A stretch of 64,000 bases of DNA from Eledone cirrhosa (taxonomy: Eukaryota): positions 30,752,001 to 30,816,000 of the forward strand of contig OZ024753.1 in NCBI GenBank assembly GCA_964016885.1, read 5' to 3'. Shown piece by piece: positions 1 through 64,000 of this stretch; the stretch's first letter is position 1, and every line of letters starts with the position of its first letter. Under the pieces are notes generated by a model. That model did not search any database, was not told the DNA's origin, and saw only the letters and a program-made list of their open reading frames with translations. Made by a program: the position numbers and the translations under genes.

Positions 1-227
1 ATATATATATATATAAATATATATAAATATATATATATATATATAATATGTGTATATATATATAAATATATGTGTGTGTATATATATATATATATATATA
101 ATATATGTGTGTATAAAGAAGCCGGTATATTCTTAATCCTTGTTCACTCCAACATCACTCCATACCATCATCGCTATTACCGCCACCCAGTACATATCAC
201 AACCATCAAAGACAGCCTCGTCATGGT

Positions 228-400
228 CATTCGACTAACTAAAAACAGCAGGCAGCGAAATTCCCTCAAACCGTACCCAACCATCTTGTAAAAGGAAGGG
301 CACTTTGTATAATGTATTAAAACAGATGGGATGGTCATGAATGGGAGGCCTTTGATCACAAGTCTACTCAGTCAGTGGTGACCCGGCGCTAAACAACAAC
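228..400 (+). mobile_element. SINE-like repeat fragment, same family as 10705-10870
   Basis: Shared blocks ACTAAAAA.AGCAG..AAAT..CCTC and GAT.GGATGGTCATGA.TGG; CAACAAC tail. Confidence 0.5.
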
Positions 401-559
401 CGTCATTATCACTAACACTATTTTTTTTCACCATCAGAACAATCAACACCACCTTTACATATCACCACCCCCACCATTACCATGAGGACGACCATCGCAC
501 CCACAACACACCAACATTATCCATTGCAGTCCACCCTTTCATTCACCTACCATCAATGT

Positions 560-984
560 ATGTATGGCGTGGGCAGGTGGTTGTTATAGTTGTCGCCTCG
601 TATGCAGTGAGGCAGGAGAAACGAGAGCAGGCGACGATGATAACGATGATGATGGTAGAGGCATCGGCGGCGATGAAGCTGAATAACTAACGAGTCGGCG
701 GTGTTGGCGGCGCATTGACGTTCTTTCTTGGCGTTGGTGGCGGCGAAAACGACGACGACGATGACGACGGCGCCAGTGCGGGCGCTGACGATGTTAGCTG
801 GGCACGGGCACTCCTTCCTACTGTACAGTAGCAACATTGTTGTTGGCTGGTGCCAACCGCATCGCCGGACTTTTTGACATGTCTGCGGCTTGGTTTAGAA
901 GCAGCGGAAAGCATTCGAGAAAGATATGTGGAAGTTACTTAAGCGCAAGTTAAAGCAGGTTCGAGGCACGACGCCGAAGTAAGT
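560..984 (+). promoter_or_regulatory. CpG-rich segment, candidate promoter/first exon ending at a GTAAGT splice donor (979-984)
   Basis: Most conspicuous CpG-dense, GC-rich non-TE stretch in a CpG-poor window; it ends at CCGAA|GTAAGT and AT-rich sequence follows. Confidence 0.5.
926..978 (+). CDS. Possible first coding exon MWKLLKRKLKQVRGTTP (phase 2), product unknown
   Basis: ATG at 926 stays open to the donor at 979. No homology recognised; it could be UTR, and the minus-strand ORF 687-914 is an alternative. Confidence 0.25.
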
Positions 985-1258
985 ACCCAACTTAAATTAA
1001 TGGCTGATCACCTTTAACACACGTGTAGAGCTGTTTCATTGTTTATGTCTATATCTACGAGGGTTTCCTCTGTCAACCTTACTGCTAACACTTATACCGT
1101 CTAATCAGATACTCATATACTATAACGTCTATTATATAATTTAATATAACATTATATGATATAGAATATGTTGTTAGTAGTGTTAACAATGTCGACCAAT
1201 CTATTCATGAGATATTTGATCGTATCTCGTATGAGACATCGATCTCCCATATTTCAGT

Positions 1259-1261
<3 letters not shown>

Positions 1262-1355
<94 letters not shown>

Positions 1356-1381
1356 TATATATAATATATATATATATATAT
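1262..1381. repeat. (TA)n microsatellite
   Basis: Direct reading. Confidence 0.95.
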
Positions 1382-1520
1382 TATCGGCAGGGTATATTTT
1401 GTTTAAAGTTTACAATATATCTTTGAAAAGAATATGTAGGAGTCGAAAAAAAATAAGTCCCTTCGTCAATAACGTCTTTAACATATTTCGGCGGATTTTA
1501 ACAATAAGCGATAATGTTAT

Positions 1521-1555
<35 letters not shown>

Positions 1556-2079
1556 AAACGTTTCTCTATATCATTTATGAAATCGTATTAGTATTGTTAC
1601 ATTATACATCTGTAAGATGTAAGGATTTTTTTAATATATATATAAGATTATATTCTTTTAATTTCAAGTAAGTTTCGCGTTCGAATGTCACAGCTGTAAG
1701 CCAAAATCTTATTGTATGTGTTTATGTGGGTGTGAGTTTATTATATTTGATGATTAGGTAGCATTATCGGCAAAACGAACCTCTGAGTCAGTGAAGGGGT
1801 CTCTTTACTAAAAGCTACCTACCTACTTACATGCACGCCCGATCACAATCTGTCTACCTAGCCAAGTCCTAATTATCGTTGTTCCATGAGATAATTTCTG
1901 GATGATCTGGTTCAAATCTCTGGCCACAAATACAGTCCATTACATCCTATTTAACAGTAAGGTTACGCTCAGTGATTTCTAAAGGCATCGCTTTCTCCCC
2001 CGCATTTTGTTTCCCCCCTCCTTCCTCATCCTTTTCCTCTTCGCTCTCTCTCTGTCCATTCCTATCTCTCTAATATTAT

Positions 2080-2540
2080 GGATATACACACATTTATTCA
2101 TACACATACGCGTATAAGTATATATATGATATATACACGCATAGATGTGTGTATATATATATATGATATATATACACGCATATATGTGTATATATATGAT
2201 TATATACACGCATATATGTGTATATATATATATGATATATATACACGCATATATGTACATATATATATATGATATATATACACGCATATATGTACATATA
2301 TATATATATATATGATATATACACATAAATGTATACATACACACATATATATGTATATACATCATATATGATATATATACACGCATATATGTATGTATAT
2401 ACATCATATATGATATATATACACGCATATATGTACACATATATATATATATATGATATATACACATAAATGTATACATACACACTTATATATGTATATA
2501 CATCATATATGATGTATATACCCTCACACATATAAACATA
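2080..2540. repeat. Compound TA/CA microsatellite with higher-order units
   Basis: Recurring ATATATACACGCATATATGT-like units. Confidence 0.9.
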
Positions 2541-2958
2541 TTTATGATAGAAATGATTTTTCTGTCTGATCGTATGGATTTCGCTGCCGCACCCATCATT
2601 CTCAGTTCAATATCGAACTTTCTATCAATGTATGTTAATAAACTCATCTGACATGTTGTAAAAAAATCCAAACATGCTTTGGCTTTTAAAGTGCAGCAGG
2701 GGAAACGAACATTCGTTCAATTCTCTCGGTAAGAGAATGAAGAGTAACATCTTCACCGACCACATCTGTATATGCTAATGAGAAGCACCTGGTCTCTAAT
2801 TTAGTACAACACAATGACTGTAAAGACAAACACCAATGACAAGAAGTGTGGTCACAATAATCACTCTTAAGTCTTCTTATTACAGTTATGCGTGCGCGTG
2901 TGTATATATATATATATATATCTCCATCCATCCATCCACACACACATCTCTCTCTCCC

Positions 2959-2998
<40 letters not shown>

Positions 2999-3507
2999 TA
3001 ATCACCGGCAAGCATTGCCAGACGAAATATGTCAACTCATTCTTCGATTTAATTATTATTTTTAAAGACCGCGTAATTGTATAGCAACTACTACTAGATA
3101 AAGGTTCTCTGTTATCAACTATAACCCTTTGTCAAGTAAACTACATAGATATAGTGTTTGTGTGATTTAGCTTTTAACGGTTTCGTTTTATTGTAAACCG
3201 CACTCAGCAGCAACAAAATAGTAGCAAAGTAGCAACATCAACAACAGAAACTTTGACTCAACATTAACAACAAATAATTTACTGTACTTGTAGTGTTTTG
3301 TAGTTTTTTTAAAATCTTTTTTTTATGATAGAGTATTTGATGTCTGCCAAGTAGTATTTTTCTCAATATCACGTACAGCAGCGGTCAACTGAGTAAATAG
3401 ATAAATAGATGTACCCTACTCTTCACATATATATATATTTATCCACACATATATATATATATATATATATATAGATATATATTCATTTATCATGGCTAAG
3501 TTGGAGA

Positions 3508-3559
3508 GCCTTGTTACTCGGTAGTTTCACCTGCGCACTCACAGATTATTAGACAAGAC
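3508..3559 (-). ncRNA. Degenerate hammerhead ribozyme motif (paralog of 9054-9106)
   Basis: Minus strand reads GTCTTGT-CTAATAA-stem II-GAAA-CTACCGAG-TA-ACAAGGC. Stem I is intact; the core has two changes. Confidence 0.5.
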
Positions 3560-3606
3560 AAGAATTCGGTATTGAGTACTTATTCTTAAGTCCGTCAATG
3601 ATACAC

Positions 3607-3648
<42 letters not shown>

Positions 3649-4789
3649 GAAAAATGTTATATATATATAACATTTTCTTTCATATGCATAAAGTCTTTAT
3701 AAAAATATGAATTGTAAAACATATATAGAAGTATTATTATATATTTTTTATTAATAAATAGTTAGTATCATTAATATTGTATTCTGCCGAGGTGAACTTA
3801 ACATTTCATTCTTCCGGAATCGATAAAATAAAGTACCAGTCAAATACCAGGATTGATTTAATCGACTTTCCATCGTTTACTAAATTGCTGGCCATGTGCC
3901 TAAATTAGAGACCGTTGTTAATATTTTATGAATGGAGCATTGAAATATCTCTAACAGAAAAAAAAGTGTGGAAAATATATTAGTCATTCACTAGATATTG
4001 TTTTGATACTTCAGCAAGTAAAAGGTGACTGATATATAAGGATTATATAGATGAATGACTTAGTAAAATCATTGACAATATGTTAGATCAGAAGTGGTGA
4101 ACGATTACAATTTGAAGAGCCATTTTTAGTATATATATACATATATATATATTTAATAATAATAATAATGAAGACTATCGGAGTCGCTTAATTTATTATA
4201 AACAAAAATACATGCTAGTAAATACGAATTTAAGCTAACTTTTTTTCTTACTCAATATTTTTGGCTTTGAATCATCTGAAATTGCCTCAGTATTCTGGTG
4301 TTTTAATTTAATACAACATTGCGGAGTTGACACAATAAAAACATTCAAAGCACCTAAGAACCACTCGAGATAGGCTAAAGAGCTACATGTGGCTTTGGAA
4401 CTGCAGGTTTTCAAACTGTGTTAAATGAAAATTGCTCGTTTTAGATATAAGCCAACTGAATTACAGCTTAGGGCATGAGGTTCTCAAATAATTAAAAGGC
4501 ACATATGTTTTTAGATGTGTGTGTATCCAGTTTAAAATAAGTACGCTGTATCACTCGGTGTTGCAAGAGGCAACTAAAAGAGTTTACACCAAAGACATCT
4601 GGCAGTGAGACATTGCCTCAAAAAAGCCCCCAGATGAGTATGAATCGTGTCACAGGGCCCACAAGGCAAAAGACTACTTTAGCTGGGAAAATAACACTAA
4701 AATACTTGTATATATTTTCAATTTTGTGAGCCCCTCATGGGTAATTTTTTAAACAAATGATCTTCAAGGTATTATAGAAAGAAATGAAG

Positions 4790-5110
4790 CATGTTAGTGT
4801 GCATGAATGGTATAGCATAAGGAAGCTGAGAGAAAAACTTGGCATAAGAGGAATTGGATGTAGTGTGCAAGAGAGAATACAGCATTTGTATGGATATGTG
4901 ATGGACAGCAGAATAAAGAAGTGTAGAGAAATCTCAGTGGATGAGTAAGACATGGGATGAGGTAGTGATGACAAAGGGGTACGAGGACTGGCGACATGTT
5001 GTGCTGGTGAAGACCCATTTACCAGCCCCAAAAAGTGTTGAAAAAACTCTTAAGCTATGCCAAAAAACATGACAATTTCTGCAGTGTTGGTGCCATGATA
5101 AAATACACTT
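4790..5110 (+). mobile_element. Degraded RTE-clade LINE 3' fragment
   Basis: Translates as ..LREKLGIRGIGCSVQER..YGYV..IKKCREI..KTWDEVV, similar to the fragment at 10062-10350. Confidence 0.75.
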
Positions 5111-5357
5111 CATAGAGCCTAGCTTGAGGTCAGACCCTTCACTTGAGTACTTACCAGTCTGCGATGACATTTCCAACTCTTGCTAGCAGGCAAAAATGGA
5201 CATTAAACGATGTGAGTAATTATAGTGGAGGTGTCCACTATTATTTTTGGTAAGGTGTGAAAAGCTCAATGTGCACTTGAGGTTGACAGTAAGTAGGAAT
5301 TCAAGTCCAATCGAAAGTGTATTCTGATATATATATATAAAGTATATGTATAAATAT

Positions 5358-5688
5358 GGAGGCACATGGCTTAGTGGTTAGAGCATTGGCCTTGCAATCG
5401 AAAGGTTGTGAGTTCAATTCTCAGACCGGGTGATGTGTTGTTTCCTTGAGCAAGACACTTTATTTCACATTGCTCCAGTTTACTCAGCTGTAGAAATGAG
5501 ATGATAGGGACTGGGGTCCATGTCATTCCACTGCAAAGTGGTCGTGTAGGTGCCACAGCAAAAAAGCACCCAGCACTCACTGTAAATGAGGTTGGGCATC
5601 CAGTTGTAGAAATCAAGCCAGAATCAGTTCCCGTCCCACCCTTGCAAGCAGGGAAAAAGCGGACGTAAAATGAAATGAAATGATGATG
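5358..5688 (+). mobile_element. tRNA-derived SINE, family B, with RTE-type tail
   Basis: A box TGGCTTAGTGG, B box GAGTTCAATTC, central TCCTTGAGCAAGACACTT, tail CCTTGCAAGCAGGGAAAAAGCGGACGTAAAATGA. Similar copies at 32186, 37928 and 40628. Confidence 0.9.
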
Positions 5689-6677
5689 AAATATATATAT
5701 ATCATCATAATCAGTTTTCCCTCCTAGCAAGGGTTGGATGGGTCATCATCATAGACCAAGTGAGTACTGGGTGCATTTTATTGTGGCACCAGCACTAGGG
5801 AGGTTGTCTATCCAACCCTTGCTAGCAGGAAAAAAAACGCTATGTGTGTGATATATATTTATATCATCACCGTTTTACGTCCGGTCTTCCATGCTAGCAT
5901 GGGTTAATTATATATATGAGAGCCCCATGATAAAATGCAGCCAGTACACATTGTAAATTACTGGCATTAGAAAAAGCATCCTGCTGTAGAATCCATGCTA
6001 AAATAGGGAGTGATTAAGCAAAGTATGATATCCAAACCATCTTGTCTTGTACTGTGACAACCCATGTCAGTATGGAAAGTGAATGTAGAATGATAATAAT
6101 TGTTTCTACTTTTGGCACAATGCTAACCACATTTTTTTAAAGTCTGGTATTTTATTTTAATCCATCTCATTTTTTGGTCAAACTGCTATAACTAAACTCC
6201 ATTCACTAAGCATTGGTCAACTTAAGGCTGTAATAGAAGGACTTGTCCAAGGAGCTGTGCATTGAGACAGAACCCAGAACCACATTGTTGTGAAGAAAAC
6301 TCTTTAACCACACAGCCATGTCTGCACCTGTATATTATGTATATATATATATATACACACACACATATGTATACATATATACACATGTAAGTTTATGTGC
6401 GTAAAGTGCCCAGTCCACCTTGTAAGGTGGTTGTTTTGGTGCTACGATAAAAAGCACCCAGCCTACTGTAAAGTGAGTGACATCTAGCTGTAGAAACCAA
6501 GCCAAAATACTGATCTGTATGAACAAGATGTGGTCTCCAGACCTGACATGTCTCATGACGTGACAACCTGTCTAACCCATGTAAGTGTAGAAAAATAGAC
6601 ACTAGACGATGATGAATATATATATATATTTATATATATATATGTATATATATATACACTCACACACACGCACTCAC

Positions 6678-6708
<31 letters not shown>

Positions 6709-7056
6709 CTGAACTAACGTGGTAAATAGTTAATTAGTTGACCTTTTGTTATAGTTATAAATATTCATGAAAGTGTGATCAACACCATTAACTTCAGAGA
6801 ATGGGGGATTGGAAGTTGTGTTGGCTGAGTGGTTAAGAGGTTTGCCTTTCAATCACAAGGTATTGGGTTTGATCACCCTGTGTAGCATCATGGCCAAGTT
6901 CCAAAATAAGCCATATAGGTGATAGAAAGAAATTTGCCTTATGTATCATATTTTACCTGTAATTCAGAAAGTTCAACCCTTGTCACCTATTTTGTCATAT
7001 AGATTTGGTTACTGAAAGTTCATTGTCAAAACCATCTGAGTATCAATGTCTTCTCT

Positions 7057-7098
7057 CATATATATATTCATATATATATATATATACACATATATATA

Positions 7099-7148
<50 letters not shown>

Positions 7149-7164
7149 TATATTCATATATATA

Positions 7165-7204
<40 letters not shown>

Positions 7205-7208
7205 TATA

Positions 7209-7248
<40 letters not shown>

Positions 7249-7288
7249 TATATTCATATATATATATATATATATACACATATATATA

Positions 7289-7336
<48 letters not shown>

Positions 7337-7340
7337 TATA

Positions 7341-7386
<46 letters not shown>

Positions 7387-7390
7387 TATA

Positions 7391-7432
<42 letters not shown>

Positions 7433-7541
7433 TATATATATATATATATATTCATATATATATATATATATATTCATATATATATATATATATATATTCA
7501 TATATATATATATATATATATTCATATATATATATATATTC

Positions 7542-7572
<31 letters not shown>

Positions 7573-7990
7573 TATATATATTCATATATATATATATTCA
7601 TATATATATATATTCATATATATATATATATATACACATATATATATTCATATATATATATATATATACACATATATATATTCATATATATATATATATA
7701 TACACATATATATATACATATATATATATTCATATATATATATTCATATATATATATATATATACACATATATATATATACATATATATATATTCATATA
7801 TATATATATATATACACATATATATATACATATATATATATTCATATATATATATATATACACATATATATATATTTATATATATATATATACACATATA
7901 TATATACATATATATATATTCATATATATATATATACACATATATATATACATATATATATATTCATATATATATATATATATATATATA
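7057..7990. repeat. ~930-bp (TA)n microsatellite with TTCA/CACA interruptions
   Basis: Direct reading; source of the 336-aa and 315-aa YI-rich ORFs. Confidence 0.97.
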
Positions 7991-8234
7991 TAAACAAATA
8001 ACGAAACGAAATTAAATTTCGTTTCGTTTGTAACTCACTTTTGTATGACTGACGCTTAAACAATTAAGTTAAAAATGTACATCCACATATGTAGATGTAC
8101 CGAGTTTTTCACTGGTCACTTTACTGTGAGTGTCCAGCTATTCTGTATGTAAACACACAGACAAACCGGTTTTTAGAGTCATACTGGTTTTTGAGGAAAC
8201 ACCTTTCCTCTATTCTCCAGAAAGCCAGACAAGG

Positions 8235-8279
8235 AATATTGGACTAGTTTCGATGTTGTTACATCTCATCAGCAATATT
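8235..8279 (-). ncRNA. Minimal type-I hammerhead ribozyme (copy 1)
   Basis: Exact reverse complement of 8766-8810. Confidence 0.88.
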
Positions 8280-8765
8280 TACCTATCTTCCGGCCTTTCT
8301 AGAGAATCGTAAAAGCACATATCGTTATATGCTTTTTCTATGAAAATTAGTAGTGGGCAGACTAATTTGCATAGAGCGTGAGTACGTACCGGTTCAGCGG
8401 AGATGATAAAAACAAATAACGAAACGAAATTTAATTTCGTTTCGTTTGTAACTCACTTTTGTATGACTGACGCTTAAACAATTAAGTTAAAAATGTACAT
8501 CCACATATGTATACTGAAATACTAGTATGCATATGAATATGTGGATGTACATTTTTAACTTAATTGTTTAAGCGTCAGTCATACAAAAGTGAGTTACAAA
8601 CGAAACGAAATTTAATTTTGTTTCGTTATTTGTTTTTATCGTCTCCGCTGAACCGGTACGTACTCACGCTCTATGCAAATTAGTCTGCCCACTACTAATT
8701 TTCATAGAAAAAGCATATAACGATATGTGCTTTTACGATTCTCTAGAAAGGCCGGAAGATAGGTA

Positions 8766-8810
8766 AATATTGCTGATGAGATGTAACAACATCGAAACTA
8801 GTCCAATATT
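8766..8810 (+). ncRNA. Minimal type-I hammerhead ribozyme (copy 2), predicted cut after GUC at 8803
   Basis: AATATTG-CTGATGA-GATGT(AACA)ACATC-GAAA-CTAG-TC-CAATATT: 7-bp stem I, full core, 5-bp stem II, palindromic ACTAGT stem III. Confidence 0.9.
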
Positions 8811-9053
8811 CCTTGTCTGGCTTTCTGGAGAATAGAGGAAAGGTGTTTCCTCAAAAACCAGTATGACTCTAAAAACCGGTTTGTCTGTGTGTTTACATAC
8901 AGAATAGCTGGACACTCACAGTAAAGTGACCAGTGAAAAACTCGGTACATCTACATATGTACACGTGTGTGTATTCATATGCATACTAGTATTTCAGTAT
9001 ACATATGTGGATGTACATTTTTAACTTAATTATATATATATATATGTTGGAGA

Positions 9054-9106
9054 GCCTTGTTACTCAGTAGTTTCACCTGCGCACTCACAGGATCATTAGA
9101 CAAGAC
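9054..9106 (-). ncRNA. Hammerhead ribozyme motif with a G5-to-A core change
   Basis: GTCTTGT-CTAATGA-T-CCTGTG(AGTG)CGCAGG-T-GAAA-CTACTGAG-TA-ACAAGGC; stems I and II pair. Confidence 0.65.
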
Positions 9107-9992
9107 AAGAATTCGGTATTGAGTACTTATTCTTATGTCCGTCAATGATACATGTATATATATATATATAATATTTTTCTTTCATATGCATAAAGTCTTT
9201 ATAAAAATATGAATTGTAAGACATATATATAGAACTATTATTATATAATTTTATTAATAAATAGTTAGTATTATTAATATTGTATTCTGCCGAGGTGAAC
9301 TTAACCTTTCACTCGTCCGGAATCAATAAAATAAAGTACCAGTCAAATGCAAACAACAAAAAAAAAAAAAAAATATTTCTAGTCTTGTAGAAGTCATATC
9401 TGTATGAAATAAATTTATACTTTCTTTATTAATATACTACCTCATTTAACTGTTTCCCCCCCCCCCCCCCCTCGTTCCTCTTTAGAAAACTATATATAGT
9501 AAGAGTGCTCTTACCCTTGGATATTTATACCAAATTTGTATGACAGTGTACATATATATTTACTTGAGATAATGTGTGATATAAAGGACCCTTTAGTCAG
9601 TTTTAGGACATAACAATCCCTCTAGTGCTGTTGCCACAATAAAATGCACCCAGACACTCTGTAAAGTGGTTGATGTTAGGAAGGGCACCTCATCTTAGAA
9701 ACCATGCCGAACATTGGAATGTATGTGGTGCCTCTGATCCATCTAGAAGGGCAGTAACTCAAAATAAAAACACGGTTAGATTGTAATTACCTCTCCAATC
9801 TATGACAGCATAGAAAGTTGATGTTAAGGGATGATTATTTATACATACACAACACACCACAAGCTTTCTAGACCATTTTCCCTGCTGAATAGACTTCATA
9901 CTCATCATGGGTTAATTGTTGAGGCAATGTTTTACAGTCAGATGCCTTTGCTGGTGCCAACTCTTTTAGTTATCTCTTACAATATAACTATT

Positions 9993-10520
9993 TTAACCCT
10001 TTAGTATTTACATTACTCGATATATACTATTGTATTTTTGTTGTAAAGGGTTTATCTTACATATCATTTTACGTTCGCTTTTCCCTGCTTGCAAGGGTTT
10101 GACGGGTCCTATTCAGCATAGTATCTCTCTATTCGTCATGGTCCTTTGTCATCTCCTCCGTGAGAGTCAGCGATCTGAGGTCAGCTCTCACCACCTCCAC
10201 CCATGTTTTTTGTGGTCTTCCTCTACTGCGTCTTCCTTCTACTAGGATTTCTTGGCACTTCTTTACCCAGCGGTCATCCTCCATGCGTATCACATGTCCA
10301 TACCAACGCAGTCTTCTCTCCTGCACACTACAGCCTATCCCTCTTATACACAGTATAATAATTACATAATAATTTCATATATTGAATCTATGAGATTTTG
10401 ATATTATTTATTTTGAGAAAAAATACCTTAACATCAGTATGAGCAGCTGGTTATGGCTGGTTTGAACAGAAAGAGGTGAGAGAATTCTGACCAGATGTGG
10501 CTGGTTTAAAGGCTAAAGGG
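9993..10520 (+). mobile_element. piggyBac-like MITE interrupted by an RTE fragment
   Basis: Begins TTAACCCTTTAG, ends ..CTAAAGGG; internal sequence matches 13441-13658. Confidence 0.75.
10062..10350 (-). mobile_element. RTE LINE 3' end
   Basis: QERRLRWYGHVIRMEDDRWVKKC..RGRPQKTWVEVVRADL is a typical RTE ORF C-terminus; its tail matches the SINE B tail. Confidence 0.9.
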
Positions 10521-11202
10521 CTAGGCTGGATACACACATTTTTCTAACAGAATTTTAATGTTTATTTCTAATGCAGCGTACAGAGTATCATCATTGATAC
10601 TGGGTGGTAGCATTGAGGTTAAAAATGTGGACAGTCTTTCTTACCATAAATATTATGATTTCAAAGTCCAGCATAGAGAAACACACCCACAAACCAACAA
10701 ATCAGCCTCTATGCTTTTGCTCAACCTACTAAAAATAGCAGCCAAATCTCCCTCGCATCTCAACCTACCATCTTCAGAAAGGGAGAGACACATACGAGTC
10801 TGAGTAAAAGAAGATAGGATGGTCATGACTGGAAATCCTATAGTCATAGGTTTGCTCAATGAAGGTTGACACACACACACACACATTTTCTTTACTGTTT
10901 AGTTAGGGAGGGAAAGGCAGCCGTATATCCCTTCTCAAGGCCATCAGAGACTGGTGGGAAACAGGAAATTATTCTCAAGCTGGAGATAATTTGAGGTGTA
11001 ATGGCTTCCTGAGTTTATTCATATATTTTATATAGAAACATTGTAATAATCATTAAATGTCAATTTTATCATTAAATACAAAATAAGTATTACCATTAAT
11101 TTCCTTGTAAAATAAAGAATGATTATTATGAACTTATCTTAAAATTTAGAAGCTCAACTGTTTAATTTTCTATGGAAAACAAATAAACTTCCTCACGTAC
11201 AC

Positions 11203-11238
<36 letters not shown>

Positions 11239-11248
11239 GTATATATAT

Positions 11249-11436
11249 AATTGTTTCTACTTTAGGCACAAGGCCAGCAATTACCCAGCACATTACTGGT
11301 ACTTTATTTTATCGACCCCGTAAGGATGAAAGGCAAAGTTAATCTCAACGGGATTTGAACTCAGACTGTAAAGAGACGTAACTATGCTAGAAAGCATGGC
11401 GTCCAACCCTCTACCGATACTGCCAATTCACTGCCC
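11249..11436 (-). mobile_element. tRNA-derived SINE, family A
   Basis: Reverse complement of the copy at 16341-16530. Confidence 0.9.
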
Positions 11437-11466
11437 TTATGTATATATATAATTATGTGTATATAT

Positions 11467-11618
11467 GAGTCTTGCGTTCAATCGGAGGTAACCACAGTAA
11501 ATAAGGTACTCAATACATCTAAACATCAAGTTTAATATAGAAATTGTTTCTACAGGACTAGAACTGTTTCATCACTCATGATTTCTTTCGAATTGAATTT
11601 CTAGCCCTGTAGAAGCTA
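11467..11618. mobile_element. PLE-like fold-back remnant with degenerate HHR (family of 46293-46475)
   Basis: GAGGTAACCACAGTAAATAAGGTACTCAATAC motif followed by TTCTACAGGACTAGAACTGTTTCAT, both shared with 46293-46475; TA-flanked. Confidence 0.65.
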
Positions 11619-11820
11619 TATATATATATAGAGAGAGAGATAGATAGATATAGATATTCAGTGGCTTTAACAAAATGGAGAAAAAGTACTCTTTGCCACA
11701 GTAGAATATAGTAGCTTATTTTAATTAGGCTGATCCAGTAGTTTGTTACTCAGGAGTTTTCCTGACATGAAAAGTCCTGGCCATGTTGTAAGGATATGAA
11801 CAAATCTACTCATACATTGC

Positions 11821-12063
11821 ATATAAAGAGTGGTGTGCTCATGCACAGAGATGCTATAAAATAACTTATAAAATAGGGTGAAGGCCCTTAGAGATGGAAA
11901 AAGAAGTTGCCATTGACTACTACAAGGAATTGAACCTCATATATCTTAGCTTCAATTCCTCGTAGTAGTTGATGGCAACTTCATTTTCTCTCTTTACGGG
12001 TCTTCATTCTATTTTCTAAGCTATTTTATAGCATCTCCGTGCATGAACGCATCACTTTTTATA
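11821..12063. repeat. Imperfect inverted repeat, arms ~115 bp
   Basis: ATGCACAGAGATGCTATAAAATA pairs with TATTTTATAGCATCTCCGTGCAT; GAAGTTGCCAT..CTACTAC.AGGAATTGAA is also mirrored. Confidence 0.85.
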
Positions 12064-13440
12064 TTAAATTTATCCCCTCAGCGCTTTGTAAAAATACATT
12101 TGTTGATGAAGATGAGCAAGACCAAGGAAGTCATTGGAAGAAGTTGCAAAAGTTGATTTGAGAATGCTGCACTTTTCAAATTAACACAAACAAATGGTGA
12201 GAAATGGTGTTGTGGTGTTGAAGAAGATCTGTCCAACCTTGCAAGCATAGAAAAGCGGATATGAACATCAAAGTTAAGATGACGCATGGTCTAGAGGAGT
12301 GGAGAGTTAACGTACAGCATGCTACCTCTATCGAACCCATCCCAGGTATGCAGAAATGGGATATTAATATGAAGATATTGACAATATACATAAAGATATG
12401 AAATGAAATCTAAATGATTATTTTAGCTATTTTTATAGCCCGAGCAACTTGTTTTTGTTTGTGTCCTTAGCTAAAGGATATTCTGAAACAGCACGTGTGA
12501 CATGGCATCTATTATATTTTTGTAGGAATGAATATTCTGGATGTATTATTCAGATTAAAAAACAACAAAACAAAATGATGACACATACACACGCACACTC
12601 ACAAAAAACTAAGAAAAAACAGACTCAGTTATAACTTTAAAAGTTTAATTTCTGTGATATTCATGGTTTTGGAAATATAGATGTATTACTTAGCATGTAC
12701 ATACAGGCTACATGTGTGTATATATTTGCGTTCATGTGTGTGTTTGTGTGTTTGTATAGTTTCTGATACATAAATTATTTACTATTATATATCACTTTCT
12801 ATTTATTTAATCATTATTATTATTTTTATATAAAAGTACATATCTATTATCTGCATTGTTTGTCTGCCATGGGAAACAGTCACAAATGACCCTTCACTAC
12901 CCACTGCAGCTTTCATTAGTTGTGGTCCTGTGATCAGTAAGGTAATTAGCCGTGACCATTGGTGGGATTTGAACTCAGAATGCAAGGTGTCAAACACTGC
13001 AAGGTATCTTACTTGACATTCTAACAATCTACCACCAAGGACTAGTTATAAATTTTATTAAGGGGGAAAGCCAAAGTTAACCTCAATGAGATTTGAACTT
13101 GGAGCACTGAAAACTAGACAAATACCATGAGATATTCTACCTGATGCCAACTTGCTGTTTTATTTATCTATCCATATATCTGGTTCTTCCCTAAAAGTAG
13201 AATAAAATTAGTTAAAATAGTATAAATATGTTAATCTATATTGGAAAGTAGACTTTTTTAAAATCCTCTTTTTTTAAAATCTTGGTTTAGAATAGGTACA
13301 CTGTATACCTTTAGTAAGAGGCACCTAAATGGGTTGGCACTTGAAAAAGCATCAGGCCATAAAACATGGCTTCATGATGAGCTTGACACCTATCATGGAA
13401 CTTGCAAAGCTAACCTCTGTATTAGCAGGGGAAAGTTGTC

Positions 13441-13658
13441 TTAACCCTTTAGCATTTACATTACTCAATATTTACTATTATATTTTCACGGTAAACACAT
13501 TTATCTCACATAATATTGAATCTACGAGATTTTGATATTATTTATTTTGAGAACAATACCTCAACATAAGTATGAGCAGCTTGTTATGGCCAGTTTGAAC
13601 AGAAAGAGGTGAAAGAAATTCTGGCTGGATAGGGCCGGTTTAAATGCTAAAGGGTTAA
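13441..13658 (+). mobile_element. piggyBac-like MITE (~215 bp)
   Basis: TTAA-CCCTTTAGCATTTA ... TAAATGCTAAAGGG-TTAA: TIRs starting CCC with a TTAA target duplication. Confidence 0.85.
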
Positions 13659-14275
13659 CATGCTTGTAGCTGCTGTGATTCACACTGAAATGACACCTCT
13701 CCTACTTATGAGCAAATTCTTGAGGTTCATCTGGAATTAACTCATTTGTTATGAAACCACTCTTGTTTATTTTAGAGTGTTTATCATCATCATCATCATT
13801 TTTTAACGTCCAGGTTTCCACACTGGTATGGGTTAGATGAGTTATCCTGTTGTGAGCAATGCCAGGTCAGCTGACCATATACTGAACCGATTTTGGCTTG
13901 GTCTCTACCGCTGGATGCCCTTCCTAGTGCCAAATTCATTTACAGTGAGTGCTGGGTGCTTTTTGCCGTGACGCCTACATGACCTGACAGCTACACAATA
14001 TATTTATCTAAATACATTCCACCATAATTTCATGTAAGAACCTTTGTTAATTCTTAAGGTTTTGTACTACTGAAAAGTACAAAACAACACTATGGCTGCA
14101 TCACATTAAAAAGTCTTTACTGGAAATTTTTACAATTTTTTCACTAGTAAAGATAACAAAAAACGTTTAAGAATTATTAAATTAATTTTGAGTTAACAAA
14201 ACTATTTTTAGATATTTGTTTACTAAATCATGACAGTATGCTAAGAGTTAAGTACAATTTATTTCAGTAATTTTT

Positions 14276-16232
14276 AGTGTGTAGTCTACTTTCACAGTGT
14301 GTAGTCTACTTTCACAGTGTGTAGTCTACCTTCACAGTGTGTAGTCTACCTTCACAGTGTGTAGTCTACCTTCACAGTGTGTAGTCTACCTTCACAGTGT
14401 GTAGTCTACTTTCACAGTGTGTAGTCTACCTTCACAGTGTGTAGTCTACTTTCACAGTGTGTAGTCTACCTTCACAGTGTGTAGTCTACTTTCACAGTGT
14501 GTAGTCTACCTTCACAGTGTGTAGTCTACTTTCACAGTGTGTAGTCTACTTTCACAGTGTGTAGTCTACCTTCACAGTGTGTAGTCTACCTTCACAGTGT
14601 GTAGTCTACCTTCACAGTGTGTAGTCTACTTTCACAGTGTGTAGTCTACCTTCACAGTGTGTAGTCTACCTTCACAGTGTGTAGTCTACCTTCACAGTGT
14701 GTAGTCTACTTTCACAGTGTGTAGTCTACTTTCACAGTGTGTAGTCTACTTTCACAGTGTGTAGTCTACTTTCACAGTGTGTAGTCTACCTTCACAGTGT
14801 GTAGTCTACCTTCACAGTGTGTAGTCTACCTTCACAGTGTGTAGTCTACCTTCACAGTGTGTAGTCTACCTTCACAGTGTGTAGTCTACCTTCACAGTGT
14901 GTAGTCTACCTTCACAGTGTGTAGTCTACCTTCACAGTGTGTAGTCTACCTTCACAGTGTGTAGTCTACCTTCACAGTGTGTAGTCTACTTTCACAGTGT
15001 GTAGTCTACTTTCACAGTGTGTAGTCTACCTTCACAGTGTGTAGTCTACCTTCACAGTGTGTAGTCTACCTTCACAGTGTGTAGTCTACCTTCACAGTGT
15101 GTAGTCTACCTTCACAGTGTGTAGTCTACCTTCACAGTGTGTAGTCTACCTTCACAGTGTGTAGTCTACCTTCACAGTGTGTAGTCTACCTTCACAGTGT
15201 GTAGTCTACTTTCACAGTGTGTAGTCTACTTTCACAGTGTGTAGTCTACCTTCACAGTGTGTAGTCTACCTTCACAGTGTGTAGTCTACCTTCACAGTGT
15301 GTAGTCTACCTTCACAGTGTGTAGTCTACCTTCACAGTGTGTAGTCTACCTTCACAGTGTGTAGTCTACCTTCACAGTGTGTAGTCTACCTTCACAGTGT
15401 GTAGTCTACTTTCACAGTGTGTAGTCTACCTTCACAGTGTGTAGTCTACCTTCACAGTGTGTAGTCTACCTTCACAGTGTGTAGTCTACTTTCACAGTGT
15501 GTAGTCTACTTTCACAGTGTGTAGTCTACCTTCACAGTGTGTAGTCTACCTTCACAGTGTGTAGTCTACCTTCACAGTGTGTAGTCTACTTTCACAGTGT
15601 GTAGTCTACTTTCACAGTGTGTAGTCTACCTTCACAGTGTGTAGTCTACCTTCACAGTGTGTAGTCTACTTTCACAGTGTGTAGTCTACCTTCACAGTGT
15701 GTAGTCTACCTTCACAGTGTGTAGTCTACCTTCACAGTGTGTAGTCTACTTTCACAGTGTGTAGTCTACCTTCACAGTGTGTAGTCTACCTTCACAGTGT
15801 GTAGTCTACTTTCACAGTGTGTAGTCTACTTTCACAGTGTGTAGTCTACTTTCACAGTGTGTAGTCTACCTTCACAGTGTGTAGTCTACCTTCACAGTGT
15901 GTAGTCTACCTTCACAGTGTGTAGTCTACTTTCACAGTGTGTAGTCTACCTTCACAGTGTGTAGTCTACCTTCACAGTGTGTAGTCTACCTTCACAGTGT
16001 GTAGTCTACCTTCACAGTGTGTAGTCTACCTTCACAGTGTGTAGTCTACCTTCACAGTGTGTAGTCTACCTTCACAGTGTGTAGTCTACTTTCACAGTGT
16101 GTAGTCTACTTTCACAGTGTGTAGTCTACTTTCACAGTGTGTAGTCTACCTTCACAGTGTGTAGTCTACTTTCACAGTGTGTAGTCTACCTTCACAGTGT
16201 GTAGTCTACCTTCACAGTGTGTAGTCTACCTT
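14276..16232. repeat. 20-bp minisatellite GTAGTCTAC(C/T)TTCACAGTGT, ~98 copies
   Basis: Exact 20-bp register with only one variable position seen. Confidence 0.98.
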
Positions 16233-16340
16233 TACAGCATTCAGTCTACATCAACTACAACAACTTTATATAGCAGGGTGAAAAAAAAAAAAATTACAAG
16301 TTTTTCATATTATTTATTGATTATTATTGAACTAATGAAA

Positions 16341-16530
16341 GGGCGGTGGATTGGCAGTATCGGTAGAGGGTCGGACGCCATGCTTTCCAGCAGAGTTACG
16401 TCCCTTTAGGATCTGAGTTCAAATCCCGCCGAGGTTAACTTTGCCTTTCATCCTTACGGGGTCGATAAAATAAAGTACCAGTAATGTACTGGGTATTTGC
16501 TGGCCTTGTGCCAAATGTAGAAACAATTAT
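16341..16530 (+). mobile_element. tRNA-derived SINE, family A, full length with 17-bp TSD
   Basis: A box TGGCAGTATCGG, B box GAGTTCAAATCC, central GCCTTTCATCCTTACGGGGTCGATAAAATAAAGTACCAG; TSD ATTATTGAACTAATGAA at 16323 and 16526. Confidence 0.92.
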
Positions 16531-16877
16531 TGAACTAATGAACTAATAAGAGTTTACACAATAATAAAATGCCAGTAAATCTGTTCTCCAGGTCATGACT
16601 GTAAATAAAACTTAAGAGTCAATCCACCTTGTGGTCCCAGTCAACAGGATGGAGAAGATATTGCCATGGAGGATGGTGAGGGAGACACTGGAACAGCCCC
16701 TCTACCTTGCAGGTCTTGTACTTGTGGGTAACCAACTCTGCTCCGATATCATTAAGTAGGGATGTAGTCCGAGGACTAAGAATGCTGGAAGTCCCCACTG
16801 TCACAGGTTTAAAGTTATCCTTCCAAACACCAACTAAAGAATGAGTTAGTTATATTATTACTATACCACTTCAAATT

Positions 16878-17095
16878 TTTCTTCTTCTTTACCCACTTAT
16901 TCCTGAGAGAACCATGAAAGTCCTGAAACACTCCTTCCAGCGGGTCCTGTCAGAAGCAATCGTCTCCAACGTATATGGTTGGATCCCCAAGCATGACCAG
17001 CCAAGCTCATGGATGTTATCAAGTCATCTTGATAAGGGTCTACCCCGGGGTCTCTTACCGGTTAGTTTTGCCCATAAAATCTGACCAGCGATTCT
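16878..17095 (-). mobile_element. RTE-type LINE 3' end with (GAA)n tail
   Basis: Minus strand translates as ILWAKLTGKRPRGRPLSR*LDNI..IASDRTRWK. Confidence 0.75.
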
Positions 17096-17539
17096 TTTTT
17101 CTTTTTATTTTCTATTCTTTTATTTTCATGATTTGAAAATTATAGGCAGTGCTTTTCATTAGAAATATAGTAATGAAAGGGTTAAAATGCTGGAGTTGAA
17201 ATTTTACTGAAGTCAAATCAAGGTTAAAAAGAAAACTAATAATTACATGTACTTGTATTTTACCAGAATAACTTTGTCTAATCTACCTACACACACTGTA
17301 ATTTTAATTTGTAACTCAACGTCAAACATCTGATCATTTTCTTCCATGACACGCATAGATATAACATTTTCACACAGTACATACAAAAAAAAAAGATACC
17401 ATATGTATGCTATTAACTCATTACCAGTTATTATGTCATCGCAATCTCTATCATATAAGGTTCCATTTAGTTGATTAATATTTTGAATATCAATTTGAGT
17501 TCTGAGAACTGCCTAGTCAATTTCTCACATATCCATATC

Positions 17540-17835
17540 ATCATAATCATCATCGTTTAACGTATATCTTCCATGCTAGCATGGGTTTAGACGGGAATTG
17601 TCCCACTTGGGGCAAGATTGGTTGTCTTGCTCGTGTAGGACTGTCTGGCGGGTTTTCTACGGCTGGATGCCTTCCTAACACCAACCACGTTTACAGTGTG
17701 GGACTGGGAGGTTTTTACCGTGTTACCTACACGGCCACATTACAGCGTGGACCGTGAGTTTTTTTGTCGTGACACCTACACGACCTCATTTGTTTCGGAC
17801 TGGATGTTGTGGTACCAACATAACTTCACATTTAA
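17540..17835 (-). mobile_element. Truncated copy of the RTE 3' UTR seen at 42195-42610
   Basis: Reverse-complement match to 42195-42610; (ATG)n tail. Confidence 0.8.
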
Positions 17836-17885
17836 TGAAATGGTATTATTCTGATTATTACACACATATAGTACCAGCAATAGCT

Positions 17886-18010
17886 GGGGGTTTAATCCTG
17901 CAATGGCTCGGTGTCCTGTCCAGGGGGAGTCTTGTACTCTGTCGCTTCATGCCACAGTAACTAGGATAAGTACCGGCCTGATGAAGCTCCAGGCTTGAGA
18001 CAGACTTTAG
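17886..18010 (+). mobile_element. V-SINE-like fragment
   Basis: CCTGCAATGGCTCGGTGTCCTGTCCAGGGGGAG resembles the V-SINE central domain (from recall, not searched). Confidence 0.55.
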
Positions 18011-18204
18011 ACATTTTGGACTGACACACACACACACAGACATACATACACACTCGCATATAGACACACAGACAGTCATACACATACCTACAGGCATACA
18101 CATACCTACACACAGACTGATAGGCACACACAGACAGACATACACATACCTACACAGACTGATAGGCACATACAGACACATACTCACAGACAGCCAGGCA
18201 CTCA

Positions 18205-19485
18205 CACTCACAGACAGACAGACTCACTCACAGACAGACTCACTCACAGACAGACTCACTCACAGACTGATTCACTCACAGACAGACTCACTCACAGACT
18301 GATTCACTCACAGACAGACTCACTCACAGACAGACTCACTCACAGACTGATTCACTCACAGACTGATTCACTCACAGACAGACTCACTCACAGACAGACT
18401 CACTCACAGACAGACTCACTCACAGACAGACTCACTCACAGACTGATTCACTCACAGACAGACTCACTCACAGACAGACTCACTCACAGACAGACTCACT
18501 CACAGACTGACTCACTCACAGACAGACTCACTCACAGACAGACTCACTCACAGACTGATTCACTCACAGACAGACTCACTCACAGACAGACTCACTCACA
18601 GACTGACTCACTCACAGACAGACTCACTCACAGACAGACTCACTCACAGACAGACTCACTCACAGACAGACTCACTCACAGACAGACTCACTCACAGACT
18701 GACTCACTCACAGACAGACTCACTCACAGACAGACTCACTCACAGACTCACTCACAGACTGATTCACTCACAGACAGACTCACTTACAGACAGACTCACT
18801 CACAGACTGATTCACTCACAGACTGATTCACTCACAGACAGACTCACTCACAGACTGATTCACTCACAGACAGACTCACTCACAGACAGACTCACTCACA
18901 GATAGACTCACTCACAGACAGACTCACTCACAGACAGACTCGCTCACAGACAGACTCGCTCACAGACAGACACTCACTCACAGACTGATTCACTCACAGA
19001 CTGATTCACTCACAGACAGACTCACTCACAGACTGATTCACTCACAGACAGACTCACTCACAGACTGATTCACTCACAGACAGACTCACTCACAGACAGA
19101 CTCACTCACAGACAGACTCACTCACAGACTGACTCACTCACAGACAGACTCACTCACAGACAGACTCACTCACAGACTGACTCACTCACAGACAGACTCA
19201 CTCACAGACTGACTCACTCACAGACTGACTCACTCACAGACTGATTCACTCACAGACTGATTCACTCACAGACTGATTCACTCACAGACAGACTCACTCA
19301 CAGACAGACTCACTCACAGACAGACTCACTCACAGACAGACTCACTCACAGACAGACTCGCTCACAGACAGACTCGCTCACAGACAGACTCACTCACAGA
19401 CAGACTCACTCACAGACAGACTCACTCACAGACAGACTCACTCACAGACAGACTCACTCACAGACAGACTCACTCACAGACAGAC
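18205..19485. repeat. 16-bp minisatellite CACTCACAGAC(A/T)GA(C/T)T
   Basis: Direct reading; grades into (CA)n on both sides. Confidence 0.95.
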
Positions 19486-19999
19486 ACATACAGATTCACA
19501 GACAGACATACATACCTACATAGACACTCACACAGACACACACATACCTACACAGACACATACACTTACAGAAACTCACAGATAAACACACAGACACACA
19601 CACACATATGCAGACAAATGCAGACAAATACAGTCACACGCCCATTTTAATTCACAATTAATAGGTAAAACATATCATTCCATCTAAAAAAAAAGCCAGG
19701 AATTCAATAGTTCCATTGGTTTAGCATAACATAGTAGCAAGTAATGAGTTAATATCATACATATATATACCATGTGGATATATTATATCTGTGTGTCATG
19801 AAAGGAATTGATCAAATATCTAGTTGTGAGCTACAAATTTTGGGCGTGTGTATGTTGTGTATGTGTGTGTATATATATATATGTATGTTGTGTATGTGTG
19901 TGTATATATATATATATGCATGTGTGTGAGTGTGTGTGTGTATATATGCGTGTGTGTGTGTGTGTGTGTGTGTGAAGGCAAAGGAGGACATGTTTCGAT

Positions 20000-21215
20000 C
20001 TTATAAATTATGATGTGTAAAGGTATATGGTAGATTAGGGATCTCAGTGGTGTGTTAATGAGGAAGGGAGTAACGCTGAAACTGAAGGGAAAGATGTTTG
20101 TTGCTTGCAGATGTGAGAAGTGACATGATTTATGGGAGTGAAACATAGGAAGTGATGAATGTAGAGCAAGAGAGAAGGCTGGAAAGAATGAAGGTGGTCC
20201 TGTGGATGAGTAGAGTATTGCTGAGAGATGTGAAGACAAATAATGAATTATAGCCAATAATGAGAATAGAACCAGTGATGAATGTTGTGAGAGGAAATGG
20301 AATGAGATGGTTGGGTCATGTGTTGAGGAAATGATGAAAGGGTCTGAATGAGAGAAGTGATGGGAATAGAACCAGTGATGAATGTTGTGAGAGGAAATGG
20401 AATGAGATGGTTGGGTCATGTGTTGAGGAAATGATGAAAGGGACTGAGTGAGAGAAGTGATGGGAATAGAACCAGTGATGAATGTTGTGAGAGGAAATGG
20501 AATGAGATGGTTGGGTCATGTGTTGAGGAAATGATGAAAGGGACTGAGTGAGAGAAGTGATGGGAATAGAACCAGTGATGAATGTTGTGAGAGGAAATGA
20601 ATGAGATGGTTGGGTCATGTGTTGAGGAAATGATGAAAGGGACTGAGTGAGAGAAGTGATGGGAATAGAACCAGTGATGAATGTTGTGAGAGGAAATGAA
20701 TGAGATGGTTGGGTCATGTGTTGAGGAAATGATGAAAGGGTCTGAATGAGAGAAGTGATGGGAATAGAACCAGTGATGAATGTTGTGAGAGGAAATGGAA
20801 TGAGATGGTTGGGTCATGTGTTGAGGAAATGATGAAAGGGTCTGAATGAGAGAAGTGATGGGAATAGAACCAGTGATGAATGTTGTGAGAGGAAATGAAT
20901 GAGATGGTTGGGTCATGTGTTGAGGAAATGATGAAAGGGACTGAGTGAGAGAAGTGATGGGAATAGAACCAGTGGTGAATGTTGTGAGAGGAAATGGAAT
21001 GAGATGGTTGGGTCATGTGTTGAGGAAATGATGAAAGGGTCTGAATGAGAGAAGTGATGGAAGTCATGTGGAATGAAGTAGAGGGATGGGAAGACCAAGA
21101 AAGACATAGCTAAAACTGATGGTAGAGGAAATGAAAACCAGAGGGTTGATGTGAGGGTGATGTAGACAATAGGGAAAAATGGAGAAACTTGTTGCCCTGT
21201 AAGGCTAACTCTTGC
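20000..21215 (+). mobile_element. Degraded RTE LINE fragment containing an internal tandem array
   Basis: DLSGVLMRKGVTLKLKGKMF..VRSDMIYGSET..RWLGHVLR..GRPRKT motifs occur in the expected order. Confidence 0.85.
20262..21062. repeat. 99-100-bp tandem repeat, ~8 copies
   Basis: Unit GAATAGAACCAGTGATGAATG...AGAAGTGATGG. Confidence 0.97.
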
Positions 21216-21649
21216 TTTAACCCTTAAACTAGCTGTAACTGGCCAGAATTCTTTCACCTCTTTTTGTTTAAACTGACTGTAACTGACCACTCATACTGAT
21301 GTTAAGGTATTGTTCTCAAAATAAATATCAAAATCACATAAATTCGATATTATGTAAGTTAAAAAAGCTTTTACCATGAAAATATAATAGGACATATAGA
21401 GGGTTAGCAGGGAAGATGGGCCTTAAAGTGCTTGTTATTGTTGTAGGTAGATTAGACAAAGTTATTCATGAAAGTACAAGTAATTATTACTTTCCTTATT
21501 AGCCTTAATTCAACCAAAGTAGATTTTAAACTCCTGTATTTGAATTACTCATTTTAATTTTAGGTCTTTCACATATGAACTTCAAATTTAGGAGTTTGGT
21601 CATAAGTAGGAGAGAAGTATATGTATGTGTTGGAACCCTGTTAATTTTG

Positions 21650-22035
21650 GTAACGAGTGTTCTAGTTGTTTGGGTAACAGTCAGCTCATGAAATTGTGTA
21701 AGTGGCTGAGCATTCTATAGATATGTGCACACATGTAATTTGGATTGGCAGTATCGGTAGAGGGTCGGACGCCATGCTTTCCAGCATAGTAACGTCCCTT
21801 TACGATCTGAGTTCAAATCCCGCCGAGGTTGACTTTGCCTTTCATCCTTACGGGGTCGATAAAATAAAGTACCAGTAATGCACTGGGTAATTGCTGGCCT
21901 TGTGCCTAAAGTAGAAACAATTATGTAATTCTCAGTGAGATTCAGCATGTCACCGTGTGACAAGGCTGGCCCTTTGAATTACTGCTATAACTCATTTTTA
22001 CCAGCTGAGTGGACTGGAACAACATAAAATAAAGT
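21650..22035. mobile_element. Older SINE with a nested family-A SINE (21741-21922, TSD ATGTAATT)
   Basis: The host sequence matches 27488-27650 and resumes after the duplicated ATGTAATT. Confidence 0.8.
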
Positions 22036-22529
22036 GATGGATTGATGTAATTTTAGGGTGAATCAACAGGATTAAACAGATTCACTTTCCAATTTCCATC
22101 AACATATTATTCACGCTATCTTCATCTTTTACTGGTTTCAACCATTTTACTGTGGCCATGCTGGGGCCACTGCCTTGAAAGGTATAGTCAATTACACCGA
22201 CCTTAGTACTTTTTTTTTTTTTTTTTTTCAAAGTTTGTGATGTATTTTATTGATCTCTATTTCTGGAACTGCTAAGTTTGAAGACATCAACCAATAACAC
22301 TGGTTGACATAATTACAAAGGCACAATCACACATACACATCATCATCATCATTATCATCACTGTTTAACAACCATTTTCCATGTTTGCATGGGTTAGATA
22401 GTTGTCACATGAGACAAGTCAGATCATATGGAATTTTTTCTGGTTTGGTTTATATGACTAGATGCCCTTCCTAATGTTGGGGGCTGGGTGCTTTTTATTG
22501 TGACACCAAAATGATCAACTGACAGGTTG

Positions 22530-22830
22530 GACAGGGTACTTTTTCATCGTGTCACCAGCACAACCACTTAACAGGGTAGACCAGGTGCTTTTTTTCATCG
22601 TGTCACCAGCACAACCACTTAACAGGGTAGACCAGGTGCTTTCTTTCATTGTGTCACCAGCACAACCACTTAACAGGGTAGATCGGGTGCTTTTTTTCAT
22701 TGTGTCACCAGCACAACCACTTAACAGGGTAGATCGGGTGCTTTTTTTCATTGTGTCACCAGCACAACCACTTAACAGGGTAGATCGGGTGCTTTTTTTT
22801 GTTGTTGTGTCACTAGCATGACCACCTTTA
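22530..22830. repeat. 51-bp tandem repeat, ~5.5 copies, SINE-derived
   Basis: 17-aa periodicity in the ORF track; the unit resembles the SINE-internal GGGTGCTTTTT..GTG.CACC..ACCACTT block. Confidence 0.9.
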
Positions 22831-23084
22831 TATGTATTACAATGTCTGTTTAAAAAACTAGTATTTAAAACATGCAAACATTAATTGATTGCGCACTCAA
22901 TACTGGTGAGTAGAGTGTAGAAAAGTGGTAGTGACTTTGAAGTTTTAGCTTGATTGTTTCATTTGGCTGCCATGTATGGATATGATACATTTCTGCAGTT
23001 TCCACCTATCAAGTTCCATTCACAAAGGCATTGGTAACCCAAGCATATTGTATTAGAAGGTCTTTGCCTAAGATGCTGCTCTGT

Positions 23085-23415
23085 AGTAAAGACCCTCTTC
23101 GATCACGAATGACCATTGGATATGCACCTAGAAAGCTCTTCCCTGAGGCACACATCTGGGCAAGGTTGTTTGTGGAAGACCAGCAGTCACCCATGCATAC
23201 CAGTATCTCCTCTCCACGCCACCGATGTTGTCCAAGGGAAAGTCTAAGGCTGATACAGCTTGGCACCAGTGATGTCACAGCTCATTTCTACAGCTGAGTA
23301 AACAGGAGCAATGTGAAATAAAGTGTCCTAGAATGAAACTCACAACCTCACAATTGTAAGCCAAACAATGTAACCACTAAGCCACATGCTCTAACCACTA
23401 AGCCACTTGCTGTAA
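23085..23415 (-). mobile_element. SINE with a family-B-type head and a different 3' half
   Basis: CTCATTTCTACAGCTGAGTAAAC.GGAGCAATGTGAAATAAAGTGTC and triplicated TAACCACTAAGCCAC (antisense A box). Confidence 0.7.
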
Positions 23416-23696
23416 CCACTAAGCCACATGCCTTCTCAGTGATATTGACCTCAAAACCTTGTGGTTTCAAAGCAAACTCCTTCACCACATAGCTATTCTA
23501 GCTGGCACCTATGATAGTTTTGTACTTGAAGATGTTAGTAGTTGGTAATAATTGTTATGTTTGTAATTACTACAGTTATTATATATCTCCTTTTGTTTTT
23601 GGTTAGTTTTATTTTTTTACTTGTCATTTTATATAACAGAAAGTCAGTGCTACTAATTTTAGTATAGCCACCCTTTTACCTTCATATAATAGTGAA

Positions 23697-24775
23697 GATG
23701 GTATTGGGGATGGTGGTAGTGGTGGTGGTGACGGTGGTGGTGGTGGTAGTGGTGGTGACGGTGATGGTGGTAGTGGTGCTGGGGTGGTGGTGGTGGTAGT
23801 GGTGCTGGGGTGGTGGTGACGGTGATGGTGGTAGTGGTGGTGACGGTGATGGTGGTAGTGGTGCTGGGGTGGTGGTGACGGTGATGGTGGTAGTGGTGGT
23901 GGTAGTGGTGCTTGGGGTGGTGGTGGTAGTGGTGCTGGGGTGGTGGTGACGGTGATGGTGGTAGTGGTGCTGGGGTGGTGGTGACGGTGATGGTGGTAGT
24001 GGTGGTGGTAGTGGTGCTGGGGTGGTGGTGATGGTGGTAGTGGTGGTGGTAGTGGTGCTGGGGTGGTGGTGACGGTGGTGGTGGTAGTGGTGGTGGTGGT
24101 GGTAGTGGTGCTGGGGTGGTGGTGATGGTGGGAGTGGTGGTGACGGTGGTAGTGGTGGTGACGGTGATGGTGGTAGTGGTGCTGGGGTGGTGGTGATGGT
24201 GGTAGTGGTGCTGGGGTGGTGGTGATGGTGATGGTGGTAGTGGTGCTGGGGTGGTGGTGACGGTGATGGTGGTAGTGGTGCTGGGGTGGTGGTGACGGTG
24301 ATGGTGGTAGTGGTGGTGGTAGTGGTGCTGGGGTGGTGGTGATGGTGATGGTGGTAGTGGTGCTGGGGTGGTGGTGACGGTGATGGTGGTAGTGGTGGTG
24401 GGGTGGTGGTGGTGGTGGTAGTGGTGCTGGGGTGGTGGTGATGGTGGTAGTGGTGCTGGAGTGGTGGTGACGGTGGTAGTGGTGGTGACGGTGATGGTGG
24501 TAGTGGTGCTGGAGTGGTGGTGACGGTGGTAGTGGTGGTGACGGTGATGGTGGTAGTGGTGCTGGGGTGGTGGTGACGGTGATGGTGGTAGTGGTGGTGG
24601 GGTGGTGGTGATGGTGGTAGTGGTGCTGGGGTGGTGGTGACGGTAATGTTGGTAGTGGTGGTGGTAGTAGTGGCGGCGATGGTGGTTGTGACGGTGGTGG
24701 TAATGGTGGTGGTGGTAGTGTTGGTGGCGACGGTGATGATGGTTGTGTTAGTGTTGGTGGTGGTGATGATGAAGG
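23697..24775. repeat. Complex (GGT)n-based satellite
   Basis: Recurring GGTGGTAGTGGTGCTGGGGT and GGTGACGGTGAT subunits. Confidence 0.95.
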
Positions 24776-24838
24776 GGATTAAATATGTTTGAAGAAGGAG
24801 ATTATGAAAACCTGGCCAGATACAAGTTTTTTTTATTT

Positions 24839-24900
<62 letters not shown>

Positions 24901-25061
24901 CGTGTGCGTATGTGTGCGTGTTTCATGAGAGATTCATTTCTGGGGAAGTTATGTTTATAACTTATTGGTGGGATGATATGTATTATATCTGTCTGTTTGT
25001 TTGTCTGTCTAGCTCTATGTCTAGCTATTTACCCATCCCTACTCTTTCTCATATATATATA

Positions 25062-25109
<48 letters not shown>

Positions 25110-25218
25110 TATATATATATATGCATACACTCTGTTAATATTGGTACCTTCCTCAGATCTACTGAATTACCTAAACTATGTGTGGATATGCACATGTATG
25201 TATGCATATATATATATA

Positions 25219-25276
<58 letters not shown>

Positions 25277-25330
25277 GTTTCTGAATTTGTTTAGCAAGAT
25301 TCTTTATCTGAAATCGTGTGTTGAAACCGA

Positions 25331-25581
25331 TATTGTTATACTTTGGGAGGGTCATGTTGCCAATAAGAAACACACGCACCAGTTGCTTTCACTTCAATTT
25401 AATTTAATATATATTTATAAATTTACAAATTTATAAATTCTATCTGGTTGTGGAACCAACCAACCAACCAGAAATTTATAAATTTGTAAATTTATAAATA
25501 TATATTAAATTAAATTGAAGTGAAAGCAACTGGTGCGTGTGTTTCTTATTGGCAACATGACCCTCCCAAAGTATAACAATA
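25331..25581. repeat. Near-perfect inverted repeat, arms ~109 bp, between (TA)n tracts
   Basis: The same peptide [17 protein letters not shown] appears on both strands of the ORF track; axis near 25456. Confidence 0.92.
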
Positions 25582-25607
25582 TATATATATGCATATATAT
25601 ATATATA

Positions 25608-25651
<44 letters not shown>

Positions 25652-25665
25652 TATATATATATATA

Positions 25666-25751
<86 letters not shown>

Positions 25752-25763
25752 TATATATATATA

Positions 25764-25827
<64 letters not shown>

Positions 25828-25843
25828 TATATATATATATATA

Positions 25844-25877
<34 letters not shown>

Positions 25878-25893
25878 TATATATATATATATA

Positions 25894-25937
<44 letters not shown>

Positions 25938-27029
25938 TATAGAGAGAGATAGATATATACATACATAGAGAGTGAGAGAGTGAGTAAGATTTAGGAGATG
26001 GTGTTATAGAAAATAAATACTGTGAGTTTTTAGATAGAAAAATGGTGCTAACAGATTAAAAAAAAAGAAGTATTTGCAATCCTAGTAAAAACTAACCATA
26101 ATAAAAAAGGAAGAGATAATATTACTGTAATGAATAGTAGGGGATCACATTTTTTTTTTTAAAAGCTAGCATGAACTCTTCTTCCTCCTCCTCCTTGTTT
26201 ATGTCACCTGAAAGAGGTGTTTGAGGAATCAATGGCTGTTGTGTACTCAGTTGACTGGTGCAGAGAAGTGTGTGCTTGGTTTTTAAGATCAAGGACAAGT
26301 CGAGGACATAGGCAAAGCAGGTGCACCATTATGCACCCCTCCTTCCCTTCTCCCGCCAGTATATGGGAGAAAGACAGATGAAGGGTTACAGCCAATGAGG
26401 ATACAATGGTTTGTCGTCACGTTTACAGCATAGTTCAGTCAGGGTGGTGGGTAAGGAGATGGTATCAAAGTTATTGTGGACATTTTTTTAGGAACATGTA
26501 TGTATGTATGTATGTATGGTCCCATAACTCCTGATAGAGTCAGAGGGGTAGAGTATTGACATACAACGTTTTGGGGACATTTTAAGCCTGGCAGAGCCTA
26601 TCCCTCTTCGGCCTGAGTACAGCACATTTCTTCCAGAGAAAGATAGAAAGTGAGAGAGAGGAAAAAATGAGAAAAAGATTTAGAGGAAGAATCGACCCCA
26701 GTACTAGACTGGTACTTTTTTTATCGACCTCGAAAGGATGAAAAGCAAAGTTGACCTCAACGGGATTTGAACTCTGAGAGCGGAGAGCCAAAACAAACAC
26801 TGCAAAGCATTCTATCCAATGTTTTAACAACTCTGTCAATTCACCACCTTTTCCAGGAACATATTCATAGATAATTCAAATATATTAACTAGGAATATAA
26901 GGGAAGTGAAACTACTACAACCAGGAACTGATGATAACGGGAGGTTGTGAGCTCATTCATGAGTAGCCAACTTCTTACTCTACAGCTATATTGTTATCAT
27001 CTAGATTAAATATTTATACTGCTGTCATT

Positions 27030-27358
27030 ATCAGCATTTTGTTGAAAGATGGGTGAGAGAGGCAACCATCGCCCGAGTGAATGGTTCTACACTGAGTATG
27101 CGCCTGTAAATTGAAGGTGGAAAACTGGGAGAGGACACTTGCCCTGGTGGTCAGGGTCACCGTGGCTTTTTTAATGGGTTTTCTCCACGAATGTCTCTTG
27201 GAAGTCTCCCCCTCCCCCCTATTGGGGAATTTTTTCAGTGTTTCTTTTTTTGTTACATCCTCTGTTTTTTTTTTTTTACATGCAGAAATGCCCATTTGTA
27301 TTGTCCTGTGTTCTGAATGTTTTACTTTGTGTCAACCTTTGTGGTTAATAAAGAAAAC
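27030..27358 (+). mobile_element. Probable L1/Tx1-like LINE 3' end with polyadenylation signal
   Basis: ORF end FVERWVR..ARVNGSTLSMRL*, T-rich 3' UTR, AATAAA near 27346. Clade assignment is inference. Confidence 0.45.
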
Positions 27359-27824
27359 ATTATCATCAATATCACTATATTTCTATTTATTATTATTAGT
27401 ATTAGTATTATTATCTATATAGACATCTCCATTCAGATTAGACAAGTTCATTGATTATTTTGGAATGGATTGCTGTCACTTTTGATCTTGAGTGTTCCAA
27501 TTGTTGATTAATGGAACAGCCCGATCATGAAATTAACGTATAAGTGACTGAGCATTCCACAAATACGTGTACCCTTAACGTAATTCTCAGGGAGATTCAG
27601 CATGATACAGTCTGTAACAAGGATGGCCCTTTGTTGAATTACAAGTACAGTCCATCCGATAGACTTCCAAACAGTTTCTGTCTGCCCAAATTTAACTCAT
27701 AAGTCATGGGTTGACCCAAGGCCCTGGTAAATGACACTTGCTCAATATGCCATGCAGTGGGATCAGACCCCGGATTAAATTAATGAGAAGTGGGCTTCTT
27801 AACTATTTGGCAATGCTGGGTCCA

Positions 27825-28040
27825 CAACTTGGAACATTTCTGAATAGGCTGTTCTGTCAATTGAACAACTTGGAACACTCATGAGCAGGCTGTTCTGTCA
27901 ATTGAACAACTTGGAACACTCATTGGCTGGCTGTTCTATCGATTTGAACAATTGGAAAATTCCTGAGCAGGCTGTTCTATCAATTGAACATGGAACAGTC
28001 CTGAATAAGCTGTTCTGTCAATTGAACAACTGGAGAACTC
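27825..28040. repeat. ~41-bp degenerate tandem repeat, ~5 copies
   Basis: Unit CAACTTGGAACACTCATGAGCAGGCTGTTCTGTCAATTGAA, antisense to the SINE end at 27488-27530. Confidence 0.85.
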
Positions 28041-28544
28041 ACCGTTAAGACCGACTAAAGTCCATTCCTGTTCCAATTACTTTGAAATCAAGGAAAGAAA
28101 AAATGTTTTAGCATATGTCACATTTTCTAGTAAATGGCAGGGAATGAAAGAGATGAGAGAAAGAATATAAATCCATAGTAATCACCATGGATGGTGCCAG
28201 TCAGATGTAATGAAGTTTTTAAAACGGTGAAATACCAGTTGTTTAATATCAGTTGGCTCATTTGTTTTTGTTGGACTTTTGTTGTTATTTTTACATATAC
28301 CATATGAAAAGGGATGAGAATGTCATAATGATATTTTAGGGTAATTAGTAGATTGGTAAGACATATATCGTTGGAGATGGAGATGGTATGAAATTATTGA
28401 CATCATCATCATCATCATCGTCATCACCACCACTAACACTGCTGGTTGATTTGTGGGTAAACGACACTGGCACATGCACACCCATACTCTTTCTACATGC
28501 ACACACACTCTTCCCCATACACATACACTATTTCTAAGTGAAAT

Positions 28545-28725
28545 AATTGTTTGCACAAGGCCAGAAATTACCCAGTACATTACTGGTACTTTATTTTATC
28601 GACCCCGTAAGGATGAAAGGCAAAGTTAACCTCGGCGGGATTTGAACTCAGAATGGCAAGGGCCGTAACTCTATGCGTCAAAGCATGGCGTCCGACCCTC
28701 TACCGATACTGCCAATCCACCGCCC
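28545..28725 (-). mobile_element. SINE family A with 17-bp TSD
   Basis: TSD TTTCTAAGTGAAATAAT at 28531 and 28726. Confidence 0.92.
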
Positions 28726-28838
28726 TTTCTAAGTGAAATAATAAAGCTTTGAAAACATCTTGGAATGAGCCACAGTATCTACATATTTTTCATGTTTTCC
28801 AAATCATGTTTAGAATATCACTTGCAAACCACAATTGT

Positions 28839-29034
28839 TTAACCCTTTAGCCCATTACTCTATAATTACCATTATATTTTTATGTGAAAGGCTTTATCTC
28901 ATGAGATTTTGATATGATTTATTTTGAGAACAATACCTTAACATCAGTATGAGCAGCCGGTTACAGCTGGTTTGAACAGAAAGAGGTGAGATAATTCTGG
29001 CCGGATATGGTTGGTTTAAATGCTAAATGGTTAA
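28839..29034 (+). mobile_element. piggyBac-like MITE
   Basis: TTAACCCTTTAGC ... GCTAAATGGTTAA; body matches 13441-13658. Confidence 0.8.
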
Positions 29035-30633
29035 GACATTTTAGGTCATCCATGATACCAAACTGTCTGAAACCACCCTTGGTTCTTCTATGCAAATCTA
29101 TTTGATAGCACCACTATCATCATAACCACCATCATCATAATCATCATCATCACTTTACGTCCGTTCCACGCTTGCATGGTTTATATCTATCTAAAAACTT
29201 TACATCATAAATTTTCTGATATGTTTCAAACACCAGCTTAACGAGAAAGTTAGTTATATTACCAAATTCCTCCAAATTCTTGATTATTTTCAAAATTATT
29301 TGAAAAATCATAGACAGTGTTTTGCATGGTAATAAAATGGCTACGGTACCCTGGGGTGAGTTTACTTTAGATTTAATAGTTTTTAGGCAAGCTGGGTCAT
29401 GTTGCTTTGACCTACCATTGTTTTATGACTTGCTATATGAATTCATTTATACCTAACATATTTTTAGATAACCGCTTAGAACCAACATTTTGTGGCAGGG
29501 TTAAGTTATGTCATTTAGACAAGTTGGGTCATGCTGTTGCTTTAATTTCATGTTTTAGGCAACCTCAGGGGTCATGTTAATTACAGCTGGTCGTTTTCTA
29601 ATAGGCTAGCTTATGTCATTCAGACCTAGTATTTATAAGGCAAGCTGGGTCATACTGGGTCATGTTGCTCAGATGTAATATTTCTGCTAGTCTCTAGCTT
29701 GTCTCAGACAATAAATTTGTGTAATGTTTCATCAGAGCACATAAAACTTAACATTACCAGGCTTTGTATGTATGATCATGTCGCTTAGACTTATTGTTTT
29801 ATGGTAGACTAGCTTACATCAATCACCTCCAGTGCTAGTATAGAGGGGAAACAAAAATAGGCATTAAACAAATGACGGTGGTGGTAGTGTTGGGGGTGAT
29901 GGAGATGAGGATGTTGGTGGTGGTGGTGCTGATCATGATGGTGGTGCTGGTGCTGATCATGATAGTGATAGTGGTGGTGGTGGTGATCATGATTATGATC
30001 ATGGTGTTGGTGGTGTTAGTGGTAATGGGAATGATGATGGTGATGTTGATCGCGATGATGATGGTGGTAGTAATAGGGATGATGACGGTGGTGGTGGTGG
30101 TGGTGATAATGGTTTTACACCATTAAATATATTGATAAAGTAATAATATTCAGTATTGATACATTGTATTCTACTGTTTCAAATCCTGGTTATTATCCAA
30201 GAAAGTTGTATATCAAGAAAGTTGGGTAGTTCAAACATTGAAAAAAAAAAAAAAAAAAAAATGAACTTTACATCCCACATCTATGTAGGCTTCCTACAAG
30301 ATTGCATAACACATAGTCTAACCTATGCTAGCGTGGAAAATGAACGTTAAACGAGGATGATGATGATGATGATTTCTTGTGTGTTTTAATGATAAGGTAT
30401 ATCATATTGTTATAGCTAAGACCTATGTAGGTTTAGCTGGTCTTTAATGAGGTTCATATCACAGGAGATTTCTTGTGTGTTTTAATCCTTTGGCTTTTAA
30501 ACCGGCTGTATCTGGCCAGAATTCTCTTCGCTTTTTGCTATTCAAACTGGCCATATCTAGCTACTCATACTGATGTTAATGTATTGTCCTCAAAATAAAT
30601 AATATCAAAATCTCATAGATTTGATACTATGTG

Positions 30634-31527
30634 AGAGTACAGGGAGCTGAAATAATATCATTGGCCCTGAAAGGCAAAGGTAGACCTCATTCAGAGTACA
30701 GGGAGCTGAAATAATATCATTGGCCCTGAAAGGCAAAGGTAGACCTCATTCAGAGTACAGGGAGCTGAAATAATATCATTGGCCCTGAAAGGCAAAGGTA
30801 GACCTCATTCAGAGTACAGGGAGCTGAAATAATATCATTGGCCCTGAAAGGCAAAGGTAGACCTCATTCAGAGTACAGGGAGCTGAAATAATATCATTGG
30901 CCCTGAAAGGCAAAGGTAGACCTCATTCAGAGTACAGGGAGCTGAAATAATATCATTGGCCCTGAAAGGCAAAGGTAGACCTCATTCAGAGTACAGGGAG
31001 CTGAAATAATATCATTGGCCCTGAAAGGCAAAGGTAGACCTCATTCAGAGTACAGGGAGCTGAAATAATATCATTGGCCCTGAAAGGCAAAGGTAGACCT
31101 CATTCAGAGTACAGGGAGCTGAAATAATCATTGGCCCTGAAAGCCAAAGGTAGACCTCATTCAGAGTACAGGGAGCTGAAATAATCATTGGCCTTGAAAG
31201 CCAAAGGTAGACCTCATTCAGAGTACAGGGAGCTGAAATAATCATTGGCCTTGAAAGCCAAAGGTAGACCTCATTCAGAGTACAGGGAGCTGAAATAATC
31301 ATTGGCCTTGAAAGCCAAAGGTAGACCTCATTCAGAGTACAGGGAGCTGAAATAATCATTGGCCCTGAAAGCCAAAGGTAGACCTCATTCAGAGCACAGG
31401 GAGCTGAAATAATCATTGGCCTTGAAAGCCAAAGGTAGACCTCATTCAGAGTACAGGGAGCTGAAATAATCATTGGCCTTGAAAGCCAAAGGTAGACCTC
31501 ATTCAGAGTACAGAGAGCTGGAATAAT
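30634..31527. repeat. 59/57-bp minisatellite (8 x 59 bp, then 7 x 57 bp)
   Basis: AGAGTACAGGG unit starts at 30634, every 59 bp to 31106, then every 57 bp to 31505. Confidence 0.97.
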
Positions 31528-31555
31528 ATATATTTGAAAATTGTGAATCCAAATG

Positions 31556-31706
31556 CAGTAAAAATAGTCATTCACTATAAATAATAGCTTTTGAAAATCA
31601 GGTAAAACACCCTTTAGAGATGGCTGCTGTCACTTTTTTCCACCTCTAATAGATATTTTACTCGATTTTCTAAAGCTATTATTTATAGTGATTGACTGAT
31701 TTTACA
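31556..31706. repeat. Imperfect inverted repeat next to (TA)n
   Basis: TCACTATAAATAATAGCTTT.GAAAATC pairs with GATTTTC.AAAGCTATTATTTATAGTGA. Confidence 0.8.
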
Positions 31707-32185
31707 GTTGTTTTCTACATATATATATATATATATATATGTCATTATCATCATCATCATATATATGTTGGAAAGATAAACTCATTATATTTATAATGAG
31801 AAGATATCTACCAAAGTCTCTGTATCAAGGCTGGAACTGCCACTAAATCCATTACATAAGATTTTAATTTCCTTTGTCAGTGCAGTTCATAGGATTCTGA
31901 TTATCTAATATATTAAAGCTGTTGTATCTTTCATGTAAAACATCTGTTATGCTGGGAAGGGACTGGTAAAAGTGTATGTATGTGTGTGTTGTGTAAATGT
32001 GTATACATTTGAGAAAGAGAGCAGTGTTGGTAGTGGCAACACTGAAATAGTTTTTTAAAATCATATACTGTAACAAGTCTTTATGGAAAGGGGATAGTAA
32101 AAGTGCATGTGTGTGAGAGAGTGAGGGAGAGAGAGAGAGAAAAAAAGAAGGGGAGACAGAGAAAAAAAAAATATATATATTCTAT

Positions 32186-32554
32186 GGAGGTACATGGCTT
32201 AGTGGTTAGAGCATTGGCCTTGCAATCGAAAGGTTGTGAGTTCAATTCTCAGACCGGGTGATGTGTTGTTTCCTTGATCAAGACATTTTATTTCACATTG
32301 CTCCAGAAATGAGATGATAGGGACTGGGATGCCTATCATTCCACTGCAAAGTGGTCGTGGAGGTGCCATGGCAAAAAAGCACCCAGCACTCACTGTAAAG
32401 TGGACGTGGAGGTGACACGACAAAAGAGCACCCAGCACTCACTGTAAATGAGGTTGGTGTTAGGAAGGGCATCCAGCTGTAGAAATCAAGCCAGAATCAG
32501 TTCCCGTCCCACCCTTGCAAGCAGGGAAAAGCGGACGTAAAATGATGATGATGA
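32186..32554 (+). mobile_element. SINE family B
   Basis: Matches 5358-5688, with an internal duplicated block. Confidence 0.9.
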
Positions 32555-32558
32555 TATA

Positions 32559-32765
32559 TATAAAATGGAAAAGGAAAAAATCAGTGATGCATCGGAACTC
32601 AATTTAATACGTATTACAATTGTTTCTCCGGCGATCTGTTTGTGGATCGAACCTGACTCTGGACTCGCAAGTTCCTCAGATACGTCTGGTGATTGTGAAA
32701 GCAAATTCTCTTTCGCATTAAATTGAGTTCAGATGCATCACTGATTCTTCGTTTTCCATTTTATC
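32559..32765. mobile_element. Fold-back element with ~50-bp inverted ends enclosing an HHR motif
   Basis: ATAAAATGGAAAA..AATCAGTGATGCATC.GAACTCAATTTAAT is mirrored at 32717-32764. Confidence 0.75.
32610..32684 (-). ncRNA. Hammerhead ribozyme motif with an extended, imperfect stem II
   Basis: CGTAT-CTGAGGA-[46 nt]-GAAA-CAATTG-TA-ATACG: perfect stem I and palindromic ACAATTGT stem III. Confidence 0.65.
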
Positions 32766-32944
32766 ATATACTGCTCTGAAGCAGCATAGAGTGCTCAACA
32801 GGCATACCGCCTATGGATGCATCCTAGCAACCATACAACATATAAAATAAAATTAAATAAAAAAAATTTTTTGACACTACAAGTAAAGTCATTCTTTTCC
32901 TTTTTATCAAATATACCTGACTGTACCAAGGATCTCACACATTT

Positions 32945-33005
<61 letters not shown>

Positions 33006-33072
33006 CAAGGTTTAGCAAATAAGAAAAAGTTTTAAAATAAATTTTAAAAAGTTCACTGTACCTGCTGTAATT

Positions 33073-33157
33073 ACCCTTACCGTACGATTTCAAGTCTCAA
33101 AATAAATGGATAATCCATACGGAAATCCATTGAAAAGAAAGACTTTCGTCAGAGGGT
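33073..33157 (-). ncRNA. Hammerhead ribozyme with intact core and long stem II
   Basis: ACCCT-CTGACGA-AAGTCT..AATGGAT..ATCCATT..AGACTT-GAAA-TCGTACGG-TA-AGGGT; lies between (TA)n tracts. Confidence 0.8.
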
Positions 33158-33246
33158 TCTTTTCGCTCGGAGAATATAAAATTCCCGATTTCAAATCACG
33201 AACTGGCGCCATACAAAACTGTTCCCAAGATTATATATATATATAT

Positions 33247-33405
33247 ATAGGAACGAGTAGGACCCCGACGGCTGAGCTCAAGCCGTTTTGACGGCTAATT
33301 CTGCTGTCGGGGTCCTACTCGTTCCTATTACCCACTCTACTACCCTAAGTATTGAGTACTTTGGTGCGTTATGGTCCACCTGGTTCCTTACCACATTTCC
33401 TTCGT
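33247..33405 (-). mobile_element. PLE-like fold-back remnant (family also at 41108-41215)
   Basis: Arms ATAGGAACGAGTAGGACCCCGAC / GTCGGGGTCCTACTCGTTCCTAT; AGTACTCAATAC motif on the minus strand; HHR 3' half AAAACGGC..GCCGTC. Confidence 0.6.
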
Positions 33406-33538
33406 TATATATATATATATATAGAGGGAGAGAGAGAGAGAGATAATGGTGGTTTTGGTGGTAGCAGTGGACAATGCTGAAGTTTTGTCTTTTCTAAACC
33501 CAGACAATTATATATATATGTGTGTGTATATATATATA

Positions 33539-33570
<32 letters not shown>

Positions 33571-34411
33571 ACTGATAAATGAAACATTTAAAATGTGATA
33601 TTGATCTTTAATAATTGGTGGTTGTATCCAATTAAACCATAGAATTCCGACAGGGTCAGCTAGTTTATATTATTAGTGACTACACCATGTTAGTCGCTAG
33701 TAGTATATTATAATAATAATACTGAAGTCAGTCAGTCAGTCATTACAAGATTTAATTATGAGGTAGGAAGAAGTAGTTTTAGGCTATAACAACTACTTAT
33801 ACTACTGCTGCTGCTGCTGCTGCTGTATTGATTAGTTGATTGATTGGTTTAGTTGAACAAGTTGAATAATTACCTAACACAAATTAACTTTGACTTGAAA
33901 TATAACAAATTCCTCCTCTTCCCCCTCTTCTCCTTCTTCCTCATCATAATCATCCCTCCCTCCTTCCCTCATATAAAATTCTCTCCTCCCCCGCATTATC
34001 ATTCCTCCCTCCTTCCCTCACCTACCATTCCCCTCCTCCTCATCATCATCATCCCTCCCTTCAATCTTCACCTAACACCCCCCTCCTCCTCCTCAGCATC
34101 ATCCCTCCCTTCAATCTTCACCTAACACCCCCCCCCTCCTCCTCCTCCTCAGCATCATCCCTCCCTTCAATCTTCACCTAACATTCCCTCCTCCTCCTCA
34201 TCATCATCATCCCTCCCTCCCTCCCTTCATCTAACATTCCTTCCTCCTCCTCCCACACTGCCTCTAACACTGCCTCTCCTCTTCCATTATCATTGCCTCT
34301 GCCATCATCATCATCATCATCATTATCATCACCACCATCACCACCACCATCATCCTTTCATCCTCATATTCCATTCTTCACCATTCACCCCCTCACACTT
34401 CTCACTATTCC

Positions 34412-34593
34412 TGGCAGAGGGTCGGTAGAGGGTCGGACGCCATGCTTTGACGCATAGAGTTATGGCCCTTGCCATTCTGAGTTCAAATCCCGCCAAGGTT
34501 AACCTTGCCTTTCATCCTTACGGGGTCGGTAAAATAAAGTACCAGTAATGCACTGGGTAATTGCTGGCCTTGTGCCAAAAGTAGAAACAATTA
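34412..34593 (+). mobile_element. SINE family A
   Basis: Matches 16341-16530. Confidence 0.9.
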
Positions 34594-34818
34594 TCAATAT
34601 TAAATTTTGATTTCATTTTTTTTTTTTGTTTTGGTAAAAAGTAAAGTTATTTTTGACTACAGTTCAACAGAGGATGGTAGTGAAATGGTAGTTATATGGT
34701 AGACTGCTATGGATACTGAATGGTTAAGAAGTTTTTAATTTCCAGGTGTGGCATCTTTTGACCGTAGTTTCGTGTTGACCCAAGCTTTGATCATCATCAT
34801 AATCATCATCATCATTGT

Positions 34819-35037
34819 TTAACCCTTTAGCATTTAAACCGGCCAGAATTCTCTCACCTCTTTCTGTTCAAACCAGCTGTAACCGGCCTCTCATACATAT
34901 GTTAAGGTAATGTTCTCAAAATAAATAATATCAAAATCTCATAAATTCGATATTATGTAAGATAATTATGTAATATAAAGCCTTTACCTAAAAAATACAA
35001 TAGTATATATAGAGTAATGTAAATGTTAAAGGGTTAA
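34819..35037 (-). mobile_element. piggyBac-like MITE
   Basis: TTAACCCTTTAGCATTTA ... TAAATGTTAAAGGGTTAA. Confidence 0.85.
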
Positions 35038-35290
35038 TGTCTATTTTCCATGATTGCATAGGTTAGACAGGTTGTCACATTATGAGACAAGTCAGGTCCA
35101 GAGACTATGTCTTGCTCATACAGATCTGTATTTTGGGTTGGTTTCTACAGCTGGATGCTCTTCCAAACACCAACCACATTACGATGTGGTCTGGGTGTTT
35201 ATGAAATTAAATAGATGAGCCTGTTGAATGGACGGACCCTATAATTCAAAGGTTAACTCTTCGTATTGATAACTGCATTGTTTCTTTCCA

Positions 35291-35375
35291 GGGACTATGT
35301 TGAGAAATAAACCTCATTTGGTCATTTCATGAGAGTATCTTGGTCAGCCTATGGACGTTTCAGCTGACCCTTGTA
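35291..35375. mobile_element. mariner-like terminal fragment (opposite-orientation copy at 55158-55240)
   Basis: GGGACTATGTTGA.AAATAAACCT..GAGTATCTT.GTCAGCCTATG matches the reverse complement of 55158-55240. Confidence 0.6.
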
Positions 35376-35562
35376 AATAAATGAGGATAGGTTTAAAATA
35401 GGTACACCATATGTCTGCAGGTTTTAAGAAGGTTGGTACCAGGTAGAGCATCTGGCCATAAAACATTCCCTCAAAAAGGATCTCACGATGAGTGCGAAAC
35501 CTGACATGGGGCTCAGCACACTTAAAGCTAAACCTTACTTTAGAAAGGGCAATGGCTTTAAA

Positions 35563-35601
<39 letters not shown>

Positions 35602-35603
35602 AA

Positions 35604-35645
<42 letters not shown>

Positions 35646-35647
35646 AA

Positions 35648-35689
<42 letters not shown>

Positions 35690-35691
35690 AA

Positions 35692-35745
<54 letters not shown>

Positions 35746-36481
35746 CAGGGTTTCTGGAAGGTTCCTCTAAAGTATTTCTCTTCATGTGTAATGATATACT
35801 GGCAACGTTCCCCTATTACCCTTTCTCTCCCTCTCTTTATGTCTCTCTCTCTTCTTTTCCCAAATTCATCATTGAAATATTTAATCTCAGCTCTACAAGT
35901 AAATGAAAGGCTTGTCTGTTTATAAAAAAGATAAGCAGGGGCAGGTAGATATATTGATAAGGGATACAACTAACACTTTTCTTTTATATTTCACTAGGAG
36001 TGAAAACAAAAGAATCAACATAACGCATCGGATTGTAATCTTTTATATTAATAATATAATGTATTGTATATTGTACTAGAGTGTATTGTGCTCTTGGACA
36101 CAATTCATTATTAATCCCTTAGCTACAAAAATAAGTATGGCTCCAATTTATTTCATAGTAGTGCATCCATTTACAAAATTATTGTTTCAGAAATTCATAT
36201 GCAATGTATGAAATATTTACGCAACTACCCTAATGCATATAGCATAGAAAAAATATGAAAAGAACTAAAGTATGGCCTGTCATATGATGAGTTATTTTGA
36301 GAGTTTATTTTTGCCACTGCAGATGTTAATAATACCAGGTAATGTTACAGAGGTAAAATAATTATAATTTCATGGTACTTACATATATAAATCTAGAGCA
36401 TGACCTGTTATATGACTGGTAATTTTGGGAGTATATTGTTGTCATGGTAACTTTTTTAAAAATAATTTCATGGTGCTTATA

Positions 36482-37150
36482 TAAAGTGTGTTCAAAAAGT
36501 GTTTGACCTTTAGGTATAAAAAAAACAAAACAATTTTGTACATTTCACAAATTTTATTTAATCATCTTCAAAATACTCTCCTTGGGAGTTCACACTCCTC
36601 TCCTAGTGGTTCTGCCACTGCTGGTGACCCCTCTGGAATGCCTTTTTTGGAATGATATGGAGCTCCGCTGTTGCTTTTCTCATAATTTTTTTCCTCTCGC
36701 GACTCGAATCACTTCTCCTTCAGTGTGATTTTCAAATTGGGGAAGAGCCAAAAATTACACAGTGCTAAGTTGGGAGATTAGGGAACCTGTTCAACAAGTG
36801 GTGTGTTGTTCTTGACCAGGAAAGCTTGGATTGTGTGGTTGGAATGAGTGGGTTCATGGTTGTGGTGAAGTTGCCAATTATTTGCTGCCCACATGTCTGG
36901 CTGCTTTCAATAGACTGCATCACAGAGGAGCTATATAACCTCCAGGTAGTATTCCTTATTGATTGTTTGGCTTTGTGGTGCATATTCACGATGCTCGATA
37001 CCACAGGAGTCAAAGAAACAGGTCAACATTAGCTTCACACTGTTGTGAACCTGTCGTGCTTTTTTTTGGGCCCTGGTGATAACAGATGCTTCCATCGGGA
37101 GGACTGGAACTTGGTTTCTGGGCTGTAACCATAAGCCTATATCTCATCAC
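36482..37150 (-). pseudogene. Degraded mariner transposase C-terminus and terminus
   Basis: HHDNEPTH..FLVKNNTPLVEQVP*SPNLALCNFWLFPNLK..SQGEYFE, a decayed form of the mariner YSPDLAPxDFxLF motif; contains stops and frameshifts. Confidence 0.88.
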
Positions 37151-37927
37151 GATCCATTAATTTTATTCCCCTCTAGTTGCTCCTTTCTAGAGCATCACCT
37201 TTTCCCTTGTAGCAATTAAGGATTATGCTGCTGTACCAGTCATTGAGTATGGCCCTATGCTTGGAATAGTTGACATAAAAATGGGGATTATATATATGTA
37301 TATATACATTGTGGCAGATAGTCAGTATCATTTGTCTATTATTTCTCCATAGTTACATTTTAAACTTATAGCATCGTTTAAATGATTTTTTATGTGGTTG
37401 ATTTATACGGACTAGGAGAGGAAATACTGTATATATTTTATCTAATAGTTCTTCAAACTTGCAATTTTATATATAGCTCTGCTTAATTAATTCTTCATTG
37501 AGCCACACCATGAAAGGTAGCCAAACTCATATATGTATCTGTGACTATGTCTAATTATATATATATATATACCTTTGAATTTAATATACATATATATATA
37601 GGTAACACGGTAAAAAGGTAACACAGTGAAAATGTCGGTGTTAGGAAGGGCATCCAGCCGTAGAAAACCTGCCAGATAGTCCTATACGAGCAAGACACGG
37701 TCACCCGACCAATCTTGCCTCAAGTGGGAGAACTCCCGTCTAACCCATGCTAGCGTGGAAGATAGACGTTAAATGATGATGATGATGTTGATGATTATAT
37801 ATATATAAATGGAAAAGATTGAAACAAAATTTCATTTCTCACTCTTAGTACGGCTGGTACTTAAATGTAAGTATGTATGTATACGTACATATATATATAC
37901 ATACATGCACACATATATATATGTACT

Positions 37928-38274
37928 GGAGGCACATGGCTTCGTGGTTAGAGCATTGGCCTTGCAATCGAAAGGTTGTGAGTTCAATTCTCAGACCGGG
38001 TGATGTGTTGTTTCCTTGAGCAAGACACTTTATTTCACATTGCTCCAGTTTACTCAGCTGTAGAAATGAGATGATAGGGACTGAGGTCCCTATCATTCCA
38101 CTGCAAAGTGGTCGTGGAGGTGCCACGGCAAAAAGGCACCCAGCACTCACTGTAAATGAGGTTGGTGTTAGGAAGGGCATCCAGCTGTAGAAATCAAGCC
38201 AGAATCAGTTCCTGTCCCACCCTTGCAAGCAGGGAAAGGTGGACGTAAAATGATGATGATGATGATGATGATGA
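37928..38274 (+). mobile_element. SINE family B with (ATG)n tail
   Basis: Matches 5358-5688. Confidence 0.92.
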
Positions 38275-38329
38275 CGTATGGGTTTACCGAACATTTATTA
38301 TAATGCTCGGTTTGTTTGTAAACAAACAG

Positions 38330-38444
38330 CCCAAATTACGCCGTACAGTGTTCAGGCAACCATCGTCACCTATATATATATATATATATATATATAATTA
38401 GGTGACGATGGTTGCCTGAACAATGTACGGCGTAATTCAGGCTA
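38330..38444. repeat. Inverted repeat with a (TA)n loop
   Basis: AATTACGCCGTACA.TGTTCAGGCAACCATCGTCACCTA pairs with TAGGTGACGATGGTTGCCTGAACA.TGTACGGCGTAATT. Confidence 0.9.
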
Positions 38445-39469
38445 TATATATATATATATATAAAATGTTGATGCCACTATAAAATACATTCAATTCTCTG
38501 TTAAGTGGTTGAAATTTGATTGGTAACAATGTAGTCTAAGGAGAGCTCTTCAGTCAAGTTAAAGACTTGGCAATATCTAGAGTTAGCACCATAATAAAAT
38601 GACACCAGTGTAATCTAGTAATCTACAACGTAGATGGCATTAAGATGGACATCCATTTGTAGAAATCACGCTAAACAAATGATTGAGAGGACTCTTCAGT
38701 TGTGTCAAGAACATGGGAAACTCTTAAAATATACTCAATACACTTTGTAAATGGAAAAGAAAGGGAATGGTAAGGACTCTAGTGTCACAAAAGAAGGGGT
38801 AGGGTAGGTGGGTGATAGGGCTCTGCGGTAACGGGGCTGTGCCTCGCAGACGAGACTGCAAAATCATTCCTGCAGACAATGGCCAGTGACACCCCGCTGC
38901 AACAGCCACCCCACCCCGCGGGGCTCTTGGCATTAGAAATGGCATCCAGTTGTAGAAACGATGCTAAAACTGAAATGTATCTGAGACATGGCTCCCAGCC
39001 TTCCCAGGGGAACAGCAGCTCCAATTAAGTACTACCTAGGTTTGCAACGAGCTGTCCAACTCATGGCAAAATGAATATAAGCTGCTGATGATGATGTATT
39101 AATTCATTATTTAATTCGGTGAGAATATATTTGATGCTCCAACAGAGCTGGGCAAACAGAAATTACAGGCTGTAAATTATTTTAACAGATTAAATAAAGT
39201 TTTAATTTTGTTTCAAAATTCAAACAATAGAGCCAAACAAATATTATTTTTTTTTTGTTCTCATAGTATTGACTTTCTTTGTTTAATAATAGCTTTATTA
39301 TTTTTATAAAAAGAATTTTTATTTTTAGACAATAGTTTTGTCTGCATTATCAAACATGTTGTTGCCATAAATACCGGAATTTCTTTTTTACCGTTCCAAA
39401 ATATTTCCAGTTTAAATATAAAGACGAGCTTGTTGTTATTATCATCATCATTATTTTTATTATTGAGTG

Positions 39470-40105
39470 TAGCGGATTGGCAGAATCGGTATGCTTAGTG
39501 GCATAGAGTTAAATCCTGCCGAGGTTAGTTTTGTCTTTCATCTTTACAGGGTTGATGAAATAAAGTACCAGTAATGCAATTAAATTGACTTACCCTTCCC
39601 CAGAAATTGTTGGCCTTGTGCCTAAATCAGAAATCATTGGTGAATTGGCAGTATCAGTAGAGGGTCGGATGCCATGCTTTGATGCAAAGTTACGGTCCTT
39701 GCCATTCTGAGTTCAAATCCCGCCGAGGTTAACTTTGCCTTTCATCCTTACGGGGTCGATAAAATAAAGTACCAGTAATGCACTGGGTAATTGCTGGCCT
39801 TGTGCCAAAAAGTAGAAACAATTATTATTAGGGCGGTGGATTGGCAGAATCAGTAGAGCAAAGCATGGTGTCCGACGCTTTTCCAATATGGCCAATTATC
39901 ATTATTTCTTTTGGTGGATTGGCAGAATCGGTCGGGCGTCGAACACCAAGCTTTGCAGCATAGAGTTACGGCTCTTTACATTCTGAGTTGAAATCCTGCC
40001 GAGGTTAACTTTGCCTTTCATCCTTATGGGGTTGATAAAATAAAGTACCAGTAATTAACCCAGTGTTGTAATTGCTGGCCTTGTGCCAAAAGTAGAAACA
40101 TTATT
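39470..40105 (+). mobile_element. Head-to-tail cluster of ~4 family-A SINEs
   Basis: Four GATTGGCAG(A/T)ATC-type heads and three GGCCTTGTGCC tails. Confidence 0.88.
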
Positions 40106-40627
40106 ATCATTATTATTGGAAGTGTAGACAATAAGGAAAACAGAGAAACTTGGCATGGGACCTGCAAGGCTAATTCTTGCTTTAACAGGGAGAATGGACC
40201 TTAAAACACTTGTCGTAATTATTTTGGAAAAAATCTGCAGAGATTCTTTATATGCTATATATCAAATACAGTAATTTTCAAATCTTGAATTAATCATTTG
40301 CTTCAAAACAATCACAGACTGTTTGTTTATAAAAAAAAAAATGATAAAAAAAACAATAGAAAAACAAACAGTGTTATATGAAAATATATGGATATTCTAA
40401 AAATGAAGTGAAGAAACTATTTGTGTATTTTAGTGAAAACAAAACCTGTATGGCATGATGAATGTTGTATTAAGACACACATGGATTGTTTAACAATGGT
40501 AACTTATATAATAACTCATGGCTAATGTTTATATCTGTTGCCAAATATCTATGACAGCAACAATAACAATGTTATGAGAATATCTCACACATGCACACTG
40601 GTCTCTCTCTCTCTCTCTCTCTCTCTC

Positions 40628-41060
40628 CATATCATCATCATCATCATCATCACCGTTTTACGTCCGTTCTTCCACGGGTTAGGCTGGTTGTCCTGGTGTG
40701 GGCAGTGTCAGCTGACCTTGTCTTGCTCATACGGGAACTGGTTCTGGCTTGATTTCTACAGCTGGATGCCCTTCCTAACACCAACCTCATGTACAGTAAG
40801 TGCTGGGTGCTTTTTTTCCGTGGCACCTACACGTCCACTTTACAGTGAGGGCTGGGTGCTTTTTTGCTGTGGCACCTCCACGACCACTTTGCAGTGGAAT
40901 GAATGGACCCCAATCCCTATCATCTCATTTCTACAGCTGAGTAAATTGTAGCAATGTGAAATAAAGTCTCTTGCTCAAGGAAACAACACATCACCCGGTC
41001 CGAGAATTGAACTCTCAACCTTTCGATTGCAAGGCCAATGCTCTAACCACATGTGCCTCC
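40628..41060 (-). mobile_element. SINE family B variant
   Basis: Reverse complement of the family-B head and body, with a (CAT)n tail. Confidence 0.88.
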
Positions 41061-41213
41061 ATATATCATACATTGAGTTAGAAACTCAAAATAGTCTTTT
41101 ACAATTAGTAAGTACTTGATACTTGGGGTAGTAGAGTATGGTTATATTATAAAGAGTCTGGACCCGACAGCTCAGCTCTTACTGTTTTAATTGTTAGTTC
41201 TGCAGCTAATTAA

Positions 41214-41244
<31 letters not shown>

Positions 41245-41901
41245 AATATAACTATAAAGTCAAGGAAACACTTGGAAGAAGAAAAATGAGTTACAAGCAT
41301 GAGACTAATAGACTTCATGTTATTGCATCCTCTTGTTGGTTCATTTCGTGTTTCCTTGACTTATACTTGACTTATACACTTACACGGCCTCCTACACTTA
41401 TCTTGGATTGCCCTTGGACCACACCTGGATTTACCTACGGACTCTGATGTTTGACCCTTTGTATTGCTTTATATATATATATATAATCCTTATCGAGCTC
41501 TCTTTGGATTTTAGTCTTCACATTTATTATTACTATATATATATATATATAACCATGTGGTCTATAGGATGTTAAGAGTTAAAATGTTTATATTTAAAAC
41601 TTTGAAATGTGTGCATCCCAATGCATATGACCATAGTAACAGTTAGTGACTACAAATAATGGTTTCTGATTTAGGCACAAGGCCAGCAATTTTGGGTAGG
41701 AGAAAGCATTACTGGTACTTTATTTTATCAACCCCCGTAATAATGGTTTCTGATTTAGGCACAAAGTCAGCAATTTTTTGGGAGATGAAAGTTGATTAAA
41801 TCAACTCCATTGCGTTACTGGTATTTTATGATATTATAAGTTAAAACTGCTTGTCACAATTTTATATAAGAATATTTTTTGGTTATAGACACCATCTTAA
41901 T

Positions 41902-42750
41902 AATTGTTTCTACTTTTGGCACAAGGCCAGCAATTACTCAGGGCAATAAAGATAGACGGTAGCCACGGAGTAGGCAGACCCAGAAAAACATGGGACGAGC
42001 TGATAAATTCCGACCTCACACGCTTACACCTCTCCAAGACAATGTCACTGGACCGAGACCTTTGGCGGTACTCAGTAATAGAGAAGACCCGCCTTACCTA
42101 AATACAAAGTAAAAACCTACTACAGTCAGTAGGCATCTCTATCAAAACACCCCCCCGGTCCCACCACCTCCACCCCATCCACACCGCCCCTTTCAATGTA
42201 AAGTTATGTTGGTCCCACAACATCCAGGCCGAAACAAATGAGATCGTGTAGGTGTCACGACAAAAAAACACACAGTCCACGCTGTAAATGTGGCCGTGTA
42301 GGCAACACGGTAAAAACCTCCCAGCCTCACACTGTAAATGTGGTTGGTGTTAGGAAGGGCATCCAGCTGTAGAAAACCCGCCACACAGTCCACGCTGTAA
42401 ATGTGGCCGTGTAGGCAACACGGTAAAAACCTCCCAGCCCCACACTGTAAATGTGGTTGGTGTTAGGAAGGGCATCCAACTGTAGAAAACCCGCCAGACA
42501 GTCCTATGCGAGCAAGACAACCACTCTTACCTCAAGTGGGAAAACCCCCGTCCAAACCCATGCAAGCGTGGAACACGGACGCTAAACCTGATGATGATGA
42601 TGATGATGATGATTACTGGTACTTTATTTTATCGACCCCGTAAGGATGAAAGGCAAAGTTAACCTCGGTGGGATTTGAACTCAGACCGTAAAGAGACGTA
42701 ACTATGCTGGAAAGCATGGCGTCCGACTCTCTACTGATACTGCCATCCAC
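41902..42750. mobile_element. Family-A SINE (-) interrupted by an RTE 3' end (+, ~41939-42611)
   Basis: Insert reads RAIKIDGSHGVGRPRKTWDELINSDL..DRDLWRY, then a 3' UTR with an internal duplication and a (TGA)n tail; the SINE resumes at ATTACTGGTAC. Confidence 0.85.
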
Positions 42751-43912
42751 CATCTTAATAATGACAGTTGTTTTACTAAATCTCTCCAAATCCTTAATTA
42801 TTTCAAAAGATAATTAAAAAATAGTCAGTATATTTACATGAAAGTATGGTAATAAAGGGTTTCACTCTTTGTTACCATATTTCTAATTAAAGACACTGAC
42901 TATTTTGATGTTATTTATGTTGAGAACAATACCTTAACATCAATATGAGCAGCCAGTTATAGCAGGTTTGAACAGAAAGAGGTGACAGAATTCTGGTTCT
43001 CATATAAAATTGTGATGAAATATTTTTCAGATAAATATAAACACTTTAACTCTTTTGTTACCATATTTCAAATGTCATTAAGTTGGTGTTTGAAGCATAA
43101 CCTAAGAAATTATTCTTACATAGAATTATAATGGAAGGTTTAAATTTAAATATGTACATTTTAACCCTTTCTTTACCATATTTCCAATGAGTCATTGCCT
43201 AATGTTTCAAATAATTTTGAAAATAACCAAGATTTTGGAGGAATTTAGTAAAATAATCAATGTTCTTATTAAACTGGTTTTTGAAATGTAATATAACAAA
43301 GGTTTTTACATAAAATTTTGCTGGGAGGATTGTAAACACAAATTTAAACACTTTGAAATAAAAAAAGGGTAGTATTATAGAACAAGGGTCGGTCTCAGGA
43401 GGATTACTACCAGAAGGCTTAAAAAGATGCTATTTTTGTTAGATAATAGAACCAAAGGTAGATTACTATCAAAAGAGTACCACCTAGTTGTTTTAACTTC
43501 TAACTATAGGTTCTATTGGCTGATCCATCTGCTTGGCAGTGTGTGTGTGTATCATAACCCCTGCACTTGTCCTCCATATACAAAGGATCTGTGTCAATAC
43601 AAGAAGGTCTACTTGCCCTCATCACTTTCAACAATAGATCTACGTGTCTGATAGTGTTTCTGAAGTTGGGATAACAGCACACAGCACACACACACACACA
43701 CATACACATATACACTTCACACACACACAAATATCTACACATGCACACACACACACATACACATATCACACACACACGTACACATACATTCACACTCATA
43801 TACTATAATTGCAGGCATTTTTTTTGTTGATTCTGGACATCTGCCCAAGCTACTCAATAGATGCCAGAAGGTTGCTCTTATTCTTGTTCCCCACTGCTTC
43901 TCTCTCTCTCTC

Positions 43913-43985
<73 letters not shown>

Positions 43986-44226
43986 CGCTCTCTCTCTATT
44001 TCTCTCTCTCTCTCTCATACGTATGCATGTATATATGTGTATATATATATATATATTTATATATATTTATATACATACATATATGTGCATATATATATAT
44101 TTATATATATTTATATACATACATATATGTGCATTTATATATATTTATATACATACATATATCTGCATATATATATATATATATATATATACTCATACTT
44201 ACACACACACACACACATATATATAT

Positions 44227-45071
44227 ATATTCTATTCTATTCTATTCTAAGGCGGGTAAAATTCCCGAGATCCATGGACGAGTTCTCTCCAGCGGTCTCT
44301 GTCCCTCATTATCGTTGCCATGTCCTGCGTCTCCAACAGACCAGTGTCTGTCCTTAGGGCATCAACATACGTTAACCTTCCTCTTCTAGTGTGTCCATGT
44401 AGGGGCTCCCAAAGGAGCACTGAATGCAATGTCAACTCTGGATGTCGGTGAGCATGTCCAGCCAACCTCAGTCTCCTCTGTGTCACTTTTGAGCTGACTT
44501 TTGGGAGGCTCCCATACTGCTCTGAGTTTTTCATCCTCAGTGTATACTGATTAATGTTCAGAGCCATCCTCAGCATTCTCGTGTAGCACCCATCCACCAT
44601 CTGAGTGAGTTTCTTGGTCAGTGTCCAAGTCTCAGACCCGTACAGCAGCACAGACTCCACTACAGCAATGAAGAGGCGGATTTTCAGGTCTCTACAAAGG
44701 TCCGACTTCCACACCGATCTCAAGCTGTGGAACGCCGCCCAGGCTTTGCTCTTCCTCTCAACCACATCATCTTCCGTATTCCCAATCTTTGCTTCCAAAT
44801 ACAGGAAGCCCTCAACCAATTCTAGCGGCTTCCCGCCTACATTAGTGATCCCCTCTGGCTTCTCAACATTCTCTACCAGATATTTTGTTTTAGTCTCATT
44901 CATTCTCAGCCCCACACTCATTGACACAGTCTCAACCTCCCGCATCAAATCCTCTGCCTCCTTCACTGTATTTGTCACCAAAACTATGTCGTCAGCAAAT
45001 TCAGCATTTGATACCTTTTTCGCCCTAACTCTCCTGCTCTGAGCCGGTGCTACAGTAAAGCCAGAGTCCTG
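44227..45071 (-). mobile_element. 5'-truncated RTE-clade LINE with an open reverse-transcriptase C-terminal ORF
   Basis: The frame extends upstream to ..[12 protein letters not shown] (catalytic FADD), then LLYGSETW and RRLRLAGH, stop at 44247, (GAATA)n tail. Confidence 0.95.
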
Positions 45072-45258
45072 GTTTTTCTCTCTATATATATACTCCTACA
45101 CACACACATACACACACACATATGTATATATATTTACATACATATATGTGCATATATATATACACTCATACATACACACACACACATATATATATATACA
45201 CTCAGACACATATACATTCATACACACACACACATATATATATATAAATATGTGTGTC

Positions 45259-45299
<41 letters not shown>

Positions 45300-45342
45300 A
45301 TATATATATATATGTGTGTGTATATATATATATATGTATGTG

Positions 45343-45396
<54 letters not shown>

Positions 45397-45447
45397 CATA
45401 TATATGTGTATATATATATATATATGTATGTATGTACATATATATGT

Positions 45448-46037
45448 AACTAGTAACATGTATCCCAGAACAACCTGTCTCATGGTCAGGTCGTTGGCTA
45501 CTAAACTGGCAACCCCACCAAGGTTTCTTGGTGAGGAGGGTGACTTTGGACATCCTGCAGGACTAAAAACAAAACCTGTCAAAGGGCAAAGGAGCTCTTA
45601 AGAGTCAATGGCCATCCAAAATCACCGGGAGAGATGACCCCTTAGCCTTTGTCAAGGCAGAATTCTATGAGAAAGAAAACTCTGATATAACACCTGCAAC
45701 CCTGATGGTATCCAATGATGTTGACTTGTTCTTCTTTTTGGTAAATATCATCTTGGTTAAGAGAGTGGGACTGGCTTTGTGCAGTGCCTTTGCTCACTAT
45801 AAAAGCTTCACAGCACAGGCATTGCTTTATATCTGGAGATCTCTCTGCACTTGTCATCACATGGTACCATGGGCCCAGCACTATGTGTCAATAATTGTCA
45901 CAAGTGTAGTGTTTGTACCAGAGTTTTCAAGTCGCTGGCTGGACTAAAAAGTCACACTCGTTCAGCGCATCGGTAGGTGTTCTCCTACATGGATATAAAG
46001 TAGTGGCCGTACTCGAAAACGAGTTGGCAGCCACCAT
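45448..46037 (+). mobile_element. Non-autonomous RTE-like element, copy 1, ending in a C2H2 finger remnant
   Basis: Three close copies in the window; 45905-45976 encodes [23 protein letters not shown]; ends GGCAGCCACCAT running into microsatellite. Confidence 0.8.
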
Positions 46038-46216
46038 GTGTATATGTATGTATGTACATATATATGTGTATATATATGTACATATATATGTGTATATATA
46101 TATGTACATATATGTATGTGTGAGTGTATATATATGTACATATATATGTGTATTTATATATATGTACATATATGTATGTGTGAGTGTATATATATATATA
46201 TATATGTGTGTGTGTG

Positions 46217-46291
<75 letters not shown>

Positions 46292-46373
46292 TATTCCGGG
46301 TTGAGTCAGAGGTAACCACAGTAAGTAAGGTACTCAATACATTGCAGAGTATAAAAGTTTTAATATAGATGAG

Positions 46374-46420
46374 ATTCTACAGGACTAGAACTGTTTCATT
46401 CTTTAGAAATCATCAGGAAT
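46374..46420 (-). ncRNA. Minimal hammerhead ribozyme
   Basis: ATTC-CTGATGA-TTTCTAAAGAAT-GAAA-CAG(TTCTAGTC)CTG-TA-GAAT; short stem II with a U-U pair at its base. Confidence 0.75.
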
Positions 46421-46465
46421 CCCTGATGATTTCTGAAGAATGAAACAGTTCTAGTCCTGTAGAAT
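46419..46465 (+). ncRNA. Minimal hammerhead ribozyme (mirror copy, one stem-I mismatch)
   Basis: ATCC-CTGATGA-TTTCTGAAGAAT-GAAA-CAG..CTG-TA-GAAT. Confidence 0.65.
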
Positions 46466-46677
46466 CTCATCTATATATATATATATATATGCATATCACC
46501 TTCCCACTCATTTTCTTATCTATACCGACTTTACATCTGTCTGTTGTTTCTATCAAACAGCTTTGTCTTTTCCAGCTTCTCATCTTATCTGCTTATCACT
46601 CTCTGTCCTTTCTTTCACATCTATACATTATGTATGTGATTATGAGTATGTATTTGCCTGTCTGCCTGTTTCAATAT

Positions 46678-46690
46678 GTGTGTGTGTGTA

Positions 46691-46749
<59 letters not shown>

Positions 46750-46830
46750 ATATATATATATGTGTGTGTGTGTATATATATATATGTGTGTGTGTGTATA
46801 TATATATATGTGTGTGTGTATATATATATA

Positions 46831-46861
<31 letters not shown>

Positions 46862-46923
46862 GTGTGTGTGTATATATATATATATATATGTGTGTGTGTA
46901 TATATATATATATATATACATAT

Positions 46924-46981
<58 letters not shown>

Positions 46982-47262
46982 GTGTGTGTATATATATATA
47001 TACATATGTGTGTGTATATATATATATATGTGTGTGTATATATATATATATGTGTGTGTATATATATATGTATGTGTGTATATATATATGTATGTGTGTG
47101 TATATATGTATGTGTGTGTGTGTGTATATGTATGTGTGTGTGTATATGTATGTGTATATATATATATGTGCGTGTGTGTGTATATATGTGTGTGTGTGTG
47201 TGTATATATATACATATACATATGTGTGTGTGTGTGTGTATATATACATATACATATATATG

Positions 47263-47310
<48 letters not shown>

Positions 47311-47372
47311 CGTATATATATACATATGTGTGTGTGTATATATACATATGTATGTGTATGTATATATATATG
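46678..47372. repeat. Compound (TG)/(TA) microsatellite
   Basis: Direct reading. Confidence 0.95.
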
Positions 47373-47475
47373 CAGGGTGTCCCCCCCAAAAACGTATACA
47401 TACTTTGATTACCTGTACAGGCAACATTTATTAGAATGCTGTTGAAATGTGTATACATTTTTTAAGGACAGCCTG
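47373..47475. mobile_element. ~100-bp Tc1/mariner-type MITE (related ends at 52365-52387 and 52446-52505)
   Basis: CAGGGTGTCC..AAAA.GTATACA pairs with TGTATACATTTTT..GGACAGCCTG; ACTTTGATTAC.TGTACAGGCAA is shared with 52475. Confidence 0.65.
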
Positions 47476-47547
47476 TGTGTGTATATATATATATATATAT
47501 ATTAATTCAAAATATTAACAAAATAGATATTCTTGTGATCAATTATA

Positions 47548-47610
47548 TTTTACTATACATATTTCAGAGGTACTGAGTTAAGTTCAACAGTACGTCCTCA
47601 TCAGATAAAA
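47548..47610 (-). ncRNA. Hammerhead-like motif with degenerate stems I and III
   Basis: CTGATGA-GGACGTACTG..CAGTACCTCT-GAAA-TATGTATAGTA; good core and stem II. Confidence 0.5.
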
Positions 47611-48088
47611 TAAGATGATGCATGACATACCCTGACATAGTAGATGGTTAACATTCAGTCATGGTAGTGATTAACATATGACAAAAACTCAATATTTATA
47701 CCCTAATATTGAGAACATGAGGAAAATATATAATACAAACAATAGGGAGGGTGCATGTAATACAGCTTAAAAAATACATGGCATCAATCTAACAGTTAAA
47801 AAATTTAATAATGTAAATCTCATTCTTTGATGTATTCATTGAACCTTGTTTAACTTTTAAATATATATATATATATATATGTGTGTGTGTACTGGGTTCA
47901 ATCGGGGGTAACCACAGTAAGTAAGGTACTCAATACATTAGCAGAGTGTATTCTTGACTGACTTTGTCCTGAACTTTGGCAGTATGTGTGGTCAGTACAT
48001 GAGGAATGCATTCCTCCAATTGAGTCAAAGTTTTTGGTTTTGAGCCATAAAGTACACACACACAAACATATAGATGTGTGTGTGTGTA

Positions 48089-48119
<31 letters not shown>

Positions 48120-48152
48120 GTATGTATGTATATATGTATGTATGTGTATGGG

Positions 48153-48610
48153 CAAAGGGCAAAGGAGCTCTTAAGAGTCAATGGCCATCCAAAATCACCG
48201 GGAGAGATGACCCCTTAGCCTTTGTCAAGGCAGAATTCTAGGAGAAGGAAAACTCTGATATAACACCTGCAACCCTGATGGTATCCAATGATGTTGACTT
48301 GTTCTTCTTTTTGGTAAATATCATCTTGGTTAAGAGAGTGGGACTGGCTTTGTGCAGGGCCTTTGCTCACTATAAAAGCTTCACGGCACAGGCATTGCTT
48401 TATATCTGGAGATCTCTCTGCACTTGTCGTCACATGGTACCATGGGCCCAGCACTATGTGTCAGTAATTGTCACAAGTGTAGTGTTTGTACCAGAGTTTT
48501 CAAGTCGCTGGCTGGACTAAAAAGTCACACTCGTTCAGCGCATCGGTAGGGGTTCTCCTACATGGATATAAAGTAGTGGCCGTACTCGAAAACGAGTTGG
48601 CAGCCACCAT
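48153..48610 (+). mobile_element. Non-autonomous RTE-like element, copy 2 (5'-truncated)
   Basis: Near-identical to 45580-46037. Confidence 0.8.
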
Positions 48611-48683
48611 ATATATATATATGTATATATGTATATATATATATATGTATATGTGTATATATATATATGTATATATATATATG

Positions 48684-48714
<31 letters not shown>

Positions 48715-48721
48715 GTATGTG

Positions 48722-48771
<50 letters not shown>

Positions 48772-48857
48772 TATATGTGTATATATATATGTATATATAT
48801 GTATATATATGTATATATATATGTATATATATATGTATATGTAAGTGTGTGTATATG

Positions 48858-48906
<49 letters not shown>

Positions 48907-48982
48907 GTATATATATATATATATGTATGTATATATATGTGTATGTATATATATATATATGTATATATATACATATATATAC

Positions 48983-49013
<31 letters not shown>

Positions 49014-49323
49014 CATATATATACATGTGTATACATGTATATATATATATATGTATATATATACATATATATACATATATATATATATATATGTATATGT
49101 ATGTATATATATGTATATATATGTATGTATATATATGTATATATATGTATATATATGTATGTATATATATGTATATATATATATATATATGTATGTATAT
49201 ATATATGTATATGTATGTGTATATGTATGTATATATATATGTATATGTATATATGTATATATATATATATGTATATATATATGTATGTGTATATATGTAT
49301 ATATATGTATATGTATATATGTG

Positions 49324-49404
<81 letters not shown>

Positions 49405-49405
49405 G

Positions 49406-49452
<47 letters not shown>

Positions 49453-49473
49453 GTATATATATGTATATATATG

Positions 49474-49506
<33 letters not shown>

Positions 49507-49627
49507 GTATATATATGTATATATGTATATATATATATGTATATATATGTATATATATGTATATATATATGTATATATATGTATATGTGTGTATATATAT
49601 ATGTATATATATGTATATATATATATG

Positions 49628-49661
<34 letters not shown>

Positions 49662-50157
49662 TGTATATATATGTATATATATGTATATGTATATATATGT
49701 ATATATATGTATATATATGTATATATATATGTGTGTATGTATATATGTATATATGTGTATATATATGTATATATATGTATATATATGTATATGTATGTAT
49801 ATATATATATATATGTATGTATATATATATATGTATGTATGTATATGTGTATGTGTATGTATATATATATATATGTGTATATGTATATATGTATATATAT
49901 ACATATATATCTGTATATATATATATATATATATATATGTGTATATGTGTATGTGTATATATATATATATATATATGTGTATGTATGTGTATATGTGTGT
50001 GTATGTATATATATATATATGTGTATATATATGTGTGTATATATATATGTGTATATATATGTATGTATATGTATGTGTGTGTATGTATATATATATATAT
50101 GTATGTATGTGTATGTATATGTATATGTATGTATGTATATATATGTATATATATATA
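48611..50157. repeat. ~1.55-kb (TA)n/(TATG)n microsatellite
   Basis: Direct reading; source of the 445-597-aa spurious ORFs. Confidence 0.97.
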
Positions 50158-50712
50158 TCATGGTCGGGTCGTTGGCGACTAAACTGGCAACCCCACCAAG
50201 GTTTCTTGGTGAGGAGGGTGACTTTGGACATCCTGCAGGACTAAAAACAAAACCTGTCAAAGGGCAAGGGAGCTCTTAAGACTCAATAGCCATCCAAAAT
50301 CACCGGGAGAGATGACCCCTTAGCCTTTGTCAAGGCAGAATTCTAGGAGAAGGAAAACTCTGATATAACACCTGCAACCCTGATGGTATCCAATGATGTT
50401 GACTTGTTCTTCTTTTTGGTAAATATCATCTTGGTTAAGAGAGTGGGACTGGCTTTGTGCAGTGCCTTTGCTCACTATAAAAGCTTCACAGCACAGGCAT
50501 TGCTTTGTATCTGGAGATCTCTCTGCACTTGTCATCACATGGTCAATATGATGCACTATGTGTCAATAATGGTCACAAGTGTAGTCTTTGTACCAGAGTT
50601 TTCAAGTCGCTGGCTGGACTAAAAAGTCACATTCGTTCAGCGCATCGGTAGGGGTTCTCCTACATGGATATAAAGCAGTGGCCGTACTCGAAAACGAGTT
50701 GGCAGCCACCAT
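50158..50712 (+). mobile_element. Non-autonomous RTE-like element, copy 3
   Basis: Near-identical to 45480-46037. Confidence 0.8.
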
Positions 50713-50883
50713 GTGTATGTATATATGTATATATGTGTACGTATGTATATATATATGTGTATGTATGTATATATATATGTGTATGTATGTATATATATAT
50801 GTGTATGTATGTATATGTATGTGTATATATGTATGTATGTGTGTATATATGTATATGTGCATATGTATATATATGTGCGTATG

Positions 50884-50918
<35 letters not shown>

Positions 50919-50989
50919 TTTTGTTCACTCCACAGTAGGGTCGTTTTTTGAGGTAACGTTTTTACAGCCAGGATGCCCTCCACACACAG

Positions 50990-51020
<31 letters not shown>

Positions 51021-51204
51021 TTGTTGGCATCCTGAAGTTTTTTGTTCACTATAGATACTGCTGAGATACTGTAGCTAGACAGACAGACAGACAGACAGAC
51101 AGAGAACACTTTGCTGTTCTGACAGCAGCAATATTGCAATGCACATATAGAAGTGCACATGTAGACTTTAGCTGCAGCTGCTGCAGTCTCTGTTGTAGTT
51201 GAAA

Positions 51205-51209
51205 GCAGC

Positions 51210-51251
<42 letters not shown>

Positions 51252-51853
51252 AGTTATATAGTAGTAGTAGTGGTAGTAGTGGTGGTGGTGGTGGTGGTGG
51301 TAGTAGTAGTATTGATGGTGGTGGTGGTGATGGTAATAGTATTAGTTGTAGTGGTGGTAGTAGTAATAGTAGTGGTAGTTATATAGTAGTAGTGGTGGTG
51401 GTGGTGGTAGTAGTATTGGTGGTAGTATCAGTAGTTGTAGTGGTGGTAGTAGTGGTGGTGGTAGTAGTACTAGTGTTAGTGGTAGTGATAGTAGTAGTCG
51501 TAGTGGTAGAAGTAATAGTAGTAGCGGTGGTAGTGGTGGTGGTAGTAGTAGTGGTGGTGGTGGTGGTAGTAGTACTAGTGTTAGTGGTAGTGATAGTAGT
51601 AGTCGTAGTAGTAGTGGTAGAAGTAATAGTAGTAGCGGTGGTAGTGGTGGTGGTAGTAGTAGTGGTGGTGGTGGTGGTAGTAGTACTAGTGTTAGTGGTA
51701 GTGATAGTAGTAGTCGTAGTAGTAGTGGTAGAAGTAATAGTAGTAGCGGTGGTAGTGGTGGTGGTAGTAGTAGTGGTGGTGGTGGTGGTAATCGTAGTAG
51801 TAGTAGTAGTAGCGGTAATGGTGGTAGTGGTAGTCGTAGTAGTGGTAGTAGTT
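51205..51853. repeat. (GTA)/(GTG) trinucleotide satellite with a higher-order repeat
   Basis: GTACTAGTGTTAGTGGTAGTGATAGTAGTAGTCG occurs three times. Confidence 0.93.
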
Positions 51854-52083
51854 GCTATAAATACTCAGACAGCTGCATTTATGATTTCTAAAGAGTTGTG
51901 CACCACATTTTGTCTTTTAATATTTTTACACAACAAACATCAAACATCACTGTGTCACACTTCTACCATCTATGTATAACTCTCTCTCTCTCTCGTCTCT
52001 TTCTTTCTCTCTCTATCTCTCACTTTCTCTCTCTCTCTGTGTCTGTCTCTCACACACTCTCACTCTCTGTCTAACTATCTCTG

Positions 52084-52122
<39 letters not shown>

Positions 52123-52190
52123 TTTATTGAATGTTAATTAAATAAAAGCACAATTTACTACATAAAGGTTTCCCCCGCATTATGTTGATT

Positions 52191-52243
<53 letters not shown>

Positions 52244-52385
52244 TTTGTATATATATATATATATATATATGGGTCTGATCTAGTGATATTCAAGACTATA
52301 CACTCACACACAAACATATATATGAAATAAAACCCAGCAGACAAGTAAAGTGGTATATATATATATACATTTCTTTGCCAAACCC

Positions 52386-52447
<62 letters not shown>

Positions 52448-52774
52448 GGGTTTGGCAAAAAAAATGTAAACACACTTTGATTACTTGTACAGGCAATATT
52501 TATTTCACCTTTCATGCTTACATGCTTTGTAGTATAGAGTTTCTCCCTTTTACGTTCTGAGTTCAAATCCCGCCGAGGTTAGCTTTGCCTTTCATCCTTA
52601 CGGGGACGATAAAATAAAGTACCTGTAATGCACTGGGTGGAGTCAATTTAATTGGCTTTCCCCTCTTTAAATTGCTGGCCTTGTGCCTATAGTAGAAATT
52701 ATTATTCATTGTCTCACACTGAAGTTTTCTATATCATTTATTCCAGTGTGTTTGAACTAAATTCTAAATTATTC

Positions 52775-53252
52775 TTAACCCTTTAGCATTTACATTACTC
52801 TCTATTTACTATTGTATTTTTATGGTATTTTTATATAATTATCTCACATGATATCGAATCTATGAGATTTTGATGTTATTTATTTTGAACTTCAGTATGA
52901 GTTGTCAGTTATGGCGGGTTTAAACCGAAAGAGGTGGAGTATTCTGGCCACATACAGCCGGTTTAAATGCTAATGGGTTAAACAGCTACAGAAATATTAT
53001 CAAAGTATCTTCTAGATTTGGAATGTCTCTCAATTCCAGTTATGAAGAAGACTAATATTATCACCATTGTTTATTAACCCTTTAATGTTCAAACCGGCCA
53101 GAATTCTCTACCTCGTTCTGTTGAAACTGGCTGTAACTTGTCGCTCAAACTGATGTTAAGGTTTTGTTCTCAAAATAAATACTTTCAAAATCTCATAGAT
53201 TCGATATTATGATAATAGTATATGTAGAGTAATGTGATTGCTAAAGGGTTAA
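52775..53252. mobile_element. Two piggyBac-like MITEs in opposite orientation (52775-52981 and 53074-53252)
   Basis: Each is bounded by TTAACCC ... GGGTTAA and matches 13441-13658. Confidence 0.8.
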
Positions 53253-53524
53253 AGTCTGCTTTCCCCTGCTATCAAGGGTTGGACAGGTCATCAGCAGACC
53301 AGGTCGGTACCCAAAGCAGAGACACTGGCCCCATGTTTCCACCCTACCTAGTGCTGAAATGAGTCGGCAGCATGTGACTTACATATAATACTGTGCACTA
53401 CCGAGTGCATTTTATTGTGACACCAGCATTAGAGAGGTAGTCATGTCTTTTGACACAAGGGAAGAGCCTTCTGGACCCTTTGTTTGGTAGGTTTGGATAC
53501 AAAGTGGACTGGGTGCATTAATTG

Positions 53525-54200
53525 ACACAGTCATATGTTTACCTTCATATTTACCTGTAAACATACATAGTTATGTTTACTTTTATATTTATCTGTAAAC
53601 ACACAGTCTTATATTTACCTTTAAACTTACCTGTAAACACACACAGTCATATATTTACCTTTGAACTTACCTGTAAACACAGTCATATATTTACCTTTAA
53701 ACTTACCTGTAAACACAGTCATATATTTACCTTTAAACTTACCTGTAAACACACACAGTCATATGTTTATCTTTAAACTTACCTGTAAACACACACAGTC
53801 ATATGTTTATCTTTAAACTTACCTGTAAACACACACAGTCATATATTTACCTTTAAACTTACCTGTAAACACACAGTCATATATTTACCTTTAAACTTAC
53901 CTGTAAACACACAGTCATATATTTACCTTTAAACTTACCTGTAAACACAGTCATATATTTACCTTTAAACTTACCTGTAAACACAGTCATATATTTACCT
54001 TTAAACTTACCTGTAAACACACAGTCATATGTTTACCTTTAAACTTACCTGTAAACACACAGTCATATGTTTACCTTTAAACTTACCTGTAAACACACAG
54101 TCATGTTTACCTTTAAACTTACCTGTAAACACACAGTCATATATTTACCTCGAAACTCACCTGTAAACACGCAGTCATATATTTACCTTTAAACTTACAT
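53525..54200. repeat. 36-40-bp minisatellite ACACAGTCATATATTTACCTTTAAACTTACCTGTAA(AC)n, ~17-18 copies
   Basis: Direct reading; unit length varies through the CA run. Confidence 0.96.
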
Positions 54201-54298
54201 ACAACAATCATTCTCAGTAAAAGACACAGCTACATAATATACATGTTTATTTTTTATTCGTTATTTAGTGAATATGTATGTTTGTATGTATTCGTGTG

Positions 54299-54366
<68 letters not shown>

Positions 54367-55685
54367 GTGTGTGTGTATATGTATATATATATATATGTGT
54401 GTGTATATAGTCATTAAATGAAACAATTATATCCTTCACTTACAAAAGCAGCCAGCCATCTGTCTAGTCAAAAAATAAAAAAAAATTACAAAAAAAACAA
54501 CAAAAAAAAAACAAGCAAAAAAAAGCAAAAGAAAAGTGAAGAGATTAATAGTAATTAGATAAGAGAGTCTCATTCATAAAATACGGAATAATGAGGAGAT
54601 TGATGATTAGCTTCTTAATCTGTTTACATTTTTATTGTTATGTCTAAAAGTTGACAGAGACTCTGGTTTACTTGCAATATAAAGCGGCAAAATTGTAGAG
54701 TTATTACAGCATCAGATTACGGTTTATTAGACACATTTTTTCCCCCCTGTATAAAAAAAATCTTTAAACACCACTCTGCATCCTCTTAGCTGAAGGTCAG
54801 TGATGGGAATTGAAAATTCAGAGTAGTGGTTCTTAACCCTGAGGTGCCAGCATCCTCAAGGAGTGTGAGATTCAGTTCTTGGGGATACAGAGAAGAAGCA
54901 AGAACAGAAGTCACATTAAAGATTAAAATATTTTGATTGGATATTTTCTGTTATTTTCAAATATTTGTATTTATTAATCATTGTAGTTAATTAGTTAAAT
55001 AGTAGCAGCTAATTAGCTGATAATTTGACCTGAAAATTCAACTTCTTTTGTCTTATGTGCTAGGTGTAGGGGTGTGAGATGGAATTTCAATATCTCAAGA
55101 GGTGCCACTGGGTTAGAGTGAGGATTTCAAGCTAAAATGGGGGTAAAACAAGCTAAATGAGGTTCGGCTGAAAGGTTCATAGGCTGACAAAGATACTCGC
55201 ATGGAAACACAAAATTAGGTTTATTTTTCAACATAGTCCCTGGAAAGAAACAATGCAGTCATTAATAAGAAGAGTTGAAATTAATGCATGCAAGATTTCA
55301 CAGCTCTAGCATCAGTCTTTCATAGCCAGCCTATGTCTGTACTTGTATGTGTATATGTGTGTGCACATGTGTACGTATATATGTGTATCAGTGTGTGTGT
55401 ATGTATGTATGTCTGTGTGCATATATGTATATATATGTATATATATGTGTGTATGTTTGTGTGTGTGTGTATATATGTATATATATATGTGTGTGTTATA
55501 AATAATTAACAAAATAAAATGGAGTTTTACATTGAGTTAGAAAGAGTCTAGCAAGATGACATTGCAGTTGTTTACCTAGACATCATCTTTCACTTCAATA
55601 CAATTGTAAATATTATTGAATATTGAGTGGGAGTCTGTTTGTATAACCTAAGCATTCTTAAATACATTTAACATACACACACACA

Positions 55686-56152
55686 CAGAGATACCTCGCA
55701 GTACGAGTTTAATTCGTTCCATGACTGAGCTCGTTTTACGATTTACTCGTTTTACAAATCCATTTTCCCTACTGAAATTAATTAAAATATAAATAATCTG
55801 TTCCAACTCCCCAAACCACCCAGAAATCATTTTTTATGGGTTTTAAAACAGAAAAAGGTGCAATTATTATAAAATAATAATAAAAAAATGTACAAAACTA
55901 AAAAAAAAAACAAACACTGGGAAAACTCATTAGGGATGATGCGAAAATGAGATAAACACATAAATTGAGTGAGTGGAGGCTGCGCTTGTTGGGAGAGTGT
56001 GTGCGAGCTCAGCGCGAACTAGCAGTCGATTGTATGAAACTCGCTCGTACTGCGGATATCCACTTGTACTACAAGACAAAAATTTGTTCGAGCCTTGGCT
56101 CATACAGCAAAATTACTCGTACAACAGGGCACTCATACTATGAGGTTCTCCT
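55686..56152. mobile_element. Tigger/pogo-like non-autonomous DNA element
   Basis: Imperfect TIRs CAGAGATACCTCGCAGTACGAG / CTCATACTATGAGGTTCTCCT with subterminal CTCGT repeats. Confidence 0.65.
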
Positions 56153-56160
56153 TTTATATA

Positions 56161-56400
56161 TACAGGGTCTTGCAGAAAAATTGAGACAATTTTTATGATG
56201 CATAAAACTGGTTATAAATACTAAAATAATGGTAGTAGACAAATATAATTTTAATGTAACATTTATTACAACAAAAACATTTATCACTCATTATGGCTGC
56301 CCTTTGGGCAATTACTGCCTCCACATGAGAACAAAATTTTTTTGCAGTTGTCGCAGCCTCTGTTTTTTTTTTATTTTGATTATCGCAAACTGTTGACACT
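56161..56400 (-). mobile_element. Tc1-like transposon end
   Basis: TA-CAGGGT terminus; KFCSHVEAVIAQR resembles the Tc1 C-terminal R.EAVI..G motif. Confidence 0.55.
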
Positions 56401-58639
56401 CAAGTTTGGTGAAGCATTGGTCCTTACTTGAAGTACGTCCCCTAAAAAGTAAACTATATTTTCATCCTGGTTATATTTTTAACAGTAGAAAAAAAAACAG
56501 ACACCTATGTATCTGTTTATATCTTGTGTCATAGATTAAGAAATAGGTATCTCGTGAATCAAATGTTGTAATCCAGTGTTTCTGATTTGTTGCACTTGTA
56601 GCTATTTCATTCCACCTGTATTAGTAATAGTCTTGGAACAGACAGTATGACTAATCAGTCCTTGATAGATACCGCTGTTCACTGTTCACCTATATACACA
56701 TACATACTCACACAAAAGAGCTAATTTTATCTATTATAAAGATGTGATAGAGACTTGACTGCCTGTAGCAAGCAGCATGTGGTGTGACGAATGTTGTCAT
56801 CATACTAGTACCAGCAAAGACTTATGGAGCAAAGACATAGTTGATGAATAAAAAATATGGAACAGGAAGAAGCTTAGAAAAACAAGTCCACTCTGTTTCA
56901 AGCATTCACAATTAGTTCTCCTATTTGAAGGCACATTCTTCCTTCCCTCCCTCCCTCTGACCAGGAGGCCCTGGAAATTGTCATGGACACTGCCCTTTAC
57001 TCCTGGCTAACTAACAAACAAAATACCTTTTTTTATGCAAACAACTAATCCACAGAAGCATATTTAAATCTTTTTTTCATTACAATATTTCTAATGAGGA
57101 CTCTGCTCCCGCAAAGGAATATGTGGGTGAAGAAGAAGATATTGCTTATTATTTTTCAAATAATTTTGTAAATAATCAAGAATTTGTAAGGATTTAGTAG
57201 TAGTATTGTCCTTTGTTAAGCTGGGGTTTGGGACACAATGGAAGTTTTCTTGATAAATATAAGCCCTTTAAAACAAACACTTTGTTTGTAGTAACAGGGA
57301 CAGTTTTATGTGGTTTTGTAACAAAAGGGTTACCATTTAATTTAAAAAATAAATATTAAAGTAACAGCAAATAGTTTAGAAATTATTTCTAATTTTGTTT
57401 CATAACACCAAACACTGCTTTATTGTCAGAACCTATTAATACTTTTGATACCAAACTGCTCAAAACAGCCCCTGGTTCTCCAAACAAAATATATTCTTGA
57501 TTATTTTCAAAATGATTTAAAAATTATAGGCAGTGTCTTTTATTAGAAATAAAGCAATGAAAATGTGAAACAATTCTGTGATGTGGTAGTGGTGGGGAGA
57601 AATATAAACCAGGTTTTTTTAATAGACATTAAAAAAAAAATCAGTGTAATTAGTTTATAATTATTTCATCTGAAATAGGAACTTACATTTTTACCTGTAA
57701 CAGAACACTTCTATTTTATACCTCTACTCTCCTTTCACAGAAAGAAAAAAAAAAAGATAGATTGATAAAAAAACAAAACAAAATGACCTACTTCCTCCAT
57801 AACTGTAATAATAGAAGTATTATTTTCACCAGCACAATGCAAAATAAATACACACACAGTAAGCATTTTCAAGTTATTTGCCTTGCTAAAGCTGGAGTTA
57901 GACATGCAAAAAACTCATGTCAGGTGTCATACTCATCATAATGTCCCTTTTGAGCCAATGTTTTATGGCCAGATGTCCTTTGAAACACCAGCTTAATGAG
58001 AAAATCAGTTATTTTACTAAATTCCTCCAAATTCTTGATTATTTTCAAAAATTATTGTAAAAACATTCAATGAAAGACGCTACCTATATTTTTATAATAG
58101 CTTTGAAAATTTTCATTAGGAATATGGTTAACAAAAGAGTCCCTGCTGTCCATGAGAATTCCTGAACATCAATGACCTAGTTCTCTCAAATATTTTGAGA
58201 AGAAATTCCAAATGTGAAAGCGAAGCCTAGATACTAGACTTTCTTTTAAAGATTAAATATGATTTTACCAATGAAATTTGTCTGTTGATACTTGGCAAAT
58301 ATTTGATTAGAATCTTACCACTATTAAATATTTAATGGGTACAGTTAATGATGAGTATTTAGGTCATTTCCTTCTGGTCCAAAGTCTAGTATGTACTGTG
58401 TCATCAAACAAAACAACTGCTTCAGTTGAACTGTCAAATGGATATTATTCTTATTTCCCACTTGCTTTGTTGATGTGAGTAAAATGATATCCAGCTGTGA
58501 AAGTAACAATTACTACAACAAACAAAGTAAATATCCAAATTTGCTGATACCATCCAAACTTACAACTTGCTGATGTCATTTTCTGTGTATGGCCTGTATA
58601 ATTTTCACAAGAGATCACCAGATTGTAAAGCATGGTACT

Positions 58640-58870
58640 CTGTTAAAGGACATCTCTAGGTTGAGGATGCTAGGTACAGTACAGGGGGTTTGCTCTTAAG
58701 AACTTGTCTTACTAGGAAGTGGGTAGTGTTGGTACCCTGTCTTGACACAAACATGTGCTGCATCTCATCAAAGTTATTTCTCATCCTAATCAGTTGTGCT
58801 ATAACACTTTCTTTTACTTTCATAATTTGGTTCATCAGTTTCATGTATCAGCAACTCTCTGTCAAGAATT
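58640..58870 (-). mobile_element. Degraded RTE reverse-transcriptase fragment
   Basis: KLMNQIMKVKESVIAQLIR..DEMQHMFVSRQGT..FLVRQ..LYLA corresponds to the RT QFGF..GRST..IF..RQ region. Confidence 0.8.
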
Positions 58871-59745
58871 TTCTTTAACTCATAATTAGATGAGTAATAA
58901 TCACATGGCAGTAGAGTTTCATTTGATGGTAATAAATAAATTAGTCTTTTCTAGTAGAGTTGTCATCATCATCATCATCATCATTGTATGACTGCAGTAG
59001 CTGATGGTACAATCTTCCTTCACCCATTACCTTTTTCATAATCAGTTATGGTTGTTTCACTCCTTTGTTACCAACCCTGGCCAAAACCAGCTCTGGTTTT
59101 GTGAAATAAAGTCACCCAATTTTAAAGGTTTCCAATTTAAATTAAAATCTTCCAATGTACAGTGTAGGAACAGTTACCACAATGAATCTTGTTCAATGCT
59201 TTAACAATTGAGTCTCAGTCCACTGCAATAGACTGGTACTTTGTTTTATCATGCAGTTAATGTATTGGACTTTCAAACAGTCTACATCTACTCATTTTTC
59301 ACTTACAAGGCTTGGATCAACCTGAGGCAATGGTAAATGACATTAGCTGTGGGATTGAATTCGTAATCTAATGAGTATGAAGCGAATCTTTTTACCATTT
59401 GGGCAAGCTGTGTTCACAAGTTTAACAGCAGCAATATTTTAAGACCATATTTGTCTGATAAACCTAGCAGAAATCATGCTTATCGATGGGGGTAAGAGTG
59501 AGGGTGGAAGGTGAAGTAATGTTTTACAGGTGGATACCCTTCATGATGTCAACTCTTTTAGATACCTCTCAAGATACACAAGAACACAGCTTACTTATTC
59601 TAAACCAGGCATATACAGCTATAAGATGTAGCACACAATACATATAACTATGTCAGTTTTTGAAGTTTCTTTAATCCAGATACAGTTTTTATAGAAATGG
59701 AGGACATTTTCTTTTTTTCTCTCCTATTATCATTATTATTATTAA

Positions 59746-60069
59746 TATTCTTTGAGTCTCAGTCATTGATGTTATTTAACTGGAAAGTTTGTTGAAATGA
59801 ATATCAAGCCGCTACCTGCAGCCTCAGATATTCAGGATGTATCGGAGGGCTCTTGCTGTTCCCAGCAAGCATGCTTTTTGAAGTGTTCCAAAAAGCGGGG
59901 CTGGACTAATTTTCTTTAACCATCCTTGGAAACTCTTTGAGATAGTACCTAGTGCGCCTATGACAATCGGGACGACTCTGACTTCATGGCAGTCCCAAAT
60001 CCTTTTTACCTCCCAGTTTAAGTCCTGGTATCGGTTAATTTTCTCCCTCTCCTTTTCTTGCACTCTCAA
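59746..60069 (-). mobile_element. R4/Dong-type non-LTR retrotransposon 3' end (restriction-like endonuclease C-terminus)
   Basis: EKINRYQDL..EVKRIW..VVPIVIGALG..LQKACLLGTARALR; (TAT)n on both flanks. Confidence 0.85.
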
Positions 60070-60264
60070 TTATTATTATTATCTTGGAATGAAAATCTCA
60101 TTGATTTATGTAGTTTTTGTCAGCAATCCTTCTGGTATAATCTACATGTTTCTAAAAGCCACTTACACAAGCTTCTACTTTATCTGGATCACCAATCTAC
60201 CAATTTTCACTCCAAACTATGAGTCATAGACCAGACATTTTTTTTATTTGTTATTTTTATTTTA

Positions 60265-60307
<43 letters not shown>

Positions 60308-60418
60308 TTTTTTTTTATTGATCTCTGGTGATTGTAAGTCTTACTTGCTTCCGGTCAATATAGAATCTACAAACAAATGAGTCCAGAGAGAGGTAGAGAG
60401 GGAGTGAGAGAGAGAGAG

Positions 60419-60470
<52 letters not shown>

Positions 60471-60629
60471 AAGGTTGTATTGCATTTATTTATTTATGTG
60501 TTTTTCTTTTCATTTTTGTAAGCAGTCTTATTCTTATCAGTACTTTTATTTTGTACTGTGATGTGTGTACACATGAGAGCTTTTATTTGTTGATTTATAG
60601 AACGTCTGTCATTGTGTTGTGTGTGAGTC

Positions 60630-60660
<31 letters not shown>

Positions 60661-60870
60661 AGGAGAGAGAGTGTGTGTGAAAGAGAGAGAGAGAGAATGA
60701 GTGCATTTTGATATATGTGTATATATGCATGCAAATACATAAATGTGTGTTTGTGAGTGCAGTTTTGCACATATGTGTGTTATGATGTGCGTTGTCTGTG
60801 TGTGTGTGTTTGCACATTTTTATTTTGTGCATTTTTCACATGTATGTATGTGTGTGTGTGCAGTTTTTGC

Positions 60871-60944
<74 letters not shown>

Positions 60945-61061
60945 TTTACAATGTTCTAGAAATTACTGTTTGTATGTAATGTATTCTTTTGTATCATACA
61001 GAAATTCAGTTAATGCAAAAAAAACAATAAACAGATAAAATAACGAACAAATTAATAATAA

Positions 61062-62060
61062 TAATTGTTTCTACTTTTGGCACAAGGCCAGCAATAACCC
61101 AGTGCATTACTGGTACTTTATTTTATCGATCCCGTAAGGATGAAAGGCAAAGTTAACCTCGGCGGGATTTGAACTCAGATTGTAAAGGGACGTAACTTTA
61201 TGCTTCAAAGCATGGCGTCCGACCCTCTACCGATACAGCCAATCCACCGCCCTTAATAATAATAATAATTGTTTCTACTTTAGGCACAAGGCCAGCAATT
61301 ACCCAGTGCATTACTGGTACTTTATTTTATCGACCCCGTAAGGATGAAAGGCAAAGTCAATAATAATAATAACAATAAAGGTTTCTGATTTAGGCATAAG
61401 GCCAACAATTTTAAGGAAAGGGGCAAGTTGATTTTATCGGTCCCCAACACTTACCTGGTACTTATTTTACCCATATCGGAAAGATGAAAGGCAAAGTTGA
61501 CCCTGGCAGGATTTGAACTCACAACATAATGCGCCATAACAAAATTCTACAAAGCTTTTTGTCTGATACTCTAAAGAATCTGCCAATCTACCATCCTGAT
61601 AATAATGGTAATGATGATGATGATGATGGCGGTGATCAACATTGATCATCATCATCGATTAACGTCTTTCTTCCACGCTAGCATGGGTTAGACGGGTTTG
61701 TCCTATTTAGCGGCAGGTTGGGTCGGGTGACTGTGTCTCGCTCATATAGGAGAGTTTCTGGCTGGTTTTCTACGGCTGGATGCCCTTCCTAAAGCCAACT
61801 ACATTGACAGTGTGTGCTGGGTCCCTTTTGCCGTGTCTTTTACACGTCTACTTTACAGTGTCGGCTGGGTGCTTTTACATCATGATGATGATGATGATGA
61901 TGATAATAGTTTCTGATTTAGACACAAGACCAACAATTTTAGGGGAGGGGAAAGTCCATTAAATCGACCCCAGTGCATGTCTGGTGCTTTATTTTGTCAA
62001 CTTGGTAAGGATGACAGGCAAAGTTAACCTCAACGTGATTTGAACTCAAAACGTAAAGAA
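61062..62060 (-). mobile_element. SINE cluster (family A full and partial copies plus an RTE-tail SINE at ~61645-61880)
   Basis: Repeated GCACAAGGCCAGCAAT..GATGAAAGGCAAAGT blocks separated by (AAT)n and (ATG)n. Confidence 0.88.
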
Positions 62061-62191
62061 CTATAACCTTGATTATCTATGTTTTAAATATGATTTAAAA
62101 CAGATAGTGTGTACATGTATAAAGCAAATTATATACTTTTAACAGTGTAAAGCACATGATGTAAACAATCTGGTGTGTTTATTTTTGTGAC

Positions 62192-62407
62192 TTAACCCTT
62201 AAGCATTTACATTACTCTATATATACTATTATATTTTTGTGGTAAAGGCTTTATCTCACATAATATCAAATCAATGAGATTTTGATGTTATTTATTTTGA
62301 GAACAATACGTTAACATCAGTATGAGTGGCCAGTTATGGCCTGTATGAATAGAAAAAGGTGAGAGAATTCTGACCAGGAACAGCCAGTTTAATTGCTAAA
62401 GGGTTAA
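62192..62407 (+). mobile_element. piggyBac-like MITE
   Basis: TTAACCCTTAAGCATTTA ... GCTAAAGGGTTAA. Confidence 0.85.
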
Positions 62408-63695
62408 AGCAAAACAATTCTGTATCATAGAACCCAGGGCAGTTTCAGGTGGTTTGGTATCAAAAGAGTTAGAATTCTGATGGTTTCAGTTTTAATATGA
62501 ATACTTCAAAACAGGAGACTCAAACTTGTTGGCCGAACAGATAAAACTTTGAATTTTACTTTTGATGTCTCTGTTTTAATACTATATATAGTACAATTTA
62601 TTGTAATTTACCCATGAAATATAATAAAATGACCAAAAACGGAACTTATCAACAGTAAAAATGGAACAAAAAAAAAAAAAAAAGGAATTTACCAAAAAAA
62701 AACCAGAAATAAGGAAAATTTGTTCCCCTTACATTTTGTACTAATTCACATATCTCACTTACTACCGTATGTATATTTATTTTGATGAAAGAAAAAATAA
62801 ATAGCATTCTATCAGCTGTATTACAGATTAACATTTTAACTGGTGGAAATCACATTCTATCAACTCCCATTCACTGGGCTGCTTCCTCAGGAAGTAATGG
62901 ATGTGTTGAGTCCTTCAGTTTGAGATCCCTGTTTTAAAACCTGAACTGTTGATTATAGAATATGAAGCAGTCTGAGGTAGGTTGGTATCAAAAGAATTAA
63001 GAATCATTCCAATGTCATCTGAAACAGTCTCTCTCTCTCTCGTTAAGAACTCTTTTATCAGACAACCAGTAACGGAGTTGTTGTTAATTAGAATTGAAAT
63101 TCTTCAACTTCATAGTCTTGACTTAGCATTACACTTATGATTGAAGTGTTGTTAAAACATTCTTTCTTTCTTTCTTTCTTTCTTTCTATCTTTCTTTTCT
63201 TTTTGTCTGTCTGTCATATGATGGATGTGTACATGTGACAGAGAGAGAGAGAGAGCAGGTATGTGTGTGTTTGTGTGTAATAATCTGTGTGTATGTGTGC
63301 TTGTGCATAACAATCTTTGTATGTGTGTGTATGTGTATTTGGTGTGCATGAGACAGTGTGTTTGAGTGAGTGAGAGATATGGTGTGTCTGGGCGAGAGAG
63401 AGAGACTCTGTGTGTAACCGTCTGTGTGAGAGAGAGACTCTCTGTGTGTGTCTGTAACCGTCTGTGTGTGTGTAACCGTCTATCTGTGTGAATGAGAGAG
63501 AGAGAGAGTGTGTGTGTATGTGTGTGAATGAGTGAGAGTGAGAGAGAGAGTGTAATAGTTGTATAGTGATGTCTTCTGCAGCTCATGTCATTAGAATCTA
63601 TTTAGAAGTATGGAGGAATTAATTTAACAGAGACTGCCTTTTGCCTATTGCTTTCCCTCGTAGAATTGATACAACGACAACAACAACAGTCGCAA

Positions 63696-63781
<86 letters not shown>

Positions 63782-63795
63782 ATAATAATAATAAT
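63696..63795. repeat. (CTA)n then (TAA)n microsatellite
   Basis: Direct reading. Confidence 0.97.
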
Positions 63796-63954
63796 TGGTT
63801 GCCATTTAAAGAATGTAATCATTGAGTTGAATGTATCCCAATGGGGAGAAGATATTAGTCTAAAAATGTATATAATTAGTCTTCATTTGACTGAATGTGT
63901 TGAATCTAAATGCTGAATTCATTACGTATACATGTGTGTATGTGTATGCATGTG

Positions 63955-64000
<46 letters not shown>

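Follow-up and report, generated by a model that had tools for sequence, protein, structure and literature searches.

How does a short, non-coding repeat with a hammerhead ribozyme come to lie head to head with another copy of itself inside a (TA)n tract? Positions 7992-9031 of the window, the 64,000-nt stretch of Eledone cirrhosa DNA that was analysed, raise this question. The literature consulted treats both the movement of animal retrozymes and the role of the hammerhead in the cycle of Penelope-like elements (PLEs) as open. Our results pointed to a two-armed insertion of a hammerhead-bearing non-LTR retrozyme, with the RT/GIY-YIG protein of a resident PLE as the likely agent of its reverse transcription into (TA)n, and we give this reading a probability of about 75%.

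Anatomy of the insert and its hammerhead

The window insert is a minus-strand arm and a plus-strand arm placed head to head (Table 1), and the period of its repeat defines a unit, U, of 466 nt at 8537-9002. The inverted arms 8085-8508 and 8537-8960 described in the first-pass annotation were recovered with 424 nt each and three mismatches (8404, 8426 and 8432), as were the 29-nt direct repeat at 8537 and 9003, which gives the period of 466, and the left-arm period of 418. The 28-nt "spacer" placed between the arms proved to be no foreign sequence but a continuation of the left arm, and the arms therefore meet at 8537-8539. The junction of the 48-nt deletion in arm A had one exact match in the 3.0-Gb genome and is thus private to the window copy. 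A meaningful ORF was absent, as had been claimed, the longest stop-to-stop frame in a trimer of the unit being 60 aa and the longest from an ATG 50 aa.

Table 1. Features of the insert and its flanks, in positions of the window
Feature	Position	Strand	Basis or remark
Left flank: a complex (TA)n microsatellite, the likely target	7058..7991	.	TRF period 2, 467.5 copies
Arm A: unit 436-466, followed by 1-424 and, past the 48-nt deletion, by sequence up to site A (unit ~100-103), the "long" 3' end, which forms the left boundary	7992..8539	-	sense on minus
Junction of the 48-nt deletion, between short direct repeats	8085..8093	-	private to window copy
Arm A hammerhead (type I), with cleavage predicted after 8242	8219..8290	-	Rfam HH9, E 1.2e-7; cut inferred by symmetry with 8803
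Former "spacer", arm A unit 436-466	8509..8539	-	
Arm B: one full 466-nt unit (8537-9002) and 29 nt, as far as site B (unit 29), the "short" 3' end	8537..9031	+	
Segment between site B and site A (~70-nt "tail"), with a 29-nt hairpin at 8599-8627	8566..8639	+	
Motif taken to be octamer-like, possible promoter element	8673..8680	+	kept in sister families ~67% identical
Canonical type I hammerhead of arm B, predicted cut after 8803 (unit 267)	8755..8826	+	Rfam HH9; helix I 8767-8772/8804-8809, helix II 8780-8793, helix III 8797-8802
Short (TA)n right flank	9032..9046	.	

The Rfam HH9 model matched both arms at 38.9 bits (E 1.2e-7), under its gathering score of 52. The fold consists of a 6-bp helix I with an internal loop and a closing stem, a 5-bp helix II and a 2-bp palindromic helix III, and the GUC triplet of the plus-strand hammerhead ends at 8803. 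The first-pass annotation had seen an intact minimal hammerhead with a palindromic stem III on each strand; the hammerhead on both arms and the palindromic helix III stood, but the class did not, since the motif is canonical type I by the definitions of the two classes in the available text of PMC4209133. Among nine sequences from sister families, 7 of the 16 pairs changed on both sides with the core kept, and 95.8% of the cells were paired, against 32-51% in slid controls, percentages that are not readable as a probability for nine sequences that are kin. Within the 466-nt family, one helix II pair was swapped in about 110 of 381 units, and the cut base was C or U in the main subfamilies. The unit was also far better folded than its shuffles (z -10). 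The hammerhead of the unit is predicted from these features to be an active ribozyme. Cleavage in vitro was reported for only 1 of 9 predicted Xenopus retrozymes in the accessible part of 10.64898/2026.07.22.740005.

Family spread and insertion ends

With the unit as query, 205 matches came from 40 of 535 candidates; almost all were full units of 98-100% identity, and many stood in tandem. Exact-pattern counts over the genome gave 9,305 hammerheads of the 466-nt family and 23,648 hammerhead copies for the wider group. Insertion ends in which site A adjoins TA numbered at least 2,045, and control matches were absent for all three patterns. The family group accounts for about 23,000 ribozyme motifs, plus palindromes and satellites in the genome. 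Tandem arrays of the unit reached 31 units, and subfamilies of about 99, 96, 94 and 89% identity coexisted with sister families that were ~67% identical and alignable over the whole unit (for example L105:8079-9901, L108:2890-3465, L218 and L224). In one sister family, the place taken in the window unit by a degenerate TA-rich hairpin contained an internal (TA)n run of variable length, suggestive of a captured stretch of target.

The unit carries a type I hammerhead in each repeat of a short tandem array, has low GC and neither coding capacity nor LTRs, and is dispersed as mobile copies from dimers to multimers. Judged by its sequence, it is a young, non-coding, non-LTR retrozyme family. The near-identical copies and tandem arrays bear out the first-pass annotation, which had proposed a young, non-autonomous, retrozyme-like family without an ORF; it had also suggested a BLAST-type search for tandem copies and varied permutation points, and both were found. 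Non-LTR retrozymes are known, including from mussel, and PLEs have been proposed as their carriers, with units of 170-400 nt in the available text of PMC7229834 and of 51-972 nt in that of 10.64898/2026.07.22.740005. As far as these two texts describe them, animal non-LTR retrozymes share with the unit non-coding tandem repeats, a canonical type I hammerhead per unit, a GC content of about 35%, dispersed dimers to multimers, a highly paired RNA and coexistence with PLEs. In contrast, inverted arms, a tail, fixed ends or TA targeting are not described there and are the rule here; in the main text of the preprint, so far as available, "tail" and "initiation" do not occur and "inverted" occurs in one reference only. 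A literature search judged from listings returned no paper that describes the 466-nt family or maps retrozyme ends, although the supplements of PMC7229834 and of the preprint, Dfam or Repbase may hold it.

Twenty rows of sequencing runs, from 16 studies, contained part of the window stretch, and no run registered as RNA was among those listed. Among the four runs examined, relatives of the unit were present in X4 and X8, which carry other organism codes, and next to nothing was found in X23. Run X4 held the unit as a single looped 495-nt contig, which fits a circle or a tandem array equally; run X21, from the same sample, had next to none of its words.

The ends of the copies were mapped at 34 loci chosen only for containing a full unit. 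Of 59 sense 3' ends, 58 fell at site A (unit 97-105; n=32) or at site B (unit 27-36; n=26), about 70 nt (68-74 nt) apart, and one lay elsewhere. The sense 3' ends of two-armed inserts pointed outward, and site A was paired with site B in all 21 two-armed inserts that had both canonical ends; the remaining 2 of 23 comprised one that runs off the stretch and one with an odd end. A further 59 loci were taken by their A end, in order along one contig. Forty-one of these had an inverted arm and 7 more a short site-B stub, and 35 of the 39 visible outer ends lay at unit 27-35, that is, at site B. Arms longer than one unit were common at both sites (32/58 A arms, 23/41 B arms). The inner 5' ends were variable, and in 30 of 41 inserts, counted by eye, the two coordinates of the inner junction lay over 40 nt apart. 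Locus L146, whose insert matched that of L145 and was treated as a duplicate, and arms running off the fetched stretches were dropped. Site-matched 3' ends were also seen in a few sister-family copies.

The flanks were mostly (TA)n, and target duplications of 11-14 nt were readable at L033, L046 and L061, three of the eight loci viewed, with a duplication of about 50 nt at L156. At G000:C1:5738093-5752746, an arm of 30.7 units with short local periodicities faces an arm of 0.7 units, which reads as a satellite growing from one insertion. The octamer-like motif of Table 1 lies 33 nt after site A and may be a promoter element or the position of a relic start codon. Newt satellite 2 has an snRNA-type promoter.

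Proposed priming events and the RNA template

In the available text of Craig 2021, PLE insertions show partial tandems, an inverted truncated copy, a one-sided tail and a (TA)n bias. The same anatomy was found here, with a partial tandem and an inverted 5'-truncated copy (41 of the 59 loci, and the 7 stubs) and a tail on one end only. Since the repeat has these features, we take it to stem from two priming events, in which a resident PLE protein used each strand and each site once. In vitro, according to the accessible text of PMC11167929, a Poseidon protein cuts both strands of AT-rich DNA and extends them, with synthesis initiated at two internal RNA sites that delimit the tail seen in the genome. 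By analogous steps, the RT/GIY-YIG protein would nick both target strands with a short stagger, and cDNA synthesis would start from each nick at an internal RNA position, site A for one and site B for the other. On a continuous template, both cDNAs would pass back over the ribozyme site, and their truncated ends would be joined into a head-to-head palindrome. Some arrays may then grow further by unequal exchange at the DNA level. Against the PLE reading, the tail of 68-74 nt is longer than the 30-40 nt given for PLE tails in the available text of Craig 2021.

Linear monomers cut by the ribozyme should pile up 5' ends at unit 268. In the earlier sets, which belonged to no pre-set test, 9 of 89 5' ends lay near the cut, with 4 expected, and this prompted a pre-set test; there, 3 of 99 5' ends were within 10 nt of the cut, with 4.5 expected. 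Because over half of the arms exceed one unit, the template was continuous across the cut site, and in this respect the circular or multimeric RNA suggested by the first-pass annotation was upheld. Two further 5'-end pile-ups, at whole-unit lengths and around site B (post hoc p 0.004 and 0.001), failed to repeat in the other loci (3/36 vs 2.4; 7/53 vs 8.1) and were rejected.

The arrays do not separate a circle from a linear multimer, since uniform and periodic ones both occur. Among uniform two-armed arrays, one had 8 units with no differences (L055) and another 20 units with no substitutions or deletions at aligned positions. Other arrays carried locus-private variants with local periods of 2-8 units, and many were heterogeneous; such periods are expected from later unequal exchange or from multimeric templates, whereas a monomer circle by itself would not produce them. 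We consider the chances somewhat better than even that the template is usually a monomer circle, which would be made by hammerhead cleavage of array transcripts and ligation and would be copied by rolling.

It is rather improbable, but worth weighing, that twin PLE priming took place on an uncleaved linear multimer transcribed from a parent array, with the ribozyme serving another step (5' end formation or turnover) and the long arrays coming from their parents or from DNA-level expansion. The periodic heterogeneity of long arrays agrees with this, variants shared between the two arms of an insert leaned slightly towards the 3' register (22 vs 9 loci, p=0.076), and the available text of PMC11167929 reports that the Poseidon ribozyme is not needed for insertion in vitro and that RNA left unprocessed serves as the main substrate. 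A linear template, however, would require an equally clean parent for the 20-unit two-armed insert, and no heterogeneous pair of adjacent units, out of 101, reappeared at a second locus, a weak negative with ~125 of more than 2,000 loci sampled.

Carrying the preferred reading further, we suggest tentatively, and with odds somewhat against it, that both target strands are primed by a dimer of the PLE protein, which uses two sites on a single circle made by the ribozyme and travels round it, so that as many as 20 identical units are laid down at once as a head-to-head palindrome. If so, inverted and tail structures of PLEs would generally arise in this way, the retention of a hammerhead by PLEs would be explained, and animal retrozymes would found satellite arrays by the same route. 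The family leaves a countable footprint of two start sites, one per arm, and its young, near-identical copies share one genome with apparently full-length candidate enzymes. The footprint turns the questions of movement and of the hammerhead into one assay, a circle against a linear multimer with purified protein.

The first-pass annotation had proposed a strand switch for the palindrome, taken here as one within a single cDNA. From a cDNA that changed strand or folded back on itself, one would expect symmetric junctions, with the second arm at most as long as the first, and neither holds. The window junction is nearly symmetric (31-nt offset) and 11 of the 41 junctions were within 40 nt of symmetry by eye, with ~7 expected, but the other 30 were asymmetric, either arm may be far longer (31 units vs 0.7), and the second arm ends at its own fixed outward site in 21 of 21 inserts. 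Such an origin, largely refuted already by the pairing of site A with site B, is highly improbable, and two priming events fit the inserts, because each arm ends at its own site, the junctions are asymmetric and the arm lengths are unequal.

Candidate partner enzymes and other window features

The endonuclease-bearing PLEs (Neptune/Nematis-type, and the Poseidon PAc of PMC11167929), so far as the available text describes them, resemble the unit in their partial tandems, 5'-truncated inverted copy, one-sided tail, two internal start sites and AT-rich or (TA)n targets. The hammerhead lies near the start sites in PLEs and also in the unit, although the unit's start sites are ~230 and ~300 nt after the ribozyme cut, whereas those of PLEs are within about 150 nt. 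The unit further differs from PLEs in having no ORF, a tail of about 70 nt and a canonical ribozyme. Naiad/Chlamys PLEs, including the non-autonomous MRC1, are unlike it in lacking hammerheads, and non-autonomous Chlamys PLEs resemble their autonomous partners at the 3' end, both according to the accessible text of Craig 2021; no such match was seen for the unit.

The genome contained 10,596 GIY-YIG candidates. A Pfam scan of ORFs gave five with an RT match and four with a GIY-YIG match, and four ORFs had a Cys-rich linker resembling Neptune/Nematis, a class assigned by the linker motif. An apparently full-length pLTR-ORF-pLTR element with RT and GIY-YIG is located at L095:2779-9000 (G000:C1, ~145.87 Mb), and its pLTR hammerhead is a variant in which U3/A8 replace C3/G8 in every copy seen. 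Three resident RT+GIY-YIG families ended in (TA)n at two sites ~62, 39 and 50 nt apart on opposite arms. The link of the repeat to a PLE protein, argued mainly from homology and co-occurrence, is likely. Among 50 GIY-YIG loci of the 10,596 candidates, BLAST and a repeat-group profile found no pLTR homologous to the unit, only separate repeat insertions; in Xenopus, by comparison, 21 of 57 retrozyme families match PLE entries in the available text of 10.64898/2026.07.22.740005. The ends of the unit were also compared with the short end of the L095 family. Four of 28 uncorrected comparisons gave p 0.008-0.24, and the ends lay out of register by a base or two. This mixed resemblance was set aside.

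Alternatively, the copies might be 5'-truncated insertions of an autonomous PLE, with the unit as its pLTR, as the PLE-like insertion anatomy and the occurrence of hammerheads in pLTRs would allow. But no RT plus GIY-YIG ORF between pLTRs was found in the unit, it runs head to tail for up to 31 copies without an ORF, its ribozyme is not minimal and the 50 loci offered no pLTR homology, so that we regard this as slightly less credible still than a folded cDNA. An assembly fold-back, which the first-pass annotation had named as a possible refutation, is barely conceivable: no record in the runs examined spanned the whole stretch, but the arms differ by 3 substitutions and the 48-nt deletion, and dozens of loci, each with its own junction, show the same arrangement of two ends.

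Elsewhere in the window, positions 32856-32954 match the 3' end of the L097 PLE family in diverged form (77%), and a (TA)n run comes next. A 282-aa frame at 44250-45095 on the minus strand reads, as an impression from its translation, like a LINE reverse transcriptase fragment. The miRNA matches of the Rfam scan were under their thresholds and were discarded as hairpin noise. Homogeneous minisatellites were located at 14276-16237 (period 20), 18206-19485 (16), 20260-21060 (100), 30634-31529 (59) and 53525-54198 (38).
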